From Candidatus Nanoarchaeia archaeon (GTDB taxonomy: Archaea > Nanobdellota > Nanobdellia > Woesearchaeales > JACQSR01), in assembly GCA_035289105.1 (NCBI GenBank), contig DATDYF010000040.1:1-62087 (forward strand): a stretch of 62,087 nucleotides of DNA, read 5' to 3'. Positions 1-62,087 of this stretch are shown one piece after another. Positions within the stretch are counted from its first letter, which is position 1; each line of letters begins with the position of its first letter. The position numbers were made by a program, and so were the translations under genes. The notes under the pieces were generated by a model that saw only the letters and a program-made list of their open reading frames with translations, ran no database searches and was not told where the DNA came from.

Positions 1-419
1 ACCTTAAAGACGTGATGCAGATGGAAGAGGTTGACACGACAAGAACAACAACAAATGACGTGTTTGAGATTGAAGGGGTGCTGGGAATAGAAGCTGCAAG
101 AAGAGCCATAATAGATGAAGTGTTCAAGGTTATTGAAAGCCAGGGCCTCAATGTTGACGTGCGACACATAATGCTTGTTGCTGACACAATGTGCACCTCC
201 GGATCAGTCAAAGGCATTACAAGATACGGTATAGTAAGCCAAAAATCAAGCGTTATGGCCAGGGCTTCGTTTGAAACCCCCATTAAGCATATCATTAATG
301 CGTCCTTGATAGGGGAGACAGATAACCTAAACTCTGTGGTCGAGAATGTAATGATAAACCAGCCTGTGCCTATCGGGACGGGACTTCCAAAATTGAGGGT
401 GAAGGGCCATGAAAGTTGA
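1..419 (+). CDS. rpoA2: DNA-directed RNA polymerase subunit A'' (C-terminal part, 5' end outside window)
   Basis: Frame is open to the window edge. Conserved C-terminal block VFEIEGVLGIEAARRAII...RHIMLVADTMC...GITRYG. Followed by L30e-NusA-S12-S7 as in archaeal rpo/str operons. Confidence 0.85.
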   Translation, partial: LKDVMQMEEVDTTRTTTNDVFEIEGVLGIEAARRAIIDEVFKVIESQGLNVDVRHIMLVADTMCTSGSVKGITRYGIVSQKSSVMARASFETPIKHIINASLIGETDNLNSVVENVMINQPVPIGTGLPKLRVKGHES

Positions 420-678
420 TGCAGCAGAGATAAAAAAGATAATTCAGGAAAGAAAAACAGTCATTGGCAGAGAGCAGGTTTTGAGGCAATTAAAAAAAGG
501 CAAGCTTGAGAGCATTTACCTTACCTCAAACATCGACGAGAACACCAGGAAGATGATCGAAAAGTTCTGCTCGATTTCGGGTATAGGGGCAAATACCATT
601 CCTTTTAATAACCAAGAACTTGGCACACTGTGCAAGAAACCTTTTCCTGTTTCTATTCTTGGGGTAGTTAAAAGCTAG
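409..678 (+). CDS. rpl30e: 50S ribosomal protein L30e
   Basis: 89 aa L7Ae/L30e-like sequence (KTVIGREQVLRQLKKGKLESIYLTSN...). Canonical position between rpoA2 and nusA. 11-nt overlap with rpoA2. Confidence 0.85.
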   Translation: MKVDAAEIKKIIQERKTVIGREQVLRQLKKGKLESIYLTSNIDENTRKMIEKFCSISGIGANTIPFNNQELGTLCKKPFPVSILGVVKS

Positions 679-682
679 ACAA

Positions 683-1099
683 ATGGGCAGGATAAGATTT
701 GACATTAACACGATGAAGTTTGTCTCGCTATTCGAGTCCCTAACCGGAGCGAGGGTGAAGGATTGCATAGAGCTGGAGAACGGTCTTCTTTTTGTTGTTG
801 AAGCAGGGGAAATGGGCAAGGCAATAGGAAGAAACGGCGTCAACATTAAAAGAGTTGAGGAAAAATTAAAAAAAGATGTAAGGGTTGTTGAGTACAGCAA
901 CGATATTGCAGAGTTTGTAAAGGGGCTGCTCTTCCCCACTATTCCCGAGGAAGTAAAAATGGAAGACAATGTAATTACAATTGTTGGAAAGGATGAAAGG
1001 ACAAGAGGAATCATCATAGGAAGAAACAGAAGCAGGCTTAGCCAAATCAAGGATATCGTTGAAAGGTATTTTGCCGTACGCGATATTAAAGTGGCATAG
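683..1099 (+). CDS. nusA: archaeal NusA-like transcription factor (two KH domains)
   Basis: 138 aa with GKAIGRNGVNIKRVE and IIIGRNRSRLSQIKDI KH GxxG motifs; operon context. Confidence 0.85.
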   Translation: MGRIRFDINTMKFVSLFESLTGARVKDCIELENGLLFVVEAGEMGKAIGRNGVNIKRVEEKLKKDVRVVEYSNDIAEFVKGLLFPTIPEEVKMEDNVITIVGKDERTRGIIIGRNRSRLSQIKDIVERYFAVRDIKVA

Positions 1100-1137
1100 C
1101 AAAAGATTTAAAAACGGGTGCAAAGTTCTGAGACGAA

Positions 1138-1575
1138 ATGGGAAAAAAATCTCGCGGATTGGGAGCCGGAAAGAAGCTCAAGAAAAGGCGATCCAGAGCC
1201 AGGTGGAGCAATAAATGGTATACTAAGAGGGTTTTAAGGCTAAAAGAGAGGTCTGACCCTCTGGGGGGAATTTCACAGGGAACTGGGATTGTGCTTGAAA
1301 AAATCCAGCTTGAAGCAAAACAGCCAAATTCTGCGATGAGGAAATGCGTCCGTGTCCAGCTTACAAAAAATGGCAAACAGGTAACTGCTTTCCTGCCTGG
1401 CGACGGCGCAACAAAGCTTGTCAATGAGCATGACGAGGTTATGATTGAAAGCATTGGCGGCAAAATGGGCAGGTCAAAAGGCGACATCCCCGGAGTCAGA
1501 TGGCAGGTGATTAAGGTCAATGGACAGTCCCTTGATGCGTTGCTTTCAGGAAAACTGGAGAAGGCAAGAAAATGA
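1138..1575 (+). CDS. rps12: 30S ribosomal protein S12 (uS12)
   Basis: [30 protein letters not shown] motif; 145 aa. Confidence 0.95.
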
Positions 1576-2165
1576 TCAAGGCATTCAACAGGTGGTCTAC
1601 TGAAGGGATTCAGGTGCAGGACTTAGGCCTGCAAAGATACGTCTCCCTCGACCCAAGGATAGTCCCAAAAACCGGCGGCAGATACGCTAAAAATAGGTTC
1701 CACAAAAGCAGGGTGTTCGTTGTTGAAAGGCTCATAAACAAGGTGATGATTCCCGGCCACAAGTCAAAGAAGCACTTCAAAACAAGCTACCATTTAACCG
1801 GAAAGGCCCTTACAAGCTACCAGATTGTCGAAGACACGTTTAAGCTTATCGAGTCCCAGCTTAAGGAAAATCCGGTTAAAGTTTTTGTAAAGGCGCTTGA
1901 GAACGCTGCACCAAGAGAGGAGATTATCACAATCGAGTATGGCGGAGCAAGATACCCCAAAGCGGTTGAATGTTCACCGCAGAGAAGGATTGATATTGCA
2001 CTTAGGCTGATGACCCAGGGAGCCTACCAAAAATCATTTAACTCAAAAAAGGGAGTTATCAAGTCGCTGGCTGATGAGATTATTTCCGCATTCAACCTAA
2101 GCTTGGCTTCCCATGCCATCTCAAAGAAAAACGAGGTAGAGCGACAGGCAGATGCTTCTAGGTAA
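1572..2165 (+). CDS. rps7: 30S ribosomal protein S7 (uS7)
   Basis: 197 aa; 4-nt ATGA overlap with rps12; [36 protein letters not shown] block. Confidence 0.95.
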
Positions 2166-2173
2166 AATTCTAT

Positions 2174-2821
2174 ATGAAAAAGATTTTTATTGAGGGTTTT
2201 TTGGATGGCAATATCGATATCGACAGCTCGAAGCTGAAAGGCTTGCCAAAAAGGCTTGGTCTTCTGTTTCCTGTTCAGTACGCTCACATAGCACCAAATC
2301 TTATTGAGATGCTTGAAAAAGAAGGCATTAAGGTGGAGACTGGAGGGGACCAAAAATACAGCTCCCAAATTCTTGGCTGTGACATTTCAGCTGCCAAGGA
2401 GGTCGCCGAGAGGGTGGAGGGCTTCCTGTATTTCGGAGATGGCCATTTTCATCCAGTCGCAATTGCCGTTCAAACGGACAAGCCAGTTTATTGCCTAGAC
2501 CCCGGAACCGGAGAATTCTATGATGTAAGGGCGGAGGCAGAAAAAATCAAAAAGAAGAACAAGGCAAAGTATATCAAATTCCTCAGTGCTGAAAACATAG
2601 GGATTCTTGTCTCAACGAAGCCAGGGCAATTCAATATGAAGGCTGCAGAAGAGCTTCAAAAAAAATATCCTGAAAAAAAATTCTACACTTTCCTCTTTGA
2701 CACCATTCAGCCAAGTTATCTCGAGAATTTTCCTTTTGTTGACGCATTTGTCACGACCGCATGCCCGCGAATTCAGGAGGATTTCCCAAATGTTGTTGAT
2801 TTTAAGGCACTAGATATATAA
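2174..2821 (+). CDS. dph2: Dph2-like 2-(3-amino-3-carboxypropyl)histidine synthase, N-terminally truncated (domains 2-3 only)
   Basis: 215 aa. ILGCD, GDGHFHP and TTACPRI motifs align with the C-terminal two thirds of archaeal Dph2 (about 340 aa). The first domain and its Cys ligand are absent. Confidence 0.7.
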   Translation: MKKIFIEGFLDGNIDIDSSKLKGLPKRLGLLFPVQYAHIAPNLIEMLEKEGIKVETGGDQKYSSQILGCDISAAKEVAERVEGFLYFGDGHFHPVAIAVQTDKPVYCLDPGTGEFYDVRAEAEKIKKKNKAKYIKFLSAENIGILVSTKPGQFNMKAAEELQKKYPEKKFYTFLFDTIQPSYLENFPFVDAFVTTACPRIQEDFPNVVDFKALDI

Positions 2822-3745
2822 CCCGACCCTATCCTGAACCATTGATGAGCCTATGCCCTTCCCAATAAGAAAAGAGTTTTTGCCTAGAAGCCCCGTGAAT
2901 AGCTCAGCAAATGATGGTTCTTTTTTGTATTCTATAATATTTACAGACGCGTTGAATTTATTCTCGAGGTAAGCAACGGCTTCCTCTTTTCCGCCAAGCT
3001 CGTCAACAAGGCCAAGCTCTTTTGCTTTGGCGCCAATGAAGAAAAGGCCGGTTGAAATCTCGGCAGTTTGGGCCTGGGTAAGGCGCCTTTTTTCTGCTAC
3101 ATCCGACAGGAATATTGAATGCACTTCATCAAGCTGCTGCTGGAGGATAGCCTCTTCGGGATTGGTCAGCTCCCTGAACGGGTCTCCAATATCCTTGTAC
3201 TTGCCTGCCACCAACCGCCTGTACGTTACATTGTAATCCCTCAATAAGCCTGCAAACTCCAAATACGAACTTATTACACCAACCGAGCCGGTAATTGACA
3301 GCCTGTTTGCAATTATATAATCTGTGGAAGCCGCAACCCAATAAGCACCAGATGCCCCGACTTCCCTGATGAACGAAATCTTAGGTTTTTTTACCTTGCT
3401 GATTGAGCTTACAATTTCATCTGAAGCAACCGCTGAGCCCCCGGGGCTGTTAATCTCCAGAATTATAGCGTCAATGCCGGAATCTTCCGATGCTTCCTCA
3501 ATGAATCCCATGATTTCTGAAGAAGAGGCTACAGGCTCAAAAAAGGATTCCTTCCCGGTTAGGATGGGACCTTCAATCTTAATCAGCGCAACATTTGATT
3601 TTCCAAGCAGGCCGGGATTTGGGGAGTCAAAGAGGGACACCAGCATTCCTATAAATGCTGCACCAATGATGATTACAACTGCAACGATTGCCAAAAGAAT
3701 TCCCCACCGTGTTTTTGGGTATTCGTCCTGCCTCTTTTTTTCCAT
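2810..3745 (-). CDS. sppA: signal peptide peptidase SppA (36K type, S49)
   Basis: N-terminal TM helix; LEINSPGGSAVASDEI serine motif; GASGAYWVA. Confidence 0.85.
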   Translation of the reverse strand: MEKKRQDEYPKTRWGILLAIVAVVIIIGAAFIGMLVSLFDSPNPGLLGKSNVALIKIEGPILTGKESFFEPVASSSEIMGFIEEASEDSGIDAIILEINSPGGSAVASDEIVSSISKVKKPKISFIREVGASGAYWVAASTDYIIANRLSITGSVGVISSYLEFAGLLRDYNVTYRRLVAGKYKDIGDPFRELTNPEEAILQQQLDEVHSIFLSDVAEKRRLTQAQTAEISTGLFFIGAKAKELGLVDELGGKEEAVAYLENKFNASVNIIEYKKEPSFAELFTGLLGKNSFLIGKGIGSSMVQDRVGLYI

Positions 3746-3844
3746 TTTGTTGTTTTCCCTTGATTGGTTTAAATAATTTATGCTTTAATCTGGGCATTTC
3801 AGTTAAACTAAAACCTTATAAATGACAGTAACTTTTGTGGGGGC

Positions 3845-4189
3845 ATGAGCAAGAAGAAAGAAGAGCAGGAAAGGCAGGAAGAATACGAGCAGCAGATAAG
3901 CAGAATTAAAACTCCACATGGTAACCAGAGCTTCGGGATTCTTGAGCAGCGGTTGGGCGGCTCCAGAACGAGGGTAAGATGCCTCGACGGGAAAACAAGG
4001 ATTTGCAGGATTCCGGGTCGGCTAAAAAGGACATTATGGGTGAGGGAAGGCGACCTTGTGATTGTTGAGCCATGGGAGTTTCTTGGGGATGAGAAGGGCG
4101 ACATAGTGTATAAATATTCAAAAGCGCAGGTTTCTTTCCTTAAGGCAAAAGGCTACCTTTCAAAGCTTGAAGATTTTGAAGAGTTCTGA
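3845..4189 (+). CDS. eif1a: translation initiation factor aIF-1A
   Basis: S1-like OB fold sequence [39 protein letters not shown]. Confidence 0.9.
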
Positions 4190-4267
4190 TAGACATCATT
4201 CAAGGACTACACTTATCATTACTCGAGCACAGAAATACTTAAATACGCTCATTTGTTTGTTTTTTCC

Positions 4268-4690
4268 ATGGAGAAAACCAAAACGATATCGCTTATAATC
4301 GTTGACGTTCTGCTTTTGTTTGCCCTTGTCGGGCTTACAACGGAGGTTTTCAAGCTTAAGCGTTTTGCTTTTTACGGGGAGTTTTTTCTAACCCTGCTGT
4401 TTGTTGCGCTGGTTTTTATCGGGCTTGTTGCAGCTTTCAATTCAATGAGGTGGGGCTCGGTTTTGCTTTCTTTTTCCTCAATACTTATTATTGCGGATCT
4501 TCTGCTGGTTTACGCTTTAGCAAAAAGACCAGATATAATCCTTGTAATTTCCCTTTTAGCTGCGGCCCTGAGTTTGGTGCTGGCTGCATTGAGCATAGGA
4601 AAAAACGAGGATTACCTCACAAAGGCGGCTGATGGCCAGATTGAGGAGATAGAGCCGGTAGAGAAAAAGGGCAAAAAGAAGGGAAAATAG
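4268..4690 (+). CDS. hypothetical membrane protein (4 predicted TM helices, K-rich tail)
   Basis: ATG at 4268 preferred over TTG at 4253; TATA-like AATACTTAAATAC about 28 nt upstream; hydrophobic segments. Confidence 0.5.
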   Translation: MEKTKTISLIIVDVLLLFALVGLTTEVFKLKRFAFYGEFFLTLLFVALVFIGLVAAFNSMRWGSVLLSFSSILIIADLLLVYALAKRPDIILVISLLAAALSLVLAALSIGKNEDYLTKAADGQIEEIEPVEKKGKKKGK

Positions 4691-5131
4691 CTATTTTTCT
4701 TCCTTCCATAAAAGAAATATAAGGAAGAGTACGCCAATTGTTATTGCTGCATCTGCCAAGTTGAATATTGGCCAGATTTTGAAATCAAAAAAATCAACCA
4801 CTGAGCCGCGAAAGATTCTATCTGCAAGATTTCCTAAACCGCCTCCAAGAACCAATCCAATGGGAAGTATGTAAACAATCCTCTCGGGCACCTTATCGTA
4901 ATAGTACAGGATTAACCCCAGTATAAGGATTGTAATGAAAATAAAAGCGGTGTTTATGCCCTTGAAGAGCCCAAAAACTATGCCTTCATTGGAAGACACG
5001 TTCAATGAAAACCAAGTGAAAATTTCTAATTGATTTCCAATCCCGACAAAGCTTAATGTTAAATACTTGGAAATCTGGTCCAAAAGCAATACTATGGCGG
5101 CAAAAAGAAAAAGCGACTTCCTGTTCACCAT
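4691..5131 (-). CDS. lspA: lipoprotein signal peptidase (signal peptidase II, A8)
   Basis: LLLDQISK, SNEGIVFG, GGGLGNLADRI, VVDFFDF and FNLADAAITIG reproduce the conserved LspA boxes, including both catalytic Asp positions. Confidence 0.9.
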   Translation of the reverse strand: MVNRKSLFLFAAIVLLLDQISKYLTLSFVGIGNQLEIFTWFSLNVSSNEGIVFGLFKGINTAFIFITILILGLILYYYDKVPERIVYILPIGLVLGGGLGNLADRIFRGSVVDFFDFKIWPIFNLADAAITIGVLFLIFLLWKEEK

Positions 5132-5493
5132 CTTCTTTTGCTCTGCTCGGAACGCGCAATCGACTCTATATTTTCTATTCTTTGGTTAATTGCATCCAGG
5201 GTTGCCTTAAGAACGTCAAGCTTGCTGGAAAGAACCTCGATATTTTTCGCAACTACTTCAATGCTCACTGAAGGCTGCTGGTACATTTGCTGGCCGAAAG
5301 CTGGCTGCGGGAATGGCTGCTGAAAGGCTGGCTGCTGAGGATACTGGTAAGCAGGTTGGGGAGCCAGTTCTGGTGGCATTTGGGCTTCTTTTGCCTCATA
5401 GCCCCTTCCAAACTCAAGGCCAAGCTCAGGCTCTGGCCCTAATGCCAACTCCGGCTCTCTTTTCCAGAATTTCAGCTTGTCCAAGAATGCCAC
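5125..5493 (-). CDS. hypothetical P/Q-rich protein with C-terminal coiled coil
   Basis: 122 aa; overlaps the lspA start by 7 nt; low-complexity QPAFQQPFPQPAF stretch followed by a heptad-like tail. Confidence 0.5.
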   Translation of the reverse strand: MAFLDKLKFWKREPELALGPEPELGLEFGRGYEAKEAQMPPELAPQPAYQYPQQPAFQQPFPQPAFGQQMYQQPSVSIEVVAKNIEVLSSKLDVLKATLDAINQRIENIESIARSEQSKRRW

Positions 5494-5494
5494 A

Positions 5495-6163
5495 TCACAC
5501 CTCCTTTACAAACTCCGATGCCTTTTCTTCCATTTTCTCCTTAATCCTCGAGAGTTGGGATTTAACAAAAGATGAAGGCAACTCCTCAAGGAATTTTATT
5601 GCGGGAGATTTGGGATATGCAATTATGTTTCCGGAGTTTATTTCCATCAAAAAGGATAAGCCATCAAGCTCTGCATCCTTTAGCAATAGCAAAAAAACCT
5701 GGTGCCTTTGCGGCGAATTAGATTTTAATATTTCCTTGGATTCCTCGTTGCTTAATGTTTTTCCATTGAAACTTACACCTTTTGGAGCCAAGCTATCAAG
5801 CCCCTGTTCCGTCAGAATGAAAACCCTTTGATAGTTTGGATTAGGGGAGATAGATTCTGCAGTCAACTGCGAAAGGAAAGATTCTTCGAGAATGGCTATG
5901 TTATCTCCAGTTTTCTCAAAACCAGACACAAAATTATCTTCCATAGACAGGAGAAAAAGGGTTTTTGAACTTTCTATATCACTGGTTAAATCCTGAAAAT
6001 CGTTATATACCCTTACGCCTGTCACAAGCAAAATAACTATAGTTGCAATTACCAGAAATGTGAAAAGCAAAAGCAATGCTTTTACAAGGCTCCGAATAAA
6101 TGAGAAAATAATAATAACTCCAATGATTACCACTATCATCCAGATGGTTATTGGAAAGTACAT
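5495..6163 (-). CDS. hypothetical membrane-anchored protein
   Basis: 222 aa; two N-terminal TM helices; 1-nt spacing to the downstream gene (operon with lspA). Confidence 0.5.
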   Translation of the reverse strand: MYFPITIWMIVVIIGVIIIFSFIRSLVKALLLLFTFLVIATIVILLVTGVRVYNDFQDLTSDIESSKTLFLLSMEDNFVSGFEKTGDNIAILEESFLSQLTAESISPNPNYQRVFILTEQGLDSLAPKGVSFNGKTLSNEESKEILKSNSPQRHQVFLLLLKDAELDGLSFLMEINSGNIIAYPKSPAIKFLEELPSSFVKSQLSRIKEKMEEKASEFVKEV

Positions 6164-6292
6164 AGTGGAAATCTTGGCTGGGAGTTATTTAAAGGTATGT
6201 TTTTTACTAGCGGCGCAGATAAGCTACCTAAGAGTAACAAATAAACAATCTTTATAAATGACAGCTAATTAGCGTTTATCCGGGGGATAACC

Positions 6293-6730
6293 TTGTCTGA
6301 CATTTCCGATGATGTATTAAGGGAGGGGATGCGTGCCGCAGGTAGGATTCTTGGCGCGACCTCAAGACCTTTCAATATAACCCCCCTCGATCTTGTCAAG
6401 CCTTACTACTCACTTTATGAAGGTGCAAATAACTATAAGGCAACGCCAGAGCCAGAAAAACGTCATCACAAGGAGATTCTTCTAGAGGCATTGGCTATGG
6501 TTGAATTCCAAGCAAGCTGGGTTGTTCTGAGGGATTTTTTTGGAGATGGGAAGATCGATGATATGGGCAATCCCGAAAGAATATCCCACTTTTTTGATAA
6601 GCTTTATTCAAACAGCAATAACTATCCATTTTTTAACGCAAGAGAAATGGCGATAATTGCTCTTTCGGACGTTGATGTGATAAAATGTGAAGAATATGGT
6701 ATGGCTAACAAGGTTACCTTGCCAAACTAG
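6293..6730 (+). CDS. hypothetical protein
   Basis: 145-aa ORF with TTG start; TATA-like CTTTATAAATG at 6250-6260; no recognisable motif. Confidence 0.4.
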   Translation: MSDISDDVLREGMRAAGRILGATSRPFNITPLDLVKPYYSLYEGANNYKATPEPEKRHHKEILLEALAMVEFQASWVVLRDFFGDGKIDDMGNPERISHFFDKLYSNSNNYPFFNAREMAIIALSDVDVIKCEEYGMANKVTLPN

Positions 6731-7049
6731 CTCCTGTTTCTATTTTGTCAATGAAATCATCCATAAATTTAGTTATCATCTTGTTTTCTTCCTTTAATCT
6801 TCCAAATTCCTTTTTTCGCTCTTTCAGACCTGCTAGCTTTATGATTTCTTCATTATTGATTATTCGTCTTTCTCCAAGGTTTTTAAGAAGGGCTTCGACC
6901 CTTTTTTTTAAGATCAACTTATTCTTACGAACCAAAGACGAATCAAGCTGCTTCAGTCTGAAATCATAATTAATAGCGGCACATGCCGGCCCTAATTCCA
7001 AAAGCTCCCTGTGAAGTTCATCAAACGACGGCGGACCAAAAATTGCCAT
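6714..7049 (-). CDS. hypothetical protein (helical, K/E-rich)
   Basis: 111-aa ORF, convergent with the previous gene; no recognisable motif. Confidence 0.4.
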   Translation of the reverse strand: MAIFGPPSFDELHRELLELGPACAAINYDFRLKQLDSSLVRKNKLILKKRVEALLKNLGERRIINNEEIIKLAGLKERKKEFGRLKEENKMITKFMDDFIDKIETGASLAR

Positions 7050-7102
7050 TCTAGATCGCTGAAGATGCTGGTATAAAAACCTTTTGATGGCAAAGGCACA
7101 AT

Positions 7103-7789
7103 TTATCTGAGATTTCCATATTTACATATACTCTTCAAAGGACAATAATTACACATCGGCTTGCTTTTGCAGATATTCTTTCCCAATTCAACAAGCAGCG
7201 CATGATATTCATTGAAGATTTTGTGGTCAGCAGGCAGGTTCTCCATGAAGAGTTTTTGAATATCCCCGTAGGAGTTTTCCTTGAACCCTATCCTCCCCAT
7301 TATTCTCCTTGTGTATGCGTCGACCACAAAGATTGGGACTTTATAGCCATAAAGAAGCATCGAGTCCGCAGTTTCCGGACCAATGCCCCATAGGTTAAGG
7401 AGCGATTCCCTCGTGATAATGCCTTTATTGTTCAGATAGAAATCCACAAATGCCTTTAATTTTTTTGCCTTTTGGTTGTGATAGCCTGAAGAATGAATTA
7501 TTTGAGCAAGCTTAGAAGCTGGCAATCTCTTTATTCCGCTTGGCGACATTGCATTATGCCGCCTTAAGGAAAGCAATGCTGTTTCCACATTCTTCCAGCT
7601 TGTGTTTTGGGTCAGGATGGCTCCAACGCAGATTTCAAAAAGTTCATTATCGTTTTTAGGAAAAGAATAATCTTTTGGATGGTAATTGGAGTTGTGCTCT
7701 CCTTCTGCCCGAATAGGCCACCAGCCCTGATAGCCAAAGCGGTTTAGCAGAAGTTGGTAGATTAAAGGCAATTTGTTCTTATCGCTCAT
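7103..7789 (-). CDS. endonuclease III-related HhH-GPD base-excision repair protein
   Basis: ILTQNTSW, helix-hairpin-helix LWGIGPETAD, and C-terminal Fe-S motif CKSKPMCNYCPLKSIC. Confidence 0.8.
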   Translation of the reverse strand: MSDKNKLPLIYQLLLNRFGYQGWWPIRAEGEHNSNYHPKDYSFPKNDNELFEICVGAILTQNTSWKNVETALLSLRRHNAMSPSGIKRLPASKLAQIIHSSGYHNQKAKKLKAFVDFYLNNKGIITRESLLNLWGIGPETADSMLLYGYKVPIFVVDAYTRRIMGRIGFKENSYGDIQKLFMENLPADHKIFNEYHALLVELGKNICKSKPMCNYCPLKSICKYGNLR

Positions 7790-7794
7790 GAAAA

Positions 7795-8193
7795 TTAAGA
7801 AATAAGTATTGCATTGACAATGCCATCCTGCCCGGGTCTTGAGGTAATTCTTGCCTTTCCCTTATCGGTGTCGATAATCGCTCCCTTCGTCATTATATTG
7901 CGCCTGACAAGGTTTCTGTCTGCAGGGTTGTCCAAAACTGTTTTGATGGTTGCCTTCTCATACTTCTTGGTCTTTTGGTTGAGTACGTTGGCTATGTTAT
8001 GCGAAAACAGCCTTCTTTTTGCATCGCCTCCCCTTACACGCACAACGCTAAGCCTTTTTTCTCCGACCCTTGTAAATGCCGGATCGCTTCCTAACTCATC
8101 CAGCCTTTTCTTCCTGTAAGGGACATATTTCTTTCCGGTTTCCTTGGCATATGCCCTTCTTTGTGACTTTGCCATTATGCTTGGTTTCCCCAT
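7795..8193 (-). CDS. rps8e: 30S ribosomal protein S8e
   Basis: KRLSVVRVRGGDAKRRL...ARITSRPGQDG typical of S8e; 132 aa. Confidence 0.9.
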   Translation of the reverse strand: MGKPSIMAKSQRRAYAKETGKKYVPYRKKRLDELGSDPAFTRVGEKRLSVVRVRGGDAKRRLFSHNIANVLNQKTKKYEKATIKTVLDNPADRNLVRRNIMTKGAIIDTDKGKARITSRPGQDGIVNAILIS

Positions 8194-8300
8194 TTCATTT
8201 AAATAGGTTTCGAATTTATCGGCAACATAGGCATTCCAAACCTTTAAATACTACATTAAAACTCAAAGCGTATTGCCTTTTATTTTTTGGAGGGGGTAAC

Positions 8301-8531
8301 ATGACAGAAGTATCTAGGCCGTTAGACACGCTTAACAGGGCACGCGACAAGAGGGTTATTGTTGAGTTAAAGAGCCAAAAACAGCTTATTGGCACGCTTA
8401 AGTCGTTTGATATCCACATCAATGTCGTTCTGGATAATGCAGATGAGATGGCAGAAGGCGAAGTTAAGAGAAAACTTGGCACTGTGTTTTTAAGAGGCGA
8501 CACGATAATATTAATATCACCTGAGAAATAG
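8301..8531 (+). CDS. Sm-like (LSm) archaeal protein
   Basis: ATG at 8301 preceded by GGAGGGGG; PLDTLNRARDKRVIVELKSQKQLIGTLKSFDIHINVVLDNA (Sm1) and VFLRGDTIILI (Sm2). The track ORF start at 8076 is an upstream extension. Confidence 0.85.
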   Translation: MTEVSRPLDTLNRARDKRVIVELKSQKQLIGTLKSFDIHINVVLDNADEMAEGEVKRKLGTVFLRGDTIILISPEK

Positions 8532-8539
8532 GCGGGAAG

Positions 8540-8701
8540 ATGAAAGGAACTCCTTCTCATGGCAGGAAATCTGGAAAAAAGAACATGATACATTGCCGCA
8601 GATGCGGCAAAAGGACGTATCATATCAGAAAAAAGAAGTGCAGCTCCTGCGGCTATGGGAAGTCTTCTAGGCTAAGGACTTACAAGTGGGCGAAAAAGTA
8701 G
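8540..8701 (+). CDS. rpl37e: 50S ribosomal protein L37e (below ORF-track length cutoff)
   Basis: My translation: MKGTPSHGRKSGKKNMIHCRRCGKRTYHIRKKKCSSCGYGKSSRLRTYKWAKK*. C4 zinc ribbon. Conserved archaeal Sm-L37e gene pair. Confidence 0.85.
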   Translation: MKGTPSHGRKSGKKNMIHCRRCGKRTYHIRKKKCSSCGYGKSSRLRTYKWAKK

Positions 8702-8751
8702 CTAATGCTCCGATATATTTTTATAATAACCTAAAATAATGCCCATCTTAC

Positions 8752-8891
8752 GCGGAGTTGCCGGAGTGGCCAATTAAAATCCCAAGGATTTTAGACCAAA
8801 CGGGACAGGCTTAGGTGTGCTGAGCGAAAGCGATGATATTAGGACACCTGTTGGCTTAGTGCCTACGCAGGTTCGAACCCTGCACTCCGCA
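8752..8891 (+). tRNA. tRNA-Leu(UAG), class II, two introns (D-loop about 26 nt and canonical 37/38 about 29 nt)
   Basis: Acceptor GCGGAGU/ACUCCGC+A. T-arm GCAGG-UUCGAAC-CCUGC. Anticodon stem ACAGG/CCUGU with loop CUUAGG|intron|A. Long variable arm. T-tract follows. Confidence 0.8.
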
Positions 8892-8935
8892 TTTTTTTAG
8901 AAAATTTTATATATGCTCTGAAGAAAAGATGAATA

Positions 8936-9583
8936 ATGGCAGTTAACGGTGTTTTGGAAGGCTTCTTTTCGCTTATTCAGTATCTTTCAGACGTACTTTT
9001 TCCTGCGATAGGTAAGAAGTATTTAGATTTCCTAACAGCTCCGTATTTCTATCCGGAAATGATCTGGATAGTTATCCCCCTAATTGTTACATTGGTTCTT
9101 TTGGAATTCTACTTTGGGAGATACACAAAAGAAGAGCTCGGCTGGAACACTGCAGTTGGCAATTCGCTTGTTCTGATATTTGTCTCAATTGATTTGCTAA
9201 AGCATATCTTTTCTAAAGCATACCCCGATATCCAGCTCATCAACCCAATGGTTTTGTTCTCAAATATCGCAAAATTGCCAATAGCTGACCCGGTTAGGTT
9301 CTCCATTGGCCTGGCAGTAGGCTTTATTGGCGCATGGGTGTTGTTCTTCGATTTTTTCCATCTGCTTCCCAAAAAGGTTGCCTTTAAAATCTCTGATGCG
9401 CTGCCAATTAACCTTATCGCTTATGTCGGTGTTGTGTTTGTTTATACGGACATCCTTGCCGATACGTCCATGTTTAATATCATTGTAACAATCATTTCAG
9501 CAATCCTTCTTTTCTTTTCCCTGCTTCTTTTCTTTGGCTTGCTTCACCTTGTAGAGCCAGCAAAGGGTGATGAAAGTGATTGA
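8936..9583 (+). CDS. hypothetical polytopic membrane protein
   Basis: 215 aa with 5-6 hydrophobic helices. Confidence 0.5.
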   Translation: MAVNGVLEGFFSLIQYLSDVLFPAIGKKYLDFLTAPYFYPEMIWIVIPLIVTLVLLEFYFGRYTKEELGWNTAVGNSLVLIFVSIDLLKHIFSKAYPDIQLINPMVLFSNIAKLPIADPVRFSIGLAVGFIGAWVLFFDFFHLLPKKVAFKISDALPINLIAYVGVVFVYTDILADTSMFNIIVTIISAILLFFSLLLFFGLLHLVEPAKGDESD

Positions 9584-9929
9584 ATACCTCATGGTTGCAG
9601 TTCTTATTGTATTTGCGCTGTTTTTTCTTTTTCCTTTCGTGGGCTCATTGCCAGTTTTTATAATAAATTTCGTAATTTTGGCATTGATGGCATTTAGAAT
9701 TCCGGGGGACATCAAAAAAAGGGGGCTTTATCCCCATTACCTTTTATCCACACTGCTCACTACAGTCATCTTCATTCTATCCTTCAGCAATGCAGTTTCG
9801 GCATTTCTTCAGTTTTTTCAGGAGTTGATGCTGCTTAAAGTAACAATTGCTGTGCTTTTGATATACCTATTTGCACATGGCTTCAAGCTGGTTGGAGAAA
9901 CTTGGAAAAAGCAAGAAAAACATAAGTAA
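9567..9929 (+). CDS. hypothetical membrane protein
   Basis: 120 aa with 4 hydrophobic helices; overlaps the previous ORF by 17 nt. Confidence 0.45.
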   Translation: MMKVIEYLMVAVLIVFALFFLFPFVGSLPVFIINFVILALMAFRIPGDIKKRGLYPHYLLSTLLTTVIFILSFSNAVSAFLQFFQELMLLKVTIAVLLIYLFAHGFKLVGETWKKQEKHK

Positions 9930-10133
9930 CTATCTTTTTCTTAAGGTTCTGGAATGGCCTCCCTTTTTGTAGGGCGTATACTTTCCCTTCTGCCTGCCGC
10001 TTCTTTCCTCAGGGTAAACCTCAAGTTCAGCCATCTCGTCATAGCCGCACTCATTGCAGGTTACCACTGGAGAGCTATCATAAATTGAGAGCTCCACGTT
10101 ATTCGAGCCGCACTTTGGGCAGGTCTTCTTCAT
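9930..10133 (-). CDS. small zinc-ribbon protein
   Basis: Start moved to MKKTCPKCG...CNECG (CPxC...CxxC). The longer track ORF would overlap the folC start. Confidence 0.5.
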   Translation of the reverse strand: MKKTCPKCGSNNVELSIYDSSPVVTCNECGYDEMAELEVYPEERSGRQKGKYTPYKKGGHSRTLRKR

Positions 10134-10208
10134 GGCATGGCTCCTTATGGTTAATAAGCATTTCCATAAAAAGTCAGATTTATTAATCTTTACAATATCC
10201 CCTGGTTT

Positions 10209-11372
10209 ATGGAATACAGGGACATGCTTAGTTACCTTTACAATATTGAATCGGAAAAAAAGTGGAAGTTTGGACTTGAAAGAACCGAGATGCTTCTGGA
10301 AAAAATAGGCAATCCGCATAAACATGTTAAGGCTTTCCATGTTACAGGAACGAACGGCAAGGGAAGCGTCTGCGCAATGATTTCAGCAATAATCGGCAGA
10401 AGGCATAAGGTAGGCATGTTTACCTCCCCCCATTTGGTGTCTTTCAATGAGAGGTTTGTTATAGGGGGCGAAGAAGCCTCAGACGAACAAATCCTGGCTG
10501 TTTTCAGCAAAATAAAGCCGCATATCACAGACCAGACATTTTTTGAGATTGTGACATGCATGGCATTTCTTCTTTTCAGGGAAAAAAAAGTGGAATACGC
10601 AGTTATTGAGGTCGGCCTTGGGGGCAGGCTTGACGCTACTAATGTGATTACGCCATTGGTGTCTGTGATAACAATGGTAGATTATGAGCATACTAATATT
10701 TTAGGGGAATCTCTGGAGGAAATTACTCTGGAGAAATGCGGCATAATAAAGCAGGGCATTCCGGTGGTGACCGGCTCAAAGAAAGAGATTGTGCTTAAAA
10801 TAATTGAGAGGGTCGCAAGTTCTAGAGGCTCGGAGCTGGTTGTTTCCCGGGAGAGATATAAAACAAACCTGTTAGGTGATTACCAGGAGCTTAATGCGGG
10901 AATATCTGTTACTGCCATCAGAAAAGCAGGCTTAAGTTTCTCGGAGCACGAGATAGAGGATTCGCTGATGAATGTTTCGCTTAAAGGGAGGCTGGATTAC
11001 CACGGAAACTTACTTTTTGACGTGGCACATAACCCTTCAGGGATAAATTCCCTTGTTGAATATTTAAAAAGCCACGAGAAAAAGAGAATTATTTGCATTT
11101 TTGGTGTGCTTTCAGATAAGGACTGGAAAAAGATGGTAGATAAGCTTTGCGAGGTCGCAGATTACTTTGTGCTTACAACGCCACAGAGCGACAGGGCTCT
11201 GGACCCTTCAGTTGTCGCAAATTACATAAGTGGGAAAAAAGACTGTGTTGTGGAAAAAACTCCGCAAATGGCTTTTGAGTTTGCAATGGGAATGGCCAAG
11301 AGGGAAGAACTTGTGCTTGTTACCGGTTCATTTTATGTGGTTGGCGATTTTTATCAAAAAGTTTTTAAATGA
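10209..11372 (+). CDS. folC: folylpolyglutamate synthase / dihydrofolate synthase (Mur ligase family)
   Basis: P-loop HVTGTNGKGS, EVGLGGRLDATN, DVAHNP. Confidence 0.85.
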   Translation: MEYRDMLSYLYNIESEKKWKFGLERTEMLLEKIGNPHKHVKAFHVTGTNGKGSVCAMISAIIGRRHKVGMFTSPHLVSFNERFVIGGEEASDEQILAVFSKIKPHITDQTFFEIVTCMAFLLFREKKVEYAVIEVGLGGRLDATNVITPLVSVITMVDYEHTNILGESLEEITLEKCGIIKQGIPVVTGSKKEIVLKIIERVASSRGSELVVSRERYKTNLLGDYQELNAGISVTAIRKAGLSFSEHEIEDSLMNVSLKGRLDYHGNLLFDVAHNPSGINSLVEYLKSHEKKRIICIFGVLSDKDWKKMVDKLCEVADYFVLTTPQSDRALDPSVVANYISGKKDCVVEKTPQMAFEFAMGMAKREELVLVTGSFYVVGDFYQKVFK

Positions 11373-13717
11373 TGGTAAGTGCTTTCAGGGAGATGGGGGA
11401 AGTAGATGCGGATTTAGTAGGGATTAGTGAATTTTCAGACAGCGAACTAAAAGATTTTCTGCGGAAAAATGGGTTATCACTAACCCTCGAGGAGGCAAGG
11501 AAGATAGTCAGCCTTATAGGAAGGAACCCTACCCTTACGGAACTGCACATATTCAACATACAATGGTCAGAGCACTGCAGCTACAAGAGCAGCAGGCATG
11601 TTCTCAAGATGCTTCCGACCTCTGCACCAAATGTCATCCAAGGCCCAGAAGAGGATGCAGGCATTTTATACCTTACCGATATTGGAAAAGACAGGTATGG
11701 AATAGTGTTTGCTCATGAAAGCCACAATCATCCATCCCAAGTAGTGCCTTATGAAGGGGCTGCTACAGGGGTGGGGGGCATTCTTAGGGATGTTCTTTGC
11801 ATGGGCGGCAGGATAATTGCAACTGCAGATGCGCTAAGATTTGGAAATCCATTTGGGAAAAACAAGAATTATGTCAGGTATGTGGGGAATGCAGTTGTTG
11901 ATGGGATAGCTGGTTATGGAAACCCCGTGGGCATTCCGGTGATTGCGGGAGATATTTATTTCAATGACTCATTCGATGAAAACTGCCTGGTTAATGTTGT
12001 ATGCCTGGGCTTAATTAAGGAAAGCGACATAATTCACAGCAAAGCCCCCCTAAACTCTGAAGGCTACGATGTTGTAATCGTGGGCAAGGCTACTGACAAC
12101 TCTGGATTTGGCGGTGCAGCATTTGCTTCGGTAATTCTTGATGAGGAAGACAGGGAGAGCAACAAAGGGGCAGTCCAGGTGCCAGATCCATTTTTGAAGA
12201 ACATTATTATCCGGGCAACATATGCCGTTTTTGAGGAAGCCAAAAAGAGAGGGGTTGCGCTTGGGTTCAAAGACATGGGAGCTGGAGGGATTATGTGCTC
12301 TTCATCGGAGATGGGAAGTTCCGGCGGCTTTGGGATAGAGCTGGACCTGGACAAAGTGCATACATCAATGGAATTACCCCCATACATCATTGCATGCTCT
12401 GAGACACAGGAGAGATTCACATGGGTTTCGCCACCATCATTTACCGGCACTATCCTGAAAATATATAACGAGGATTTCGAGCTTCCCAAGATTGCAGAGG
12501 GGGCAAGGGCGAGCATGATTGGAAAGGTGAAGAAGGATAAGGATTTTACAATATTCCATAAGGGGGAGGTTGTTTGCAATGCCCCGATAGATGCTGTAAC
12601 TGGTGGAATAAGGTACGATAGAAAAGCAACACTAAGGAAGAGGAACCTTGTTGAGCCTAACCTTGAAGAGCCTGCGGACTACAAGGTGGAGATATTGAAA
12701 GTTCTTTCACACCCAAATGTCGCATCAAGGATGAGGGTGTATAACCATTACGATACGATGGTCTTGGGCGATACAGTCATAAGGGCGGGGTTGGCGGATG
12801 CGGGATTGATTGCGCCACTCGAGACAAGCAATGTTGGTGTTGCGCTTACAACCGACTGCAATCCAAAATATTCAAGAATAGACCCTTATTGGGGAGCGGC
12901 AAATGCAGTTGCTGAAAGCATGAGAAATGTTGCTGCAATTGGCGCAGTTCCTTCCGGGCTTACCGACTGCCTTAACTATGGAAATCCGGAGAACGAAGAG
13001 GCATTTGCAGAATTCTACGAAGGCGTAAAGGGGGTTGCGGATGCAGCTAGAAATATAAAGCACAAAAGAACAGGCGAGGCAGTTCCAGTTATTTCTGGCA
13101 ATGTTAGCTTTTACAACGAGTCAAAAACTGGCAAGGCCGTTGATGGCTCTGCAATAATTGCATGCGTGGGGATAATTGACGATTACAAAAAAGCAATTAC
13201 GATGAAGATTAAGGAAGAGGGAAGCATTTTATTGTATGTCGGGGGGAGAAAAGACGAGCTTGGCGGGAGCGTTTATTATGATTTGCACAGCGAATTAGGA
13301 AAGAATTTACCTAAAGTGGATTTTGAGAACGAAAAGGGGATGATATACGGCATCCTTGATTGCATTTCCGATGGTTTGCTTCTTTCCTGCCATGACATTT
13401 CAGACGGCGGAATAATAACGGCTGTTAGCGAGATGGTCCTTGGCGGGGAAGCAGATGGAAAGATAGGCGCTAAAATTATGCTTGATTCAAATTTAAGGAT
13501 GGACAAGGCCTTGTTTTCAGAGTCTTCTGGGTTTGTCTTTGAAGCACGAAAGGAAAAGGTTTCAAGAATAAAGTCGGTATTCAGCAAATTGGGGGTGGGA
13601 GCGAACGAACTTGGACATACCGGGGGGAGCGAACTGGTTGTGAACGACAAGATCAGGGTTGCCATTGCCGAGATGAGGAAAGCATGGACTTCCGGAACAA
13701 GGGGGGCGCTGGAATGA
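11369..13717 (+). CDS. purL: phosphoribosylformylglycinamidine synthase subunit PurL
   Basis: 782 aa; WSEHCSYKSS, ESHNHPS, GAATGVGGILRD motifs; ATGA overlap with folC. Confidence 0.95.
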   Translation: MMVSAFREMGEVDADLVGISEFSDSELKDFLRKNGLSLTLEEARKIVSLIGRNPTLTELHIFNIQWSEHCSYKSSRHVLKMLPTSAPNVIQGPEEDAGILYLTDIGKDRYGIVFAHESHNHPSQVVPYEGAATGVGGILRDVLCMGGRIIATADALRFGNPFGKNKNYVRYVGNAVVDGIAGYGNPVGIPVIAGDIYFNDSFDENCLVNVVCLGLIKESDIIHSKAPLNSEGYDVVIVGKATDNSGFGGAAFASVILDEEDRESNKGAVQVPDPFLKNIIIRATYAVFEEAKKRGVALGFKDMGAGGIMCSSSEMGSSGGFGIELDLDKVHTSMELPPYIIACSETQERFTWVSPPSFTGTILKIYNEDFELPKIAEGARASMIGKVKKDKDFTIFHKGEVVCNAPIDAVTGGIRYDRKATLRKRNLVEPNLEEPADYKVEILKVLSHPNVASRMRVYNHYDTMVLGDTVIRAGLADAGLIAPLETSNVGVALTTDCNPKYSRIDPYWGAANAVAESMRNVAAIGAVPSGLTDCLNYGNPENEEAFAEFYEGVKGVADAARNIKHKRTGEAVPVISGNVSFYNESKTGKAVDGSAIIACVGIIDDYKKAITMKIKEEGSILLYVGGRKDELGGSVYYDLHSELGKNLPKVDFENEKGMIYGILDCISDGLLLSCHDISDGGIITAVSEMVLGGEADGKIGAKIMLDSNLRMDKALFSESSGFVFEARKEKVSRIKSVFSKLGVGANELGHTGGSELVVNDKIRVAIAEMRKAWTSGTRGALE

Positions 13718-14457
13718 AAGCTGCGGTTATCCTGTTTCCCGGGATGAATTGCGAAAACGAGACATTGAGGGCGCTCAAGGCTGCTGGGTTCGATGCTGAC
13801 TTGTTGAGATGGAACACGAAAAAGGAGTTTAGCCATTACGATTGTTTTGTTCTTCCAGGTGGATTTTCCTATGAGGATAGGATTCGTGCAGGGGTAATAT
13901 CTGCAAAAGACCCAGTAATGGAAAGGATAAAAGAAGAGGCCAATTCGGGGAAGCCCGTTCTTGGAATATGCAACGGCGCACAGGTGCTTATTGAATCAGG
14001 GTTAGTTCCTGGATTTAGCAATGAGCCGCAGATGGCCCTTGCTCCGAACACAAACCCTGAAATCGGGGGGTATTACTGCGTCTGGGTCAGGATTAAACCC
14101 GTCATGAAGAGAAGAAATGCCTACAATCTTCTTTGCAGGGAAAATGATGTAATTGACATCCCAATTGCGCACGGCGAGGGAAGGTTCACGACAAGGGAGG
14201 ATGTTGGAAGGATAAAGGACCTAATTGCATTTCAGTTTTGCAATGAATATGGTGAGGTTGAAGATTCTTTTCCAACAAATCCAAATGGATCGCTGCTTAG
14301 CATTGCGGGAATTACGAACCGGGAAGGGAATGTTCTTGCAATTATGCCCCATCCGGAAAGGGCATCTTTTGAAAAGCAAACATTGGCTTATGGGTTCAAG
14401 ACCCTTGGCTTGAATATTTTTAAAAGCATGAAAAGGCATATTGAGGAGAAAAAATGA
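13714..14457 (+). CDS. purQ: phosphoribosylformylglycinamidine synthase glutaminase subunit PurQ
   Basis: Start MKAAVILFPGMNCE overlaps the purL stop; GICNGAQ nucleophile elbow; MPHPER. Confidence 0.95.
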   Translation: MKAAVILFPGMNCENETLRALKAAGFDADLLRWNTKKEFSHYDCFVLPGGFSYEDRIRAGVISAKDPVMERIKEEANSGKPVLGICNGAQVLIESGLVPGFSNEPQMALAPNTNPEIGGYYCVWVRIKPVMKRRNAYNLLCRENDVIDIPIAHGEGRFTTREDVGRIKDLIAFQFCNEYGEVEDSFPTNPNGSLLSIAGITNREGNVLAIMPHPERASFEKQTLAYGFKTLGLNIFKSMKRHIEEKK

Positions 14458-14894
14458 AAGTGGAAATGCTTGTCAGGCTAAGAATTCCGGACACAACTGC
14501 GATTACAGCAAAGCAGGTGCTTGAAAGGATGGGCTTGGACGTTGGCAGCCTAAAAAGGGCTGACTATTACATGTTTGAGATCGGGGGAGATGAAAAAGAG
14601 TTCTCAAGAAAAATAGCGAAGGTTGATGTTCTCGTAAATTCAAACAAACACATTGCACAAATTGGGCTTTCTGCCGATGGCATGGTTTCGGTGCTGGTAA
14701 AAAATTCGGACGACAAGTGCGAAGGGCTGATGCATACCCTTACCCAGAGACTGGGTATGAAAGAAATAAAAAGTATTCAGAGAGGGGTGCTATGGACTAT
14801 GGATTGCGGCAAAGAAACAGCAAAAAAGGCAACAGAGCAATTGCTTTACAACCGCCATTTTCAGGAATACAAGATAATTGGAGGTGCTGAATGA
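14454..14894 (+). CDS. purS: PurS-like protein, apparent tandem duplication (2 x about 73 aa)
   Basis: Position directly after purL/purQ. The first half (RLRIPDTTAITAKQVLERMG) resembles the PurS beta-alpha-beta-beta core; the second half repeats the pattern. Roughly twice the normal PurS length. Confidence 0.6.
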   Translation: MKVEMLVRLRIPDTTAITAKQVLERMGLDVGSLKRADYYMFEIGGDEKEFSRKIAKVDVLVNSNKHIAQIGLSADGMVSVLVKNSDDKCEGLMHTLTQRLGMKEIKSIQRGVLWTMDCGKETAKKATEQLLYNRHFQEYKIIGGAE

Positions 14895-15658
14895 TCTTGG
14901 TGATATTTGGATCGGATTCTGATAAAGAGGTTTATGATGAGATCTGCAAGGGATTGGGGGAGACAGATTATGAGTTGAGGATTATATCTGCACACAAAAC
15001 ACCTGACGAGCTTGAGAAGATGGAATTTGATAAGTATGATATAATAATCGCAGGCGCTGGATTGGCTGCCCATCTTCCTGGCGTAATTGCATCTAAAACA
15101 ATAAAACCTGTAATAGGGGTTCCCTGCAGGCAAAATTATGAGGGCTTAGACGCCTTGCTTTCAATTGTGCAGATGCCTCCCGGAGTTCCGGTTTTGGGGG
15201 TTGGGGTTAATCAGGCCAAGAATGCCGCAAGCAATGCTATTAAGATGCTAAAAGTTTACAAGGGCGTTAACGTAATTGGCCAGGCAAATATCGCAAGTAA
15301 GGCAATTTCTTTTTTTAGGGACCTTAAGGTAGAGTGCAAGAAATCGGAAACGTTTGAGAGGGGGTTCATTAACTTGTGCCTTGTACCACTTGATGAAGAT
15401 GTCCAGCCAAGGGAGGAGCTTGTTGTGTATTGCCCGGTTCTCATGGAGGGGGACGATAAAGCAGAAGCTGCCATAAATATCTTAAGGCATTCCCATGATG
15501 GCCTGTGGGTTGGAGCAAACAACGTGGAGAATGGGGCTATAGCGTGTGTGGAGGTTCTTAATATTGACGGGAAGTTTACAACATCTTTATTGGAATATAG
15601 AAAGAAAAAGGCTGAAAAGGTAAAGAGTGCAGACAAAGCTGTGAGGGCCGGAAGATGA
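14891..15658 (+). CDS. purE: PurE (AIR carboxylase / N5-CAIR mutase family) with degenerate second PurE-like domain
   Basis: FGSDSD, SAHKTP, AGLAAHLPGV, VIGVPC and LLSIVQMPPGVPV in residues 1-130. Residues about 135-255 repeat the fold pattern without the catalytic motifs. Confidence 0.85.
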   Translation: MILVIFGSDSDKEVYDEICKGLGETDYELRIISAHKTPDELEKMEFDKYDIIIAGAGLAAHLPGVIASKTIKPVIGVPCRQNYEGLDALLSIVQMPPGVPVLGVGVNQAKNAASNAIKMLKVYKGVNVIGQANIASKAISFFRDLKVECKKSETFERGFINLCLVPLDEDVQPREELVVYCPVLMEGDDKAEAAINILRHSHDGLWVGANNVENGAIACVEVLNIDGKFTTSLLEYRKKKAEKVKSADKAVRAGR

Positions 15659-16614
15659 TAAGCGATGCCGTTATCAGAAATCAAATCAACAACGCTTTGG
15701 AGTCCATCGGCCTTGAGATTGGAAAAAGGATTGAGGGGAAAGTCAGGGATAGCTTCGTTCTTGACGGAAAAAGGGTGATTGTTACAACCGACAGGATATC
15801 CGCATTTGACAGGGTTCTTACGACTATTCCATTCAAGGGGCAGGTGCTGAACCAAACATCAGCATTTTGGTTTGACAAGACAAAAAGGATTGTACCGAAT
15901 CATGTAATAGAAGTTCCAGATCCGAACGTGATGGTTGTTAAGGAATGCAAACAATATCCTGTTGAGGTTGTTGTAAGGGGCTATATCACCGGCGTAACCA
16001 CAACCTCACTATGGTACAACTACAGTAGGGGAGTCCGCATGTATTGCGGCGTAAAATTGCCAGAAGGGCTAAAAAAAGACCAGAAGCTCGATGCGCCGAT
16101 AATCACCCCAACAACCAAGGCTCTTCACGGCGCACATGATTTGCTGATATCGAAAGAGGAGATTCTTTCCCAGGGGCTTGTGAGCAAGGATGAGTATGAG
16201 AAAATTGAAGAATATGCATATAAGCTATTTGAATTCGGGCAGAGGGAAGCAGCAAAAAATGGATTGATTTTAGTGGATACCAAATACGAGTTTGGGAAAT
16301 CTGATGGCGAAATTATGGTTATCGACGAGGTTCACACGCCCGATTCAAGCAGGTTTTGGTTCTCAAAAAACTATGGTGAGTTGTTTAGCAAAGGAATTGA
16401 CCAGCAATCATTTGACAAGGAATATGTGAGAAGATACCTTGCTGAGAGGGGTTTTATAGGCGAGGGAAAAATACCGCCTATTCCGGATGATGTCAAGGTT
16501 GAGGCTGCAAAGAGGTATATTACGGCGTATGAAACAATTACGGGGCAGAATTTTGTTGCTGACAATTCCAATGTTGCCGAAAGGATAAAAAAGAACCTTA
16601 GGAGATACTTATGA
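15655..16614 (+). CDS. purC: SAICAR synthase PurC (long form)
   Basis: TDRISAFD, LVDTKYEFG, DEVHTPDSSRFW. Confidence 0.9.
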   Translation: MISDAVIRNQINNALESIGLEIGKRIEGKVRDSFVLDGKRVIVTTDRISAFDRVLTTIPFKGQVLNQTSAFWFDKTKRIVPNHVIEVPDPNVMVVKECKQYPVEVVVRGYITGVTTTSLWYNYSRGVRMYCGVKLPEGLKKDQKLDAPIITPTTKALHGAHDLLISKEEILSQGLVSKDEYEKIEEYAYKLFEFGQREAAKNGLILVDTKYEFGKSDGEIMVIDEVHTPDSSRFWFSKNYGELFSKGIDQQSFDKEYVRRYLAERGFIGEGKIPPIPDDVKVEAAKRYITAYETITGQNFVADNSNVAERIKKNLRRYL

Positions 16615-17375
16615 ACTTCAGGGAGGTTGGGGTTAAGGCTGCATTGGAAGCTGGAAAAATAATGAGGAATTCTTTTGGGAAGAGCCAGAAAGTTCTGTTA
16701 AAGGGTCCGCGCGACATCGTCACCAAAACTGATGAGGATAGCCAGAGAAAAGCAATTGGCATAATAAATAGGCATTTTCCTTCGCACGGGATAATAGCCG
16801 AGGAAAATCTTGATAAGAAAGGTTTGCTTTACAGATGGCATATTGACCCGATAGACGGAACAAAAAACTTTTTTCATAACTTGCCTTACTTTTGTATTTC
16901 GATTGCCTTAGAAAAGTCAGGAGAAATTGTGCTCGGAGTTATATATGATCCAATAGCAAAAGACCTCTTTGTGGCGGAGAAAGGGAAAGGCGCCACTCTC
17001 GATGGCAAAAGGATAAGAGTCAGAAAGGAAAAAAATTTGCCGCGAGCTATGGTGTTTTATGACTCAGCCCTGCATAGAGACACTAAATTTAAGATCCACT
17101 GTCTAAGTTCCCTTGCAAAGAAAGTGCTCACAATAAGGCTTCTCGGGTCTGTTGCGTTGGATTTGGCAAACGTTTCCCGCGGGATTGGCGATGCTGCCAT
17201 CTTTCACACACCCGGTGGCTCATGGGACATCTCAGCCGGCTGCCTGCTTGTCGAGGAGGCTGGTGGAAAGGTAACTGACTGGCAAGGGAATAGGTGGCAT
17301 CCAAACATGAAAAGCTTTGTTGCCTCCAATGGCTCGATTCACTCGAAACTGCTTGGGATATTAAAGAAAATATAA
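16611..17375 (+). CDS. suhB: inositol monophosphatase / FBPase family protein
   Basis: IIAEE, WHIDPIDGTKNF, WDISAG motifs. Confidence 0.85.
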   Translation: MNFREVGVKAALEAGKIMRNSFGKSQKVLLKGPRDIVTKTDEDSQRKAIGIINRHFPSHGIIAEENLDKKGLLYRWHIDPIDGTKNFFHNLPYFCISIALEKSGEIVLGVIYDPIAKDLFVAEKGKGATLDGKRIRVRKEKNLPRAMVFYDSALHRDTKFKIHCLSSLAKKVLTIRLLGSVALDLANVSRGIGDAAIFHTPGGSWDISAGCLLVEEAGGKVTDWQGNRWHPNMKSFVASNGSIHSKLLGILKKI

Positions 17376-17402
17376 CATTCTATTTTGATTTATATAGAAA
17401 GG

Positions 17403-17412
17403 TTTATAAATA
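17403..17412 (+). promoter_or_regulatory. TATA box (TTTATAAATA) for wHTH-purB
   Basis: AAAGG (BRE-like) + TTTATAAATA. The box centre is about 26 nt upstream of the ATG at 17433, implying a leaderless or very short-leader mRNA. Confidence 0.5.
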
Positions 17413-17432
17413 GTTAACATCTTATAAGTGGC

Positions 17433-19085
17433 ATGGAAATTTCAGAGATATTCACCAAAAAGAATATTGAGATGCTAAAGCTGCTTGGCAAAGAAGGGGT
17501 TCACGTAAGGGAAATTGCAAAAAGGGCTGAATGCAGTCCGGCGCACGTTACCAATTCCGTCAAGCTTTTTTTGAGGGAAGGGCTTGTAAAAGAGGAGATT
17601 GTCGGCAACAAAAAGATTGTCAGGCTGGATTATGACAGTGGGAAATTAAAGGGGATTCTTGAGTTGATAGAAGAGAAAGAAACTATTACTCCAAGACTTA
17701 ACATTTTTGACGCTATCAGCCCGCTGGATTTTAGGTATTATGGAAGGGACTCTAAGGTTCTTGCTGAATTTTCGCCGTATCTCTCCGAGAATGGGTTCAT
17801 CAGGTATGCTGCAAGGGTAGAAGATGCGCTCACAAGAACTCTGGCAAGGAGAAAGATTTGCTCTCAGGCAATTGCTGATGAAGTATCAAGGGCCTGCATG
17901 AAGGTGACGGCGCAGGAGGTTTACAAGGAAGAAGACAGGATTAAGCACAACATTCGCGCTCTTGCAAACTGCATCAGGGAAAAGGTATCTGAAAAGGCCA
18001 GGCCATATGTCCATTTTACAACAACCTCCCACGACATAATCTGCACTGCAGATGCGGCAAGATTCAGGGATTTCACAAATAAGGTTATGGTTCCCGCAAT
18101 GACGGAGTTCGAGAGAACTCTGGTAGAGCTATCTCTAAGGGAAAAGTCGACATTGCAGATTGGAAGGACGCATGGACAGCATGCAGAGCCAATCACGTTT
18201 GGATTTGCAATTGCGCAGTATGCAAGCAGATTTGGGCATTCAATTATCAGGGTGAAGAAATCCGGAAACGATCTCCGTGGCAAGATTGCTGGAGCTGTTG
18301 GTTCCTACAATGCCTCATCCCTTTTCTTCAACGACCCAGTAGCATTTGAACGCGAGGTTTTATCGCGTCTGGGCTTAAAGCCTTCTCCTATTTCCACGCA
18401 GATTGTTGAGGCAGAATACATGAGCGAGCATGTTCATTCGGTAATTAATGCTTTTGGAGTGATTGCAAACTTGGCAGACGACATGAGGCATTTGCAGCGC
18501 TCTGAAATCGGGGAGGTTGGAGAGGAGTTTGGAGAAAAGCAGGTTGGCAGCTCCACAATGCCGCAAAAACGGAATCCGATTAATTTTGAGAATGTAAAAT
18601 CAATGTGGAAAGAATTCATGCCCAGAATGATGACTGTTTACATGGACCAGATTTCCGAGCACCAACGGGATTTGACAAATTCTGCCTCCTCAAGATTTAT
18701 ACCAGAGATGCTCGCAGCCTTTGTGCTTTCCGTAAAGAGGATGAATAAAGTAATGCCGAAGCTTTCGGTTGACCGGGAGAACATGAAAAGGAATTTCGAG
18801 ATGAACAGGGATTTTATAATTGCAGAACCGCTTTACATCCTTCTCGCAGCCAGCAACCATCCGGATGCGCATGAATATGTAAGAAGCCTTACAATGAAAT
18901 CAAGAACGGCAAAGAAAAGCATGCATGAACTATTGAGACAGGATTCAAACATAAGGCCCTACCTAAAAAGATTTTCCAAGCAGCACATTGAGCTATTAAA
19001 TGATCCAACGAAGTATACTGGCATTGCAGCAAGTAAGACCGAAGAGATATGTGTTTATTGGAAGAGGAAGTTGAGATTATCATAA
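17433..19085 (+). CDS. purB: adenylosuccinate lyase PurB fused to an N-terminal winged-helix DNA-binding domain
   Basis: Residues 1-about 90 look like wHTH (VHVREIAKRAECSPAHVTNSVKLFLREGLV). The rest is PurB (SPLDFRYYG, fumarate-lyase signature GSSTMPQKRNP). Confidence 0.9.
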   Translation: MEISEIFTKKNIEMLKLLGKEGVHVREIAKRAECSPAHVTNSVKLFLREGLVKEEIVGNKKIVRLDYDSGKLKGILELIEEKETITPRLNIFDAISPLDFRYYGRDSKVLAEFSPYLSENGFIRYAARVEDALTRTLARRKICSQAIADEVSRACMKVTAQEVYKEEDRIKHNIRALANCIREKVSEKARPYVHFTTTSHDIICTADAARFRDFTNKVMVPAMTEFERTLVELSLREKSTLQIGRTHGQHAEPITFGFAIAQYASRFGHSIIRVKKSGNDLRGKIAGAVGSYNASSLFFNDPVAFEREVLSRLGLKPSPISTQIVEAEYMSEHVHSVINAFGVIANLADDMRHLQRSEIGEVGEEFGEKQVGSSTMPQKRNPINFENVKSMWKEFMPRMMTVYMDQISEHQRDLTNSASSRFIPEMLAAFVLSVKRMNKVMPKLSVDRENMKRNFEMNRDFIIAEPLYILLAASNHPDAHEYVRSLTMKSRTAKKSMHELLRQDSNIRPYLKRFSKQHIELLNDPTKYTGIAASKTEEICVYWKRKLRLS

Positions 19086-19161
19086 AAATCGGTCGCAAGC
19101 GTCCTACTCCACCCTAAAGGGCGGAGTTTGTTCGGACGCTTGCATCTATTGACCGATTTTT
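19084..19161. other. 78-nt three-tier hairpin (about 29 bp) between purB and purM
   Basis: AAAAATCGGTC/GACCGATTTTT (11 bp), GCAAGCGTCC/GGACGCTTGC (10 bp), ACTCCACCC-TAAA-GGGCGGAGT (8/9 bp). Confidence 0.6.
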
Positions 19162-19168
19162 AGGATGT

Positions 19169-19222
19169 TAGAGACGGGCCTGTATCTATGACCTAAAGGT
19201 CGAAGTGTTAGACCCGTCTCCA
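19169..19222. other. second hairpin with the same CC-TAAA-GG apical loop
   Basis: GAGACGGG/CCCGTCTC outer stem and GACC-TAAA-GGTC inner stem. Shares ATCTAT(T)GACC with the first hairpin. Confidence 0.5.
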
Positions 19223-19263
19223 ACATAATAATGTTTATAAGCCCCTAACCTTTGACTAAGTTT

Positions 19264-20355
19264 ATGAACCCAGACTACCAGAAAAGCGAGTCGAGCGCTG
19301 TAGGCGCAATAAAGAAGGCCATTCCAAGCAGTTTGAAGAGGGATATGGTTGAGTCTTCAAGAGGAATGTTCTGCGAGCTGTACAAAAATCCCCTGTTTCC
19401 AAACCATTTCTGCGCATGCGCAATTGACGGTGTGGGCACAAAACTTATTATTGCATCCGCACTGAAGAAGTTTGACACAATTGGCATCGACCTAGTTGCA
19501 ATGAACGCGAATGATATTGCTACACTCGGCCAGGTTAGCCCTTTTCTCTTCATGAATTACTTTGCCGCCCAGTCAGGAATGCATGCATTTGCCGGAGAGG
19601 TTATGAAAGGGATTGTAAAAGGATTGGAGCAGTGCGATGCATCTTCAATAATCAACAACAGCATTCACATCAATATAGGAAAAGGCGAAACAGCATCAAT
19701 CGAAGAGCTTCTTGGAGGCATAAAATCCGGCTTTGGATTTGACATTGCTGCATGCATGATAGGATTTATAGAAAAATCCAAAGTGCCCGGGCCCGTTTCT
19801 GCTGGCGACAAGATAATTGCCTTTCCAAGCTCAGGCCCGCATTCAAACGGCTACACGGACTTAAGGCTGGCACTGCTGAGGGGGGATTTTGAGGGAAGGC
19901 CTGAATTCAGGAGAAGGTACCGTGGGAGATTTAGCCTGGACTCTGATATCGGAGGAAAGACTATCGGAGAATGGCTTTTAGCCCCAACCAGGATTTATTT
20001 GAGGGACATGGCAAAAATAAGCTCGAAGTGCAGCGTAATGGGAATCAACAACACCGGCTACGGCTTAAAGAATTTTAACAGAATCAGGCAAAATGTTGAG
20101 TTTTACATTGACGACCCACTAGAGCCGCAGCCGATTTTCAAACTCATGCAGAAAGAGTCAAGGCTTAGTGACGGGGAGATGTACAAAAGATTCAACATGG
20201 GAATGGGCTTTTTTGCTGTCTGCAAGCCTGAGGATGCTGGCTTCGTATTAAAATCTGCCAAGGGAAGTAAGATTGTGGGGGGGGTAAGAAAGTCGCAATT
20301 CACTAGAACTGTACTTAAGCTAGGCAACAAAGAGATGGTGTTTAGCGGCTATTAA
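19264..20355 (+). CDS. purM: AIR synthase PurM
   Basis: AIDGVGTKL, DLVAMNANDI, GPHSNGY. ATG at 19264 (track TTG at 19252 also possible). Confidence 0.9.
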   Translation: MNPDYQKSESSAVGAIKKAIPSSLKRDMVESSRGMFCELYKNPLFPNHFCACAIDGVGTKLIIASALKKFDTIGIDLVAMNANDIATLGQVSPFLFMNYFAAQSGMHAFAGEVMKGIVKGLEQCDASSIINNSIHINIGKGETASIEELLGGIKSGFGFDIAACMIGFIEKSKVPGPVSAGDKIIAFPSSGPHSNGYTDLRLALLRGDFEGRPEFRRRYRGRFSLDSDIGGKTIGEWLLAPTRIYLRDMAKISSKCSVMGINNTGYGLKNFNRIRQNVEFYIDDPLEPQPIFKLMQKESRLSDGEMYKRFNMGMGFFAVCKPEDAGFVLKSAKGSKIVGGVRKSQFTRTVLKLGNKEMVFSGY

Positions 20356-21332
20356 TCCTGAAGCCCTATCACGAATCTGGAGATGTTCTTAATGGACGTT
20401 GTCATGCCGCTAAGGTTTTCTATTATGTGGACTGCGCTTGCATCATTGCACATTTTCAGGAAGCCGTTGCACCTTTCAATCCTTTCCTTATTTGAGACTT
20501 CTACAGAAAATGCGGCAGAAATATTTCCGATATAGTAAGATTTCATGACTTCGCCGTACTTATCCCTCATGTCCGAATATATTTCAGCAAGCTCTTTTTT
20601 GCATTTTTGGTTGAACTTTGCATCTATGCTGAATTTTGCAATCCTCTTCTGCCTGTCACCTATCTTTTCCAGCCTCAGTATAATGGCAGCCAGGCTATGA
20701 AGCTTCCAGGGGTCCATCATTAGTGAGCGCCCAAATGCAGGGTTTTTCAGGGCATTGCGGATAACGCGGTTTGAAAGGAAGTAAAGCCTGTTAATGTCCT
20801 CATCACGCTGGCGTATGTTCATGACAAGCGTTTTTTTCTTTTGCGGGTCATTTTCCATCAGGCATTTAATTCCATCATCAATCATCGAGCGCACGATTAT
20901 GTCCATCCTCCTTATTATAGTGGGGATATCTATCTCTTTTGGGTTTAAGATGTCCTTGGCAACCATCCTTGTGGAGGTCTGCTCCATAATCTCCAAGCCA
21001 GAGAGATTCCTCATGATTTCCTTTATTTCAGTCACCCTAGTTTCCATTTCGCCAATAAGAATCTCAATAAAATCGTAACCATTCAGGTAGGCGCTTACGA
21101 TTTCGGAGCTTATCAACGCAAGGCCCTTCTCTTTTGTGTCAATGACAATCTTTTTCTGCACGGGCTCCATCTCCTTTAACGATGGAGAAACCAAAATATC
21201 GCTGGAATTCTCAAGAAGATTCAATGTGTCCCCTTTTTTTAGCCTGTTTTCTATAACCCATTTTTTTGGAAGGCAAACTATAAAAGAAGATTTTCCAAAT
21301 TCCATCAACTTGCGCTGCTCCATCTTCCCCAC
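20352..21332 (-). CDS. phoU: AbrB/SpoVT-domain + PhoU-domain regulator
   Basis: N-terminal GKSSFIVCLPKKWVIENRLKKGDTL (AbrB-like swapped hairpin) followed by two PhoU-like helical repeats. Confidence 0.8.
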   Translation of the reverse strand: MGKMEQRKLMEFGKSSFIVCLPKKWVIENRLKKGDTLNLLENSSDILVSPSLKEMEPVQKKIVIDTKEKGLALISSEIVSAYLNGYDFIEILIGEMETRVTEIKEIMRNLSGLEIMEQTSTRMVAKDILNPKEIDIPTIIRRMDIIVRSMIDDGIKCLMENDPQKKKTLVMNIRQRDEDINRLYFLSNRVIRNALKNPAFGRSLMMDPWKLHSLAAIILRLEKIGDRQKRIAKFSIDAKFNQKCKKELAEIYSDMRDKYGEVMKSYYIGNISAAFSVEVSNKERIERCNGFLKMCNDASAVHIIENLSGMTTSIKNISRFVIGLQD

Positions 21333-21586
21333 CCCTTATATGCTTTCACACCCTATCTATATCCTATATATAGTATAGAGTAAAGATATATATATTTAAA
21401 TCTTCCTATTGATACATAAAAGTAAGGGGGTGTTATGAGAAGATGAAGAATATTCTTTTGTTCGATGAGGACCAATATGGGGACTTTTTAAAGAGATTCA
21501 ACTTTAATGACCCGATGGAAGAATTCATGGAAAAGTAGCAGTTTCTCGACGGAGAATGGATTGCTAATCCTAAGCAAAAGGTTTAA

Positions 21587-23518
<1,932 letters not shown>

Positions 23519-23526
23519 GGCAAATC

Positions 23527-23536
23527 TTTATAAATA
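23527..23536 (+). promoter_or_regulatory. TATA box (TTTATAAATA) for rps3ae
   Basis: Box centre is about 27 nt upstream of the ATG at 23558. Confidence 0.5.
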
Positions 23537-23557
23537 GCCCAGCTTTCTTTCCCGACC

Positions 23558-24211
23558 ATGCCAGAGCAAAAAACAGCGAAGATAAAGAAGAAAATTTGGT
23601 ACCAAATTATCGCGCCAAAGCTGTTCAATGAGCAGCCTCTTGGAGAGACTATTGTTTATGACCCGCAGGAGATGGTAGGCAAATCCCTTTCAGTAAACCT
23701 GATGGTCCTTACAAACGACATAAAGAAGCAGAACATAAATGTGACTTTCAAGGTTGACAAGCTTGAGGGCTCCAAAGGCAGGACATCGATGGTTGGCTAT
23801 GACATTGTGCCTTCATCCGTTAAGAGGCTCGTGCGCAGGAGCAGGGATAAGATTGATTTATCGTTTGTGTGCAAGACAGCTGACAATGCCCTGATAAGGG
23901 TTAAGCCGGTGCTTATCACCAAAGCAAACGCCAAGGGCTCTGTTTTGACAAAAATCAGGGTTAAATGCATAGAGCTGTGCACAAGGTCCATTGCAAAGCT
24001 TGATTACGAAAAGTTTTTGGAAGAGATACTATCTCACCACCTGCAGGAGAGCTTGATCGGCGACCTCAAAAAGATATATCCGCTGAAAACCCTTGAGATA
24101 AGATCGATGGAGATTGTACCAAGCGACAGGAAAGTCAGGGTTGAGAAGGTAAGGGAAGAGATAAAGGAGGCCCCGGCTGAACCTGCTGAGGAGGCTTCCG
24201 TAGCTGCTTAG
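23558..24211 (+). CDS. rps3ae: 30S ribosomal protein S3Ae (eS1)
   Basis: KKKIWYQIIAPKLFNEQPLGETIV N-terminus typical of S3Ae; 217 aa. Confidence 0.9.
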   Translation: MPEQKTAKIKKKIWYQIIAPKLFNEQPLGETIVYDPQEMVGKSLSVNLMVLTNDIKKQNINVTFKVDKLEGSKGRTSMVGYDIVPSSVKRLVRRSRDKIDLSFVCKTADNALIRVKPVLITKANAKGSVLTKIRVKCIELCTRSIAKLDYEKFLEEILSHHLQESLIGDLKKIYPLKTLEIRSMEIVPSDRKVRVEKVREEIKEAPAEPAEEASVAA

Positions 24212-24265
24212 ATGTTTCTGATACAAGAAATTTTATAAACCTGCCCATAAACTTTTTTATTCTTT

Positions 24266-24401
24266 GCCGCGATCGCATAACCTGGTATTGCGCAAGCCTG
24301 GAAACTTGCAAGGGCAAGTTAAGGTAGCTTGTTCCCGAAAGGGTGTCCCGGTTCAAACGGAAAACGGAGAGTCCGTTTCGTTGAAAATCCGGGTCGCGGC
24401 G
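24266..24401 (+). tRNA. tRNA-Ser(GGA), class II, two introns (37/38 about 22 nt; T-loop about 30 nt)
   Basis: Acceptor GCCGCGA/UCGCGGC+G. Anticodon stem CAAGC/GCUUG, loop CUGGAA|intron|A. Variable arm UUCCCGAAAGGGUGU. T-stem CCCGG/CCGGG encloses 37 nt instead of 7. T-tract follows. Confidence 0.75.
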
Positions 24402-24406
24402 GTTTT

Positions 24407-24805
24407 TTAATTCTTCTTTTTAATCAGCGAGGACTTGTAGATATGCTCCTTGTACGGGCCTATCCTCGCAATTTTTACATGCTGGGGGATGCTTTTTTTG
24501 AGCTCATCGGTTGGGAATTTCTGGTCGTAGCCCAAAGCTATGATATCTGGGGCGAATTCCGATACTGATTTGAGATAATTATCTTCCGAGCCCAGGATTG
24601 CCCTGTCAGCGATTTTTAATTTCATGATTTGATTAAGCCTTTCTGCTTCAGAATAATGTGGTTTTTTTCCCTTGACCTTCTCTATGGTCTTATCACGCGC
24701 AACTAACACAACAAGGCAATCGCCTAGCTTTTTCGCTTCCCTTAGAAAGTAAACATGGCCGGGGTGTATCACATCAAAACTGCCAAAGGCCATTACCTTT
24801 TTCAT
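24407..24805 (-). CDS. ribL: archaeal FAD synthase RibL-like cytidylyltransferase-fold protein
   Basis: Start MKKVMAFGSFDVIHPGHVYFL (HxGH-type), VVLVARD, ILGSED. 132 aa. The track start at 24892 would overlap eif2g. Confidence 0.75.
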   Translation of the reverse strand: MKKVMAFGSFDVIHPGHVYFLREAKKLGDCLVVLVARDKTIEKVKGKKPHYSEAERLNQIMKLKIADRAILGSEDNYLKSVSEFAPDIIALGYDQKFPTDELKKSIPQHVKIARIGPYKEHIYKSSLIKKKN

Positions 24806-24807
24806 CT

Positions 24808-26040
24808 TTACAATATTATCCCATAACCAATCAAACGGAACCTGTTGACTATCCTTCTGGAGATTGTAACACGCGCTCCCTTCTCGGCGCAAACCGGCAT
24901 CTTCAATTTGCAGGAAATCCTGTCTTTTTTAACTTCAGCAACCATTCCAACAGTGGCTGCAGAGTAAACATTCAGCATCAATGGCTCATTGATTTTAATC
25001 GGGTCCACAATGAGGTCTTCCTTCAAGCCAACAACACGCTTGAGCAAGTGCACTTCAAGGTCAAAGCTTTCCCACACGGGCGGCAATTTTCCAGGAAGGC
25101 CGGCAACAGAGCCTGTCAGCTTGTCGCTCTTTACAACGAAAGGGTCTAACGTAGTGAGAAGGCCTATAGAGCCTCCGGCTATTGCTTCCTCAACGTCAAA
25201 GCCGCCAGTCCTAATCGAGGTTATTTTTGTAAGTATCGGCTTTCTAATCTTCTGGTTTTTCTCTTCAAACTCAAAGCCAGGCCTTATCTCTATTTCGCTT
25301 CCATTTTTTAGCTTCCCCTGCTTGATTGCCCCTCCAAGGACTCCACCGGCTAAATTATTTATGTCAGCTCCGGGCTTGTTGATGTCGAAGCTTCTTGCCA
25401 CAAAAAACATCGGGTCTTTGTTCAAGTCGCGCTCCGGGGTTGGCAGTCGCTCTTCGATAGCCTGTATTAGGGGCCCAAGGCCAAGGCGGTGCTGGGCAGA
25501 GGTAGGGATTATTGGCGCATCATTAAACGCTGTGTCCTTGATGAGTTCCTTTATCTGCTCGTAGTTCCTTACTGCCCTCTCCTCGCTAACAAGGTCAACC
25601 TTGTTCTGGACAATGACGATATTTTTTACGCCAATGACCTCCAAAGCCATCAAATGTTCACGCGTTTGCGGCTGCGGGCATTCCTCATTTGCTGCTATCA
25701 GCAATAAAGCGCCGTCCATTATTGTAGCGCCGGAAAGCATTGTTGCCATCAGGGATTCATGCCCGGGGGCGTCAACAAAGCTTACCTTTCTTAAGAAGTC
25801 TGAAGGGGTGTCGCAATGCGTTTCGCTTGTTGTAAATTCCCCGCATTTCTGGCATTTTCTGAATACAACATCTGCGTAGCCAAGCCTTATTGTGATGCCC
25901 CTCTTAATTTCCTCGGAATGGGTATCTGTCCATTTTCCAGACAGGCGCTCAAGAAGGGTTGTTTTTCCGTGGTCGACATGGCCCACCATGCCGATGTTCA
26001 AAACGGGCTGAATGCCCTCTGCAGTTTTTTTCTTTGACAT
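24808..26040 (-). CDS. eif2g: translation initiation factor aIF-2 gamma
   Basis: GHVDHGKTTL, DAPGH, NKVD, zinc knuckle CQKCGEFTTSETHC. Confidence 0.95.
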   Translation of the reverse strand: MSKKKTAEGIQPVLNIGMVGHVDHGKTTLLERLSGKWTDTHSEEIKRGITIRLGYADVVFRKCQKCGEFTTSETHCDTPSDFLRKVSFVDAPGHESLMATMLSGATIMDGALLLIAANEECPQPQTREHLMALEVIGVKNIVIVQNKVDLVSEERAVRNYEQIKELIKDTAFNDAPIIPTSAQHRLGLGPLIQAIEERLPTPERDLNKDPMFFVARSFDINKPGADINNLAGGVLGGAIKQGKLKNGSEIEIRPGFEFEEKNQKIRKPILTKITSIRTGGFDVEEAIAGGSIGLLTTLDPFVVKSDKLTGSVAGLPGKLPPVWESFDLEVHLLKRVVGLKEDLIVDPIKINEPLMLNVYSAATVGMVAEVKKDRISCKLKMPVCAEKGARVTISRRIVNRFRLIGYGIIL

Positions 26041-26045
26041 GAGAA

Positions 26046-26429
26046 TTAAGCTGGCGCCTTTTGTTCAAAGAAATCAGCCAGCTTTTGTGAGCCCTTGACA
26101 ACCTTAAGGTTTACCTGCGTAATTGTTTCGTTTATCTTATGCCCGCAGACAGTCTTTCTTCTCCGCTCACCGGGAAGTCCGCCGCTAAAACCCACTCCGC
26201 CATATAATGTGATTTTTTTTCTTACTCCAAGAATGCCGTGCCTCATTGGAAATCCGCAGTTATCAGAGCCCCCTGTAATCTTCAGCTCAAAGCCCTGCAA
26301 TCCGACTAAGTCGCCTGAAATGGCCTCTCCAATATTTTTCCCAATAAGAAAATCGCTCTGTGGAGACTTCAACTCCTTTTGATACGATTTTCCCTCCTTG
26401 TCTGAAACCACAAGCTTAAAATCTGTCAT
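26046..26429 (-). CDS. rps6e: 30S ribosomal protein S6e
   Basis: ITGGSDNCGFPMRHGILG motif; 127 aa. Confidence 0.9.
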   Translation of the reverse strand: MTDFKLVVSDKEGKSYQKELKSPQSDFLIGKNIGEAISGDLVGLQGFELKITGGSDNCGFPMRHGILGVRKKITLYGGVGFSGGLPGERRRKTVCGHKINETITQVNLKVVKGSQKLADFFEQKAPA

Positions 26430-26483
26430 TATTTTTCCTCCTCTGTTCAGGAAAACCAGCGACCCTTTTTAAATCTTGTTCTC

Positions 26484-27536
26484 CTAAAGTTCCTTCAGGC
26501 ATTTCCTTACCCTCTTTAGGCCTTCCTCTATCTTGGAGGCGTCTAAAGCGTAGCTGAACCTTACCCTGTTTGGGGCGCCAAACCACTCACCGAGGTAGGT
26601 GATGGTTTTGTATTTCTTGAATAGCTTCCAGACAAATTTCCTTGGCTCTTTGATTTTAGGAAGCACGTAAAAAGCCCCCTCCGGCTTCCACAAATCCAGT
26701 CCTAATTCTGTAAGCCCGTTGTAAATGAGGTTGCGCCTTTCCTTCCATATTTTAAGCTGGGAAGAACTGTATTTCTTTGGAACCTTTGTTGCTTCATACG
26801 CCATTTCCTGGGCAAGAATGTTTGTATTCATTGAGGTGTATGTCTTTAGGTTTACTATGCGCTCCACAAAAGAAGGGTCATTTGAGTATAGGTAGCCAAC
26901 GCGGAAGCCGCACATTGAGAATGTTTTTGAAAATGAATTTATCGTCACAACGTGAGACCCCGAGAGCATATAATTCTCGCGCTCATAGATTAAATCTTTG
27001 TAAACTTCATCTGAAATCAGGGTTACATTAAGGTCCGTAGTTATCTTCTCTATCTCCTTTAGGGTTTTTATGTCCTGAATCCTGCCGGTAGGATTTGAAG
27101 GCGAGTTGATTAGGACAGCTTTGCACTCCCTAACTTTCTTGTCAAAATCTTCCAGCACAATCTTGCCCTCATGGGTTTCCGTAAATACTGGCGTAAGGAA
27201 CGCCTTTGCAACAAGATGCGGGTAAGTGTAATAATAAGGGGCGTGTATCAACACTTTGTCGCGAGGCTTCATCACCCTGAAGGATAAATCCAAGGCCTCG
27301 GAAGCACCATTGGTGATTACAAAATTGCTGGCCTTTGAGCCTTTATACCCCTTTGACAGTGCCTTTCTTAAGTTCTCCTGCCCCTGAACTAAGCCATACT
27401 TGAATGCCCTGTAGGTTGGCAGAATGCTGTAAACCTGCCTTGGCGGAGGCAAATCAGGCTGGCCTGAGCCAAAAGATATTATGCCTTTTCCCTGCACCCC
27501 AATAAACATCGAGGGGCTTGATAGTCTGTCTTCCAT
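26484..27536 (-). CDS. class I/II PLP-dependent aminotransferase
   Basis: NSPSNPTG and SFSKTFSMCGFRVGY (PLP-lysine) motifs. Confidence 0.85.
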   Translation of the reverse strand: MEDRLSSPSMFIGVQGKGIISFGSGQPDLPPPRQVYSILPTYRAFKYGLVQGQENLRKALSKGYKGSKASNFVITNGASEALDLSFRVMKPRDKVLIHAPYYYTYPHLVAKAFLTPVFTETHEGKIVLEDFDKKVRECKAVLINSPSNPTGRIQDIKTLKEIEKITTDLNVTLISDEVYKDLIYERENYMLSGSHVVTINSFSKTFSMCGFRVGYLYSNDPSFVERIVNLKTYTSMNTNILAQEMAYEATKVPKKYSSSQLKIWKERRNLIYNGLTELGLDLWKPEGAFYVLPKIKEPRKFVWKLFKKYKTITYLGEWFGAPNRVRFSYALDASKIEEGLKRVRKCLKEL

Positions 27537-27559
27537 TTTACTGACGAGGAACTGTTTAG

Positions 27560-28627
27560 TTAAATAGCTTTTCCTTTTTTCATGTGGATAACCCTTTGAG
27601 GATACGGAATTTCTATCTTATTCCTTGAGAAGGCTTTATACATAAGGGCGTTCGCGTCTGAAAGCGCCTTTCCGGAATTCTCATAGGAATCAATCCAGAA
27701 AAAGGCCTTGAAGTTTAATGCAAAGTCGCCCATAGCTTCAAACCTGATGAATGGCTCGGGTTCCTTTATGAAATGCTCCACTTTTTTTAATTCCGCAAGA
27801 ACAATTTTTTCCAGCTTTTCAATATTCGTGCCATAGGCGACTGAAAACGGCGCCACAACCCTAACGCTTGCATCGGGCTGGGCAAAGTTTACTATTTTAG
27901 ATTCGACTAGCTTGCCGTTGGGAACAATAACGATTTCGTTGTTATATGTCCTTACCTGAGTAGACCTCAAGCCAATATCATGGACTACGCCGATTGTTTC
28001 AGGGTCGATTTGAACTTTATCGCCGACCTTTATTGACTTGTCGACTATCAGCGAAATTCCGCCGAAAACGTTGCCAAGGGTGTTCTGCAAGGCAAATGCT
28101 ATTGCAATTCCTGCAATGCCAAGCGATGCAAGCAAAGGCCCTATCTCAACCCCAAAGCCGTCAAGGACCACAAGAACTGCAATTATGTAAAAAACAAATT
28201 TTGAAAAGCGGTGGAAGATTGAAAGCAGGTTCTCATCGATTCTTGACTTTGTTTTCTCTGCCCACTTTTTTAGCCAGTTGTCAATTAAAATGTCTACTAT
28301 AACGATGATTATCCTTGCGACAAGCAGGACTATTAATGCATACAGCGCCAGCTCCGAGTAATTGGTGATTTTCTCGCTGAGGCCAAGCGGTATTATGCCG
28401 AGCCTTAAACCGACCAAAAGCAGAATCAGGGACAATGGCCTGTTTGTATGCTCTATTATTAGGTCATCTATCTTAGTGGCTGTTTTCTTTGCCAGCTTCA
28501 AAAATAGCCTTTCTGCGACAAATACCAGAAGCTTGGAAATTGAGAAGAAAAGAACGAAGATTGCCAATGCCTGCAGCAGGGGGTAACCGGATAAATATGC
28601 AGAAACGAATGAGAATATCTCTGTCAT
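27560..28627 (-). CDS. small-conductance mechanosensitive channel (MscS family)
   Basis: Multi-TM N-terminus; pore helix/beta-domain block GIAIAFALQNTLGNVFGGISLIVDKSIKVGD. Confidence 0.85.
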   Translation of the reverse strand: MTEIFSFVSAYLSGYPLLQALAIFVLFFSISKLLVFVAERLFLKLAKKTATKIDDLIIEHTNRPLSLILLLVGLRLGIIPLGLSEKITNYSELALYALIVLLVARIIIVIVDILIDNWLKKWAEKTKSRIDENLLSIFHRFSKFVFYIIAVLVVLDGFGVEIGPLLASLGIAGIAIAFALQNTLGNVFGGISLIVDKSIKVGDKVQIDPETIGVVHDIGLRSTQVRTYNNEIVIVPNGKLVESKIVNFAQPDASVRVVAPFSVAYGTNIEKLEKIVLAELKKVEHFIKEPEPFIRFEAMGDFALNFKAFFWIDSYENSGKALSDANALMYKAFSRNKIEIPYPQRVIHMKKGKAI

Positions 28628-28630
28628 TTT

Positions 28631-29149
28631 TTAATTCTTTGTTACCTCCAAAATGCAAGAACACGGAATCTTGTGGCTGGCGCGCTTCATTGCTTCCTTT
28701 GCCATCTTTAGGTTTGGCTCGTCAACACATACCTCAAAAATAGTTTGCCCCTTCATTATTCTTGCAGCGTTTCCTATGGGCTTGCCGAATGACTTCTGCA
28801 TGCCTGTCGAGAATCTGTCTGCGCCTGCTCCAGTTGCAAGAGGGTTTTCCCTAAGTATGTGGAATGGGTAAACCCTGAGCCGCATAAAGTAAGAGGATGG
28901 TCCCAGCGGCTCTAAAAGCCTGTTGGAAGACATTCTTGCAGACTCCAACGAGTTATCGCGTATCTGAAGGGCGTTTCTCGCCTTCAGGGAGAGAGTGTAC
29001 TGGAATTTCTTATTTGCATCCCCCATATTGAAGCGCACAATCTTCTTTGCAGGATTGGCCTTTATGAAAGCCTTCTTCTTGTACTTTGAAATCCTTGTAT
29101 TGGGCCTTTCCAGCCTTCTGTAGGAGACTCCTTTTCTTATCCTTGCCAT
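28631..29149 (-). CDS. rpl10e: 50S ribosomal protein L10e (uL16)
   Basis: YRRLERPNTRISKY, RLRVYPFHILRENPLATGAGADR. Confidence 0.9.
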   Translation of the reverse strand: MARIRKGVSYRRLERPNTRISKYKKKAFIKANPAKKIVRFNMGDANKKFQYTLSLKARNALQIRDNSLESARMSSNRLLEPLGPSSYFMRLRVYPFHILRENPLATGAGADRFSTGMQKSFGKPIGNAARIMKGQTIFEVCVDEPNLKMAKEAMKRASHKIPCSCILEVTKN

Positions 29150-29174
29150 ATTACTGAGAATTTATGGTCTGTTT

Positions 29175-29861
29175 TTAAATGTTTCTAAGACCGGCAAATA
29201 GCGACAATAAAACTGCTGCTCCCATGATCAGGAACAAGGCGAGGAGCAGCGCAGGTATGATTATAACTGCAAGGAATGCTCTTCCGTAGGAGAATTTCTG
29301 GAATTTTGAGACGCCGACAATGCTTACTATTAGGATATGAACAAAAGAAACAAGCAATATTAGCAGGCTCAAGCCAAGTGACAAGGAAAACGCGCCTGTG
29401 AAGATTGCCAAGGGGTTTGCTTCCAATGAGCTGAGGTCAACCGGGTTGAAAATGTTTATCACGGCAAAGATTATATCCGAGAGAAAAGAATAAAACAGCC
29501 CTATAACTGAAGCATAGGTTATCGGCTTAAAGGTGTTGAAAAAGCCATTCCTGCCGCCAAAGATAAGCACCCCAAGGTGTATTATTGCGCCTATAATAAA
29601 GGGAGAGATAAAGGCCGAAATGATGATTAACAAAATCGTGAATATTATGAAAAAGGCCGAGCGAAACTCTCCCTGCAGGGAAGGAAGCGAGATTATGAGC
29701 CCTAATACAGACAATGAGACTGAAAAGAGAAAGTAAAACATCAATATCTGCCAATAGTTGCTCTCCTTTTCAACAGACTTAAAGAATGCGTTTGGGTGGA
29801 AAAAGAGGTTTTTTAGCTTGTTTGAGTATATGGAAACCTGACTTGCCTCTTTCTTTGCCAT
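29175..29861 (-). CDS. Yip1-like polytopic membrane protein
   Basis: 5 TM helices after a short cytosolic N-terminus (FFHPNAFFKSV...). Start MAKKEAS at 29861 preferred; the track start at 29939 is also possible. Confidence 0.5.
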   Translation of the reverse strand: MAKKEASQVSIYSNKLKNLFFHPNAFFKSVEKESNYWQILMFYFLFSVSLSVLGLIISLPSLQGEFRSAFFIIFTILLIIISAFISPFIIGAIIHLGVLIFGGRNGFFNTFKPITYASVIGLFYSFLSDIIFAVINIFNPVDLSSLEANPLAIFTGAFSLSLGLSLLILLVSFVHILIVSIVGVSKFQKFSYGRAFLAVIIIPALLLALFLIMGAAVLLSLFAGLRNI

Positions 29862-29971
29862 ATATGGCCATAGAATCAAAATTATAAAAAGCTTTGGTTT
29901 TCTCTGGAAGTTATCGAAATATTTATAAAGTGTAACCATAGAGATACGACTAAGTTCAAAGAGGCTTGATT

Positions 29972-30523
29972 ATGAAGGCAAAAAGAGGCTCATTAGACAT
30001 ATCGATAAATGCTATCATTGTTATTGTTCTTGCGTTTACGTTTCTTGCGCTGGCACTGACTTTTATTAAAGGGATTTTTGTAGACATACAAGTGCCAATC
30101 GAAGGTTCAATAGAGCAGGTTAAAACAGCTTTGCGCAATCAGCTTATTTCAACAGGAGATAGGTTGTCTATCGAACTTAATAGCTATACACTTCAGAAGA
30201 ATTCGGAAGATTTCATTGTATTTGCAGTAGCGAATAAAAAAGATGGTAAGTTGAATTACAGGATAGAGATTTCCGAGGTTGGCGAGCAAAGCCCCACAAG
30301 CAGCACTAGTGGCTCTGGCGGGATAAACCTCCCTTCCGGTGCTGGATTTCAGTGGGATTCTTCGAATCAGGTGCTCGAAGTCGTGGGAGAAGGTTCTGCA
30401 AAAGCAGATACCATTAAATATTTTAGCCCATCCGTTGGTGGCTCATACCAGTATAAAATAGTTATATGGGACATTGATGATGAGGAATACGCTTCAAAAA
30501 GCTTTTTTGTAAAGGTATCATGA
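29972..30523 (+). CDS. type IV pilin-like protein A (class III signal peptide)
   Basis: MKAKRG|SLDISINAIIVIVLAFTFLALAL: basic residues + G then a hydrophobic helix. C-terminus ...ASKSFFVKVS is shared with the next gene. Confidence 0.65.
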   Translation: MKAKRGSLDISINAIIVIVLAFTFLALALTFIKGIFVDIQVPIEGSIEQVKTALRNQLISTGDRLSIELNSYTLQKNSEDFIVFAVANKKDGKLNYRIEISEVGEQSPTSSTSGSGGINLPSGAGFQWDSSNQVLEVVGEGSAKADTIKYFSPSVGGSYQYKIVIWDIDDEEYASKSFFVKVS

Positions 30524-30531
30524 GGTGCAAA

Positions 30532-31074
30532 ATGAAGAAAAAGGGAGACCTGAGCATTTCTGTTAATGCTATTGTGATAATTGTCATTGCTTTGACGTTT
30601 TTATCGCTTGCGTTGGTTTTCATCAGGAACATATTTGAGGGAATTAGCGAAACTACAATTACTGTTCAGGAGCAGATAAAACAGCAGATATTAGACGATT
30701 TGAGGAGAGGCGATAAGAAATTAAGCTTTCCTGCTGATGAAATAACTGTTGCAAAGGGAAGGGAAAGGATATTTGGAATCGGGGTAAAAAATACCTTAGA
30801 TGTCGAAGCAGATTTCTATGTCGAGATTTGGAGCACCGACGGCGAAGTGTTAGTGCCCTCCTCAACTGCCCTACCGGGTTCGGTCGCCTTTTTTTGGGAT
30901 ATTAATCCAGTGCATCTTCAAGTTAATGAGATAGGGGTTATCGGCATTAAGGTGATTGGACCGACTGCGACTAGCGTGTCAGACATATACAAGTTGGTTA
31001 TCTGCCAGGATGCTGTATGTGCAGATAAAAACCAATATTCAGCTAAAAGCTTTTTTGTAAAATCTATTGGCTAA
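30532..31074 (+). CDS. type IV pilin-like protein B (paralog of A)
   Basis: MKKKG|DLSISVNAIVIIVIALTFLSLAL; C-terminus ...SAKSFFVKSIG. Confidence 0.65.
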   Translation: MKKKGDLSISVNAIVIIVIALTFLSLALVFIRNIFEGISETTITVQEQIKQQILDDLRRGDKKLSFPADEITVAKGRERIFGIGVKNTLDVEADFYVEIWSTDGEVLVPSSTALPGSVAFFWDINPVHLQVNEIGVIGIKVIGPTATSVSDIYKLVICQDAVCADKNQYSAKSFFVKSIG

Positions 31075-31084
31075 GGAGGTCAAA

Positions 31085-31306
31085 ATGGCAAAAATCAAAA
31101 AAAGGCTTACGATTTCGGAGGAGTTTGAGATAATGAAGCTTGTGCTGGACAAGTTTTTGTGGCTTGGGTTTATTGTGATGACATTTGGGATGTACACCAT
31201 GTTCACCAAAACCTTTGCTGAAGGGCTGGTCTGGCTCATAGTGGGCGCAGTCATACTGATACTCTTCATGATAATAATCGTAAGGGAATACGAGATAATT
31301 AAGTAA
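31085..31306 (+). CDS. small two-TM membrane protein
   Basis: ATG preceded by AAGGAGGT at 31073-31080; 73 aa. Confidence 0.45.
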   Translation: MAKIKKRLTISEEFEIMKLVLDKFLWLGFIVMTFGMYTMFTKTFAEGLVWLIVGAVILILFMIIIVREYEIIK

Positions 31307-31307
31307 T

Positions 31308-31338
31308 AAAAATGCGAACTTTAAAGATTCGCATTTTT
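31308..31338. terminator. A/T-flanked hairpin (AAAAATGCGAA-9 nt-TTCGCATTTTT)
   Basis: Perfect 11-bp stem ending in a T5 run, 2 nt after the stop of the small membrane gene. Confidence 0.4.
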
Positions 31339-31401
31339 AGTCCTTCAAAAAGCCTTCATCTCCGCACTAAAATGCAGAGCTTCGGCTTATTTGAAGTAAG
31401 G

Positions 31402-31409
31402 TTTAAATA
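31402..31409 (+). promoter_or_regulatory. TATA box (TTTAAATA)
   Basis: AAGG+TTTAAATA about 30 nt upstream of the GTG start at 31436. Confidence 0.45.
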
Positions 31410-31435
31410 CTGGGTTTTTTCTTTATTCAAAAAAG

Positions 31436-32260
31436 GTGTTTAAGATAAAGCTAAGCAGCGTCCTGATTGTAGTCTTGCTCTTTTTTGTAGTTCTGCTTAT
31501 CTCAGGGTGCAGTGAATGCAGCGAGGCAGAGGATTGCCCGCCGGCTGCTACCTGCAAGACAGCCGTATGCGATGACGGCAAATGCGCCACTACGGCTGTG
31601 AAAGACTGCTGCGGCAACGGCATCGAGGACGCCAAAGAGGATGGCAAGACAGGGAATAAATGCACCTGCCCCGAGGATTATGGAGAATGCAAAGGAAAGG
31701 CAAGCATGCTTGTAAGGAACAAAAAGATTGATGCAACTTATCTCGAGCAGGGCTGCGAAGATGATGAGTGTGTTTACAAGATCGATGAGAGCAGGGTCAA
31801 ACGAACGGATTTGGCATTTGAGAGGGAGCTTTCATATTTCACTTTTGATGTCTTGGTAACGTATAACAATCCATTTACAGTGAACAAGGACAAGGTTGAA
31901 GTTAGCCTTAAGCTAAAGGACGAAAAGCCCGACCTTGTTTACCCAATAGAGATTACCGCAATAAGGCTGATTGAAGGGCAGACCTTGTTTGGGGGAAAAG
32001 ACGGCCTGGCTGGAAAGTTTTCGCAGATAGGCGAGGTATTTTCAGTCCAGATACCGATAACTTATGAGAGCGCCCTCATAGAAGAAGAAAGGTCCGCTAC
32101 TCTTAAAGTGGATTATGAGTACAAAAAGAGGATAAGAACAACAAAAAATCCAGATGGAACGTACAACTACATCGAAGAGCTTGTAAGGGATTCCTTTGAG
32201 TCAAAGCTTGGAAAGAAGATATTCTTCCTATTCCCGGGAGCTGTTGAAAATGAACAGTAA
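31436..32260 (+). CDS. Cys-rich secreted lipobox protein
   Basis: Signal peptide ending LLISGC (lipobox). 14 Cys in the next about 60 aa, including DCCGNG. Confidence 0.6.
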   Translation: MFKIKLSSVLIVVLLFFVVLLISGCSECSEAEDCPPAATCKTAVCDDGKCATTAVKDCCGNGIEDAKEDGKTGNKCTCPEDYGECKGKASMLVRNKKIDATYLEQGCEDDECVYKIDESRVKRTDLAFERELSYFTFDVLVTYNNPFTVNKDKVEVSLKLKDEKPDLVYPIEITAIRLIEGQTLFGGKDGLAGKFSQIGEVFSVQIPITYESALIEEERSATLKVDYEYKKRIRTTKNPDGTYNYIEELVRDSFESKLGKKIFFLFPGAVENEQ

Positions 32261-32840
32261 GGGAATTGAGCTGAGTGTTAATTTTCTCATAACACTGATA
32301 CTGTCGCTTGTCCTATTCGGCATGGGAGTAATGCTTGTATACAACATCTTCGCAGGAGCGGAGGACTTGTCCAAGATTACAGAAGACGAATTACACAAAG
32401 AAATTGCTGCCCTTCAATGCAGGACTGATGCAAGGGTCTGCTTTGGGGTTGAAACTTTGGAAATTGAGCGGGGAGATGCAGGATTTTTCATGGTAAGGGT
32501 CATAAACGTGCTTGACCTTCCTGAGCCTGCTAAGTTCAGCATCGAATTGGAACGTGGAAGTTTGATAAGAGGGGAAACCACAGCTGAATTTGGCATGGAG
32601 TGCGATGGCAGCGAGCTTTGCGTAAAATACGAAGAGCAGGAGGAGAGCATCAACAACAATGAAGACTACAGGTTCGGTATAGGGGTTGAGCCAAGCAATG
32701 ATGCGCCTTCAGGGCTGTATTCCCTGAAAGCAAGCGTAAAATGCGATGTTTCAGACATACAAGACGTTCCGGAGGATATCATCAGCTTATGCAGCGAGGG
32801 AAATTACGGCTTTGGAATTCTGTGGGTAAGGGTGCCCTAA
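32250..32840 (+). CDS. type IV pilin-like protein C
   Basis: MNSKG|IELSVNFLITLILSLVLFGMGV class III signal. ATG at 32250 overlaps the previous gene by 11 nt. Confidence 0.6.
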   Translation: MNSKGIELSVNFLITLILSLVLFGMGVMLVYNIFAGAEDLSKITEDELHKEIAALQCRTDARVCFGVETLEIERGDAGFFMVRVINVLDLPEPAKFSIELERGSLIRGETTAEFGMECDGSELCVKYEEQEESINNNEDYRFGIGVEPSNDAPSGLYSLKASVKCDVSDIQDVPEDIISLCSEGNYGFGILWVRVP

Positions 32841-33541
32841 AGCAGTTTTGCAAATGTTCTCGGGTCCAAAGAGGCGGTGCCAACCAATACCCCATCTATG
32901 CTTTTTTCAGAAAGGAATCCCTTTATAGTTGACGGTGAAACAGAGCCTCCGTAAAGAACCTTTATCTCCTTTTTGAACTTTTTCCTGAGCTTTGCCTTAA
33001 TGTAAGAGTGAACCTCTGAAGCCTGCTGCGGAGTTGCGTTGTTTCCTGTGCCAATAGCCCATACGGGCTCATATGCAATGATTAGATTTGAATTTGTGCC
33101 TTTAAGGCACTTGGACAGCTGTGAATTAATTACCTTCAAAGTTTTTCCATTTCTTCTCTCAGACAAGCTTTCCCCAACGCAGACAATCGGTATTAAGCCA
33201 TGGCTCTGGGCAGACTTGACTTTTAGGCTGATCATTTCGTCTGTCTCGCAAAAATATTTTCTTCTTTCTGAATGCCCGAGAATGACATATTTGCATCCAG
33301 CGTCTTTAAGCATTAAAGGCGATATCTCTCCAGTATATGCCCCAAAGTCTTCATGATGCATGTTTTGCGCACCGAGAAGAATTTTTGAACCCTTAACTGC
33401 ATCGGAAACCGCCTTAAGCGAGGTAAATGGAGGGCAGACGACAATTATGCTGGGTGTTTTAATTTTTTTAATTCTCTCAATGAAATCAACAGACTCTTCA
33501 AGAGTCTTGTTCATTTTCCAGTTTGCCACGACTAATTTCAT
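32837..33541 (-). CDS. tpiA: triosephosphate isomerase, bacterial/eukaryotic-type
   Basis: VVANWKMN, ILGHSERR, AYEPVWAIGTG, YGGSV. Confidence 0.9.
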   Translation of the reverse strand: MKLVVANWKMNKTLEESVDFIERIKKIKTPSIIVVCPPFTSLKAVSDAVKGSKILLGAQNMHHEDFGAYTGEISPLMLKDAGCKYVILGHSERRKYFCETDEMISLKVKSAQSHGLIPIVCVGESLSERRNGKTLKVINSQLSKCLKGTNSNLIIAYEPVWAIGTGNNATPQQASEVHSYIKAKLRKKFKKEIKVLYGGSVSPSTIKGFLSEKSIDGVLVGTASLDPRTFAKLL

Positions 33542-34217
33542 TTAATGCTTTCCGCTTCCTAGAATATTTAAAGATTGCTATGCTCAAAAGCAGCAGGATA
33601 ATAGAATATACAAGCACCCTGATTGCCAAGCTTACAGTAAAATCATAGAAGATTCCGTCAGCATAGACTGCTTTCAGGTTGTCAACTGCAGGGTTTAACA
33701 TCCAAAAATCATTTGTGAACAGGATTTCATGAAATGACACAAACATGCTGCTAAAATTAAGCAAAACTGAGGCAAGGAATGCAGCGAGGATTATTATCGT
33801 CAGCAAAGAGCCAATCGAGAACATGGCCACAAGGCTGCGGAGAAGCCTCCAGTCATTGAACTGCAGCGATATAAGCAGAAAAATAAGCAGGATGACTGCA
33901 ATAGTCGCAATTTTCCAAAGCAGCAATGCAGGCTGTATCAGGTTTTTTACATCAACCAAATGAATTTTTTCCTTTTCATTCAGAATGATTGAACTGAACT
34001 CTGCGTCGGTTTTTTCAGAGATTAAGTATTCAATTAAATCCCGGTGAAACTTGTTTACGTCCACAGCCGGGAGGGCAGCATAAACGCCATACTTTTCAAA
34101 CCCTTCATAAAAGAAATCCTCATCGGCAAGAAGGGACTGAAAGCTTGACAAGACTAGGAATAGGGGTATCAGGAGAATAACAGCGGCTACCAAAACAATT
34201 TCAACGAATTTCCTCAT
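33498..34217 (-). CDS. DUF1461/TIGR01906-like integral membrane protein (Lit-like)
   Basis: N-terminal TM helix, extracytoplasmic segment with EKEKIHLVDVKNL, three TM helices, then FHEILFTNDFWMLNPAVDNL...FYDF. The pattern matches my recollection of the DUF1461 family; not verified by HMM. Confidence 0.55.
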   Translation of the reverse strand: MRKFVEIVLVAAVILLIPLFLVLSSFQSLLADEDFFYEGFEKYGVYAALPAVDVNKFHRDLIEYLISEKTDAEFSSIILNEKEKIHLVDVKNLIQPALLLWKIATIAVILLIFLLISLQFNDWRLLRSLVAMFSIGSLLTIIILAAFLASVLLNFSSMFVSFHEILFTNDFWMLNPAVDNLKAVYADGIFYDFTVSLAIRVLVYSIILLLLSIAIFKYSRKRKALNEISRGKLENEQDS

Positions 34218-34248
34218 TAAAGAACGAAAGAAATAGTTTTATTTATAG

Positions 34249-34692
34249 TTATCGCCTAATCAATATGCGCCGCTTTTTTGTCTTCTTGATGATTATCTGC
34301 TCAATGACCTCCTCCACCAAAAGCGCCTCCTTTATCTGGTGAAGGGCATTTTCTATCTCATTTTGAGCTTTTGTTTCCCTGCTCCTGACCGAAGGCAGCG
34401 AAGGCATTTCTGTTGGCGGCGGAATATAAACTTCCAATGGAGGGCCCTGCAATGACTGCCTCAGGGCGTTTAAACCTTCGTCGTAGTCCGCATTAACCCT
34501 GCCATAGCGGATTTCAGCAAGAGACTCATGCTGGGAAAGCGAATAAAACATTGCTGTGTACCTTGGCAAGTCCTCATTCGTGAGAAATCTTAGGGTAGCT
34601 CCATAATCGCCATGGGAATCAACATTGTATGTACTGGTTTTCATCAAGACTTCATGGCCGGAAGAGTAAGGGTTATGGCAGGGGCATGACAT
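34249..34692 (-). CDS. hypothetical protein
   Basis: 147-aa ORF with 1-nt spacing to the upstream ORF; basic C-terminus KKTKKRRILIRR. Confidence 0.4.
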   Translation of the reverse strand: MSCPCHNPYSSGHEVLMKTSTYNVDSHGDYGATLRFLTNEDLPRYTAMFYSLSQHESLAEIRYGRVNADYDEGLNALRQSLQGPPLEVYIPPPTEMPSLPSVRSRETKAQNEIENALHQIKEALLVEEVIEQIIIKKTKKRRILIRR

Positions 34693-34693
34693 C

Positions 34694-35020
34694 TTATTGC
34701 GCCCCCTTTTCGTTGCTGATTGCCTTTTCTATCGCATCCTCTATCGATGCAGGCTTTTCCTTTTTAGGAATATCAAAATGCTCTGCTTGAGTTTCCTTTT
34801 TTTCCTCAGCTTCGTCCTCTTTTTTGGCTTCCTTTTCAATATCTTCCTCAGTGCTTTCCTTTTCTTCCTCTTCCTTTCTTTCGCCTACATTGTAAAGCTC
34901 GGAACTTCCTGAGTGGTATTTCTCAGCCGCATGGTACTCATGCGAAGTTTCATCAGAGTGAAAAGTAGCATGGTAACTTGCAAAAGGATTCTCCCAAGGC
35001 TTGTTTGTTCCGTATGCCAT
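34694..35020 (-). CDS. hypothetical His-rich / E-K-rich acidic protein
   Basis: 108 aa; HATFHSDETSHEYHAAEKYH followed by an E/K low-complexity stretch. Confidence 0.4.
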   Translation of the reverse strand: MAYGTNKPWENPFASYHATFHSDETSHEYHAAEKYHSGSSELYNVGERKEEEEKESTEEDIEKEAKKEDEAEEKKETQAEHFDIPKKEKPASIEDAIEKAISNEKGAQ

Positions 35021-35105
35021 CTTAATGTATAGTGCTCCTGCTTATATAAAGATTAGGTACGGGGATTATAAAAACCTTTCTATTTTATGTCACTATCTAG
35101 TGGTT

Positions 35106-35417
35106 CTATCTCAGCCGGGAAATCATTTGCTGGAGTTTTTCCTCTCCAACATTGCCGACAACCCGCTCCTGTTCTTTGCCTTCCCTGAATGAGATTATGC
35201 AGGGTATTGCCATTATCCCAAACTCGGCTGCCTTTGCCTGGTTTTCATCCACATTCAGCTTGCAAAACTTTACCTGCTTGTTTTTCTGCTCAAGCCTTTC
35301 CAATATTGGGGCTATCTGTTTGCAGGGGCCGCACCAAGGCGCCCAGAAATCCACCACCACCGGAGTTTTAGAATTCAATACCTCTTTTGCGAATAATGCC
35401 GACACAACTTCAATCAT
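35106..35417 (-). CDS. trxA: thioredoxin
   Basis: VVDFWAPWCGPCK active site; 103 aa; 8-nt overlap with the upstream flavoprotein gene. Confidence 0.9.
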   Translation of the reverse strand: MIEVVSALFAKEVLNSKTPVVVDFWAPWCGPCKQIAPILERLEQKNKQVKFCKLNVDENQAKAAEFGIMAIPCIISFREGKEQERVVGNVGEEKLQQMISRLR

Positions 35418-36753
35418 TTTTGAGCTCCACCTCTTTTTTTTGCTCCGAAAGATACCTGTCTATCGAAATTGCAGCCTTCTTCCCCAGGCACATGGATTCC
35501 ACAACAGTCGATGCTCCTGTGACGGCACCCCCGGAAAAGATGCCCTCCGCGCTTGTCATAAGGTTTTCATCAACAAATATGTTTCCGCGAAGATTATGGT
35601 TGATGTTTGCCTGGCTTACGACAATCGGGCTTGCAGTTGTTCCAAGAGAAAGAATTGCCAATTCCGCCTGCTCCATGAATTCTGAATCGGCAATCTCAAC
35701 AGATACACTGTTGCCTAATTCGTCTTCCTCGCTTTTCATCTGGATTACCTCGACGCATTCCATCTTTGATGCGCCCGTGTACCTTTTTGGAAGGGAAAGC
35801 ATCAGGAACTTGACGCCTTCCTCCCTTGCGCGAGAAACATTATCATAACTGGCCTCGAGCTCATTGAATGATTTCTGGAATATTATGGTTGCGCTTGAGC
35901 CCAGGCGAACGGCCATCCTTGCAGCATCGATTGCAGAATCGTTGCCGCCGACCACAACAACCCTTTTTGGGGAGAATAATTCGTTCTTGGAGTCAAACAG
36001 ATGCTGCTCAATAACATTTATCCTGTAGAGAAACTCATTTGCAGTTATGATATTCTGAAGGTGCTCCCCTTCGATGTTCATGTATGTTGGCAAGGTCGAT
36101 CCTGTTGCAATAAATACTGCAGAATATTTCTTTTTTAGCTCCGGCAAAGTTATAAGCCTGCCGATAACTGCATTGTTTATTAGCTTTACTCCAAGGGAGG
36201 CTAGATAGATTAGGTAATCATCAACGAGGCGGTGGGGCAGCCTGAAATTGGGAATGCAGCATCTTAAAATGCCGCCTGCAGAATGAAGCGCCTCGAATAA
36301 GGTGACATCGTAACCCATGACCGCCAAATCCTCAGCGCATGACAATCCTGCAGGGCCAGAGCCAATTACAGCTACTTTCTTGGGCTTTTTTTTGGGATGG
36401 ATTTTTTCCGGCTGGGCGTTTTCATATGCGTACCTTTCAAGCCCTGCAATACCTATGGGCTTCTCAAGCACCTCTGAACATTTGCCCTCGCACATCCTTT
36501 CCCTGGGGCACAACCTTGAGCAGGCGAACGGCAGATTGCTTGATTTATTAATGATTTTTAGGGCCGAGCTTTCATTGCCGCAGGAAATGCAATTAATAAA
36601 ATTGGGTATGTCTATGGAAGCAGGGCAGCCAGCCACACAGCCAGGATTTTGGCATTTCAAGCATCGCGATGCCTCTTTTGCTGCTTCCTCTCTTGAAAGG
36701 GACCTTTCAGCTTCCTCGAAAATCCCCTTCCTTTTAGATTCCAGATTATTCAT
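35410..36753 (-). CDS. GltD/NfnB/SudA-like NAD(P)H-dependent flavoprotein with two Fe-S motifs
   Basis: N-terminal Cys clusters (CLKCQNPGCVAGCP...), VAVIGSGPAGLSCA, VVVVGGNDSAIDAA dinucleotide folds. Confidence 0.85.
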   Translation of the reverse strand: MNNLESKRKGIFEEAERSLSREEAAKEASRCLKCQNPGCVAGCPASIDIPNFINCISCGNESSALKIINKSSNLPFACSRLCPRERMCEGKCSEVLEKPIGIAGLERYAYENAQPEKIHPKKKPKKVAVIGSGPAGLSCAEDLAVMGYDVTLFEALHSAGGILRCCIPNFRLPHRLVDDYLIYLASLGVKLINNAVIGRLITLPELKKKYSAVFIATGSTLPTYMNIEGEHLQNIITANEFLYRINVIEQHLFDSKNELFSPKRVVVVGGNDSAIDAARMAVRLGSSATIIFQKSFNELEASYDNVSRAREEGVKFLMLSLPKRYTGASKMECVEVIQMKSEEDELGNSVSVEIADSEFMEQAELAILSLGTTASPIVVSQANINHNLRGNIFVDENLMTSAEGIFSGGAVTGASTVVESMCLGKKAAISIDRYLSEQKKEVELKND

Positions 36754-37516
36754 AGCCCTTGCCTACCCTCGCCACAAATTCCTCAAAGTCAATTGAATGC
36801 GCATTGAATTCGGGGCCTTCTATTGCTGCAAATTTTATTTTTTCGTCGACCCTTATCCTGCATGTTCCTGAGAGGCCTATTGGGTCAATCATAAGCGGAT
36901 TTACAATCGCCTTTGTCTTTACCCTCTGGCGCGTAAAGTTTGAGACTTCATGCATAAATGCAGGCGACCCTGAAACTATCGCCAACTCGAAAATGTGTTC
37001 ATAGAACAAATTTCTGAGGTGAAATGGAACTGTTCCCTTCTCCCCCCTGCTTCCGTCTTCGGTAAAGACATAGATTTTGTCTGCCAGATCCTTCAACTTG
37101 TCTTCCCAGTAAAGGAATCTCTTGGATTTTTCTCCGATGACTATTGCAATGGGTATCTTATTTTCCTTGTACATCTTTGCAAGATTGTAGATTACCGGAA
37201 TTCCATACGAGTCCGCAATCAGGCATACATTTTCAACCTCCTCAACATTTGCCCTATTGCCTATTGGCCCCACAACATCATTCAAGTGGTCATTTTTTTT
37301 ATAATTCAGCATCATTTTGGATTTTTCCCCCTTAACCACGATGGTGATTGAGTTCCGCTTGACCATGCCGACAGGAACGCATATGCCTTCCGTTCTGGGC
37401 TTAGTGCGTATTATTACAAACTGGCCCGGCCCTATCTTTTTTGCTATTTCAGGCGCCTCCACGTCAATCAAGAACGTATTTTCCGCTATCTTTTGTTTCT
37501 TAAGCACCCTGCTCAT
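36746..37516 (-). CDS. PyrK/NfnA/SudB-like FAD/NAD-binding electron-transfer subunit
   Basis: Ferredoxin-reductase-like fold pattern. C-terminal MIDPIGLSGTCRIRVDEKIKFAAIEGPEF aligns with the 2Fe-2S region but has only one Cys. Confidence 0.8.
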   Translation of the reverse strand: MSRVLKKQKIAENTFLIDVEAPEIAKKIGPGQFVIIRTKPRTEGICVPVGMVKRNSITIVVKGEKSKMMLNYKKNDHLNDVVGPIGNRANVEEVENVCLIADSYGIPVIYNLAKMYKENKIPIAIVIGEKSKRFLYWEDKLKDLADKIYVFTEDGSRGEKGTVPFHLRNLFYEHIFELAIVSGSPAFMHEVSNFTRQRVKTKAIVNPLMIDPIGLSGTCRIRVDEKIKFAAIEGPEFNAHSIDFEEFVARVGKGYE

Positions 37517-38013
37517 TTTTTAATCAGCACCTTGTGCCTAATGGCGTCCAAATCTATAAAATCATCCGCTATTTCCACAAGCTTGTTCGAACTGGATTTT
37601 CCAAATGCAATTACTTCAGCACGGCAGCCCAATGATTTTACATGCTCAAGGAGATCCTTAAAATCCCCGTCGCCCGAAACAAGCACGACAGTGTCAAGCT
37701 TGGCTGCAACGCGCATAATGTCCATTGCTATGCCGACATCCCAGTCGCCTTTCTTTTTTCCTCCAAAAAATATCTGGATATCCTTTGCCCTGACTTCATA
37801 GCCTATTCTTTCAAGCGCCTCAAAGAAGTTTTCCTCATCCTTGACATCAGCCTTTATGACGTATGCAATAGCCCTTACAAGCTGCCGGTCGCGCACTGCT
37901 TCCCGCAAAATGACAGAAAAATTAACTTTTGATTCATAGAGATTTATGGCAGAATAGTAGAGATTTTGGACGTCCACGAACACGCCTACTCGCTGAGTCT
38001 TATGTTTTGGCAC
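37513..38013 (-). CDS. NYN/LabA-like (DUF88) nuclease-fold protein
   Basis: RVGVFVDVQNLYYS and LVSGDGDF motifs. Confidence 0.8.
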   Translation of the reverse strand: MPKHKTQRVGVFVDVQNLYYSAINLYESKVNFSVILREAVRDRQLVRAIAYVIKADVKDEENFFEALERIGYEVRAKDIQIFFGGKKKGDWDVGIAMDIMRVAAKLDTVVLVSGDGDFKDLLEHVKSLGCRAEVIAFGKSSSNKLVEIADDFIDLDAIRHKVLIKK

Positions 38014-38038
38014 CTTTACAACCTCTTTTTGCCTTCAG

Positions 38039-38197
38039 CTACATCTTGGGCATTGATGTCTCGAAACCGCAATCATCGCAAACGATCTTTCCAAGCTTCT
38101 CATTGTAGCGAAGCGAAAGGCCGTTGCATTTGGGACAGCGCTTGGTCAAAGAAACCTTTTCCAGCCTCTTTTCCCAATCTTCCTCATCACCGTCCAT
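38039..38197 (-). CDS. small zinc-ribbon protein (below track cutoff)
   Basis: My translation: MDGDEEDWEKRLEKVSLTKRCPKCNGLSLRYNEKLGKIVCDDCGFETSMPKM*. Fills the gap upstream of the NYN gene. Confidence 0.45.
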   Translation of the reverse strand: MDGDEEDWEKRLEKVSLTKRCPKCNGLSLRYNEKLGKIVCDDCGFETSMPKM

Positions 38198-38281
38198 CTT
38201 TTAATCTGTGAATGAACACGCCTTTTTAATTGTTTCGATTGCGAGAAAAAGATTTTTAATTGCTAAAAGATTATTAAGGTT

Positions 38282-38590
38282 ATGCCCACATTTTATGAAA
38301 AAGTTTGGAAGAAGTGCATGGATATTCCAAAAGGCAAAGTCACTACATACAAAGAATTGGGAAAAGCCCTGAACACGAAGGCTTACCGGGCTATTGGGAC
38401 TGCCTTAAGGAAAAATCCTTGTGCGCCTGCAGTTCCCTGCCACCGCGTAATCAATAGCAATGGAAAGGTTGGAAATTATTCTGGCAAGGGAGGAAGAGAT
38501 GCAAAGATTGAGTTATTGAGAAATGAAGGAATAATAATAAACAATGGCTCTGCAAACTTAAAAGTATTTTTTTACAAGTTTAAGAAATGA
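38282..38590 (+). CDS. ogt: MGMT-family DNA-binding domain protein with active-site Cys
   Basis: VPCHRVI motif; 102 aa; no N-terminal domain. Confidence 0.8.
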   Translation: MPTFYEKVWKKCMDIPKGKVTTYKELGKALNTKAYRAIGTALRKNPCAPAVPCHRVINSNGKVGNYSGKGGRDAKIELLRNEGIIINNGSANLKVFFYKFKK

Positions 38591-38592
38591 GA

Positions 38593-39528
38593 TTATCTCT
38601 TCTTTTTCGGTTTCTTGATTTCCTTCTCCAGATCAAGCTCTTCAAGAAGCTCCTTGTAGCGGTTCCTTATCGTTACTTCTGTAACGCCAGCAACATCCGC
38701 CACTTCCCGCTGGGTGCGCTTCTCCCCATGGATTAGCGATGCTACATACAATGCCGCTGCTGCAATGCCTGTCGGGCCCCTTCCTGAAGTAAGCTCCGCC
38801 TTTTGGGAGCGTTCCAGGATTTCAACTGCCTTTGACTGGGTTTCAGCGGATAATTTTAAGGATGATGAAAACCTTGCAATGTAATCTGCAGGATTTGATG
38901 GGAGAATCGTAACGCCCAGCTCGCGCGTGACAAACCTGTAGGTTCTTCCAATTTCTTTCTTCTCGATGCCAGAAGCCTCTGAAAGCTCGTCCAGGGTGCG
39001 TGGAACATCATGGCGCCTGCATGCAGCGTACAATGCCCCTGCAACAACGCTTTCCATTGAGCGCCCCCTTACAAGGCCACGCTGTACCGCAAGAGTGTAT
39101 ATCCTTGCAGATTCCTCCTCAACAGATTTTGGCAGCTTGAGGTAAGAGGAAACCCTTTTCAATTCTGCAAGCGCAAGCTTGAGATTTCTTTCAATTGCGG
39201 TAGAAATGCGATACTGCCACTTTCTCAGCCTGAAAAATTTGTTGCGGTCCTTTCCGGCGAGCTTCATGAAGTCTGCTTTTTGCCCCACTTCTGTGCCCAA
39301 GCCCTGGTCGTATTGGGTATAGGTGGCTGGCGCTCCTGTTCGCCTTTTTGAGGACCCTCCCTCAGAGTCAAACTCCCGCCATTCCTGCGAGAAGTCCACC
39401 ATCTTGTCTTCAATAACTAACCCGCAATCCTTGCAGATTATTTCGCCCTTGTCACGATTCCAGAATAAGTTGATTCCAGCACACTCGGGACACTTCTTTA
39501 CGAGCTCAGGCATTTGTTTAACCCCCAA
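38593..39528 (-). CDS. tfb: transcription initiation factor TFB
   Basis: N-terminal Zn ribbon CPECAG...CKDCG, B-reader, two cyclin repeats. Confidence 0.95.
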   Translation of the reverse strand: MGVKQMPELVKKCPECAGINLFWNRDKGEIICKDCGLVIEDKMVDFSQEWREFDSEGGSSKRRTGAPATYTQYDQGLGTEVGQKADFMKLAGKDRNKFFRLRKWQYRISTAIERNLKLALAELKRVSSYLKLPKSVEEESARIYTLAVQRGLVRGRSMESVVAGALYAACRRHDVPRTLDELSEASGIEKKEIGRTYRFVTRELGVTILPSNPADYIARFSSSLKLSAETQSKAVEILERSQKAELTSGRGPTGIAAAALYVASLIHGEKRTQREVADVAGVTEVTIRNRYKELLEELDLEKEIKKPKKKR

Positions 39529-39659
39529 GATAAAATCAAGCTAATCTACTGAACTGATTGGGGAAAAGAAAGGGACTCCGTTTAAAAAGCTTTTCATAAT
39601 ATGCGAAAACTTTAAGAATTATTTTAAAAACATGATGTGACCATTTCACAATCAGAACT

Positions 39660-40241
39660 TTATTTTTTAAGCTGTTTCTTTGCAGTCCGAACGAAAAGGC
39701 GGCCTATGTTAAGCGCAATGTTTTTCTGCCTTTCCTGAATCTCGGAAAAAAGCTTCATCTGGCTTTCAAGGTAAGACGCATGGCTTATCCAAACATCTAG
39801 CGGAGCACTCTTTTCATGCGATAACTTTTCGAAAAGCCCCCTAATTTCCTCAAGCTCCCTCTTGAAGGCCTGAATATCCGCAAGGATGCTGCGGATGTTT
39901 GTATGCTTGTCAGCCAAAAATTTTCTCAATACCCTCTTTAGCGATTCATTGTCTTTTGAAAAGATGGAGTAGCGAAGCTGGCCCAGGTAATAAGCCAATG
40001 ATTCAAGCTTTTCGTTTATCTCAGACCTTTCCTTCAGCTGGGAGCACAAAAGCCTCATCCTGACAAGGGTGTCTGCATTTGCCCTGAGCTCTTCCTGAAA
40101 CAAGCCAGGGCTGAAGGACCTAAACTGGCTCTCTGTTTCCATCAGCTCGTCAATCTCCTTTTTTATTTCAGGGAAGTCAAGCTTTTTCGCCTGCCCGGAT
40201 TTTTTAATTTCAGTTATGCAGTCGTCAAGGCTTTTTTTCAT
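39660..40241 (-). CDS. hypothetical helical/coiled-coil protein
   Basis: 193-aa ORF with no motif; the start overlaps a small AbrB-like ORF. Confidence 0.45.
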   Translation of the reverse strand: MKKSLDDCITEIKKSGQAKKLDFPEIKKEIDELMETESQFRSFSPGLFQEELRANADTLVRMRLLCSQLKERSEINEKLESLAYYLGQLRYSIFSKDNESLKRVLRKFLADKHTNIRSILADIQAFKRELEEIRGLFEKLSHEKSAPLDVWISHASYLESQMKLFSEIQERQKNIALNIGRLFVRTAKKQLKK

Positions 40242-40371
40242 CTTTCACCTTTTCTATGGTAATTCTGGCTATATCGCCTTCCCTGAGCGCAAGCAGCTTT
40301 ACTATCTCCGGGGGCACATTTATAGAGAAGCTGCTTCCCGATTTCCTTACCGTCCTTAAGAACTGCTCCAT
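40225..40371 (-). CDS. small AbrB/SpoVT-like protein (below track cutoff)
   Basis: My translation: MEQFLRTVRKSGSSFSINVPPEIVKLLALREGDIARITIEKVKDEKKP*. 17-nt overlap with the downstream gene. Confidence 0.5.
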   Translation of the reverse strand: MEQFLRTVRKSGSSFSINVPPEIVKLLALREGDIARITIEKVKDEKKP

Positions 40372-40479
40372 ATTTATTATCTTATTATAATGGATATTAT
40401 TAATTAAAATCTTATATTTTGCTCTTTTATTGCTTATTGTATATTTAAATCTTTCGTTTTCGCCTAGAAATAAACTGCA

Positions 40480-40761
40480 CTACCTTTTTCCAAGGGCAAT
40501 CTCTATGGTTGATACCCTGACATTCCTGCCTTCGTCGTTCTGGAATTCCTCTGAGCCTATGCTTATGGAATCTACTCCAATTGCGTTGTCGAGAAATCTC
40601 TTGCAGGCAACTTCCGCGACATCAACAGCCCGGGAGATGAACTTGCCCCGCGCCTTGACAATCACCTGCGAGGCGTCTTTAGTGGTAAACTGCATTACAA
40701 CTCCAGTTACATAGTTCATAAAAGGCTTGCCGCCTACAAAAATGCTGTTGTCTTCAGTCAT
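40480..40761 (-). CDS. albA: chromatin protein Alba
   Basis: VIVKARGKFISRAVDVAEV motif; 93 aa. Confidence 0.9.
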   Translation of the reverse strand: MTEDNSIFVGGKPFMNYVTGVVMQFTTKDASQVIVKARGKFISRAVDVAEVACKRFLDNAIGVDSISIGSEEFQNDEGRNVRVSTIEIALGKR

Positions 40762-40763
40762 TT

Positions 40764-40958
40764 TTATGCACGTGACTTCGCTTTGGCCATCCTTGTAACA
40801 TATCCGGCAACCGAATTCCTTACTTTCTTGCTCTGAATTTTTGCGAATTGCGACATTAACTTGCTGTTAAAGCTGAAATCCGCCTTGAATGAATCTGGGT
40901 GCTTCTCAAAGATCTCAAAGCTTACCCTCTTAATCAATTTTGTCTTTATTCTTCCCAT
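40764..40958 (-). CDS. rps17e: 30S ribosomal protein S17e
   Basis: MGRIKTKLIKRVSFEIFEKH N-terminus; 64 aa. Confidence 0.9.
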   Translation of the reverse strand: MGRIKTKLIKRVSFEIFEKHPDSFKADFSFNSKLMSQFAKIQSKKVRNSVAGYVTRMAKAKSRA

Positions 40959-41000
40959 AGGTTTTTGCAGTAATGCTAAATTTAAAAAGGTATCGGAAGC

Positions 41001-42659
41001 TCACATCCTCTCGATTGCGTCAATATTAAGTATATCGAGCCCTGCATGGAGCACTTCCCTTACGCACCAAATAAGAACTATGCGGGCATCCCTTAGGGAT
41101 TCCTCTTCCCTGATGATGGGGCATTGATGGTAGTATTCGTTAAATGCCTGTGAAAGGCTAAGCAGGAAATGTGGGATTAAATGCAGTCTAAGCTTGTTTC
41201 CTGCTGTTTCGATAACGTCAGGAAATTCCGAAAGCATAACAATAAGCTTCTTTTCCAGCTCATGGCTCAAAAGGCCGTAATCAGCATCGGAAGGTATTGC
41301 TTTTTTGTATTTCCTTAGAATTGAAGAGATTCTTGTGTAAGTATACTGCACATAAGGCCCTGTTTCGCCCTCAAATGACAATGATTCCTCAGGATGGTAC
41401 ATCATTGATTTGGAGGAATCGGTTCTGAGCAGATAAAAGCGCAATGCAGCATAGCCTATTTTTTTTGACCTTTTGAGTTTTTCATTTTCCGAGAGCTTCG
41501 GGTATCTTTTGTCCACCTCCTTTCTTGCAAGGCTGGAGATTTCGGCCATTATATCATCTGCATCAACCACCTTGCCTTCCCTCGATTTCATCTTGCCTTC
41601 CGGAAGGAAAACCATGCCGTAGCTCAAATGGTAAACCTGGGCCGCATGGCTGAAATTGAGCCTGTGGAGCACCGATATTAAGACCTTGAAATGGTAATCC
41701 TGCTCCGAGCCAACAACATAAATTGACCTGTCGAGATTATAATCGCTGAATTTTTTCATGGCGAGGTAAATATCCTGGGTGATATAAACCGAAGTTCCGT
41801 CTGAGCGCAGGAGAACCTTTTCCCCGAGGTTTTCTTTCTTAAGGTCGGCAATGATGCCCTGCTCGTTTTTACTGAATATGCCATTTTTCAGACCGTCGAG
41901 AACTATTTCCCTGCCTTTTCCATAGATTCCACTTTCCATGTATTCCTTGTCGAATTGAACCCCGAGGGCCTTGTAAGTTTCCTTGAAGCCTTTAATGGCC
42001 CATTTGTTCATTTTTTTCCAGAGAGCCCTTACATGCTGGTCTTTTTTTTCCCACCTGACAAGCATTTGCTGAATTTCTGCCTTTAAGGCGTCATTTTCAT
42101 TTTTGCTGTAGAGCACATAAAAATCCCCGACGAAATGGTCCGGCTTTTTGTCCGGCTCCCTTCCGTTTCCCCATTTGTCGTATGCAAGCATCGACTTGCA
42201 TATATGGACTCCCCGGTCGTTTACCAGATTTGCCCTTATGACCTTGTTTCCGAGAAACTCCAATGTGTTTGAAACAGCCATGCCAAGGAAAAGGTTCCTC
42301 AAATGCCCGAGGTGGAGCGGTTTGTTCGTGTTTGGCGACAAAAACTCCACCATGACAGTTTTACCCTGGTTTTTTCTTCCATAATTTCCTGCTCTTATCT
42401 TTTTTATTACGTCTTCAGCTAATGCAGACTTTTTAAGAAAAAAGTTCAGGTAAGGGCCATTGACCTCTATCCTTTCCACAGATTTTGGCTTTTCTATTTT
42501 TTTGGCAAGTTCTGCTGCAATCTGCTGGGGGCTTTTTTTCAGGGTCTTTGAAAGGCTAAAGCACGGAAACGCAAAGTCGCCTAGTTTAGGGTCTGGCGGG
42601 ATTTCCAAGGCAACATCTGCATTGACAACTTTCCTGATTGCATCTGCTATCTCTTTCAT
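41001..42659 (-). CDS. argS: arginyl-tRNA synthetase
   Basis: SPNTNKPLHLGHLRN (HIGH), MKSREGKVV (KMSK-like), C-terminal DALR anticodon-binding domain. Confidence 0.95.
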   Translation of the reverse strand: MKEIADAIRKVVNADVALEIPPDPKLGDFAFPCFSLSKTLKKSPQQIAAELAKKIEKPKSVERIEVNGPYLNFFLKKSALAEDVIKKIRAGNYGRKNQGKTVMVEFLSPNTNKPLHLGHLRNLFLGMAVSNTLEFLGNKVIRANLVNDRGVHICKSMLAYDKWGNGREPDKKPDHFVGDFYVLYSKNENDALKAEIQQMLVRWEKKDQHVRALWKKMNKWAIKGFKETYKALGVQFDKEYMESGIYGKGREIVLDGLKNGIFSKNEQGIIADLKKENLGEKVLLRSDGTSVYITQDIYLAMKKFSDYNLDRSIYVVGSEQDYHFKVLISVLHRLNFSHAAQVYHLSYGMVFLPEGKMKSREGKVVDADDIMAEISSLARKEVDKRYPKLSENEKLKRSKKIGYAALRFYLLRTDSSKSMMYHPEESLSFEGETGPYVQYTYTRISSILRKYKKAIPSDADYGLLSHELEKKLIVMLSEFPDVIETAGNKLRLHLIPHFLLSLSQAFNEYYHQCPIIREEESLRDARIVLIWCVREVLHAGLDILNIDAIERM

Positions 42660-43408
42660 TCTGCAACAATCTCTGGCTGCTTTTCGCTTAGAATATACTG
42701 GTAAAACTTGCCGCCTACAAACATCTGCGCAACGTCCTTGAGGTCTTCCATGATTTTTGTCAGGGTGGCCTTGCTTACAGGGGGAAGGGCATCGATGAGT
42801 ATTATGGAATCTTTTGAGCTGGCCCTTAGCCTGAAATTATGCGATGCCTTCCAGTTCCATTTTCTTGAGGCAACTTCCTTGTCGTCCTTTAGAATGACTT
42901 CCCCCTTGCTGGGCCTAGACCTTTTCTTTCCATCGAAAAAGGTTTCCTTGCCGGATGCAAAGCAGAGCCTTAGGTTTCCATTTACAGAATTCAAATCAAA
43001 GCCTCCAACCGGGACTATGTGCTTTAAGGACAGATAATTAATCACGTCCTGAAGCTTATTTGCCCCCCTTACCGCCTTCCCGCCTAATACATTCCCCATA
43101 AGGCCTTCTACAGAGCAATGATACTTCTCAGGCCTTTCGCCAAATTCGTCGTAAGCAGAGCGCCATGATGATATAGTTGCTGACCTGGCAAGCTTCTCGT
43201 AAGTGAAATTCAGCCTTACAAAATTCTCAACTTCCTCAAGAAGGCCGAATATTTTCCTGTCATCGCCCCTGTTGTCGATGCCTTTTAGGACAACAACCCC
43301 TACATGCAGGCCTTCAAACTTTCTGAACAACTTTTTGTCTGCGATTACCCTCATATTCATTAATTCCAGCGGGAAATTTATTAACCTTTCTTTTTTAGGT
43401 AACTGCAA
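42656..43408 (-). CDS. B3/B4 (PheRS-beta-like) tRNA-binding domain protein
   Basis: Stand-alone B3_4-like pattern; 250 aa; ATGA overlap with argS. Confidence 0.7.
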   Translation of the reverse strand: MQLPKKERLINFPLELMNMRVIADKKLFRKFEGLHVGVVVLKGIDNRGDDRKIFGLLEEVENFVRLNFTYEKLARSATISSWRSAYDEFGERPEKYHCSVEGLMGNVLGGKAVRGANKLQDVINYLSLKHIVPVGGFDLNSVNGNLRLCFASGKETFFDGKKRSRPSKGEVILKDDKEVASRKWNWKASHNFRLRASSKDSIILIDALPPVSKATLTKIMEDLKDVAQMFVGGKFYQYILSEKQPEIVAE

Positions 43409-43980
43409 AGGTCGTTAACTGACAACAGCCTTATTCCGTGCCTCTTTGAGAAATCGCCTAAATAGCTTAAGTCTGCCATTTTGCCGCTGTCGTCCATAAT
43501 CTCTGCAATCAAGGCGGCAGGATAAAGCGATGCGAGTTTCATCAGCCCTATAGCTGCCTCTGTATGGCCTTTTCTTCCCTGCAGCCCAAGCTCATGTGCC
43601 TTAAGAGGGAACATGTGGCCTGGCCTCAATAATTCTTCTGGGCTGCATGCCGGGTTTATGAGTGCCTTGATGGTCTTAATCCGGTCTTTGACAGAAACTC
43701 CGGTTGAAGTCGAGCAATGGTCTACCGAGACTGTAAAGGGCGTGTTGAACCTGTCATTATGGTTGATTACCATTAGCGGAATCTTAAGCTCGCCCAAGCG
43801 CTTGGCTTCCATTGGCACGCATAAAATGCCCCTCGCGGATTTAAGCATGAAATTTAGCTTTTCTTCCGTAACCTTTTCTGCCGAGATTACCAAGTCTCCT
43901 TCGTTTTCCCTTTTCTCGTCATCAATGATTATCACAAAGTTCCCATTCTTCAGGTCATTTACAGCCTCTTCAACTGTCAT
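43381..43980 (-). CDS. ribB: 3,4-dihydroxy-2-butanone-4-phosphate synthase
   Basis: DDEKRENEGDLV, GHTEAAI motifs. Confidence 0.9.
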   Translation of the reverse strand: MTVEEAVNDLKNGNFVIIIDDEKRENEGDLVISAEKVTEEKLNFMLKSARGILCVPMEAKRLGELKIPLMVINHNDRFNTPFTVSVDHCSTSTGVSVKDRIKTIKALINPACSPEELLRPGHMFPLKAHELGLQGRKGHTEAAIGLMKLASLYPAALIAEIMDDSGKMADLSYLGDFSKRHGIRLLSVNDLCSYLKKKG

Positions 43981-45068
43981 AAATAACCTTCCACAAGAAT
44001 GTCATTTCCTATTTTCCTTGTTGACATTTCCCTGATGTTTATTGTGTTGTCAAGCTTCTTTATCCCAAGGTCGCCAAATGCGTCGAGGCCTTTCCCTATA
44101 AGGCGCGGAGCAGTAAATACAAGTATTTTGTCCACAATTTTTTCCTTGAGCGCGGATGAATTAACCCTGTTGCCACCTTCTATCAATATCGAAGTAATTT
44201 CGTGCTTGCCAAGCTCCCTCATCAGAAAGTCGAGGTCCACAAGCCCTGCTTTGGAAGGGGCAATGATTATTTTGGCTCCCTTATTTTGTATTGCCTTTAT
44301 CTTGTTTTTTGGGGCCTTTGATGTAGTTGCAATAATCAACTTCTCCGGGGATTTCATTATGTTTCCCTTAAGTGGAATCTTCAAAGTTGAATCAACTATG
44401 ATTTTTATCGGGTCTTTTCCCTTTACAAGCCTCGCATCAAGCTTTGGGTTGTCTGCAATAAGCGTGTTTATCCCTATCAAGACTGCGTCAACATTGCTTC
44501 TGAGCTGGTGGACGTATTTCCTTGATTCTTTGCTTGTGATGTATTTGGAGTTGCCTGTTGAGGTTGCAATTTTGCCATCAAGCGATGCTGCTACCTTGAG
44601 TATTACAAAAGGCTTCTTTGTTTTGATGTATTTTATGTAAATCTCGTTCATCCTCCTTGCTTCCTCTTCCAAAACACCCATCCTGGTTTTTATGCCTCTG
44701 GACTTCAAGATTCCGAATCCATTTACCAGGGGATTAGGGTCTTTCATTCCAATAACAACCTCAGAAACCCCTGACTTTACAATTGCTTCGGTGCAGGGCG
44801 GAGTTCTGCCCCAATGCGAGCATGGCTCCAGTGTCACGTATAGTGTGGAGTTCTTGGCACGCTTTCCCGCCTGCTTTAATGCAATAACCTCGGCATGGTC
44901 TTCGCCTGCCCTCACATGAAAGCCGCGGCCTATAATCTTGCCACGCTTCACGACAAGAGAGCCAACCATCGGATTTGGGGAAACTGTGTGGCGGCCTTTT
45001 TCTGCAAGCTTTAGCGCCATTTCCAGGTATTTGCGGTGAGGAATCATGAGGCGAAGATAAGAGCCCAA
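43977..45068 (-). CDS. ribD: bifunctional riboflavin deaminase/reductase RibD
   Basis: HAEVIAL...LEPCSHWGRTPPC deaminase zinc site, plus a C-terminal reductase domain. Confidence 0.9.
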   Translation of the reverse strand: MGSYLRLMIPHRKYLEMALKLAEKGRHTVSPNPMVGSLVVKRGKIIGRGFHVRAGEDHAEVIALKQAGKRAKNSTLYVTLEPCSHWGRTPPCTEAIVKSGVSEVVIGMKDPNPLVNGFGILKSRGIKTRMGVLEEEARRMNEIYIKYIKTKKPFVILKVAASLDGKIATSTGNSKYITSKESRKYVHQLRSNVDAVLIGINTLIADNPKLDARLVKGKDPIKIIVDSTLKIPLKGNIMKSPEKLIIATTSKAPKNKIKAIQNKGAKIIIAPSKAGLVDLDFLMRELGKHEITSILIEGGNRVNSSALKEKIVDKILVFTAPRLIGKGLDAFGDLGIKKLDNTINIREMSTRKIGNDILVEGYL

Positions 45069-45121
45069 TTTAAAAGGTTAACGCCTCAAGATTTAAATAC
45101 AATGGCGCTGGTGAATTTGAT

Positions 45122-46024
45122 ATGACCTCAAAGTCCCAGTTAGGCAAGGTTATCAGGCGCATATTTCCTGAAAGCAGAATAAGGAGCATTTCCCTTCGAA
45201 GGGGTTTTTTCAATGAAAATTGGATTATAGGGATGGACAGCAGGAAGGTGGTTGTAAGGGTTTTCGATGAGCCGTGGAAGGCAAAGAAAGAGGAATTCTT
45301 GTACGGCCTTATTCGGAAGAAAACTGATGTTCCTGTTCCGGAGGTTTACTATTGCGATGTTTCCAGGAAAATTTTATCAAAGCCTTACCTAGCGCTTTCG
45401 CTCTGCGATGGAAGAATCGCCAAGGATGCGAAGGAACTGGAAAAAAGAACGATAATGCAGATGGGCAGCTATCTTGCAAAAATACATTCGGTAAGGATGA
45501 AAAGCTTTGGGTGGATTATTGGGGATGCCATAAGGCCCAGCTTCAGCAAATGGAAAGATTTTATGGATTATGATTTTGGCAATAAGCTTGCTGTTATCAG
45601 GAAGCATGGCGATCTTGGGAAGGAGATTGACGATATTAGAAAAACTTATAATTGCTATCAGACACTTTTTGATGTAAGGGAGAAGCCCTGCCTGCTGCAC
45701 AAGGATTTCCATCTGCAAAATATTTTTATTAAGGGCGATAAGGTTTCAGGCGTAATTGACTGGGAATGGGCTTTGGGAGGCCATAATGAGCTTGACATTT
45801 CAAAGTCGGTTCTTTTTATGTTTGAGAAAAATCCTGGGCTGGAGAAGGAGTTCATCAAAGGCTATCTAAGGCATGGAAGCCTTAAGGGATTTGAAAAGCG
45901 CAAGAGTGCCTACAGGTTTGTGAATATCGTGGGAAATCTCAGCCTGGCTTTCCAGCTTGGGAACAGGAAGGCTGCAATTGAGAACAAGGCAAGGCTTGCA
46001 GAAATGCTAAAGCAGATGCCCTAG
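45122..46024 (+). CDS. aminoglycoside-phosphotransferase-like (APH/ChoK) kinase
   Basis: LLHKDFHLQNIF (catalytic loop) and VIDWEWA. Confidence 0.75.
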   Translation: MTSKSQLGKVIRRIFPESRIRSISLRRGFFNENWIIGMDSRKVVVRVFDEPWKAKKEEFLYGLIRKKTDVPVPEVYYCDVSRKILSKPYLALSLCDGRIAKDAKELEKRTIMQMGSYLAKIHSVRMKSFGWIIGDAIRPSFSKWKDFMDYDFGNKLAVIRKHGDLGKEIDDIRKTYNCYQTLFDVREKPCLLHKDFHLQNIFIKGDKVSGVIDWEWALGGHNELDISKSVLFMFEKNPGLEKEFIKGYLRHGSLKGFEKRKSAYRFVNIVGNLSLAFQLGNRKAAIENKARLAEMLKQMP

Positions 46025-46582
46025 GCGCTTCTTTTTTGCATCGAGGTAAGGCTTGTTTATTTCGTTTGGATTCGAAGGCAATTCCAAGCGCCTCTCAACT
46101 TTTATGCCGGAATTTTCAAGTTCCGAGACTTTTTCCGGATTGTTTGTGAGCAGCTGAATTGATGTTACGTTGAGGCTTTTTAGAATCTCTGCAGCAACTT
46201 TGTAATCCCTTTCGTCTGCCTTGAATCCTAAATGAAGATTGGCATCAACAGTGTCCATGCCTTTGTCCTGCAGAGAATACGCCCTAATTTTGTTTAGAAG
46301 CCCTATGCCGCGCCCTTCCTGGCGAAGGTAAAGGAGAATTCCGCCGCTTTTTCCAATTAAGTCTAAAGATTGTGTAATTTGCTGATGGCAGTCGCACCTC
46401 ATTGAGTGCAATACATCCCCTGTAAGGCATTCTGAGTGGATGCGCACGAGAACATTGCTTTTTGCTTCCCCCTTAACTGCAGCAACATGCTGGTTGCCGT
46501 CATCGCATTCAAACGCAATGACCCTAAAGTTTCCGTGTTCTGTCGGCAGTGAAGCTTCGGCGGTTTTAAGAATTTTAACCAT
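46007..46582 (-). CDS. ribA: GTP cyclohydrolase II
   Basis: RIHSECLTGDVLHSMRCDC zinc motif and LRQEGRGIGL. Confidence 0.9.
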   Translation of the reverse strand: MVKILKTAEASLPTEHGNFRVIAFECDDGNQHVAAVKGEAKSNVLVRIHSECLTGDVLHSMRCDCHQQITQSLDLIGKSGGILLYLRQEGRGIGLLNKIRAYSLQDKGMDTVDANLHLGFKADERDYKVAAEILKSLNVTSIQLLTNNPEKVSELENSGIKVERRLELPSNPNEINKPYLDAKKKRLGHLL

Positions 46583-46587
46583 GACAA

Positions 46588-46767
46588 CTATTCTTCTTCC
46601 TCTTTGGACTCTTTGGATTCCTTCCCACCTTCCTCTTCGGCATCCTCATAGCCCTTCATAAAGCCCGCTTCTTCAGGAGAGAGCTCGTCGTCTGCAACCA
46701 TCTCTTCCCTGCCTTCATCTTCATAAACTTCTTCCTTGCCCGTCTCACGGTCTTCATCTTCTGCCAT
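46588..46767 (-). CDS. small highly acidic protein (uncertain)
   Basis: MAEDEDRETGKEEVYEDEG...; low complexity; start chosen at the internal Met. Confidence 0.3.
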   Translation of the reverse strand: MAEDEDRETGKEEVYEDEGREEMVADDELSPEEAGFMKGYEDAEEEGGKESKESKEEEE

Positions 46768-46834
46768 AAAAAGTGGGTTAAAGGGGTTATATTTAAAACT
46801 TATGTGCGATAAGATACAAACCAAATTCAAAAGG

Positions 46835-46842
46835 TTTAAATA
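46835..46842 (+). promoter_or_regulatory. TATA box (TTTAAATA)
   Basis: AAAAGG+TTTAAATA with its centre about 26 nt upstream of the ATG at 46865. Confidence 0.45.
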
Positions 46843-46864
46843 CGTTCATCAGCACCTTTGCTCC

Positions 46865-47011
46865 ATGGAAACCGTGCTCATCGGGGCTTCTGTAGCGTTA
46901 GTGGCTTATGTCGTCTACAGGCTGTTCAGGCCGCCTCAGAATGACTTTGACAGAAAGTATGATGAGATTTTGAATTCTGACAAATACAAGGTTAAAGGGC
47001 AATATGAGTAA
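46865..47011 (+). CDS. small single-TM protein
   Basis: METVLIGASVALVAYVVYRLF...; the promoter spacing supports this start over the track start at 46736. Confidence 0.4.
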   Translation: METVLIGASVALVAYVVYRLFRPPQNDFDRKYDEILNSDKYKVKGQYE

Positions 47012-47046
47012 TTTTTAAATACCCTTCCTAAGTTCTCCGCAAATAT

Positions 47047-47140
47047 GCCCCGATAGTGTAGTCCGGCCAATCATTTTGCCCTCTCGGAACATAACTGTTG
47101 AAGACAGGCAAAGACTCGAGTTCAAATCTCGATCGGGGCA
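47047..47140 (+). tRNA. tRNA-Glu(CUC) with 19-nt canonical intron
   Basis: GCCCCGA/UCGGGGC+A; D-arm GUGUAGUCCGGCCAAUCAU typical of archaeal tRNA-Glu; anticodon stem UUGCC/GGCAA; T-arm UCGAG-UUCAAAU-CUCGA; T-tract after. Confidence 0.85.
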
Positions 47141-47190
47141 GTTTTTCTTTGAGAAAATTATATATACTAAGTCAGTTTTCCATTAATACA

Positions 47191-47883
47191 ATGAAGAAGC
47201 TTGTGATATTGCTGGTTTTTGTACTAATTTTATCTGGGTGCGGAGAAAATATTCCCGCAGGGGACAAGACTATCCCTATAGTTGAAGACGTAATTCAGAA
47301 CGACACTGCGAAGGTTGCGGAAATTGAGGACAAGAATGTTTCTATTTCTGAAGTCGGTGAAGAGCAGGCTGAAGAAGAAACAGAAGAACCTAAGGTCATC
47401 GATATAAATGATGTTCAAAAGATAGACACTGATGTAGACTTAAGCAGCTTTCCAGAGCTGTTTTTGGGGGATGCTGATGGCAAGACGGTTGCGAATGCTG
47501 TCATTGTAGTAGGGAAGAATGCCCCTGCAAAAGATGTCATTTCTGCCACAATTGTTGCAACGGCATTAAATGAATTGGTGGAGGAAAAGGGTGGCAGGGC
47601 CTTGACCAAGCTTGACGATGAGGTTGAGAGCGCGCTTGACAGAAATGCAATTGTGATAGGAAACCCCTGCGACAATGCAAAGGCAAAGGAATTGATGGGA
47701 ATATCAGACTGCAATGCGGATTTGGAGCCAAAGAAGGCGATGATTAGGCTATACGAGAACAACGGGTTTGTGCAGATGACAATTGTCGGATATGATGCAG
47801 AAGGAACTTACAAAGCAGCGCAGAAGCTGGTTGACAAGACTTCTGCCTTGGAAGGAAAGTTCCTTGTGATGGGTTATTCTTGA
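47191..47883 (+). CDS. secreted lipobox protein with S-layer-like domain
   Basis: MKKLVILLVFVLILSGC lipobox; acidic linker; VIVVGKNAPAKDVISA...IVIGNPCDN resembles archaeal S-layer domain patterns (recollection). The track start at 47098 lies inside the tRNA. Confidence 0.6.
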   Translation: MKKLVILLVFVLILSGCGENIPAGDKTIPIVEDVIQNDTAKVAEIEDKNVSISEVGEEQAEEETEEPKVIDINDVQKIDTDVDLSSFPELFLGDADGKTVANAVIVVGKNAPAKDVISATIVATALNELVEEKGGRALTKLDDEVESALDRNAIVIGNPCDNAKAKELMGISDCNADLEPKKAMIRLYENNGFVQMTIVGYDAEGTYKAAQKLVDKTSALEGKFLVMGYS

Positions 47884-47941
47884 TTAAGTTTTTAATCTTG
47901 TTTTAATGACCGTAATTCTTCCGGTTTTTTATGGGAAAAGG

Positions 47942-47949
47942 TTATAAAG
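47942..47949 (+). promoter_or_regulatory. TATA box (TTATAAAG)
   Basis: AAAAGG+TTATAAAG with its centre about 26 nt upstream of the ATG at 47971. Confidence 0.4.
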
Positions 47950-47970
47950 CAATAAATCATCGCAAGAGGG

Positions 47971-48816
47971 ATGGATGCAGGCAAAGCGATGGTGGTTTTT
48001 CAGGGTAAGAATATCAGAAGAGCGTGGCATAACAATGAGTGGTATTTTTCTGTAGTAGACGTTGTGGCTGCATTGACAGAAAGCGGAAGAGCCAGAAAAT
48101 ACTGGTCTGACCTAAAAATAAAGCTTACAGAGGAAGGTTTTGAGTTGTCCGCAAAAATCGGACAACTGAAATTAGTATCTGCTGATGGAAAGTCATATCT
48201 TACAGATTGTGTTAATGCAAAGAATGCTTTTAGGATAATCCAGTCAATCCCTTCTCCTAAAGCAGAGCCGTTCAAGCAGTGGCTTGCTCAGGTGGGTTAT
48301 GAGCGTGTTGAAGAGATACACAACCCAGAGCTAGCTCAAGCCAGAATGAGGGAAATCTATAAAGCAAAAGGATATTCAGATGAATGGATTGAAAAGAGGG
48401 TCAGAGGAATAGCGGTAAGGCAGGAGCTTACAGATGAATGGAAGAAGAGAAAGGTTGAGGAAGAGAGGGAGTTTGCGATATTGACAAATGATATAAGCAA
48501 AGCCACATTCGGAAAAACAGTGGAAGAATATAAAGAGTTCAAAGGGCTTAAAAGAGAGAGCTTAAGGGACCACATGAACGACCTTGAGCTGATATTTACA
48601 ATGCTTGGCGAAGCCTCAACAACAAGAATAGCTAGGAACAAAAATGCGCAGGGGTTTAGCGAAAACGAAGATGCTGCAAAAGAAGGCGGCAGTGTTGCTG
48701 GCATCGCAAGAAAGGAACTCGAAAAGAAAAGCGGAGAAAAAGTACCTTCCGAAGACAATTACCTTAATATGCCGGAAAGCAGGAAGAGGCTGGAAAACAA
48801 GGAAAAAGGCAAATAG
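47971..48816 (+). CDS. Bro-N domain protein (DinD/antirepressor-like)
   Basis: FQGKNIRRAWHNNEWYFSVVDVVAALTES N-terminal Bro-N pattern; helical C-terminus. Confidence 0.7.
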   Translation: MDAGKAMVVFQGKNIRRAWHNNEWYFSVVDVVAALTESGRARKYWSDLKIKLTEEGFELSAKIGQLKLVSADGKSYLTDCVNAKNAFRIIQSIPSPKAEPFKQWLAQVGYERVEEIHNPELAQARMREIYKAKGYSDEWIEKRVRGIAVRQELTDEWKKRKVEEEREFAILTNDISKATFGKTVEEYKEFKGLKRESLRDHMNDLELIFTMLGEASTTRIARNKNAQGFSENEDAAKEGGSVAGIARKELEKKSGEKVPSEDNYLNMPESRKRLENKEKGK

Positions 48817-48823
48817 CCATTAT

Positions 48824-48907
48824 GCCAGCGTCGCATAATCCGGCATTGCGCTTGCCTCGAAAGCAGGTGTCCGCAAGGACTTCCAGGTTCAAATCCTGGC
48901 GCTGGCG
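48824..48907 (+). tRNA. tRNA-Ser(CGA), class II, no intron
   Basis: GCCAGCG/CGCUGGC+G; anticodon loop CUCGAAA; variable arm UGUCCGCAAGGACUU; T-arm CCAGG-UUCAAAU-CCUGG. Confidence 0.85.
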
Positions 48908-48967
48908 TTAGTGAACAATTGTTGGAAGTAAGAATGTATTTAAACGCACGTCTGTTCCCCCGCTTAC

Positions 48968-50878
48968 ATGGTGACCTTAGAAGATTTTCTTGATCTTGAG
49001 CAGAAAAAAGAGGCTGGGGAAGACTTAGATAACCTTGAGAAACTTGCGAATGTTCTCAGATGCGAGGCATTTTCAACTATTCTCCATGCTGGTAATGGGC
49101 ATCCAGGAGCTAGCAGTTCGCTCGCAGAATTACTTACAGTCGCTTATTTTGGCGGCATATTTGATATCTATCACGATAATCCAAGAATTAAAGATAGAAC
49201 ACTCCTCTCGCTAAGAGGCCATGCAGGTCCGCTTCGATACAATATTTTCAGGCATTTAGGCTGGCTTGAAAAAGCTGAGCTTCTGAAATACAGGGTTTTC
49301 GGCGGGCTTCCTGGCCATGAGGACATGAAGATAGCCGGGGTAGACATTAGCCCAAGCGGAAGCCTTGGAAATGGATACGCTTCTACTATTGGTGCATCAT
49401 GGTTTCTGAATAGCAACGGAAGGGGGAATTACATCTTGGCCATACTTGGTGACGGAGAAGAGCAGGAGGGCATAGTGGCCGAGGCTGCAAGATTCGCTGG
49501 AAAGCATCGTCTGAAACGCTTAATTACCCTAATAGACAGAAATCGCAAGCAGCTCTCAGCGCCAACCTGTGAAGCAGATTCCACTAATCTGGAACAACTG
49601 TGGGAGGCGTATGGCTGGAATGTTATGCAAATTAGGAACGGACATGACATCAAAGAAATCTATGATATTTTTCAAAAGGCTAAAGAAGCGTCCCAACGAG
49701 GGCCCGTGTGCATTTTGGCGGAGACTATAAAAGGATTAGGCATTCCAGGAAATTTGGAAGAGCCTACCGGGTATCACCAAGCGTATTTGAAAGGGTACAT
49801 CATTAAACCGACACCGCTAAGCGAGGCTGTAGAGACACTAAAGATAAAGATTGCGCATTACGACTGTATGCCTTTTGTTCCTGTCTTTAGGACTAGCACA
49901 GGCTTATTGGAAGTGGAACCTAAAGAACGAAAGACCATCAATATAGACCCTGAGAAGGAAAAGGGCAACGCATTCCACTACTTTGAGGAATTTTTTGCGA
50001 GGTTTCTGGAGAAAACAGACTCTGATCTTTACGTGCTTACAGCTGATTATGTTCCCCAGAATTTCCTTCAATTGTTCCGTGGCCAAGAAAGGGTAAAATA
50101 CGTAAATGTAGGAATACGGGAACAATACCTGATAGGGATGGTACACGGGATACAAATCCTCGACCCGAATACAAGGATACTTGTGCTTTACGGAGATGCA
50201 TTTATAGGAAGGGCAATGGATCAGATACTTGAGTTATCACAATCAGATGATAATGCTGTTATCTACTCATACCAAGCTGGATTGAGCGGAGCATTAAACG
50301 GAATGACCCACCAATCGGCAGTGCAGACTAACATGCTGAGAAGTTTGCCTAATGTCACCATCTACGAGCCGAATTCCAAAACAGATTTCTTCAGGGCCAT
50401 GAATGTCGCACTGGATAGGGGGGGCATCAACGTCATCAGGGCACATAAACTGGAAACACCGTTTGAGTACCGTGGTTTTAAGCCGGGACCCTACTACGAA
50501 ATAGGCGAGGTTGGTGATCCCGACGCATGTGTTGTTGCAAATGGCATGGTGCTAGACGAAGCCGTCAACGCGGTGTCGCTGCTGCGGAAGGATGGAATAG
50601 AATGCAGGCTGATAAATCTTGTAGAACATAACTTTGACGGAATTGAGGAAGCGGTACCTGCCAATAGGCCCCTGATCACAGTATACAATGGGCATCCATA
50701 TACACTTGCCGAGCCCCTTTCTAAGTATTTTGCTGGAAAAAAGTTCGGACCTTCACACATCGTTGCTTTGGGTTTTACACAGGGAGAAACTGGGGAGGTT
50801 CACGATTTGTTACGCCATTTTGGCTTGAATGCGGAGAGCATCGCTCGCTCTGTGGCTTCCCATCTAGAAACACTATAA
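48968..50878 (+). CDS. tkt: transketolase (N- and C-terminal halves fused, divergent)
   Basis: GHPGASSSLAELL, GDGEEQEG ThDP motif, pyrimidine-binding and C-terminal domains. Confidence 0.8.
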   Translation: MVTLEDFLDLEQKKEAGEDLDNLEKLANVLRCEAFSTILHAGNGHPGASSSLAELLTVAYFGGIFDIYHDNPRIKDRTLLSLRGHAGPLRYNIFRHLGWLEKAELLKYRVFGGLPGHEDMKIAGVDISPSGSLGNGYASTIGASWFLNSNGRGNYILAILGDGEEQEGIVAEAARFAGKHRLKRLITLIDRNRKQLSAPTCEADSTNLEQLWEAYGWNVMQIRNGHDIKEIYDIFQKAKEASQRGPVCILAETIKGLGIPGNLEEPTGYHQAYLKGYIIKPTPLSEAVETLKIKIAHYDCMPFVPVFRTSTGLLEVEPKERKTINIDPEKEKGNAFHYFEEFFARFLEKTDSDLYVLTADYVPQNFLQLFRGQERVKYVNVGIREQYLIGMVHGIQILDPNTRILVLYGDAFIGRAMDQILELSQSDDNAVIYSYQAGLSGALNGMTHQSAVQTNMLRSLPNVTIYEPNSKTDFFRAMNVALDRGGINVIRAHKLETPFEYRGFKPGPYYEIGEVGDPDACVVANGMVLDEAVNAVSLLRKDGIECRLINLVEHNFDGIEEAVPANRPLITVYNGHPYTLAEPLSKYFAGKKFGPSHIVALGFTQGETGEVHDLLRHFGLNAESIARSVASHLETL

Positions 50879-51568
50879 GTCCAGATATCCCTTAAATCTT
50901 TCGTAGTTGAAATCAGTTTGCATTGTTCCGTTTATAGTCCTGATTCTTTCGTGCATCGCTGCCAACTTGCCAAAAAGATTTTCCGGACATTCCCTATTTT
51001 TATTTTTGGGCAGGGTAGATGCAACGTTCTGGAGCAAATATCCCTGCTGAAGCTCTAAATATGTTTCTCTCAAGGCATCGAGTACGTGTTTCTGCATGGC
51101 AACCTGGTCAACAACACTTGTTCTAGTGTGCCTTCTGATGCTTTCCTCGATGGGTAATTCAAACAAGGTTATATCGGTGTCCAGATAATTCGGATTTCGC
51201 TGAATTAAGTCAACTGCTGATTGGTACAATTTGTTTTTTGCTGCAGTGCTTAGATGGCCTACCTTATGATAGGCTGTTGGCCAGACAAATCCGCAGTCAA
51301 TCACGCCTCTGTCGAATATTAGAATCCCTACATTCTCCCTTTCAATCTGAAGGAATAGTTTGTGATGGCGATAAATGGACATGTTAAATGATATTATTCT
51401 GTTCTCAAGTTCTTTTTCTGGATCAGCGCGGGATAAATCTTCATCAATCTCCATATCAATTCTCCCATCAAAAAAGGATGCATCTACATTCTTGAATTCA
51501 GTTAGGACTCTTTTTATCAAGGTCGTTTTTCCTGATGCTGGAATGCCCAGCGTTTCGAAGATTTTCAT
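50873..51568 (-). CDS. P-loop kinase-like protein (dNK/NMP-kinase fold)
   Basis: Walker A GIPASGKTTL at the N-terminus and DRGVID (Walker B-like). Confidence 0.6.
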   Translation of the reverse strand: MKIFETLGIPASGKTTLIKRVLTEFKNVDASFFDGRIDMEIDEDLSRADPEKELENRIISFNMSIYRHHKLFLQIERENVGILIFDRGVIDCGFVWPTAYHKVGHLSTAAKNKLYQSAVDLIQRNPNYLDTDITLFELPIEESIRRHTRTSVVDQVAMQKHVLDALRETYLELQQGYLLQNVASTLPKNKNRECPENLFGKLAAMHERIRTINGTMQTDFNYERFKGYLDL

Positions 51569-51689
51569 GTGGGTTAGAGGTAATGGTGAATGCTATAAAA
51601 AGGTTATATTTTTTGGATACTAAACCGATTAAAAAACTGAAGGAAAAAAATAGTTATTAGATTGTAAATACACTCTTCTTTGTTCTTTG

Positions 51690-52049
51690 CTATGATCTTT
51701 TCTTTCCAAAGCTGAAGTATTTCTCAATTGTGATTTCTCCCTCGGTGTAGTCTTTTGGGTCTGGGCGTCCTGGCATTTCTGTGCGCCTGGGAGGCTCTTG
51801 AACCTGTTGTTGGGGCACTGCAACCTGCACAGGTTGAACTGCCTGCTCAAATCTCTGCTGGTTTACCTTTGTTTTCAGCTCAGAAATCTCCTCCTGGAGC
51901 CTTGCTATCTTTCCATTGGCTGCATCAAGCTCATTCTTCAGCCTGCCAACACTCTGCTCGACCATCATCTGGAATTTCTTCTCAAGCAGATAATCGTTCG
52001 ATAACCCACTATCTAGGTTTGGCTTAAGCATTACGTTTTCCATTTTCAA
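51690..52049 (-). CDS. hypothetical coiled-coil protein
   Basis: 119 aa; heptad region LKNELDAANGKIARLQEEISELKTK; 4-nt overlap with the upstream gene. Confidence 0.4.
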   Translation of the reverse strand: MKMENVMLKPNLDSGLSNDYLLEKKFQMMVEQSVGRLKNELDAANGKIARLQEEISELKTKVNQQRFEQAVQPVQVAVPQQQVQEPPRRTEMPGRPDPKDYTEGEITIEKYFSFGKKRS

Positions 52050-52786
52050 TCGTGAAAGTTTTGTTTGATGAAGTCAACCATCACTTCATTTTGGGCAAGG
52101 CCGTATGCTTCCAATGCCTTTGATATCATTTCTTCTTTCAGGCATAAATCGCCAACAAGGCTTAATCTTTCCTTGTCGCCTGCAAGCTCAAACGCCTTTA
52201 TTGCAATGTCAAACTGCCTTTCCTGAACGCACTTCTCGCCTAACTCGACAAGCTTGTTTGAATCCTTTATGGTTGAAAATATCTCAAGCGCGTAATCCCA
52301 TTTGTACTTGGTTATGCATTGGTCGCCTACCTCGAGCAAACTTGAATTATCTCCAATCGAACTGAATGCCTTGATGGCATGCTCCAATCTTCCATCCTCA
52401 AGGAATTTTCTGCCAAGATGAATCAGCTTTTCCTTATTGTTTGAAAGCCGGTAAACCTCGATGCAGTTGTCGAATTGGGATAATCTTTCGTAATCCGTCC
52501 CAATCTCATTCAGCTTTTCCCTGTTAGCCGCCATCACGAAGCATTTTACGGCATCGTCCAGATTGCCTTTTCTCCTGTACTCTTCGCCAAGCGCGCTTAG
52601 AATCTCAGAGCGAAGCTCAGGGCTAAACATAGACAAATCAAGGCCGTTTATTCCTTTCCTCATCAGCGAAGGCACCAAGCGGCTAAACTTGTTTGCTTCT
52701 GTGTTGCTTTGGAAGAACCTTTCATTGTCTTCCACAATGTTCAGCACCATCTTTTTTATCGTGGGATTGTTTTCCATTTTTCTCAC
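52046..52786 (-). CDS. helical repeat protein (about 5.5 x 30-aa repeats)
   Basis: Repeat units of the form xxxFDxAIKAFxxxGDxxxLxxxGxxC. Confidence 0.5.
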   Translation of the reverse strand: MRKMENNPTIKKMVLNIVEDNERFFQSNTEANKFSRLVPSLMRKGINGLDLSMFSPELRSEILSALGEEYRRKGNLDDAVKCFVMAANREKLNEIGTDYERLSQFDNCIEVYRLSNNKEKLIHLGRKFLEDGRLEHAIKAFSSIGDNSSLLEVGDQCITKYKWDYALEIFSTIKDSNKLVELGEKCVQERQFDIAIKAFELAGDKERLSLVGDLCLKEEMISKALEAYGLAQNEVMVDFIKQNFHD

Positions 52787-52914
52787 CTTGTTAGAGGGCT
52801 TTCCCTATGATTTGGCTACTAAAGTGATACTAGTATATAAATTTTACTCTTTTGTATACTACTATACTAATCTATTTGCAAAGGTATATAAGAAATATGA
52901 CCAGCCATTGGGCT

Positions 52915-53931
52915 ATGAGAAAGATAGCAATATTCCTTATTATCGCATTACTCTTGCTTGGCTGCACAAAGCCGATAGAACCAAAACCGATTATTGTGGA
53001 TATAGACGAAGGCGCCACCTCACGGGGCTTCTTTATTGGAACTTCAGGGTATGCCCCGGCCAACTTTCCTTCTTCGAGCTCTGCTGAAGTACAGGCATTC
53101 TGGAGCGATGTTGGCAAGTCTGGAGAGCTTTTCGGGGTACATACAGACTGGAAGGAAACTGGCATAATTGCGGTTTCTTCCCAATTTTCAGATCTGGTTT
53201 TGGTGCTTGGATTCCAGAAGCCTGAAGAGTGGGAAAATGATGTAGAGGAATTGAAAGACTCTATAAGGGACATTCTAAGGGATAATCCAAGAGTAAAGTA
53301 TCTGGCAATAGGCAATGAAGTCAACACACTTTACGAGCAGTTCCCAAACCAGTTTGACAATTTTGTTTCTGCGTATAAAGAGGTTTATCAAAGCGTAAAG
53401 GCAGAATTTCCAAACGTAAAAGTCTTTACAACATTCCAGCTTGAAGCCATGAAAGGCAAGGGCTATCTGACCGGAAAGGCAAGGGAGGAAGAGTGGTTTT
53501 TGCTTTCAAAGTTTGGTGATTCATTAGATATTGCCGGCTTTACAACTTACTCTTATTTTGATTATACTGACCCTGACAAGATTCCTTCTGATTATTACGG
53601 CGAGATAAAGCAATACACAAACAAGCCGGTTGCCTTTACAGAAATAGGCTGGCCTGCGCGGTCAAGATGGGGCGGGAAGCTTTCAAAGCTAAATGAGCAG
53701 GGGTTTACAGGCTCTGAGAAAGAGCAGGTTGATTTCCTCAATAGGTTCTTGGATACAACAAAGAGTTTGGATTTGGAGTTTGTAAACTGGATTTTCATAA
53801 ACGATATTGTTGCATGGAAAGATGGGGAAGAGCCAAAGCAGTTTCCTCTTTTTGATTCCATCGGACTGAAATACCACGATGGAACAGCTAAAGAAGCCTG
53901 GAATGAATGGCTAAAGCTGAAGTCTACCTAG
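52915..53931 (+). CDS. secreted lipobox glycoside hydrolase, clan GH-A (GH17-like motifs)
   Basis: MRKIAIFLIIALLLLGC lipobox; AIGNEVN (acid/base) and FTEIGWP (nucleophile). Confidence 0.65.
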   Translation: MRKIAIFLIIALLLLGCTKPIEPKPIIVDIDEGATSRGFFIGTSGYAPANFPSSSSAEVQAFWSDVGKSGELFGVHTDWKETGIIAVSSQFSDLVLVLGFQKPEEWENDVEELKDSIRDILRDNPRVKYLAIGNEVNTLYEQFPNQFDNFVSAYKEVYQSVKAEFPNVKVFTTFQLEAMKGKGYLTGKAREEEWFLLSKFGDSLDIAGFTTYSYFDYTDPDKIPSDYYGEIKQYTNKPVAFTEIGWPARSRWGGKLSKLNEQGFTGSEKEQVDFLNRFLDTTKSLDLEFVNWIFINDIVAWKDGEEPKQFPLFDSIGLKYHDGTAKEAWNEWLKLKST

Positions 53932-54228
53932 AACATCCCTGCAGTCTTCCACCTTCATTCCGAAAAAGGGATATTTTTGGCACGTTTCCGGCCTTGAAGG
54001 GTATATTTTGCAGGAATACATTCCTTTGCTTTTCTCAAGAAATATGCAATCTCCGTTGCTATTGCTAAGCATCTTAGTTTTTCTTCTTGGGCCATAACTC
54101 TCGGCAAACTCTTCTTTGCTGTAGCCGAGTTTCTTTATTCTTGCCATATCTTCAGAATCCAGCAGGATTATAACTTTCCTGCAGCATTTTCCGCAACCCC
54201 TGTCGCACTTGAATGTTTTTCTGTTCAT
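53911..54228 (-). CDS. YkgJ-family Cys-cluster protein
   Basis: CDRGCGKCC N-terminal motif plus C-terminal Cys residues. Confidence 0.7.
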   Translation of the reverse strand: MNRKTFKCDRGCGKCCRKVIILLDSEDMARIKKLGYSKEEFAESYGPRRKTKMLSNSNGDCIFLEKSKGMYSCKIYPSRPETCQKYPFFGMKVEDCRDVLGRLQL

Positions 54229-55712
54229 CCTATATGGACCATCTGCGATTCGCCCAGTGTTTCCTTGGCATAGGAAAGGCGCTGCCTGTTGTCTGAGTAT
54301 ACTGTATAGAGCAAGTCTCCCTTCTTTACAGCATCATTCCGGTGCTTGTAGAAATAAATCCCTGCACCCTTGTCCAAAGGGGCGCCGGCAATTCTCGCAA
54401 CCTTGCTTACAATCCTGTTGTCTATGTCAAGAAGCTTTCCGGACTTGGCTGAGCGGAAATTGAAGGTGAACTTTCCCAGCCTTATATCACTCGGCATGAT
54501 ATCAGGATTTCCGCCCTGCGCCTTGATTATCTGCTTCATTTTCTTGTAGGCTGTGCCAGAGCGCAGAACCTGCTCGATAAGCTCCCTTGAATTCTTTGTG
54601 CCAACCATTTCCACCATCGCAACGCACATGGCTATTGCCTTTTCCCTCAGGTCAGCCGGAGCACGCTTGTCGTTTTTCAGGATGTAGAGCACGTCTCTTG
54701 CCTCTAATGCCGGCCCTATGCCATTGCCTATCGGCTCAGAGCCATCTGTTATCATAACTGAGATTTTCATGCCAAGCATCCTGCCAATCTTCACAAACTT
54801 CTTTTCAAGCCTCTTCGCCTTTGCAAGGGTCTTAATCTTGGTTTCCTCGCCGATTGGGATGTCTATTAGTACATGTGTAGCCCCTACAGCAAGCTTTTTT
54901 GCAAGTATGGACGCAAGAAGCATGCCTTCCGGGTCGAGAGCCAATGGGTTTCTGATTTTAATCAGCTTGTCATCCGCGCTTGCAAGATTTAAGCCGCCCC
55001 CCCAGACTATGCAGCCGTTAACCTTCTTCAGTATCTTCTTTATCTTCTCTGCAGGAAAGGAAACTGGAGCCAACACCTCCATTGTGTCTGCCGTGCCAGC
55101 GGGGCTTGTTATGCTCCTTGAAGAGGTCTTTGGCACAAAATAGCCTAAGGAAGTAAGTATAGGCACAATTATCATGGTAGTCCTGTTGTTTGGAACTCCG
55201 CCAGTGCAATGCTTGTCAAGAATTGGGCCATCCTTTACATTTATCCTGTCGCCGTATTTTACAATTGATTTTGTGAGTGCAATAGTTTCCCTGTCGTTTA
55301 GGCGGTTGATATAGCAGCCAGAAATGAAATAGGTTAGCTCAACGTCAGAAAGTTCGCCGTCTACAATCCCCTTTACTACCCTGTCTATTTCCTCCTCCCT
55401 TAGCGTCTTTCCATCAAGCTTCGACCTGATGAATGCTATGGACTCTGGCTTTTTTGCAACACTTACCCCTACCAAATCCCCAGCCTTTGCGTTAAGGGCA
55501 GAAAGAACCTCTTCGAAAAAGCCTATGCTGCCCTTAGGAACAGCCCTTTCGGACTCCCCAATGTCAAGGATTACAGTTACCTTTCTTCTGCCTTTTTGGA
55601 TTTCAATGCGGTCCAGATTATGCAAATCATAGCGGTGGGCATCAACCCTGTTGAGAATTGTGATTAGGGGGCCTCCAGTTGCAATGTCCATGTCCTTAAC
55701 TTTGAGCTGCAT
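54225..55712 (-). CDS. deoA: AMP phosphorylase (archaeal thymidine-phosphorylase family)
   Basis: N-terminal extension MQLKVKDMDIATGG..., HCTGGVPNNRTT, 495 aa. Confidence 0.9.
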   Translation of the reverse strand: MQLKVKDMDIATGGPLITILNRVDAHRYDLHNLDRIEIQKGRRKVTVILDIGESERAVPKGSIGFFEEVLSALNAKAGDLVGVSVAKKPESIAFIRSKLDGKTLREEEIDRVVKGIVDGELSDVELTYFISGCYINRLNDRETIALTKSIVKYGDRINVKDGPILDKHCTGGVPNNRTTMIIVPILTSLGYFVPKTSSRSITSPAGTADTMEVLAPVSFPAEKIKKILKKVNGCIVWGGGLNLASADDKLIKIRNPLALDPEGMLLASILAKKLAVGATHVLIDIPIGEETKIKTLAKAKRLEKKFVKIGRMLGMKISVMITDGSEPIGNGIGPALEARDVLYILKNDKRAPADLREKAIAMCVAMVEMVGTKNSRELIEQVLRSGTAYKKMKQIIKAQGGNPDIMPSDIRLGKFTFNFRSAKSGKLLDIDNRIVSKVARIAGAPLDKGAGIYFYKHRNDAVKKGDLLYTVYSDNRQRLSYAKETLGESQMVHIG

Positions 55713-55734
55713 TTGACACCTTTTTTGGTTTTGT

Positions 55735-55936
55735 CAAGAACCACCGGTCAGAGACCGGTGGAATGAAGCGTAAGCTCTTTCTTCCTTGCAGACCAGTGGT
55801 TCTTGAGCATGCTCAGAATTTTCTGCTCATCAACTTGAGCAAAGCTTGCCACTAGTCTGAGACTAGTGGAAAATTCTGACATTTTAACCACCAAACCCCG
55901 TACCTTTTAAATTTTTCTGTGAAACTAGTTTCACAG
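55735..55936. repeat. cluster of related palindromes / nested inverted repeats in a divergent intergenic region
   Basis: CCACCGGTC-AGA-GACCGGTGG (55741-61); CCACTAGTC-TGA-GACTAGTGG (55849-69); CAAGAACCACCGGTC vs GACCAGTGGTTCTTG (55735-49 / 55791-805); CAGAATTTTC vs GAAAATTCTG; CTGTGAAAC-TA-GTTTCACAG (55917-36). Confidence 0.6.
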
Positions 55937-55984
55937 TTATTTAAATAAGGTGTTTCTATTTTTTACAGCTAAAGGTGGTCAAAT

Positions 55985-56443
55985 ATGAAAAAGACAATCA
56001 TAGTTGTTAGCTTGATAATTGCAATGGCATTGTTAGTTGCCGGATGCTCTGAAAAGCCCCAATTAAACCTGCCGGAGAAAAAGATTACCGTATTCAAGTC
56101 TCCAACATGCGGGTGCTGCGATATTTACTCAAAATACATGAAAAACCAGGGGTTTGAGGTGGAAGTGACAAACACATATGATATGGACCCTATCAAAAGC
56201 AAGTATAGCATTCCACCTCAGCTTACAAGCTGCCACACCACAATAGTTGGAGATTATTTTGTGGAAGGGCATGTTCCATTTGAGGCTGTTGTTAAGCTCC
56301 TTACAGAAAAGCCGGATATCGCAGGAATTGGAATGCCTGGGATGCCGTCCGGAAGCCCGGGAATGCAGGGGGCAAAGCAAGGGCAGTTTGTTATCTCGGC
56401 AGTCGGCAAAGACGGCAGCATATCAGAGTTCATGAGGATTTGA
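55985..56443 (+). CDS. DUF411 (CopG-like) metal-binding lipobox protein
   Basis: LLVAGC lipobox; SPTCGCC, SCHTT, EGHVP, GMPGMPSGSPGM. AGGTGG 7 nt upstream of the ATG. Confidence 0.8.
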   Translation: MKKTIIVVSLIIAMALLVAGCSEKPQLNLPEKKITVFKSPTCGCCDIYSKYMKNQGFEVEVTNTYDMDPIKSKYSIPPQLTSCHTTIVGDYFVEGHVPFEAVVKLLTEKPDIAGIGMPGMPSGSPGMQGAKQGQFVISAVGKDGSISEFMRI

Positions 56444-56444
56444 G

Positions 56445-56960
56445 ATGAAAAAGCTGCTAGCGTTCCTTACAGCATTGATTGCACTTGAAAGCGTTCATGC
56501 GCATTGCCCGCTGTGCACAGTAGGCGCTGCGGCTGCTGCTGGGGGAGCTGCCTACCTTGGAGTTAGCAATGTGGTTATTGGAATCTTCATAGGAGCATTT
56601 GCCGTTTCCATGGGGTGGTGGGTTTCAAGGCTAATCAAGAGGCAGTTTGTTAGGTTCCAGATGCCACTCATAATTTTGCTGTCATTTGCCACGACAGTTA
56701 TTCCCATGATGCCCTTAATTAAAGGGTATTATCCGCTTTATGTTTCGGTCATTGGCGACTACGGCGGCATATACTTAATTAACCTTTTTTTGGCCGGAAG
56801 CTTTGCCGGCGGCTTTATCGTGTCAATCACGCCATGGCTAAGCAAGAAGATTGGAGACTTAAGGGGAAATATGCTGCCCTATCAGGGGATAGTACTTACT
56901 TTCCTCATGCTAATTTTGACCAGCGCAGCTGTTGAAGCAGCCAGATATTTCAGCGGGTGA
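56445..56960 (+). CDS. membrane protein with N-terminal HCPLC motif
   Basis: Signal-like N-terminus, CxxC, then 4 TM helices; 1-nt spacing to the DUF411 gene. Confidence 0.5.
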   Translation: MKKLLAFLTALIALESVHAHCPLCTVGAAAAAGGAAYLGVSNVVIGIFIGAFAVSMGWWVSRLIKRQFVRFQMPLIILLSFATTVIPMMPLIKGYYPLYVSVIGDYGGIYLINLFLAGSFAGGFIVSITPWLSKKIGDLRGNMLPYQGIVLTFLMLILTSAAVEAARYFSG

Positions 56961-56964
56961 AACA

Positions 56965-57462
56965 ATGGAAGATGAAGTGAAGAAATGGCTCAAAAAGGTT
57001 GAAGATGTAAAGAAAGGCGATGTGGACCTTTCGAGGGATGAAGACCTTAGCATAGCCATAATGAACCTTGTCAGCCTGGAGGAGCATTTCTATTTCTCTG
57101 CGATGAAGACAGAAGACCAGAAATACCTTGACATGCTTCATTCTGTCAGGGAAACCAGAAAGAATCTGCTTAAAAAAATAGTGACTGAGCCCAAAGGAGA
57201 GGAGTGGTGCATAAGCAAGCATCTTTTGGGAGCAAGCATGCGCTTAATAGAAGTGGGCACAAAGGAGCTTTCGAAAGGCAACGCAAAGGAGGCGAATAAC
57301 TTTTTTACTCAGGCATTCAATCTTTACTCGTTGTTCTTTGCAATCAACCTGAAAATGATTGAGTCAAAGAAGCTGGAGCAGGGGGCGCTCCAGAAAGAAG
57401 AGAAGATGAGCAAGTTTTCTGCAATAATAAAGAAGATAGTTGACTGCTGCAAGGAATGGTAA
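56965..57462 (+). CDS. hypothetical helical protein ending in CCKEW
   Basis: ATG at 56965 just after the previous stop; 165 aa. Confidence 0.45.
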   Translation: MEDEVKKWLKKVEDVKKGDVDLSRDEDLSIAIMNLVSLEEHFYFSAMKTEDQKYLDMLHSVRETRKNLLKKIVTEPKGEEWCISKHLLGASMRLIEVGTKELSKGNAKEANNFFTQAFNLYSLFFAINLKMIESKKLEQGALQKEEKMSKFSAIIKKIVDCCKEW

Positions 57463-57580
57463 TGGGCCCAGCCAGACTTTCGTTTTAGGGTTGCATTTCA
57501 CTCCGAAGTTCGTGGCATCGTAGATGCCACTTGACTGCGGGGTGTATCGGGCGCAGCCCTTACTAATGGGCCCAGCCAGA
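57460..57580. repeat. 17-nt direct repeat (TAATGGGCCCAGCCAGA at 57460-76 and 57564-80) bracketing an 87-nt two-hairpin insert
   Basis: Exact repeat. The right copy is the 3' end of tRNA-Val (T-stem 3' strand + acceptor + 3 nt). Confidence 0.85.
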
Positions 57581-57687
57581 GTCGAACTGGCGACCTTCTC
57601 CATGTTGAAAACAGCTTCGCAGTTTTCAAAAGATTCAGCGGAGCTGCATCCGTCAAAGAGACGTCATAACCACTAGACCATGGGCCC
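57567..57687 (-). tRNA. tRNA-Val(GAC) with about 48-nt canonical intron
   Basis: GGGCCCA/UGGGCCC+A; D-arm GUCU-AGUGGUUA-UGAC; anticodon stem UCUCU/GGAGA, loop UUGACG|intron; T-arm GCCAG-UUCGACU-CUGGC. Confidence 0.8.
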
Positions 57688-57710
57688 CTGAATGGAAGCG
57701 CATTTGCCAG

Positions 57711-57722
57711 TTTTATAAATAT
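57711..57722 (-). promoter_or_regulatory. TATA box (TTTATAAA core) for tRNA-Val
   Basis: Box centre is about 29 nt upstream of the tRNA 5' end at 57687. Confidence 0.45.
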
Positions 57723-57856
57723 TGTGATGGAAGATGAAAATAAATGCCTCTAATGGGCTATGCCTGGTTTGGGTATAGGTGGGGGCGGATTATCGTTCAA
57801 AACAAAAAGGTTTAAAGATTTGTTAACACATACTACACACATTGGAGATTGTCAAA

Positions 57857-58075
57857 ATGGTTAATATGACATTATCAGTGCCAGAAGGACTTCACAATGA
57901 AATGGAAGTCCATTCAGAAATTAAATGGAGCGATGTAGCTAGACAAGCTTTTGAAAAGAAAGTCAAAGAGTTACATTGGATGGACAAGGTTTTAACAAAA
58001 AGCACCTTGACCGAGAAAGATGCTGAAGAGATTGGGCACAAGATAAAACATGAAGTCAGAAAAAGATTCTCTTAG
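57857..58075 (+). CDS. VapB-like antitoxin
   Basis: MTLSVPEGLHNEMEVHSEIKWSDVARQAFEKK pattern common upstream of archaeal PIN genes. A TTG at 57842 is also possible (TATA TTTAAAGA at 57811-18). Confidence 0.6.
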   Translation: MVNMTLSVPEGLHNEMEVHSEIKWSDVARQAFEKKVKELHWMDKVLTKSTLTEKDAEEIGHKIKHEVRKRFS

Positions 58076-58478
58076 GCTGATAGTCGATACGAATAGGATT
58101 ATCGCTGCATTAATCAGATACTCTATTTCGAGAAGGATTATAACTCATCTTGATGCAGAACTCTACACAATTGGTGTTTCTGAGAGGGAAATTGCGGGGT
58201 ATAAAAGCCTCATCTTGAAAAAAGCAGGGCTAAATGAGGTGGAGTTGGATGTGGTATTTGAAAAAATCAGAGAGAGGATGATAATCTTGGAGGATAACTT
58301 GGTATTAACAATGATAAAGGAAGCAAAAGAGATAATGGATAAAATAGACCCTGATGAGACTGCATTCATTGCTGCTGCACTTGCGATAAAAGCAGATATA
58401 TGGTCGGATGACAAACATTTTCAGAAACAAAAGAATGTTAAGGTTTGGAAGACGAGTGATTTAATGAGGGTATTATAA
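58050..58478 (+). CDS. vapC: PIN-domain (VapC-like) protein
   Basis: LIVDTN..., DPDETAFIAAAL, IWSDDKHF acidic residues in PIN order. Confidence 0.75.
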   Translation: MKSEKDSLRLIVDTNRIIAALIRYSISRRIITHLDAELYTIGVSEREIAGYKSLILKKAGLNEVELDVVFEKIRERMIILEDNLVLTMIKEAKEIMDKIDPDETAFIAAALAIKADIWSDDKHFQKQKNVKVWKTSDLMRVL

Positions 58479-58480
58479 GA

Positions 58481-58565
58481 AGCCTCCGATGGGAGTTGCA
58501 CCCACGACCTTTACCTTTTTGCATTTTATACCAAGGTAACGCAATAGCTACTATGCTACGGAGGC
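58481..58565 (-). tRNA. tRNA-Thr(GGU) with 12-nt intron and atypical D/T loops
   Basis: GCCUCCG/CGGAGGC+U; anticodon stem UUACC/GGUAA, loop UUGGUA|intron|A; T-arm GUGGG-UGCAACU-CCCAU; D-loop AGUAGCUA lacks GG. Confidence 0.7.
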
Positions 58566-58649
58566 ATGTGTTTGGGCTATTCGAAGAATAGACCGATTTT
58601 GGTGCAGCTTTTTGCTTGACAAAAAGATGCCTACCTCTGCTACGGAGGC
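58554..58649. repeat. 12-nt direct repeat (TGCTACGGAGGC at 58554-65 and 58638-49) bracketing a 72-nt two-hairpin insert
   Basis: Exact repeat equal to tRNA-Thr nt 1-12. Hairpins CTATTC-GAA-GAATAG (58577-91) and GCAgCTTTTTG-CTTGA-CAAAAAGaTGC (58604-30). Confidence 0.8.
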
Positions 58650-58696
58650 GTAGCACGGAGTTTTTTACACCCTTTTTTAAAGATTTGTTACAAAGA

Positions 58697-58707
58697 TTTA
58701 TAAAATA
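58697..58707 (+). promoter_or_regulatory. TATA box (TTTATAAAATA)
   Basis: Box centre is about 26 nt upstream of the GTG at 58728. Confidence 0.4.
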
Positions 58708-58727
58708 GGAGGTTATATTAATTTTAG

Positions 58728-59162
58728 GTGGTAGGTATGTCTGTAGACCGCGTTTTTATCGATTTTTTTCTTGATGTAATGAAGAGGGGAAGAAAGCATA
58801 TTTGGAGCCTCCATCGCGCATTCAGGCCCGAGAAAAGCCTTGAGCAGAAGGTGGCAGAGCCGCCTGCTTTCACCCTGGAGAGAGATGAAGATAGTTTGGG
58901 GTATATAGAAAAGCCATTTTTCTCCGTAAAATCTTACAGGGACCTTGCTATCAGGATTGCCTATGCCCCGTTGGAGATTTACAACAAATTCGAGAATGTG
59001 GCTATCGGTGCTACCGGATTTGCGAAGTGGCTTATGCCTGACACCGAGAAGTATTACTGGTTTGACTCGGTGACAAACAAGCCGGTTTTCTTCAAAGTAC
59101 CCAAGAAGATATACGATATTCTCAAGGAACGCGGCTTTATTCTGGACTACCTGAAAGAGTAA
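58728..59162 (+). CDS. hypothetical protein
   Basis: 144-aa ORF (GTG at 58728 or ATG at 58737); no motif. Confidence 0.45.
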   Translation: MVGMSVDRVFIDFFLDVMKRGRKHIWSLHRAFRPEKSLEQKVAEPPAFTLERDEDSLGYIEKPFFSVKSYRDLAIRIAYAPLEIYNKFENVAIGATGFAKWLMPDTEKYYWFDSVTNKPVFFKVPKKIYDILKERGFILDYLKE

Positions 59163-59163
59163 A

Positions 59164-59293
59164 TGCGAGGGAGGGGATTTGAACCCCCGGACTCACTAAG
59201 AGACAGGATGTCCTATTTACACATAGGTGCCTTCTTAAGTCCTGCGCGTTTGGTTGCCCGATTGCTTTCAATCTCCAGGCTTCGCTACCCTCG
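59164..59293 (-). tRNA. tRNA-Leu(UAA), class II, two introns (D-loop about 21 nt; 37/38 about 24 nt)
   Basis: GCGAGGG/CCCUCGC+A; D-stem GCG/CGC; anticodon stem CAGGA/UCCUG, loop CUUAAG|intron|A; T-arm GGGGG-UUCAAAU-CCCCU. Confidence 0.8.
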
Positions 59294-59317
59294 CGTTAGG
59301 CTCTAAGGCTCTTACGC

Positions 59318-59327
59318 TGTTTAAAAA
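59318..59327 (-). promoter_or_regulatory. TATA-like box for tRNA-Leu(UAA)
   Basis: GTTTTTAAAC on the minus strand, with its centre about 29 nt upstream of the tRNA 5' end. Confidence 0.4.
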
Positions 59328-59369
59328 CATTTCCCAATATTTTTATATAACCAACTCTTAGATGGCTCC

Positions 59370-59924
59370 ATGGTCCTTCTCAAATCAGAGCAAAAGCTGA
59401 AAATCGGCGATAAGGCGCCTGATTTCTGCCTTAAGGGGGTTGACGATAAGGTATATTCGCTGAAGGATTTCAAGAATGAAAAAGCATTGCTCGTCGTGTT
59501 TATGTGCAACCACTGCCCGTATGTCAAGGCAAAGTTTGAGGTAATAAAAGGGATTGCCTCGAAGTACAAAGACAGAGGGCTTGTTGTTGTGGGCATAAAT
59601 TCAAATGAATCAATAAATTATCCTGATGACAGCTTTGAGAACATGAAGAAAGCAGCAAAAGAGAAGAAATTTAATTTTGCTTACCTTTACGACGAAACAC
59701 AGGAAACTGCAAAGGATTATGGGGCTGTTTGCACTCCAGACCCATTTCTCTTTGATTCAAATATGAAGCTGGTTTATCATGGAAGGCTTGACAATGCGAT
59801 GAGCCCGGGAGAAACAGCAACATCCCATGACATGGACGACGCGGTTGATGCACTACTCAAGGGAAGGCCAATCAGCAAGGGATTTCTTCCATCACAAGGC
59901 TGCTCGATTAAGTGGAAGGATTAG
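59370..59924 (+). CDS. thioredoxin-fold redoxin (AhpC/TSA-like, CNHC motif)
   Basis: ALLVVFMCNHCPYVKA; 184 aa. Confidence 0.8.
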   Translation: MVLLKSEQKLKIGDKAPDFCLKGVDDKVYSLKDFKNEKALLVVFMCNHCPYVKAKFEVIKGIASKYKDRGLVVVGINSNESINYPDDSFENMKKAAKEKKFNFAYLYDETQETAKDYGAVCTPDPFLFDSNMKLVYHGRLDNAMSPGETATSHDMDDAVDALLKGRPISKGFLPSQGCSIKWKD

Positions 59925-60421
59925 TAGGCGTAAGCGTTAAAGTGAGACTTAATAGCTGCGTGGAGCTCATTTGTTTCCTTTATCGCCAAATCCTCGTATT
60001 TGTTTGTCCAGATTTTCCACACAAACCTGTCAAAAACAGCCCTTGAAAAGTAAAACCAGGGCTTGTTTTGCCACCTGCCGCCAAGCTCGCTTTCAAGGAA
60101 CGTGTCAAATATCAGCAAAACCTTCCCCTGATTAAGGCGCTTTTTGCCCTCTCCTTTTTCGATAATGATTTCCTGAACGTCGGACATCAAGGCGCGCAGC
60201 CTTATTACCTGCCTCTGCCATTCCACCCTGTTCTTCCATATCTCAATCTCCCATTTGATGCTTTTTCCCTCCGGCGCCAGCTCCTCGTGCTTTATCTTTA
60301 TCTCGCGCTCCATGCCATGCTCCATTATCCAGTCGTCGACAAATTTGTAGAATTCCTCCACCTCAAACAGCCCGGAGTAGCTCAATCTCAGCTCATCAAC
60401 AATAAGTTTTTTCTCAACCAT
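59921..60421 (-). CDS. uncharacterised paralog 1 of a tandem triplet
   Basis: 166 aa; clearly alignable with the next gene (KGEGKKRLNQGKVLLIFDTFLE...RWQNKP vs KEGKKARLGQGRVIMFLDAFLE...RWDDKP). Confidence 0.6.
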   Translation of the reverse strand: MVEKKLIVDELRLSYSGLFEVEEFYKFVDDWIMEHGMEREIKIKHEELAPEGKSIKWEIEIWKNRVEWQRQVIRLRALMSDVQEIIIEKGEGKKRLNQGKVLLIFDTFLESELGGRWQNKPWFYFSRAVFDRFVWKIWTNKYEDLAIKETNELHAAIKSHFNAYAY

Positions 60422-60422
60422 C

Positions 60423-60959
60423 TTAATGCGCGAAGTGGGGCACTACAGTTACCGGCTTGTAATGCCTGTACACATTGAAGTATTTTTCAAGCACATCAAA
60501 CAGGTGATGCGCATCGTAAGTAAGCTGCTGCTCGAATCTTTCGGTGTATGTCTTGAAAAGGAATTTGTCGTACATTGTGCGGAAAAAGAAAAGGATTGGC
60601 TTGTCATCCCACCTGTGCTCATAGTCGTGCTCGAGAAAGGCGTCAAGGAACATAATAACGCGCCCCTGGCCAAGCCTTGCTTTTTTGCCCTCTTTTTCCA
60701 CTTCAACATCGTTCAGGTCGTAAATAAGGATTCTAAGCTTTATGATATACCTGTAGTAGTCAGTAACCTTTTTCCAGGGCGAAATCTGCCATTCAATGAA
60801 TTTTCCATTTTTTGTGTCGAACTGGAAATTCTTGTCAACCTTTTTTTCATAAGAACGCTCAAGGAGCCATGACTGCACATGCTTGAAAAGGTTATTAACA
60901 TCAAAAATCCCGTTGTACTCAAGCTTAACGTGGTCTACCAAAATCCTTAACTCTGACAT
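60423..60959 (-). CDS. uncharacterised paralog 2
   Basis: 178 aa; 1-nt gap to paralog 1. Confidence 0.6.
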   Translation of the reverse strand: MSELRILVDHVKLEYNGIFDVNNLFKHVQSWLLERSYEKKVDKNFQFDTKNGKFIEWQISPWKKVTDYYRYIIKLRILIYDLNDVEVEKEGKKARLGQGRVIMFLDAFLEHDYEHRWDDKPILFFFRTMYDKFLFKTYTERFEQQLTYDAHHLFDVLEKYFNVYRHYKPVTVVPHFAH

Positions 60960-61522
60960 TATATGTGCACCCCGGTCCAGTAGCGGTGCTCATGCTCCCT
61001 GGAATACATGTTTAAAGTGTCCATCACAAGCTCGTAAAGTTTTTGTATTTCCCTGTACCATAGCTGGTCCCACAGTATATGCTCAACTCTCTTCTTTATT
61101 ATGTATTTATTATAAAAATTTCGCAAATTCGCAAAGAATTTTTCGTCCTGAAACCTTTTCTCATAGTCAAAATCTATATTGCCTTTAAATTCTATCCATA
61201 TGCGCCCTTTTGTCATGATTTTTGTCGAGCCATCCTGGTTCTTGACTTCGATATCCTGCGCATCGTAGGTGTGCATGTAAATTTCAATCACGAATTTGTA
61301 ATATTCCTCTTCCTTTCTCTCGCCTGTCCAGTTGTACTGGCGCTCCCTGCCGAATGCGGTAGGGGCTTTGTGCTTGAATGCCTTCTCGTAGAAGTTGTAT
61401 TTCCTGGAGCGAAACCAGTCAGCCATTTTCTTGTAAAGGTCATCCATGTCCCACACTCCCTTGTAGCGCAGCCAAACCTGCCCTGTTGGAGCTTTGACGT
61501 AGAAATGGGTGGGCTTTTCCAT
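60959..61522 (-). CDS. uncharacterised paralog 3 (more divergent)
   Basis: 187 aa; TAATG overlap with paralog 2; shares the Y.G..D...L.K....W, DIEV...KGRI.I.F and DYE.RF pattern. TATA (TTTTATATAG) at 61541-50 on the minus strand. Confidence 0.6.
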   Translation of the reverse strand: MEKPTHFYVKAPTGQVWLRYKGVWDMDDLYKKMADWFRSRKYNFYEKAFKHKAPTAFGRERQYNWTGERKEEEYYKFVIEIYMHTYDAQDIEVKNQDGSTKIMTKGRIWIEFKGNIDFDYEKRFQDEKFFANLRNFYNKYIIKKRVEHILWDQLWYREIQKLYELVMDTLNMYSREHEHRYWTGVHI

Positions 61523-61560
61523 ACTTTGTTTTTTGATTTAGAAGCTATATAAAACTTTGC

Positions 61561-61625
61561 CTACATCCCGGACATCTTTAACTTTTTCATCATCTTTCCC
61601 ATATCGCCCTTAGAGCCTTTGAGCA
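61561..61625 (-). pseudogene. displaced/duplicate copy of the SRP54 3' coding end (encodes VLKGSKGDMGKMMKKLKMSGM*)
   Basis: About 83% nt identity over 54 nt to the true gene end at 61693-61751. Confidence 0.7.
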
Positions 61626-61692
61626 CATTTCTCTGCAAGAGAAATGAGCAAAGAGTGCAGTCAAGTGGGACACAAGGTCCCACGAACTTCTA
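61626..61692. other. 67-nt two-hairpin insert between the SRP54 end copies
   Basis: CATTTCTCT-GCA-AGAGAAATG (61626-46) and the 34-nt core at 61657-90, which shares its 11+12-nt flanks with 57505-38. Confidence 0.8.
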
Positions 61693-62087
61693 CTAGCCCA
61701 TTTTTAATTTCTTCATCATCTTGGACATATCGCCTTTGGAGCCTTTGAGCATCTTCACCATCTTCTTTGACTGCCTGTATTGCTTAAGCAGTTCTCTGAC
61801 CTCACCCACGCCAATCCCAGAACCTTTTGCAATGCGGTCAATTCTGGATGCAGAGACGATCTCAGGGTCCTCAAGCTCGTCTTTTGTCATTGACTGCATA
61901 GCAATCTTCCATTTCTCAAGCTTGCCTTCCTGGACATCAAGCATTTCCTTTGGGAGCTTAAACTGCGAAAAGCCAGGTATCATTTCAACGAGCTTTGACA
62001 ATGAGCCCATTTTCTTCATTGCGGACATCTGCTCGTATAAATCCAGAAGCGAGAATTCCCCCTTGAGGAATTTCTTGCCCAGGTCTT
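61693..62087 (-). CDS. srp54: signal recognition particle protein SRP54 (C-terminal M-domain part; 5' end outside window)
   Basis: Frame is open to the window edge. ...FSLLDLYEQMSAMKKMGSLSKLVEMIPG...DRIAKGSGIGVGEVRELLKQY M-domain motifs. Confidence 0.9.
   Translation of the reverse strand, partial: DLGKKFLKGEFSLLDLYEQMSAMKKMGSLSKLVEMIPGFSQFKLPKEMLDVQEGKLEKWKIAMQSMTKDELEDPEIVSASRIDRIAKGSGIGVGEVRELLKQYRQSKKMVKMLKGSKGDMSKMMKKLKMG

What the first reader, a model, noticed from the sequence alone, without database searches (positions are those of the whole stretch)
4691..5131. Bacterial-type signal peptidase II (LspA) in an archaeal genome, with matching lipobox substrates in the same window
The ORF reproduces the LspA conserved boxes, including both catalytic Asp motifs (GNLADR, FNLADA). 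Four secreted proteins in the window end their signal peptides in classical lipoboxes: LISGC (31436), LSGC (47191), LLGC (52915) and VAGC (55985). Canonical Lgt/Lsp machinery is generally regarded as bacterial, and archaeal lipoprotein maturation is poorly understood. lspA is the last gene of a tight three-gene operon with a membrane protein and a P/Q-rich coiled-coil protein.
Basis: partly seen in the sequence, partly recalled or inferred. Interest (0 to 1): 0.6.

Follow-up and report, generated by a model that had tools for sequence, protein, structure and literature searches.

The report
Bacterial-type lipoprotein signal peptidase in Woesearchaeota
A tiny uncultivated archaeon (Woesearchaeota/Nanoarchaeota group) carries an intact copy of LspA, the bacterial enzyme that trims lipid-anchored surface proteins. 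It also carries the partner enzymes Lgt and a Lit-like protein and about 30 matching substrate proteins, although specialist papers up to 2026 say archaea have no such enzymes.

Summary
The 146-aa ORF at 4691-5131 (-) is a full LspA. It scores above the curated cut-offs of PF01252 and TIGR00077. It keeps all 14 conserved LspA residues, and its confident model superposes on the solved S. aureus and P. aeruginosa enzymes.

One correction: the catalytic aspartates are D113 (VVDF) and D127 (FNLAD). GNLADR is a conserved box but does not hold a catalytic Asp.

The contig is archaeal and is not a mis-bin. The same genome encodes Lgt on another contig and a Lit-family protein with both catalytic histidines inside this window. 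No Lnt was found.

In 201 genomes of the phylum, LspA and Lgt are each present in 184. All ten genomes that lack both belong to six families of other orders.

lspA is the last gene of a tight three-gene unit behind an archaeal TATA box. The small coiled-coil gene upstream lies in the lspA locus in 25 of 28 same-order genomes (directly upstream in 22) and has no known family.

The origin (ancient transfer or older) stays unresolved, and so does the lipid that is attached. The only lipid genes found are archaeal-type, yet Lit chemistry needs an ester-linked acyl chain.

This scan has found archaeal LspA before on other DNA, in at least eight follow-ups.

The parts
4691..5131 (-). lspA: signal peptidase II, 146 aa, four TM helices, catalytic D113 and D127
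   Evidence: PF01252 114.6 bits and TIGR00077 95 bits. 14 of 14 conserved residues by alignment to 6RYO. AlphaFold2 pLDDT 93.2; Foldseek TM 0.86 to 6RYO/6RYP.
5125..5493 (-). Conserved partner gene, 122 aa. It has an N-terminal amphipathic motif (MxFLDKLKFWKK), a P/Q-rich linker, a C-terminal coiled coil (KLDAlKA..NQRL.NlE) and a terminal W. It belongs to no known family.
   Evidence: Its stop overlaps the lspA start by 7 nt. Homologues lie in the lspA locus of 25 of 28 same-order genomes, directly upstream in 22. Pfam gives only coiled-coil noise; the Atlas clusters are Woesearchaeota-only hypotheticals.
5495..6163 (-). First gene of the unit, 222 aa: a hydrophobic N-terminal anchor (residues 1-54) followed by an alpha/beta domain with a borderline LCP-like (LytR-Cps2A-Psr) fold.
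   Evidence: One base separates it from the next gene. Homologues were found in 11 of 28 same-order lspA loci. No Pfam match. AlphaFold2 pLDDT 84.8. VIA-align gives Z 6.4-7.9 to nine LCP entries over residues 65-187. Foldseek is weak.
6186..6193 (-). TTTAAATA: archaeal TATA-box-like element. Its centre lies about 27 nt upstream of the ATG at 6163, which implies a leaderless or near-leaderless operon transcript.
   Evidence: Read directly from the sequence. The promoter function is inferred.
33498..34217 (-). Lit-family membrane protein (lipoprotein intramolecular transacylase family), 239 aa, four TM helices, H86 and H163 at the catalytic positions.
   Evidence: PF07314 89.7 bits (cut-off 24). 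It falls below the NCBIfam equivalog cut-offs. Alignment to B. cereus Lit 7B0O keeps His85, His153, Phe157, Trp162, Val89 and Phe149.
31436..32260 (+). Lipobox protein (LISG|C), Cys at position 25
   Evidence: No Pfam match.
47191..47883 (+). Lipobox protein (ILSG|C) with an S-layer-like outer domain
   Evidence: PF05124 42.7 bits.
52915..53931 (+). Lipobox protein (LLLG|C)
   Evidence: No Pfam match.
55985..56443 (+). Lipobox protein (LVAG|C) with a DUF411 domain
   Evidence: PF04214 81.8 bits.

Best explanation
The gene encodes an active type II (lipoprotein) signal peptidase. It belongs to a native, long-inherited, bacterial-type lipoprotein maturation pathway of this Woesearchaeota-type archaeon.

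Proposed sequence of events (inferred from the bacterial pathway):
1. About 30 Sec-exported precursors carry a lipobox.
2. Lgt, encoded on another contig, attaches a glyceryl lipid to the lipobox Cys through a thioether bond.
3. LspA, an aspartyl protease with dyad D113/D127 at the outer membrane face, cuts the signal peptide just before the lipidated Cys.
4. A Lit-family protein in the same window may then remodel the anchor.

No Lnt is present.

lspA is transcribed from an archaeal-type promoter as the last gene of a three-gene unit. It is translationally coupled to a lineage-specific coiled-coil protein. That protein's role is unknown; I guess it is a membrane-peripheral accessory or scaffold.

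Shown here: family membership, intact catalytic and substrate-binding residues, the fold, presence of Lgt and Lit, presence of substrates, and lineage-wide retention.

Inferred: enzymatic activity, the order of steps, the lipid used, and any role of the operon partners.
For: Family and structure
- PF01252 at 114.6 bits and TIGR00077 at 95 bits, both above their cut-offs.
- All 14 conserved residues of S. aureus LspA are present, including both catalytic Asp.
- Across 30 archaeal orthologues of about 40% mean identity, the invariant columns are D18, K22, N48, G50, G97, N101, R105, D113, F123, N124, A126 and D127. These include both catalytic Asp and eight further members of the 14-residue set; three more of the 14 (D104, V111 and G98, which I map to the alignment's G97 or G100) are at least 90% conserved.
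- The model has pLDDT 93.2. The only significant PDB matches are LspA structures, with TM 0.81-0.86.

Pathway partners
- Lgt in the same genome: PF01790 at 221 bits and TIGR00544 at 192.6 bits (cut-off 118.9). The counterparts of E. coli H103, R143, N146, E151, G154 and R239 are kept.
- A Lit-family protein with both catalytic His lies in the window.

Substrates
- 34 strict lipobox ORFs. Cys makes up 1.9% of residues, yet at +1 it is as frequent as Phe and far above the polar residues.

Distribution
- LspA in 39 of 41 and Lgt in 38 of 41 relatives across 38 families, including closed genomes.
- In 201 phylum genomes: both in 177, LspA only in 7, Lgt only in 7, neither in 10. All ten 'neither' genomes come from six families of other orders.

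Native context
- aIF-1A lies about 500 nt away. GC content shows no anomaly.
- A TATA-like box precedes the operon.
Against: - No biochemical or proteomic data exist for any archaeal member.
- The only lipid genes found in this 92%-complete genome are CDP-archaeol synthase and one PgsA-like CDP-alcohol transferase. No PlsY, PlsC, GpsA, GGGPS or DGGGPS scored above cut-off. The Lgt donor would therefore be an archaeal ether lipid of opposite glycerol stereochemistry, which no Lgt or LspA is known to accept.
- Lit chemistry needs an ester-linked sn-2 acyl chain (PMC8275575). That does not fit an ether anchor.
- A few high-quality relatives have one enzyme without the other (7 + 7 of 201).
Confidence: 0.85

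Rival explanations
1. The homologue is retained but repurposed. It would cleave something other than Lgt-lipidated prolipoproteins, for example unlipidated lipobox precursors or another class of membrane peptide. Under this reading the bacterial-type names overstate what the pathway does on archaeal membranes.
For: The lipid genes found are archaeal-type, with no acyl-lipid genes. The enzyme is shorter than the solved bacterial ones, 146 aa against about 163-169 aa native (6RYO carries a 24-residue tag by my alignment). It is coupled to lineage-specific partner genes unknown in bacteria. Seven of 201 genomes have LspA without a detected Lgt.
Against: Every residue that contacts globomycin or the substrate in bacterial LspA is conserved. 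Lgt co-occurs in 177 of 201 genomes, and the two genes are missing together in whole families. Classical lipobox substrates are abundant.
Confidence: 0.1
2. The gene is a recent, sporadic transfer from bacteria into this one organism, with little functional importance.
For: In the tree, the window's genus falls weakly next to Actinomycetota sequences. Identity to the best bacterial hits (about 43%) equals identity to other Woesearchaeota.
Against: The gene is present in 184 of 201 phylum genomes, usually in one conserved gene pair. A single archaeal clade is not rejected (p-AU 0.38). The bacterial rows were picked as the query's nearest hits, which biases that placement. GC content shows no anomaly.
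Confidence: 0.03
3. The contig is bacterial DNA mis-binned into an archaeal genome.
For: None beyond the bacterial flavour of the family.
Against: aIF-1A, aIF-2 gamma, Dph2 and S7 lie on the same contig. lspA and lgt both lie on single closed chromosomes of relatives G019 and G028. Genome contamination is 0.6%.
Confidence: 0.01

Closest known systems
Bacterial LspA (signal peptidase II, MEROPS A8): S. aureus 6RYO/6RYP, P. aeruginosa 5DIR
   Same: Four-TM fold with a beta-cradle (TM 0.81-0.86). Identity is 31-35%. All 14 conserved residues, including the Asp dyad, are present. Lgt is in the same genome, and lipobox substrates are present.
   Different: The host is an archaeon. The protein is shorter, 146 aa against about 163-169. 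It is the last gene of a unit with two lineage-specific genes unknown in bacteria. The lipid on its substrates is unknown, and the genome's lipid genes are archaeal-type.
Firmicute-type Lgt-LspA-Lit pathway that makes lyso-form lipoproteins (B. cereus Lit, 7B0O)
   Same: The same three enzyme families occur without Lnt. The Lit catalytic histidines and the surrounding aromatic residues are conserved.
   Different: The Lit-like protein scores far below the NCBIfam Lit equivalog cut-off (46 against 400 bits). No acyl-lipid synthesis genes were found, so an ester substrate for Lit is not accounted for. Lit was found in only 27-29 of 41 relatives.
Haloarchaeal AliA/AliB lipoprotein lipidation (Haloferax volcanii; PMC12462473, PMC13631571)
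   Same: These are archaeal lipobox proteins that are lipidated on Cys and then cleaved.
   Different: AliA/AliB show only marginal similarity to Lgt, and the haloarchaeal signal peptidase is still unknown. Here the canonical Lgt and LspA families themselves are present. Whether AliA also occurs in this genome was not tested.

Membership tests
LspA / Peptidase A8 (PF01252, TIGR00077) | Profile match above the curated cut-offs over the full length | tested here: met
   PF01252 at 114.6 bits (cut-off 25), profile positions 2-140 of 142. TIGR00077 at 95 bits (cut-off 73.95).
LspA / Peptidase A8 | Catalytic aspartate dyad (Asp118/Asp136 in S. aureus; Asp124/Asp143 in P. aeruginosa by my own count on the 9emz alignment) | tested here: met
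   D113 (VVDF) and D127 (FNLAD) align to the dyad. Both are invariant in 30 archaeal orthologues.
LspA / Peptidase A8 | The 14 highly conserved active-site and substrate-pocket residues | tested here: met
   D18, K22, N48, G50, G98, N101, D104, R105, V111, D113, F123, N124, A126 and D127 match the list given in PMC6952399.
LspA / Peptidase A8 | Fold of four transmembrane helices plus a beta-cradle | tested here: met
   AlphaFold2 pLDDT 93.2 and pTM 0.86. Foldseek gives 6RYO at TM 0.86 with rmsd 1.8 A. No other fold scores below E 1.
LspA / Peptidase A8 | Pathway context: Lgt in the same genome and lipobox precursors | tested here: met
   Lgt at G000:C59:20992-21699, TIGR00544 192.6 bits. 34 strict lipobox ORFs.
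LspA / Peptidase A8 | Cleavage of lipidated prolipoproteins; inhibition by globomycin | not testable with these tools
   Requires an enzyme assay or complementation.
Lgt (PF01790, TIGR00544), the gene on contig C59 | Profile match above the equivalog cut-off, and the residues that PMC12462473 (R143, R239) and my memory of the E. coli Lgt work treat as important | tested here: met
   221 bits and 192.6 bits. The counterparts of Y26, H103, R143, N146, E151, G154 and R239 are kept. E243 is replaced by D and Y235 by L. The head region is shortened.
Lit (PF07314; NF051877 equivalog), window 33498-34217 | Profile match, and catalytic His85/His153 with Phe157 | tested here: inconclusive
   The Pfam family match is clear (89.7 bits, cut-off 24) and H86, H163 and F167 align to the catalytic set. 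However, the NCBIfam equivalog score is 46 against a cut-off of 400, and TIGR01906 scores 62 against 74.8. It is a family member; its function as Lit is not established.
Lnt (TIGR00546) | Presence of the apolipoprotein N-acyltransferase | tested here: not met
   No match in the 92%-complete genome.
AliA/AliB (arCOG02177/02178) | Presence of the haloarchaeal-type lipidation enzyme | not tested

The most novel reading that the evidence does not exclude
Woesearchaeota-type archaea run the complete bacterial Lgt-LspA-Lit chemistry, and one of two unexpected things follows. Either the enzymes act on ester-linked diacylglycerol lipids, so these archaea hold bacterial-type lipids (scavenged or mixed membranes) across the 'lipid divide'. 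Or canonical Lgt and LspA have adapted to ether-linked archaeol lipids of the opposite glycerol stereochemistry. In this order LspA may also work with a lineage-specific module (an LCP-like membrane protein plus a coiled-coil protein) that has no bacterial counterpart.
Probability: 0.3. Interest if true: 0.85.

Novelty: new member of a known kind. Interest (0 to 1): 0.6.

Why it matters
[quoted passage not shown] They treat the archaeal lipoprotein signal peptidase as unknown.

Here the canonical enzymes are intact and were found in about nine of every ten sampled genomes of a large archaeal phylum. This has three consequences:

1. It corrects that statement.
2. It offers a ready candidate for an archaeal lipoprotein signal peptidase.
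3. It turns an open question into experiments: which membrane lipid do bacterial-type enzymes attach and recognise in an organism whose own lipid genes are archaeal?

The answer bears on the lipid composition and host dependence of DPANN archaea. The conserved partner genes are a further untested lead.

Tried and rejected
- **Mis-binning.** Rejected on the archaeal genes on the contig and on closed genomes of relatives.
- **LspA tree.** A tree of 67 LspA sequences (50 archaeal, 17 bacterial) was largely unresolved: 9 of 63 branches were well supported. Archaeal monophyly was neither shown nor rejected (p-AU 0.38). The bacterial rows were the query's nearest hits, so their placement is biased. 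No donor can be named.
- **The search for related loci in genome contigs.** It returned only bacterial loci, because its exact peptide patterns missed the divergent archaeal relatives. The genome search was used instead.
- **Complex prediction of LspA with the coiled-coil partner.** No verdict. This is evidence neither for nor against binding.
- **The partner in Pfam.** Only sub-threshold coiled-coil matches such as NPV_P10 and DivIC. The Atlas gave only Woesearchaeota hypothetical clusters, and its stored model is poor (pLDDT 0.54).
- **Foldseek on the 222-aa protein.** Nothing below E 0.001. VIA-align gave a consistent but borderline LCP-like match, Z 6.4-7.9. I keep it as a lead only.
- **Co-loss test for the partner.** In five same-order genomes without LspA, the partner profile hit one (G055). 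There it sits behind a homologue of the 222-aa gene with no lspA downstream. The sample is too small to conclude anything.
- **Literature.** Searches for any paper describing archaeal LspA or Lgt found none in the held library. Castelle et al. 2021 (PMC8204110) does not mention lipoproteins.
- **AliA/AliB.** Could not be searched.

Full report
**The ORF and its family**

Window 4691-5131 on the minus strand is a 146-aa ORF. It matches Pfam Peptidase_A8 over nearly the whole profile (114.6 bits, cut-off 25). It also passes the NCBIfam lspA equivalog TIGR00077 (95 bits, cut-off 73.95).

It aligns end to end with the solved S. aureus and P. aeruginosa enzymes. I combined that alignment with the list of 14 highly conserved residues in the S. 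aureus structure paper (PMC6952399). Every one has its counterpart: D18, K22, N48, G50, G98, N101, D104, R105, V111, D113, F123, N124, A126 and D127.

The catalytic dyad (Asp118/Asp136 in S. aureus) corresponds to D113 in VVDF and D127 in FNLAD. It holds the conserved Asn, Asp and Arg but not a catalytic Asp.

Hydropathy gives four membrane segments. An AlphaFold2 model built on 30 archaeal orthologues is confident (pLDDT 93.2, pTM 0.86). Foldseek finds only LspA structures (TM 0.81-0.86; rmsd 1.8 A to 6RYO); the next hit has E above 1.

**Is it archaeal and native?**

The window is contig C40 of a 1.32-Mb genome that is 92% complete with 0.6% contamination. The following genes lie on the same contig:
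- aIF-1A, about 500 nt from lspA
- Dph2
- ribosomal protein S7
- aIF-2 gamma

GC content around the gene is unremarkable. The nearest named database proteins are 'signal peptidase II' from a Nanoarchaeota archaeon (62% identity) and from a Candidatus Woesearchaeota MAG. Earlier notes of this scan also call the genome Woesearchaeota.

LspA is found in 39 of 41 relatives spanning 38 families of the order, including closed single-contig genomes. It is found in 184 of 201 genomes sampled across the phylum. In 30 orthologues with about 40% mean identity, the invariant columns are D18, K22, N48, G50, G97, N101, R105, D113, F123, N124, A126 and D127. These include both catalytic Asp and most of the 14-residue set. 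That is what long purifying selection on the catalytic function predicts.

**The rest of the pathway**

*Lgt.* The same genome has one Lgt on contig C59 (PF01790 221 bits; TIGR00544 192.6 bits, cut-off 118.9). It aligns with E. coli Lgt 5AZB. The counterparts of Y26, H103, R143, N146, E151, G154 and R239 are kept.
- Lgt is in 38 of 41 relatives.
- Lgt is in 184 of the same 201 phylum genomes.

Crossing the LspA and Lgt lists for those 201 genomes gives:

| LspA | Lgt | Genomes |
|---|---|---|
| present | present | 177 |
| present | absent | 7 |
| absent | present | 7 |
| absent | absent | 10 |

All ten genomes with neither belong to six families of other orders (f78, f82, f85, f89, f90, f96). 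The two genes therefore behave as one module. Kin are not independent, so I give no p-value.

*Lnt.* Not found.

*Lit.* Following a first-reader note on this window, I checked 33498-34217 (-).
- It is a Lit-family membrane protein (PF07314 89.7 bits, cut-off 24).
- It scores below the NCBIfam equivalog cut-offs.
- Aligned to B. cereus Lit 7B0O, it keeps both catalytic histidines (H86, H163) and Phe157, Trp162, Val89 and Phe149.
- The family is in 27-29 of 41 relatives.

**Substrates**

A PROSITE-style lipobox rule applied to all ORFs of at least 80 aa gives 67 hits. Relative to residue frequency, Cys at +1 is about twice as common as any other residue.

A stricter rule requires a basic n-region, an uncharged hydrophobic h-region, an [LVIFMA]x[GAS]C box and an ORF of at least 100 aa. 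It leaves 34 ORFs. Cys makes up 1.9% of residues, yet it is as frequent at +1 as Phe. It is four to eight times more frequent than Thr, Asp, Glu, Lys, Asn or Gln.

- 31436: no Pfam match
- 47191: carries an S-layer-like domain
- 52915: no Pfam match
- 55985: carries DUF411

**Gene neighbourhood**

On the minus strand the order is:
1. a 222-aa membrane protein (6163-5495)
2. a 122-aa protein (5493-5125)
3. lspA (5131-4691)

One base separates the first two genes, and the last two overlap by 7 nt. A TTTAAATA element is centred about 27 nt upstream of the first ATG. That is the usual distance of an archaeal TATA box from the transcription start, so I infer a leaderless operon transcript.

*The 122-aa protein.* It has three parts: a conserved N-terminal amphipathic motif, a P/Q-rich variable linker, and a conserved C-terminal coiled coil ending in Trp.
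- Homologues lie in the lspA locus of 25 of 28 same-order genomes that I fetched. They sit directly upstream in about 22, often with a 4-7-nt overlap.
- They also occur in one family of another order.
- None occurs in ten bacterial loci.
- The genome has no paralogue.
- There is no Pfam family.
- The ESM Atlas neighbours are Woesearchaeota-only hypothetical proteins.

*The 222-aa protein.* It recurs in 11 of the 28 loci. Its soluble domain gives a consistent but borderline structural match to LCP (LytR-Cps2A-Psr) domains, with Z 6.4-7.9 and 110-119 residues aligned. This is a lead, not a finding.

In one genome without detectable LspA, the first two genes persist as a pair. They may therefore form a unit of their own to which lspA is usually attached.

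**Which lipid?**

Above the cut-offs, the genome shows only two lipid genes:
- CDP-archaeol synthase (120.7 bits)
- one CDP-alcohol phosphatidyltransferase, whose best model is PgsA (71.7 bits, below that model's cut-off)

It shows no PlsY, PlsC-type acyltransferase, GpsA, separate CdsA, GGGPS or UbiA-type DGGGPS. On that basis, the organism would activate scavenged archaeal core lipid and could make an archaetidylglycerol-like head group, the ether analogue of Lgt's normal donor.

The Lit reaction, however, moves an ester-linked sn-2 acyl chain to the Cys amine (PMC8275575). An ether anchor cannot supply that chain. The genome is incomplete, and DPANN archaea scavenge lipids. I leave this as an open conflict and as the most interesting experimental handle.

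**Origin**

A maximum-likelihood tree of 50 archaeal and 17 bacterial LspA sequences (154 columns) is mostly unresolved. Forcing all archaeal sequences into one clade costs 6.4 log-likelihood units and is not rejected (p-AU 0.38). The distribution argues for presence since early in the class. Whether that reflects one ancient transfer from bacteria cannot be decided here.

**Comparison with what is known**

This is a typical LspA in sequence, residues and fold. It is shorter than the solved bacterial enzymes, and it sits in an archaeon. NCBI's pipeline already names close relatives 'signal peptidase II'.

The specialist literature says otherwise. [quoted passage not shown] My searches found no paper describing them in DPANN.

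This scan has reported the same thing on other genomes at least eight times, including the partner gene and a Lit-like protein. The present window is another instance. It adds:
- the LspA/Lgt co-occurrence table
- the correction of the catalytic motif
- the promoter
- the LCP-like lead
- the lipid conflict

**Verdict**

This is a new member of a known enzyme family in an unexpected domain. It is of moderate to high interest because it contradicts current statements in the field and makes the nature of the archaeal lipid anchor directly testable.

Noticed in passing
window 33498-34217 (-): Lit-family (PF07314) membrane protein with both catalytic histidines conserved. It would be a third bacterial-type lipoprotein enzyme. 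Its chemistry needs ester lipids, which the genome's lipid genes do not explain.
   Followed up: yes
window 5495-6163 (-): The first gene of the lspA unit has an ectodomain whose model matches LCP (LytR-Cps2A-Psr) domains at borderline Z 6.4-7.9, with no sequence-level match.
   Followed up: partly
L047:2884-3414, L039:2886-3383, L049:2884-3402, L034:1968-2477, L045:2886-3407 (family f81, another order): In this other order, a different conserved protein of about 165-176 aa sits directly upstream of lspA in place of the coiled-coil partner, often with a 4-nt overlap.
   Followed up: no
L007:1468-2544 (+) (G011): The LspA ORF is 358 aa here, so LspA appears fused to a further domain.
   Followed up: no
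window 2810-3745 (-): An S49 SppA-type signal peptide peptidase lies about 950 nt from lspA. The synteny holds within the genus only (L051, L052).
   Followed up: partly
window 4253-4690 (+): A 145-aa four-TM protein converges on lspA with no base between the two stop codons. It has a weak, sub-threshold UbiA-like match (19 bits) and is conserved mainly within the genus.
   Followed up: no
window 10209-11372 (+) and 21638-23518 (+): A Mur-ligase-family gene and a bacterial-type DNA gyrase B lie on this archaeal contig.
   Followed up: no
L041:2917-3288, L048:4502-4867: Small zinc-ribbon proteins (two CxxC pairs) share the short C-terminal helix motif (INEKLDKI) with the coiled-coil partner family. 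This is probably only a shared helix.
   Followed up: no
G036:C27:18358-19341: In this relative, Lgt matches in three pieces within one 366-aa open frame, as if it carried insertions.
   Followed up: no
L077:756-1878 (G055): A same-order genome without detectable LspA keeps the 222-aa-like and coiled-coil genes as a pair. A convergent Lon-like protease gene follows where lspA would normally sit.
   Followed up: partly

What the first reader, a model, noticed from the sequence alone, without database searches (positions are those of the whole stretch)
57460..57580. tRNA-Val 3' end duplicated 104 nt downstream, att-like, around an 87-nt hairpin insert
The exact 17-mer TAATGGGCCCAGCCAGA occurs at 57564-80 and again at 57460-76. 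The first copy is the T-stem 3' strand + acceptor + discriminator + 3 nt of the minus-strand tRNA-Val. The second copy overlaps the stop codon of the convergent ORF. Duplicated tRNA 3' ends are the classic footprint of tRNA-targeting integrative elements. Here the bracketed DNA is only 87 nt, holding the 34-nt core hairpin plus CTGCG-N12-CGCAG. No integrase is in the window. Unlike the other tRNAs here, no T-tract follows the functional 3' end.
Basis: seen in the sequence. Interest (0 to 1): 0.7.

Follow-up and report, generated by a model that had tools for sequence, protein, structure and literature searches.

The report
tRNA T-loop intron with duplicated exon
The repeated 17 bases are two identical copies of the last exon of an archaeal tRNA-Val gene, one on each side of an 87-base mobile T-loop intron, so the tRNA can be made with or without splicing: a rare snapshot of a tRNA intron being gained or lost, not the scar of an integrated virus or plasmid.

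Summary
The exact 17-mer occurs twice, 104 nt apart, at the 3' end of a minus-strand, intron-containing tRNA-Val(GAC) of a Woesearchaeota (DPANN) archaeon, and five other independent assemblies show the same structure. The att/integrase reading is not the best fit. The 87 nt between the copies is a complete homologue (BLAST E 4e-10, 97.8-bit covariance-model hit) of a 99-nt intron that splits the T-loop (position 59/60) of tRNA-Leu in the sister species. That species' own tRNA-Val also has a T-loop intron at 59/60, followed by a single 3' exon where the window has its distal 17-mer. The insert ends in CGAAAG. This pairs with T-loop U54-G57 and, with the T-stem, gives the same relaxed bulge-helix-bulge geometry as 8 of 9 other T-loop-split tRNAs. 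So the proximal 17-mer is an extra 3' exon copy that makes the gene contiguous, and the distal copy is the spliceable exon. Both folds are isoenergetic. One strain, 100% identical in both flanks, has lost exactly the intron plus one copy. No integrase, transposase or Cas1 is in the 62 kb. It is unresolved whether the duplication arose when the intron entered or when it was bypassed.

The parts
57567..57687 (-). tRNA-Val(GAC) gene, read contiguously with the proximal 3' exon copy; contains a canonical 37/38 intron
   Evidence: Rfam tRNA 52.1 bits; ARAGORN -i calls tRNA-Val(gac) with a 48-nt intron.
57603..57650 (-). 48-nt canonical bulge-helix-bulge (BHB) intron in the anticodon loop (37/38)
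   Evidence: BHB geometry check: H UUGA/UCAA, h is the anticodon stem (5 bp), inner helix mostly paired. Absent from the sister species.
57583..57586 (-). T-loop U54-G57 (UUCG), the 5'-exon strand of the central 4-bp helix of the T-loop splice motif
   Evidence: Pairs 4/4 with CGAA at the end of the 87-nt insert.
57564..57580 (-). Proximal (inner) 17-mer: U60 to A73 plus UUA; an extra 3' exon copy that makes the gene contiguous
   Evidence: Exact repeat. Absent at this place in the sister species, where the intron follows A59 directly.
57477..57563 (-). 87-nt T-loop-intron family member (I87), structured RNA
   Evidence: Compared with the 99-nt T-loop intron of the sister's tRNA-Leu: 74 identical columns of 100, score 98.5 against shuffles 11.5 +/- 6.8, BLAST E 4e-10. 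Covariance model 97.8 bits. Folding z-score -4.8. Closing stem kept through 2 compensatory pairs.
57477..57482 (-). Intron 3' end CGAAAG: CGAA (57479-57482) pairs with U54-G57, and AG (57477-57478) is the 2-nt part of the 3' bulge before the splice site
   Evidence: Same 6-mer at the 3' end of the T-loop introns in L105 tRNA-Val, L096 tRNA-Val and a second L096 tRNA. UGAAAG is found where the T-loop is UUCA.
57508..57532 (-). Core hairpin AAGTGG-CATCTACGATG-CCACGAAC of the intron family
   Evidence: Identical in the sister's tRNA-Leu intron. A second copy with a compensated stem lies at 61663-61687 (0.01 expected by chance).
57460..57476 (-). Distal (outer) 17-mer: the 3' exon in the ancestral position (U60 to A73), plus UUA, which is the complement of the ORF's TAA stop codon
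   Evidence: In the sister species the only 3' exon lies here, after a 34-nt T-loop intron. With the T-stem 5' strand it forms h (5 bp), H (4 bp) and the bulge AG|U.
56965..57462 (+). Convergent conserved ORF (165 aa, no Pfam family) whose stop codon lies inside the distal 17-mer
   Evidence: The C-terminus ...CCKEW* is conserved in relatives.

Best explanation
The window comes from a Woesearchaeota (DPANN) archaeon. Its tRNA-Val(GAC) gene carries, at T-loop position 59/60, a complete 87-nt member of a mobile family of non-canonical bulge-helix-bulge (BHB) tRNA introns. That intron sits between two identical copies of the 3' exon (U60-A73 plus 3 trailer nt).

The distal copy is in the place of the only 3' exon of the sister species' gene. 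The proximal copy is an extra one placed exactly at the 5' splice junction, so the gene reads as an uninterrupted tRNA.

Inferred working: the transcript runs through both copies, because no T-tract lies between them, and can mature in two ways.
(a) The cloverleaf closes on the proximal copy, the 3' end is cut after A73, and the intron plus distal copy are discarded as trailer.
(b) The T-stem and acceptor close on the distal copy and U54-G57 pair with CGAA at the intron's end. The splicing endonuclease and RtcB ligase then remove 104 nt.
Both routes give the same tRNA.

The 17-nt direct repeat makes the unit unstable, and one strain has deleted the intron plus one copy.

Shown: homology of the insert to a real T-loop intron, the splice-motif geometry, the states in the sister species, and the strain polymorphism.
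Inferred: actual use of either maturation route.
Unresolved: how the duplication arose. Either the intron inserted into an intact gene with a target duplication, or an exon copy was inserted later and bypasses an older intron.
For: (1) Sister species. L105/L119, confirmed independently by L121, is fully syntenic with the window. Its tRNA-Val reads ...GCCAG UUCGAA | 34-nt intron ending CGAAAG | UCUGGCUGGGCCCA, with one 3' exon at the site of the window's distal copy.

(2) Homology. The 87 nt is homologous from first to last base to the 99-nt T-loop intron of tRNA-Leu(TAA), which lies about 1.5 kb away in the sister species. Measures: 74 identical columns of 100, score 98.5 against shuffles 11.5 +/- 6.8, BLAST E 4e-10; covariance model 97.8 bits. 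Its 3' end differs in a compensatory way: UGAAAG with T-loop UUCA, CGAAAG with UUCG. The window's own tRNA-Leu (59164-59294) lacks this intron.

(3) Splice geometry. The rule was validated on the window's anticodon intron. Window, L105, L096 and L090 all show T-stem h of 5 bp, a central helix paired 4/4, and a 3' bulge AG|U (UG|U in L090).

(4) Unbiased scan. In a scan that did not require this pairing, 8 of 9 credible T-loop-split tRNAs had 4/4 pairs, against 4 of 129 spurious candidates (L030 added).

(5) Structure. The insert folds well (z -4.8). Its closing stem is kept through 2 compensatory pairs.

(6) Two folds. Closing on the proximal or the distal copy is isoenergetic, -88.6 against -88.9 kcal/mol. 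No T run of 4 or more follows the proximal copy.

(7) Polymorphism. L115 lacks exactly 104 nt and has 100% identical flanks. The repeat-bearing form is in 6 assemblies (the window included), among them L003, whose right flank is diverged. This points to the repeat form giving rise to the deleted form.

(8) No mobile-element genes. No integrase, transposase or Cas1 domain among the ORFs scanned. No match of the 17-mer or the hairpin in viral contigs, nor of the 87-nt insert in phage or plasmid collections.

(9) Literature. DPANN splicing endonucleases are associated with many disrupted tRNA genes, and relaxed hBH/BHL motifs are cleaved by broad-specificity enzymes (PMC5829648, PMC4033280).
Against: - There is no RNA evidence, so use of the distal copy is only an in-silico possibility. 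Co-transcriptional folding should favour the proximal copy.
- The 5' splice site would not sit in a clean 3-nt bulge, and the inner helix h' is not adjacent. The same is true of the obligatory introns in L105 and L090.
- No splicing endonuclease or RtcB gene is in the window, so the enzyme type is unknown.
- Short inserts bracketed by duplicated tRNA ends also occur in CPR bacteria, which have no BHB splicing, and at another DPANN tRNA-Val (L085) whose insert is not splice-compatible. A splicing-independent, integrase-like or recombination process could therefore have made the duplication.
- The sister's own tRNA-Val intron (34 nt) is not significantly similar to the 87 nt beyond CGAAAG. Continuity of the intron at this site is not proven.
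- The intron's core hairpin also occurs outside any tRNA, next to a duplicated SRP54 gene end. That hints at DNA-level mobility not tied to splicing.
Confidence: 0.72

Rival explanations
1. Conventional att remnant. A tRNA-targeting integrative element, using a tyrosine recombinase or a casposon-like integrase, inserted at the T-loop/3' end of tRNA-Val and duplicated the 17-bp core. It then lost all but 87 nt. The resemblance to introns is secondary: T-loop introns of this lineage would themselves descend from such remnants.
For: - The identity block runs from the T-loop to just past the 3' end of the tRNA, as in known tRNA att sites.
- A variant without the insert exists.
- The same architecture recurs in this region. 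A copy of the tRNA-Thr 3' end lies at the far side of the toxin-antitoxin cassette, and L003 is the empty site. A 12-nt copy of the tRNA-Thr 5' end lies 84 nt upstream.
- It also recurs in CPR bacteria and other DPANN archaea. All 22 hits were in the expected direction and none in the control direction.
- Sugahara et al. 2012 (PMC3293823) proposed intron gain through integration of a mobile element.
Against: - No integrase, transposase or Cas1 in the 62 kb.
- No third copy of the 17-mer in the window.
- No attP-like match in viral, phage or plasmid collections.
- The whole 87 nt, from end to end, is homologous to an intron that sits in a different tRNA without any duplication.
- Its terminal CGAA matches the host T-loop in a compensatory way. 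About 3% of random candidates do so.
- The sequences next to the core show no T-arm-like inverted repeat (direct reading of the sequence).
Confidence: 0.13
2. A functional small RNA or processing cassette. The 87-nt structured segment is a stable RNA released from the tRNA-Val trailer. The two tRNA-end copies serve as processing signals at both of its ends. The duplication is maintained by selection and is not a transitional state.
For: - Strong predicted structure (z -4.8), with a conserved closing stem and core hairpin.
- Both 17-mers are 17/17 identical in all strains that carry them.
- G+C is 54% against 44% for the window.
Against: - A strain without the segment exists and has no other change.
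- The sister species has a different, unrelated 34-nt intron at this site.
- No Rfam family matches, and I saw no C/D boxes by eye.
- In the sister species the homologue is simply an intron of tRNA-Leu.
Confidence: 0.08
3. Chance repeat or assembly artefact.
For: None beyond the short length of the repeat.
Against: - An exact 17-mer pair is far beyond chance.
- The identical structure appears in six assemblies (the window included) from several projects and assemblers.
- A 17-nt repeat cannot collapse or duplicate at an assembly k-mer of 141 (my own reasoning, from the k141 contig names).
Confidence: 0.01

Closest known systems
Non-canonical archaeal BHB tRNA introns and their 'transposition' between tRNA genes (Thermoproteales; Fujishima et al. 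2010, as reviewed in PMC4090602 and PMC4033280)
   Same: The intron lies outside the anticodon loop. It has a relaxed hBH/BHL motif. Closely similar intron sequences sit in different tRNA genes: tRNA-Val here and tRNA-Leu in the sister species. Turnover between close relatives is rapid.
   Different: The lineage is a DPANN Woesearchaeon. The intron is flanked by a perfect 17-nt duplication of the 3' exon, so the gene is not actually interrupted, and the unit is polymorphic within one population. I found no such exon duplication in the reviews I read. They state that the transposition mechanism is unknown.
Caldiarchaeum subterraneum tRNA-Thr(GGU) locus heterogeneity (Sugahara et al. 2012, PMC3293823)
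   Same: Population-level variants of one tRNA locus combine gain or loss of an intron with a duplicated tRNA fragment forming a direct repeat. It was read as a snapshot of tRNA gene disruption.
   Different: There the repeat is a 5' fragment 1.8 kb away, across an insertion that encodes a recombinase, and the intron is thought to have come in with attP. Here the insert is only 87 nt, has no coding capacity, is itself the intron, and no recombinase is nearby.
attL/attR duplications of tRNA 3' ends made by archaeal SSV-type or pNOB8-type integrases (described in PMC3293823 and PMC4090602)
   Same: A direct repeat runs from inside the T-arm to the end of the tRNA gene. An intact tRNA is kept at one side and a partial copy at the other.
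   Different: The repeat is 17 bp (the SSV1 core is 44 bp). There is no integrase, split or intact, and no element-sized cargo. The bracketed DNA is an intron homologue with splice-site pairing.
Casposon (Cas1-solo) integration with 14-15-bp target duplications at tRNA 3' ends (recalled from memory; not tested here)
   Same: An unusually long target duplication at the 3' end of a tRNA gene.
   Different: No Cas1 domain was found in the window. The insert is 87 nt, and its ends form an RNA closing stem and not recognisable casposon terminal repeats. This is a lead only.

Membership tests
Archaeal BHB tRNA intron at non-canonical position 59/60 (T-loop) | Sequence homology to an intron that demonstrably interrupts a tRNA gene | tested here: met
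   The 87 nt against the 99-nt T-loop intron of the sister's tRNA-Leu: BLAST E 4e-10, score 98.5 against shuffles 11.5 +/- 6.8; covariance model 97.8 bits. That intron was seen in two independent assemblies.
Archaeal BHB tRNA intron at non-canonical position 59/60 (T-loop) | Bulge-helix-bulge or relaxed hBH/BHL motif at the exon-intron junctions | tested here: met
   With the distal copy as exon: h is the T-stem (5 bp), H is UUCG/CGAA (4/4), the 3' bulge is AG|U. The 5' site is relaxed, as in the obligatory introns of L105 and L090. The pairing is specific: 8 of 9 real cases against 4 of 129 spurious.
Archaeal BHB tRNA intron at non-canonical position 59/60 (T-loop) | The intron interrupts the mature tRNA sequence, so splicing is required | tested here: not met
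   The proximal 17-mer makes the gene contiguous: Rfam tRNA 52.1 bits with no T-loop insertion. This is why I call it a variant and not a plain member.
Archaeal BHB tRNA intron at non-canonical position 59/60 (T-loop) | Excision by the splicing endonuclease and ligation by RtcB in vivo | not testable with these tools
   No RNA data. No endonuclease or RtcB domain was found in the window.
tRNA-targeting integrative element (attL/attR of a site-specific recombinase) | Direct repeat made of the 3' part of the tRNA gene | tested here: met
   Exact 17-mer pair covering U60 to A73 plus 3 nt.
tRNA-targeting integrative element (attL/attR of a site-specific recombinase) | Integrase gene inside or next to the bracketed DNA, or split by it | tested here: not met
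   The bracketed DNA is 87 nt. A Pfam scan of about 70 ORFs across the 62 kb found no integrase, transposase or Cas1.
tRNA-targeting integrative element (attL/attR of a site-specific recombinase) | Matching attP on a free or integrated element elsewhere | tested here: not met
   No hit to the 17-mer or the hairpin in viral contigs. No hit to the 87 nt in phage or plasmid collections. The 21 metagenome hits to the 17-mer are ordinary tRNA-Val genes or chance matches. The rest of this genome could not be searched.
tRNA-targeting integrative element (attL/attR of a site-specific recombinase) | Unoccupied site in relatives | tested here: inconclusive
   L115 has a single copy. It is nested among repeat-bearing strains with 100% identical flanks, which fits a later deletion as well as an empty attB.
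MITE-like DNA transposon | Terminal inverted repeats, a target duplication of fixed length, and many copies | tested here: inconclusive
   The ends form an imperfect inverted repeat, which is also the RNA closing stem. Only two full-length copies are known, one per species, plus one core copy. Only one of them has a duplication. No further copies in 0.5 Mb of related loci.

The most novel reading that the evidence does not exclude
The 16-17-nt duplication is the footprint of the still unknown DNA-level mechanism by which archaeal BHB tRNA introns move between tRNA genes.

On this reading the intron family behaves as a tiny non-autonomous mobile element. It inserts at T-loop position 59/60 by a staggered cut reaching just past the tRNA 3' end. 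The result is a gene that still works, the state seen in the window. Later loss of the inner exon copy turns the insert into an obligatory intron, the state seen in the sister species. Repeat-mediated deletion reverses the insertion, the state seen in L115.

The core hairpin next to a duplicated SRP54 gene end, and the other tRNA-end duplications nearby, would be products of the same machinery.
Probability: 0.3. Interest if true: 0.8.

Novelty: new variant of a known kind. Interest (0 to 1): 0.6.

Why it matters
Reviews of archaeal tRNA introns say that the way non-canonical introns are gained and moved between genes is unknown (PMC4090602, PMC5829648). This locus shows three states in nature:
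- an obligatory T-loop intron (sister species);
- the same site with a complete mobile-family intron bracketed by a duplicated exon (window);
- the clean gene (one strain).
The same intron family also sits in a different tRNA in the sister species.

This turns the question of intron gain or loss into something testable with read-level population data, circular-RNA sequencing and in-vitro cleavage.

There is a practical point too. Standard tRNA finders miss several tRNAs here. tRNA-Val needs intron-aware settings. tRNA-Leu and the sister's T-loop-split genes are missed entirely. tRNA sets of DPANN genomes are therefore under-called.

Tried and rejected
- Viral, phage and plasmid searches. The 17-mer and the insert hairpin have no hit in viral contigs. 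The 87 nt has no hit in phages or plasmids in distant mode. The core-motif pattern gave one hit in viral contigs (L118), which lies in coding-like sequence without a hairpin and was judged to be chance.
- Species representatives of the neighbouring ORF (80 loci) and closer relatives (P0003, P0006, P0007, P0011). None has a tRNA-Val downstream, so they were uninformative.
- Exact-protein look-up of the 77-aa TTG-start antitoxin found nothing. The 72-aa ATG form worked.
- The sister's own 34-nt tRNA-Val intron is not significantly similar to the 87 nt: 131 of 500 shuffles scored as high.
- A covariance model of the intron family found no further members in 0.5 Mb of DPANN loci.
- I checked by hand whether the 72-nt insert upstream of tRNA-Thr could be a spliceable intron in any register of its 12-nt repeat. 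The central-helix pairing is absent, so I rejected this.
- I checked whether the 87 nt plus the distal copy is a decayed tandem tRNA. Rfam gives no tRNA-like hit even at E up to 10 and ARAGORN gives none. Rejected.
- I looked by eye for C/D-box small-RNA motifs in the insert and found none.
- My first T-loop-intron scan required the central-helix pairing and was therefore circular for that feature. I repeated it without the requirement.

Full report
OBSERVATION

The 17-mer TAATGGGCCCAGCCAGA is present exactly twice, at 57460-57476 and 57564-57580, and nowhere else in the window even with three mismatches allowed.

The minus strand of 57567-57687 is a tRNA. Rfam scores 52.1 bits once the region is searched on its own. 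ARAGORN with its intron option calls tRNA-Val(GAC) with a 48-nt intron. Default ARAGORN and the whole-window gathering scan miss it.

In tRNA sense the repeat is U60, the T-stem 3' strand, the acceptor 3' strand, A73 and three trailer bases UUA. The distal copy's UUA is the complement of the TAA stop of the convergent ORF 56965-57462. That ORF's ...CCKEW* end is conserved in thousands of DPANN and CPR homologues.

The same structure occurs base for base in L001, L002, L003, L113 and L114, which come from separate assemblies. It is not an artefact.

ORGANISM AND CONTEXT

The neighbouring proteins place the window in Candidatus Woesearchaeota. The 62 kb is ordinary chromosome: ribosomal proteins, purine synthesis, gyrase B, TFIIB, ArgRS and so on. 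About 70 ORFs were scanned and none has an integrase, transposase, Cas1, splicing-endonuclease or RtcB domain.

THE DECISIVE COMPARISONS

(1) Sister species, tRNA-Val. L105/L119 (GCA_016211215.1) is the closest species found; the neighbouring ORF is 83% identical. An independent Logan assembly, L121, confirms it. The locus is fully syntenic: DUF411, 173 aa, the ORF, tRNA-Val, RHH-PIN toxin-antitoxin, tRNA-Thr, a 144-aa ORF, tRNA-Leu, AhpC.

Its tRNA-Val has no anticodon intron but is split in the T-loop...GCCAG UUCGAA | 34 nt ending CGAAAG | UCUGGCUGGGCCCA. It has one 3' exon only, at the place of the window's distal 17-mer.

(2) Sister species, tRNA-Leu. Its tRNA-Leu(UAA), about 1.5 kb away, is split at the same T-loop position by a 99-nt intron. 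That intron is homologous to the window's 87-nt insert from first to last base.
- 74 identical columns of 100, including a 27-nt identical core.
- Global score 98.5 against 11.5 +/- 6.8 for shuffles; BLAST E 4e-10.
- A covariance model built from the two sequences scores the window's copy at 97.8 bits, by construction.
- Its last six bases are UGAAAG where the T-loop is UUCA. The window's are CGAAAG where the T-loop is UUCG.

The window's own tRNA-Leu (59164-59294, missed by all tRNA finders) has no T-loop intron.

(3) A strain without the unit. L115 is 100% identical to the window over 2031 and 936 nt of flank but lacks exactly 104 nt. It reads ...GAATGG TAATGGGCCCAGCCAGA GTCGAAC....

SPLICE GEOMETRY

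I derived the positional rule for a BHB intron. Exon bases -6 to -3 pair with intron bases -6 to -3, two bulge bases precede each cut, and the outer helix lies beyond. The rule holds on the window's canonical anticodon intron: UUGA/UCAA, with the anticodon stem as outer helix.

Applied to position 59/60 with the distal copy as exon, the window, L105, L096 and L090 all give the T-stem as a 5-bp outer helix, a 4/4 central helix and a 3' bulge. The inner helix is weak in the window, as it is in the obligatory introns of L105 and L090. This is the relaxed hBH/BHL type. The literature assigns its cleavage to broad-specificity endonucleases and associates it with DPANN enzymes (PMC5829648, PMC4033280).

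A scan of 1.04 Mb of fetched loci that did not require the central pairing recovered nine credible T-loop-split tRNAs, counting the window. Eight had 4/4 pairs and one had 3/4. Among 129 AT-rich spurious candidates, 4 had 4/4 (L030 added).

The insert's terminal CGAA is therefore a real intron signature, not something expected of random inserted DNA.

The insert folds well (-31.1 kcal/mol, z -4.8). Its closing stem is kept in the sister's intron through two compensatory pairs.

HOW IT PROBABLY WORKS

No run of four or more T follows the proximal copy for about 120 nt, so the transcript should include the insert and the distal copy. Forcing the T-stem and acceptor onto the proximal or the distal copy gives -88.6 and -88.9 kcal/mol.

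Either route yields the same mature tRNA: 3' processing after the proximal A73, or splicing of 104 nt. Which route is used is inferred, not shown.

HISTORY

The step from repeat-bearing form to single copy is supported. The repeat-bearing form is in six assemblies (the window included), among them L003, whose right flank differs: it has no toxin-antitoxin cassette and its tRNA-Thr region is about 92% identical. The single-copy form is found only in L115, which is otherwise identical to the window.

How the repeat-bearing form arose is open.
- In favour of 'intron first, exon copy added later': T-loop introns at this very site occur in the sister species and in other DPANN tRNA-Val genes. The insert has an intact splice signature. 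The two 17-mers are still identical.
- In favour of 'insertion into an intact gene with target duplication': the complete intron is bracketed exactly. The sister's intron at this site is a different sequence. The family has clearly moved between tRNA-Leu and tRNA-Val. A derived 72-nt insertion with a 12-nt duplication lies at the 5' end of the neighbouring tRNA-Thr and is absent from L105, L121 and L003.

I put these two at roughly equal odds.

WHY NOT A PLAIN ATT REMNANT

There is no recombinase gene among the ORFs scanned in the 62 kb, no third copy of the 17-mer, and no match to the 17-mer, the hairpin or the insert in the mobile-element collections searched. The 21 metagenome contigs that carry the 17-mer are ordinary tRNA-Val genes or chance matches. 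The bracketed DNA is an intron homologue end to end.

The caveat is real, though. In this data set 3' ends of tRNAs are copied downstream, and 5' ends upstream, around short inserts. All 22 hits were in that direction and none in the control direction. The cases include CPR bacteria, which cannot splice BHB introns. Some splicing-independent recombination process makes such structures in these small-genome organisms. It may have made this one too.

COMPARISON WITH WHAT IS KNOWN

The locus works like a non-canonical BHB intron and belongs by homology to such a family. It fails one defining feature of an intron, because the gene is not interrupted.

The closest precedents are intron 'transposition' in Thermoproteales and the Caldiarchaeum tRNA-Thr locus (PMC3293823). 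There a recombinase-bearing 1.8-kb insertion lies between a tRNA fragment and an intron-gaining gene.

Here the insert is the intron itself, the repeat is the 3' exon, and the three states are seen in one population and its sister species. I rate it a new variant of a known kind. It is of real interest to specialists in tRNA gene evolution and of modest general interest.

Noticed in passing
window 58554-58649 (tRNA-Thr(GGT) is 58481-58565, minus strand): The first 12 nt of tRNA-Thr (GCCTCCGTAGCA) are repeated 84 nt upstream, around a 72-nt two-hairpin insert (58566-58637) that lies between the tRNA and its promoter. The insert plus one copy is absent from L105, L121 and L003, so it is a derived insertion. 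It is not splice-compatible in any register. It shares 'TGCACCAAAA' and a two-hairpin layout with the inserts upstream of tRNA-Glu in L023.
   Followed up: partly
window 57745-57757 and 57857-58478: The RHH_12/PIN_2 toxin-antitoxin cassette between tRNA-Thr and tRNA-Val is bordered on its far side by a copy of the tRNA-Thr 3' end. The copy is 13/13 identical in L105 (CCCATCGGAGGCT) and 10/13 in the window. In L003 the two tRNAs abut with no cassette. This is a genuine att-like arrangement, but for tRNA-Thr.
   Followed up: partly
window 61573-61751: The last ~53 nt of the SRP54 gene (61699-61751) are duplicated at 61573-61625 (85% identical, with mostly synonymous differences). Between the copies is an insert carrying the intron family's core hairpin (61663-61687, + strand, stem compensated). 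The sister species has no such duplication.
   Followed up: partly
window 59164-59294 (minus strand): A tRNA-Leu(UAA) gene with a D-loop insert and an anticodon-loop intron is missed by ARAGORN and Rfam. The sister's orthologue lacks the D-loop insert but has the 99-nt T-loop intron. L003's copy has no T-loop intron. Intron content of three neighbouring tRNAs differs between sister species.
   Followed up: partly
window 55744-55881: A ~138-nt indel relative to L001 and L114 lies in the intergenic region between the AMP phosphorylase-like gene and DUF411. It has two near-identical hairpins (CCACCGGTC..GACCGGTGG and CCACTAGTC..GACTAGTGG) and is flanked by AACCACC. It looks like a small mobile or repeat-deleted element.
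   Followed up: no
L030, L090, L096 (three tRNAs), L102, L104, L105 (two tRNAs): T-loop 59/60 introns are frequent in these DPANN contigs and mostly end in YGAAAG before U60. Those in L096 and L030 share CCTTTTT...AAAAAGG hairpins, which suggests another transposing intron family. ARAGORN called no tRNA-Val or tRNA-Leu in L105. Detection in the other loci was not checked.
   Followed up: partly
L042, L058, L068, L075, L082 (CPR bacteria); L023, L025, L085 (DPANN): tRNA 3' ends are copied 44-300 nt downstream and 5' ends 45-190 nt upstream, around short inserts, always in that direction. The two inserts in L075 (tRNA-Phe and tRNA-His) share GGAACCGAGGGTTCCYAAAACG. L023 tRNA-Glu has three serial copies of its 5' end. 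This may be an undescribed class of miniature tRNA-end insertions in small-genome lineages.
   Followed up: partly
window 47971-48816: A BRO-N domain protein, a family typical of viruses, lies between tRNA-Arg (47046-47141) and tRNA-Ser (48823-48908). It may be a remnant of a mobile element at another tRNA.
   Followed up: no
window 56965-57462: The 165-aa ORF next to the tRNA has no Pfam family. It is nevertheless highly conserved: more than 7900 hits, 50-80% identity across Woesearchaeota, other DPANN archaea and many CPR bacteria, with invariant Cys, His and Trp positions and a C-terminal CCKEW.
   Followed up: no

What the first reader, a model, noticed from the sequence alone, without database searches (positions are those of the whole stretch)
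57505..57538. Conserved 34-nt hairpin core shared by two terminal-duplication inserts (57505-57538 plus strand; 61657-61690 minus strand)
Both loci read GAAGTTCGTGG-N11-CCACTTGACTGC. The 11-nt and 12-nt flanks are identical and the total length is identical. The central 11 nt differ almost completely (CATCGTAGATG vs GACCTTGTGTC). Even so, each keeps a perfect stem: GTGGCATC/GATGCCAC and GTGGGAC/GTCCCAC. Identical flanks with compensatory stem change mark a selected structure, not chance similarity. Each core sits in a 67-87-nt insert that carries a second hairpin. Each insert is bracketed by a direct duplication of the end of an essential gene (tRNA-Val, SRP54). The cores are in opposite orientation relative to their host genes. 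That argues for a DNA-level or autonomous element rather than a cis RNA signal of the host gene. I know of no described archaeal element with this architecture.
Basis: seen in the sequence. Interest (0 to 1): 0.8.

Follow-up and report, generated by a model that had tools for sequence, protein, structure and literature searches.

The report
Mobile intron-like hairpin element family
The two matching 34-base hairpins are copies of a small, non-coding, intron-like insertion element that colonises tRNA genes and the tail of the SRP54 gene in Woesearchaeota; natural "filled" and "empty" versions of both sites exist, which bears on the unsolved question of how archaeal tRNA introns move.

Summary
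GAAGTTCGTGG-N11-CCACTTGACTGC occurs exactly twice in the window, with none expected by chance. Each copy sits between direct copies of a gene's 3' end: tRNA-Val 17/17 nt, SRP54 about 60 nt at 85%.

The core is not unique to this contig. One pattern scan found 8 copies in Woesearchaeota/Nanoarchaeia MAGs and 12 in metagenome contigs, against 6 apparently chance hits. Sixteen distinct cores keep the hairpin through compensatory changes.

Most relatives lie inside tRNA genes as bulge-helix-bulge (BHB)-type introns, at position 37/38 or in the T-loop at 59/60. The 87-nt tRNA-Val insert is 87% identical over its full length to a T-loop intron of tRNA-Gln in another MAG.

Both window sites are polymorphic. 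One assembly lacks exactly the 104 nt (insert plus one repeat) at tRNA-Val in an otherwise identical background. Three assemblies have SRP54 with no insert and no duplicate. At SRP54 the element marks a switch from 99.9% to 86% identity between strains.

Best reading: a non-autonomous, DNA-level mobile, tRNA-intron-derived element whose insertion duplicates the target up to the gene's end. The insertion enzyme and the role of the core are unknown.

The parts
57505..57538 (+). Core hairpin, copy 1 (GAAGTTCGTGG-CATCGTAGATG-CCACTTGACTGC). It reads as the reverse complement in the tRNA-Val sense.
   Evidence: Exact pattern match. Covariance model R1 scores 56.2 bits, E 8e-16.
57477..57563 (-). 87-nt 'type A' element: a long imperfect foldback with the core at its tip. 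In the tRNA sense its ends are GTAAGGGCTGC... and ...GCAACCCTAAAACGAAAG.
   Evidence: RNA fold -39.9 (+ strand) and -31.1 (- strand) kcal/mol, z -5.6 and -4.7. It is 86.7% identical over its full length to the T-loop intron of tRNA-Gln in L019. It is absent, together with one repeat copy, from L047.
57564..57580 (-). Proximal copy of the 17-nt repeat: the functional 3' end of tRNA-Val (position 60 to the discriminator) plus TTA.
   Evidence: Sequence. Rfam and ARAGORN build the tRNA with this copy.
57460..57476 (-). Distal copy of the 17-nt repeat, a spare tRNA-Val 3' end. Its TTA is the complement of the stop codon of the convergent ORF 56932-57462.
   Evidence: Sequence. The empty-site allele L047 has a single copy.
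57567..57687 (-). tRNA-Val(GAC) with a 48-nt intron in the anticodon loop; host gene of copy 1.
   Evidence: ARAGORN with introns allowed. Rfam RF00005 52.1 bits.
61657..61690 (-). Core hairpin, copy 2 (GAAGTTCGTGG-GACCTTGTGTC-CCACTTGACTGC). It reads forward in the SRP54 sense.
   Evidence: Exact pattern match. R1 scores 49.5 bits, E 1.6e-13.
61626..61692 (-). 'Type B' insert between the SRP54 stop codon and the spare tail: TA, core, T-rich spacer ACTCTTTGCT, then hairpin 2 CATTTCTCT-TGC-AGAGAAATG (61626-61646).
   Evidence: Sequence and fold. The 30 nt TTTGCTCATTTCTCTTGCAGAGAAATGTG are identical in the SRP54 element of a 70%-diverged Woesearchaeote. The insert is absent from the empty alleles L049-L051.
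61693..61755 (-). Proximal SRP54 tail: the functional C-terminus ...MLKGSKGDMSKMMKKLKMG and its stop at 61693-61695.
   Evidence: ORF list and repeat D1. It is identical to the empty allele up to 20 nt before the stop.
61561..61625 (-). Distal SRP54 tail: a spare copy encoding VLKGSKGDMGKMMKKLKMSGM and a stop, followed by the promoter region of the next gene.
   Evidence: With the downstream genes it is only 86-87% identical to the empty-allele strain, whereas upstream is 99.6-99.96% identical.
61640..61712 (-). Candidate BHB motif in the SRP54 sense strand. Helix h is 61712-61707 with 61645-61640. The central 4 bp are 61706-61703 with 61652-61649. The 3-nt bulges are 61702-61700 and 61648-61646. 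The predicted 54-nt intron is 61700..61647.
   Evidence: Strict BHB scan. A motif this good around the core occurs in 1.9% of flank shuffles. Removal would delete the stop codon and join in frame to the distal tail. This is unproven.

Best explanation
The 34-nt core is the conserved apical hairpin of a family of small (about 55-250 nt), non-coding, hairpin-rich insertion elements. The family is confined, as far as sampled, to Woesearchaeota/Nanoarchaeia (DPANN archaea) and derives from, or is the same thing as, their BHB-type tRNA introns.

What is shown:
- The family exists and its hairpin is maintained by compensatory changes.
- Most members interrupt tRNA genes at 37/38 or in the T-loop at 59/60. 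Deleting them in silico restores canonical tRNAs.
- The window's tRNA-Val copy is a full-length homologue of those T-loop introns.
- The window's SRP54 copy is of the second architecture: core, T-rich spacer, then a short A/T-rich hairpin.
- Both window copies are flanked by a direct duplication that runs from the insertion point to the end of the gene.
- Both sites exist in filled and empty states in natural populations.

What is inferred:
- The element moves at the DNA level, in either orientation, helped by an activity encoded elsewhere.
- A copy that lands inside a tRNA without a duplication survives because its own ends form the BHB with the exon. Its 3' end ...CGAAAG pairs with the universal T-loop TTCG, and its 5' end GTAAGGG... 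pairs with ...CCCT. The host splicing endonuclease can then remove it.
- When the target's tail is duplicated, as in tRNA-Val and SRP54 here, the proximal copy completes the gene. The element and the spare tail sit harmlessly in the 3' trailer or UTR, where the spare tail decays.
- The core, whose unpaired bases are as conserved as its stem, is most likely the cis site recognised by the unknown mobility or recombination activity. It is unlikely to be a signal serving the host gene.
For: Family and structure:
- The core pattern hit 11 genome contigs, of which 8 are Woesearchaeota/Nanoarchaeia MAGs. It hit 15 metagenome contigs, of which 12 have a palindromic centre and a tRNA or SRP54 context.
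- Sixteen distinct cores are 96% paired, with double-sided changes at 3 informative pairs, and 0/500 shuffles reach the covariation score. A covariance model recovers all of them at 39-60 bits.

Intron identity:
- Removing the element yields tRNA-Gln(CTG) in L019, tRNA-Pro(CGG) in L020 and a third tRNA in L024.
- tRNA-Thr(TGT) carries the core in 90-91-nt canonical introns in L022 and L033.
- The intron-interrupted tRNA in L028 (isotype not assigned) has a strict BHB with 7-bp outer helices around a 79-nt core-bearing intron.
- The window insert is 86.7% identical (78/90) to the L019 intron.

Mobility or removability:
- L047 lacks exactly 104 nt (87 + 17) at tRNA-Val. Its flanks are 99.95% and 100% identical to the window.
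- L049, L050 and L051 carry SRP54 (445 aa) followed directly by the next gene's promoter, with no core and no duplicate.
- Near-identical ~150-nt elements sit at SRP54 and at the tRNA-Leu(GAG) 3' end in one sample. Their similarity stops right after hairpin 2.

Target duplication:
- tRNA-Val 17/17, and tRNA-Ser(TGA) in L037 16/17 with the mismatch in the distal copy.
- tRNA-Phe in L031 has a possible decayed distal copy.
- SRP54 is duplicated in two lineages.

DNA-level behaviour:
- All nine true introns have one orientation. Copies outside mature RNA occur in both orientations.
- Strain mosaics break at the element. L001 versus L049 goes from 99.6-99.96% to 86-87% identity. L004 joins a 97.5% L026-like SRP54 to a 95% L001-like downstream region.

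Precedent: similar introns at different positions of unrelated tRNAs have been read as DNA-level intron transposition of unknown mechanism (PMC4090602).
Against: - No enzyme was identified. There is no recurrent neighbouring ORF near 16 loci and no copy in viral or plasmid-like contigs.
- The duplication length is not constant: 17 nt at tRNA-Val and about 60 nt at SRP54 in the window. A classical transposase with a fixed stagger does not predict this.
- The filled/empty polymorphism at tRNA-Val could equally be a precise deletion between the 17-nt repeats, which a strong foldback would favour. It need not be a recent insertion.
- True introns lack the duplication, so two outcomes, or a second step, must be assumed.
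- The T-loop BHBs are relaxed rather than canonical, with a 2-3-nt 5' bulge and an interrupted inner helix. No RNA data show splicing in these organisms.
- Folding energies of the core do not favour either strand: mean difference -0.2 kcal/mol, with the forward strand more stable in 10 of 16. The acting strand or molecule is therefore undetermined.
- Only 62-92 kb of the source genome could be scanned, and the window has just 2 copies.
Confidence: 0.55

Rival explanations
1. Attachment-site scars of integrative elements. A virus or plasmid with a tyrosine integrase integrated into the T-loop-to-3'-end segment of tRNA-Val, and another into the 3' end of SRP54, each bringing a replacement gene tail. 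Later deletion of the element body left attL and attR separated by a short remnant that includes an integrase-binding hairpin.
For: Direct repeats that start in the T-loop and run to the tRNA 3' end are the classic footprint of integrase sites. A replaced protein-gene tail with synonymous differences is also classic. Established knowledge: SSV1 and pNOB8 in archaea, phage 21 and e14 at icd in E. coli. The archaeal cases are summarised in PMC3293823. The repeats here are shown. Filled and empty alleles would fit integration and excision.
Against: - Only 87 or 66 nt lie between the repeats. There is no integrase gene or fragment in the window's 57-62 kb region.
- A 104-bp double-stranded circle is too small to be a plausible integrase substrate (inference).
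- The 'remnant' is a full-length homologue of uninterrupted, spliceable introns that have no repeats.
- The same core sits in canonical 37/38 introns.
- No related sequence occurs in 2.9 million viral contigs.
- Many different tRNAs host the element, which would require many attP specificities.
Confidence: 0.15
2. Functional spliced introns with alternative exons. The window copies are removed at the RNA level by the tRNA splicing endonuclease, and the distal gene tails are real 3' exons. In SRP54 a 54-nt BHB intron containing the stop codon and the core is excised, fusing the reading frame to the distal tail and giving a longer C-terminus.
For: - The SRP54 sense strand has a strict hBHBh' motif: 6-bp h, 4-bp H, two 3-nt bulges and 3-bp h'. 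A motif this good occurs in 1.9% of flank shuffles.
- Two of its pairs are G.U, which would be C.A on the other strand.
- The predicted splice is in frame into the distal tail in L001. With a much weaker motif, it is also in frame in the 70%-diverged L026.
- BHB introns in archaeal mRNAs are known, for example cbf5 (PMC2738675, listed).
Against: - At tRNA-Val the 17-nt proximal copy destroys the 5' half of the BHB, and the tRNA is complete without splicing.
- The synonymous differences between the SRP54 tails are explained by lineage mosaicism.
- The distal tail in L026 has a premature stop relative to the proximal one.
- Empty alleles are evidently viable.
- The BHB scan yields several chance hits per 600 nt.
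- There are no RNA data.
Confidence: 0.12
3. A cis-acting host signal: a transcription terminator, an RNA 3'-end stabiliser or a processing hairpin selected at the ends of highly expressed genes.
For: Forward-oriented copies all lie just 3' of a co-directional gene end: SRP54 twice, tRNA-Ser twice, and a protein gene in L025. In that orientation the core is followed by a T-rich spacer.
Against: - Most copies lie inside introns in the opposite orientation, where they are discarded.
- Empty alleles of both sites exist in near-identical strains.
- Close relatives lack the core over 19 kb of conserved synteny.
- The T-runs are short, only CTTTG at SRP54 in the window.
- No Rfam family matches.
Confidence: 0.08
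4. The two inverted cores are the ends of one 4.1-kb transposon or invertible segment (57505-61690).
For: They form the longest inverted repeat in the window, 4118 nt apart (I1).
Against: - The genes between them are the conserved native neighbours of SRP54 in relatives that have no core (L052, L055/L059).
- Each copy is individually present or absent. L047 lacks only the tRNA-Val copy and L049-L051 lack only the SRP54 copy.
- The central 11 nt of the two cores differ.
Confidence: 0.01

Closest known systems
Transposed BHB tRNA introns of Thermoproteales (Fujishima et al. 2010, as summarised in PMC4090602)
   Same: [quoted passage not shown] This implies DNA-level spread, with removal by the splicing endonuclease through a BHB formed with the exon. 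The mechanism is unknown.
   Different: - The host clade is different (DPANN Woesearchaeota/Nanoarchaeia).
- There is a sharply conserved 23-nt asymmetric hairpin core with a variable, compensating centre.
- Copies also occur outside mature RNA, in trailers, a leader and a protein-gene tail, and in both orientations.
- The target is duplicated up to the gene end.
- Filled and empty alleles were caught within one population.
I could not compare sequences with the Thermoproteales introns.
Intron gain and tRNA fragment duplication at tRNA-Thr(GGU) in Caldiarchaeum subterraneum (Sugahara et al. 2012, PMC3293823)
   Same: There is population-level heterogeneity at a tRNA locus. A duplicated tRNA fragment accompanies a gained intron, and the event is interpreted as DNA-level.
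   Different: There a 1.8-kb insert encoding a recombinase lies between the repeats, and a pNOB8-type integrase model fits. Here the insert is 87 nt, non-coding and itself intron-like, and no recombinase is nearby.
Integrase attachment-site duplications: SSV1 and pNOB8 at archaeal tRNA genes, phage 21 and e14 at icd of E. coli (established knowledge)
   Same: [quoted passage not shown] A replaced protein-gene tail keeps the reading frame with synonymous differences.
   Different: No element body or integrase is present. The spacing is 66-87 nt. The SRP54 tail differences are explained by recombination between strain lineages.
MITEs and foldback elements (non-autonomous transposons)
   Same: The elements are small, non-coding and strongly structured. 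The type A element is an imperfect palindrome with a perfect flanking direct repeat. Multiple copies show presence/absence polymorphism.
   Different: The duplication length is not fixed (17 nt versus about 60 nt). Target choice is tied to gene 3' ends and tRNA loops. No parent transposase element was found. The type B element is not a foldback.
BHB introns in archaeal protein-coding genes (cbf5; PMC2738675)
   Same: If the SRP54 BHB is used, this would be an endonuclease-spliced mRNA intron.
   Different: The cbf5 intron interrupts the coding region and must be spliced. Here the unspliced mRNA already encodes a complete SRP54, and splicing is only predicted.

Membership tests
Archaeal BHB (endonuclease-spliced) tRNA introns | Interrupts the mature RNA sequence, so that removal is needed to restore the gene | tested here: not met
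   Window copies: tRNA-Val is complete upstream of the element (Rfam 52 bits), and SRP54 has its own stop codon. The feature is met by relatives L019, L020, L024, L022, L033 and L028.
Archaeal BHB (endonuclease-spliced) tRNA introns | Bulge-helix-bulge motif formed at both exon-intron junctions | tested here: inconclusive
   tRNA-Val: the 3' half is present (CGAA pairs with the T-loop TTCG, AGT bulge, CTGGC helix), but the 5' half is disrupted by the 17-nt proximal copy (and sequence). SRP54: a strict BHB is present in the sense strand, with a 1.9% chance level. Relatives have relaxed BHBs at 59/60 and a strict one in L028.
Archaeal BHB (endonuclease-spliced) tRNA introns | Sequence homology to introns whose removal restores a tRNA | tested here: met
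   86.7% identity over the full length to the L019 tRNA-Gln 59/60 intron. See also alignment A5 and the in-silico splicing.
Archaeal BHB (endonuclease-spliced) tRNA introns | Excision by EndA and ligation by RtcB, observed as spliced or circular RNA | not testable with these tools
   No transcriptome data are available.
MITE / non-autonomous DNA transposon | Terminal inverted repeats | tested here: inconclusive
   The type A element is an imperfect foldback, with TAAGGGCTGC paired against GCAACCCTA and so on. The type B element at SRP54 has no terminal inverted repeat.
MITE / non-autonomous DNA transposon | Target-site duplication of fixed length | tested here: not met
   Duplications exist but differ in length: 17 nt at tRNA-Val, 16-17 nt at tRNA-Ser in L037, and about 60-79 nt at SRP54.
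MITE / non-autonomous DNA transposon | Filled and empty sites differing by exactly the element plus one duplication copy | tested here: met
   L047 versus L044: a 104-nt difference with identical flanks.
MITE / non-autonomous DNA transposon | A related autonomous element encoding a transposase | tested here: not met
   No recurrent ORF family near 16 loci. No hit in viral contigs. Whole genomes could not be scanned.
Integrative element att sites (tyrosine integrase) | Direct repeat of the target gene's 3' segment at both borders | tested here: met
Integrative element att sites (tyrosine integrase) | Element body with an integrase gene, or its split halves, between the repeats | tested here: not met
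   Only 87 and 66 non-coding nt lie between the repeats.
CRISPR repeat | Regularly spaced array of direct repeats with unique spacers | tested here: not met
   Two copies, inverted, 4.1 kb apart.
Any Rfam family | Covariance-model match | tested here: not met
   No match to either insert at the gathering threshold or at E<=5.

The most novel reading that the evidence does not exclude
A previously undescribed class of mobile BHB mini-introns in DPANN archaea. Their conserved asymmetric hairpin would be the handle of an unknown DNA-level insertion machinery that cuts tRNA genes at T-loop position 59/60 and just past the 3' end, generating gene-tail duplications. These elements would also invade protein genes. 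In SRP54 the core-bearing 54-nt BHB intron would be spliced from the mRNA, deleting the stop codon and fusing in frame to the duplicated tail. One gene would then yield two C-termini through archaeal mRNA splicing.
Probability: 0.15. Interest if true: 0.85.

Novelty: new variant of a known kind. Interest (0 to 1): 0.62.

Why it matters
How archaeal tRNA introns spread to new positions and new genes has been an open question since 'intron transposition' was inferred from sequence similarity. The review read here says the mechanism is unknown and presumed to act on DNA.

This locus offers what has been missing:
- A recognisable intron family with a diagnostic core.
- Members caught in three states in closely related genomes: an interrupting intron, a copy behind an intact gene with a duplicated tail, and an empty site.
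- One copy in a protein gene.

That makes the mechanism testable, through read-level population genetics, a whole-MAG census, and biochemistry on the core.

It also gives a practical warning for annotating DPANN genomes. Default tRNA finders miss these genes. Duplicated gene tails and strain mosaics also cluster at these elements.

Tried and rejected
- Composite transposon or invertible segment bounded by the two cores. Rejected because the genes between them are conserved native neighbours and each copy is separately polymorphic.
- A genomic island downstream of SRP54. Rejected for the same synteny reason.
- Selection on the distal SRP54 tail as a translated exon, inferred from synonymous differences. 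Not needed, because copy-to-copy identity (85%) equals the divergence of the two lineages joined at the element (86-87%).
- K-turn, C/D-box, T-arm mimic, integron attC and dif-like readings of the core. Inspected by eye against consensus features recalled from memory. None fitted and none was pursued.
- A generic strict or relaxed BHB scanner. It is too noisy, with several chance hits per 600 nt. Only the SRP54 motif was tested against shuffles.
- Strand of action from folding energies. There is no asymmetry. The U.G/C:G/U:A pattern at pair 10:44 favours the forward strand, but it is a single pair.
- Carrier virus or plasmid. Three pattern scans of IMG/VR gave only chance hits in coding regions or nothing.
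- Associated enzyme from the gene neighbourhood. None found.
- The ancestral state of tRNA-Val from a relative. The 83% relative has no tRNA-Val at that position.
- The rest of the 92-kb source contig beyond record position 71522 could not be fetched under the look-up rules.
- Literature searches found no description of this core.
Full report
**1. The observation**

The pattern GAAGTTCGTGG-N11-CCACTTGACTGC occurs exactly twice in the 62-kb window, at 57505-57538 (+) and 61657-61690 (-). Nothing else matches within three mismatches, and none is expected by chance. The pair is the longest inverted repeat in the window.

Copy 1 lies in an 87-nt insert (57477-57563) between two perfect copies of TAATGGGCCCAGCCAGA (57460-57476 and 57564-57580). 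The proximal copy is the 3' end of a tRNA-Val(GAC) on the minus strand (57567-57687). That tRNA also has a 48-nt anticodon-loop intron and is missed by default tRNA searches.

Copy 2 lies in a ~66-nt insert between the stop codon of SRP54 (61693-61695) and a second SRP54 tail (61561-61625). The second tail is 85% identical to the first and open in frame.

The whole tRNA-Val insert folds into one long imperfect hairpin with the core at its tip. The SRP54 insert is the core plus a separate 9-bp hairpin.

The window is part of a 92-kb metagenome contig. The same sequences recur in independent ENA, JGI, Logan and NCBI assemblies, so this is not an assembly artefact.

**2. A family, not two orphans**

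One degenerate pattern was derived from three variants, the two window cores and a diverged SRP54-linked one in L004. It found 11 places in 185,579 species genomes.
- Eight are in Woesearchaeota/Nanoarchaeia MAGs, including three contigs of one MAG.
- The three bacterial hits lie in coding-looking sequence, have no tRNA or SRP54 context, and look like chance.

The same pattern found 15 metagenome contigs, and 12 of them are of the same kind. SRP54 homologues of the window place it in the same clade.

Sixteen distinct cores align with invariant flanks and a centre of 11-22 nt that is always self-complementary. 96% of cells pair. Three pairs that the search pattern did not force to be complementary switch on both sides: A-U/G-C, G-C/C-G and U-A/C-G. 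No shuffle reaches the covariation score.

A covariance model (R1) finds all members at 39-60 bits. It finds two further copies in loci fetched for another copy, but only the two known copies in the window.

Unpaired positions (C11, U42, U43) are as conserved as the stem, so more than a hairpin is being kept. Folding energy does not tell which strand matters.

**3. What the relatives are**

Nearly all relatives are in or next to tRNA genes.

*Type A.* In L019, L020, L023, L024 (twice) and L034 the core lies in an element with these ends, read in the tRNA sense: 5' GTAAGGGYTGC...CGATACACCCC - core - ...AAATGCAAYCCTA..(C/T)GAAAG 3'. The element interrupts the T-loop between positions 59 and 60.
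- Deleting it restores tRNA-Gln(CTG), tRNA-Pro(CGG) and a third tRNA.
- Its 3' end CGAA pairs with the universal T-loop TTCG. This leaves a 3-nt bulge next to the T-stem.
- Its 5' end pairs with its own 3' part. Together these form a relaxed BHB with the splice sites where a 59/60 intron needs them (read from the sequences).

The window's 87-nt insert is this same element: 78/90 identical to the tRNA-Gln intron, end to end. The difference is that 17 nt, tRNA positions 60-76 plus TTA, stand between the T-loop and the element. The tRNA is therefore already complete, and the element plus the second 3' end form a trailer.

*Type B.* This architecture is core, T-rich spacer, then a short A/T-rich hairpin. 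It occurs in several contexts:
- As the canonical 37/38 intron of tRNA-Thr(UGU) in L022 and L033.
- As a 79-nt intron with a textbook BHB (7-bp outer helices) in an intron-interrupted tRNA in L028; the isotype was not assigned.
- After tRNA-Ser(UGA) in L037 and L041.
- After and before tRNA-Leu(GAG) in L039 and L025.
- After SRP54 in the window and in a second Woesearchaeote whose SRP54 is only 70% identical (L026, L029, L043).

In that second organism's sample, the SRP54 copy and the tRNA-Leu copy are near-identical over ~150 nt. Similarity stops right after hairpin 2, which defines an element end.

*Orientation.* All nine true introns carry the core in one orientation. Copies outside mature RNA occur in both. 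The 'forward' copies all follow a co-directional gene end. In that orientation the T-rich spacer would be an oligo-T stretch in the sense strand. That may be why the orientation is not seen inside tRNA genes (inference).

**4. Filled and empty sites**

*tRNA-Val.* Contig L047, from another sample, is 99.95% and 100% identical to the window on the two sides. It lacks exactly 104 nt: the 87-nt element plus one 17-nt repeat. This leaves an ordinary tRNA-Val whose TTA overlaps the stop codon of the convergent ORF. Four other assemblies are filled.

*SRP54.* A homology search returned a 445-aa variant ending ...KKLKMSGM. Its three contigs (L049-L051) have SRP54 followed directly by the promoter of the next gene, with no core and no second tail.
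- These contigs are 99.6-99.96% identical to the window's strain up to 20 nt before the stop.
- They are only 86-87% identical from the start of the distal tail onward.
- The 85% identity of the two tails, with mostly synonymous differences, is therefore the divergence of two lineages joined at the element. It is not evidence that the distal tail is translated.

A third contig (L004) joins a 97.5% L026-like SRP54 and element to a 95% window-like downstream region. The switch lies in hairpin 2 or the start of the distal tail.

Relatives at 86% and 83% SRP54 identity keep the gene order SRP54, then the 187-, 178- and 166-aa genes. One has a different hairpin insert after the stop, and the other has nothing.

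The region between the two window cores is therefore native DNA, not a transposon or island. The two cores are independent insertions.

**5. How it most likely works**

*Shown:*
- A conserved, structured core.
- Homology to genuine BHB-type tRNA introns.
- Copies in several genes and in both orientations.
- Duplication of the host gene from the insertion point to its end: tRNA-Val 17/17, tRNA-Ser 16/17 with the defect in the distal copy, a possible decayed copy at tRNA-Phe, and SRP54 in two lineages.
- Filled and empty alleles.
- Recombination breakpoints at the element.

*Inferred:*
- The element is a non-autonomous mobile intron that inserts at the DNA level.
- Inside a tRNA it is tolerated because it brings the sequences that build the BHB with the exon.
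- With a duplicated tail it needs no splicing, because the proximal copy finishes the gene and the distal copy decays.
- The two borders of the tRNA-Val duplication are 59/60 and +3. These are the two places where relatives sit as an intron or as a trailer element (TTA|GTAAGGG in tRNA-Val, tRNA-Lys in L035 and tRNA-Ala in L034).

This last point suggests one of two routes. One is a staggered break at these two points. The other is repair of a break at one of them from a donor allele carrying the element at the other. I cannot tell which.

A fixed-stagger transposase does not fit the 17-nt versus ~60-nt duplications. An integrase does not fit an 87-nt non-coding body. An RNA-ligation plus reverse-transcription route cannot be excluded.

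No candidate enzyme was found near 16 loci or in viral contigs. The precise 104-nt difference could also be a deletion between the repeats.

My confidence that this is a mobile, intron-derived element family is about 0.55. My confidence in any particular insertion chemistry is low.

**6. A possible RNA-level twist at SRP54**

In the SRP54 sense strand, AGAAAT-TAAA-[AAT]-GGG ... CTC-TTTG-[CTC]-ATTTCT forms a canonical hBHBh' around the core.
- A motif this good arises in 1.9% of flank shuffles.
- Two of its pairs are G.U, which would be C.A on the other strand.
- Cutting after the second bulge base would remove 54 nt, including the stop codon. It would join in frame through ...K-TFLLQRN-V... 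to the distal tail.
- The 70%-diverged L026 gives the same in-frame junction, but with a weak motif.

This is suggestive only, for three reasons. Empty alleles are viable. The L026 distal tail has an early stop. The scanner is noisy.

**7. Comparison with what is known**

The closest known phenomenon is the 'large-scale tRNA intron transposition' of Thermoproteales, whose mechanism is still unknown and presumed DNA-level (PMC4090602).

The closest population-level case is Caldiarchaeum tRNA-Thr. There, an intron gain and a duplicated tRNA fragment were attributed to a 1.8-kb recombinase-bearing element (PMC3293823).

The present family differs in five ways: its clade, its diagnostic core, its presence outside mature RNAs and in a protein-gene tail, the tail duplications around a tiny non-coding body, and the exact filled/empty pair.

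No Rfam family matches, and four literature searches found no description of this core.

**8. Verdict**

I rate this a new variant of a known kind, with interest about 0.6. It is not categorically new. It does offer a rare, testable handle on how archaeal tRNA introns move.

Noticed in passing
L001:8648-8650 (source contig record about 62873-62875, just outside the window): In the source contig, SRP54 codon 51 is TAA, splitting the gene into 50-aa and 375-aa ORFs. L003 and L049 have TCA (Ser) there and are otherwise identical in the first 74 codons. This is either a sequencing or assembly error or a nonsense allele of an essential gene.
   Followed up: partly
window 47046-47141, 57567-57687, 58481-58565, 59164-59294: Four of the five tRNA genes found in the window carry introns (Glu, Val, Thr, Phe). 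Default ARAGORN and Rfam at the gathering threshold miss or mis-call several: Glu is called Arg, and Val and Phe are missed. The tRNA-Phe call, with a 61-nt intron at position 31, is uncertain.
   Followed up: partly
window 59921-61522 (-): Three tandem paralogous genes (166, 178 and 187 aa) with no Pfam hit lie directly downstream of SRP54. The arrangement is conserved in relatives at 86% and 83% SRP54 identity. Their function is unknown.
   Followed up: no
L052:2445-2560: In the NC_groundwater_1390 Woesearchaeote, the same spot after the SRP54 stop codon holds a different ~110-nt insert made of two long hairpins (AGAAATCGCC...GGCGATTTCT and CAAGAAC...GTTCTTG). It has no core and no duplicated tail. 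The SRP54 3' flank seems to be a hot spot for structured insertions.
   Followed up: no
L034:8930-9075 (-): tRNA-Ala(GGC) carries two elements. One is a T-loop intron without a core whose start (CATTTCCTTTCAAAGGAAATGAGCAAAGG) is homologous to the SRP54 element read on the antisense strand. The other is a core-bearing type A element right after its 3' end, at TTA|GTAAGGG.
   Followed up: partly
L059:13700-13910: In the 83% relative, a copy of the 5' end of tRNA-Thr(GGT) (GCCTCCGTAGCAT...) lies ~80 nt upstream of the intact gene. This is another duplicated tRNA end, this time a 5' end, and without the core.
   Followed up: no
L035:1-110 versus window 57505-57566: The tRNA-Lys trailer element in L035 shares the left arm and both core flanks with the window's tRNA-Val element (about 40 nt, 100% identical). 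It has a different core centre and an unrelated right arm, suggesting that halves of these elements reassort.
   Followed up: partly
window 57858-58478 (+): An RHH antitoxin / PIN toxin pair lies between tRNA-Val and tRNA-Thr. The source contig also has a PemK-like toxin just upstream of SRP54.
   Followed up: no
L004:1787-2750 versus L046: L004 is 95% identical to the window strain overall, but only 87% over the AhpC-like gene. The Woesearchaeal population in these groundwater samples is a fine-scale mosaic of lineages about 5-14% apart.
   Followed up: no
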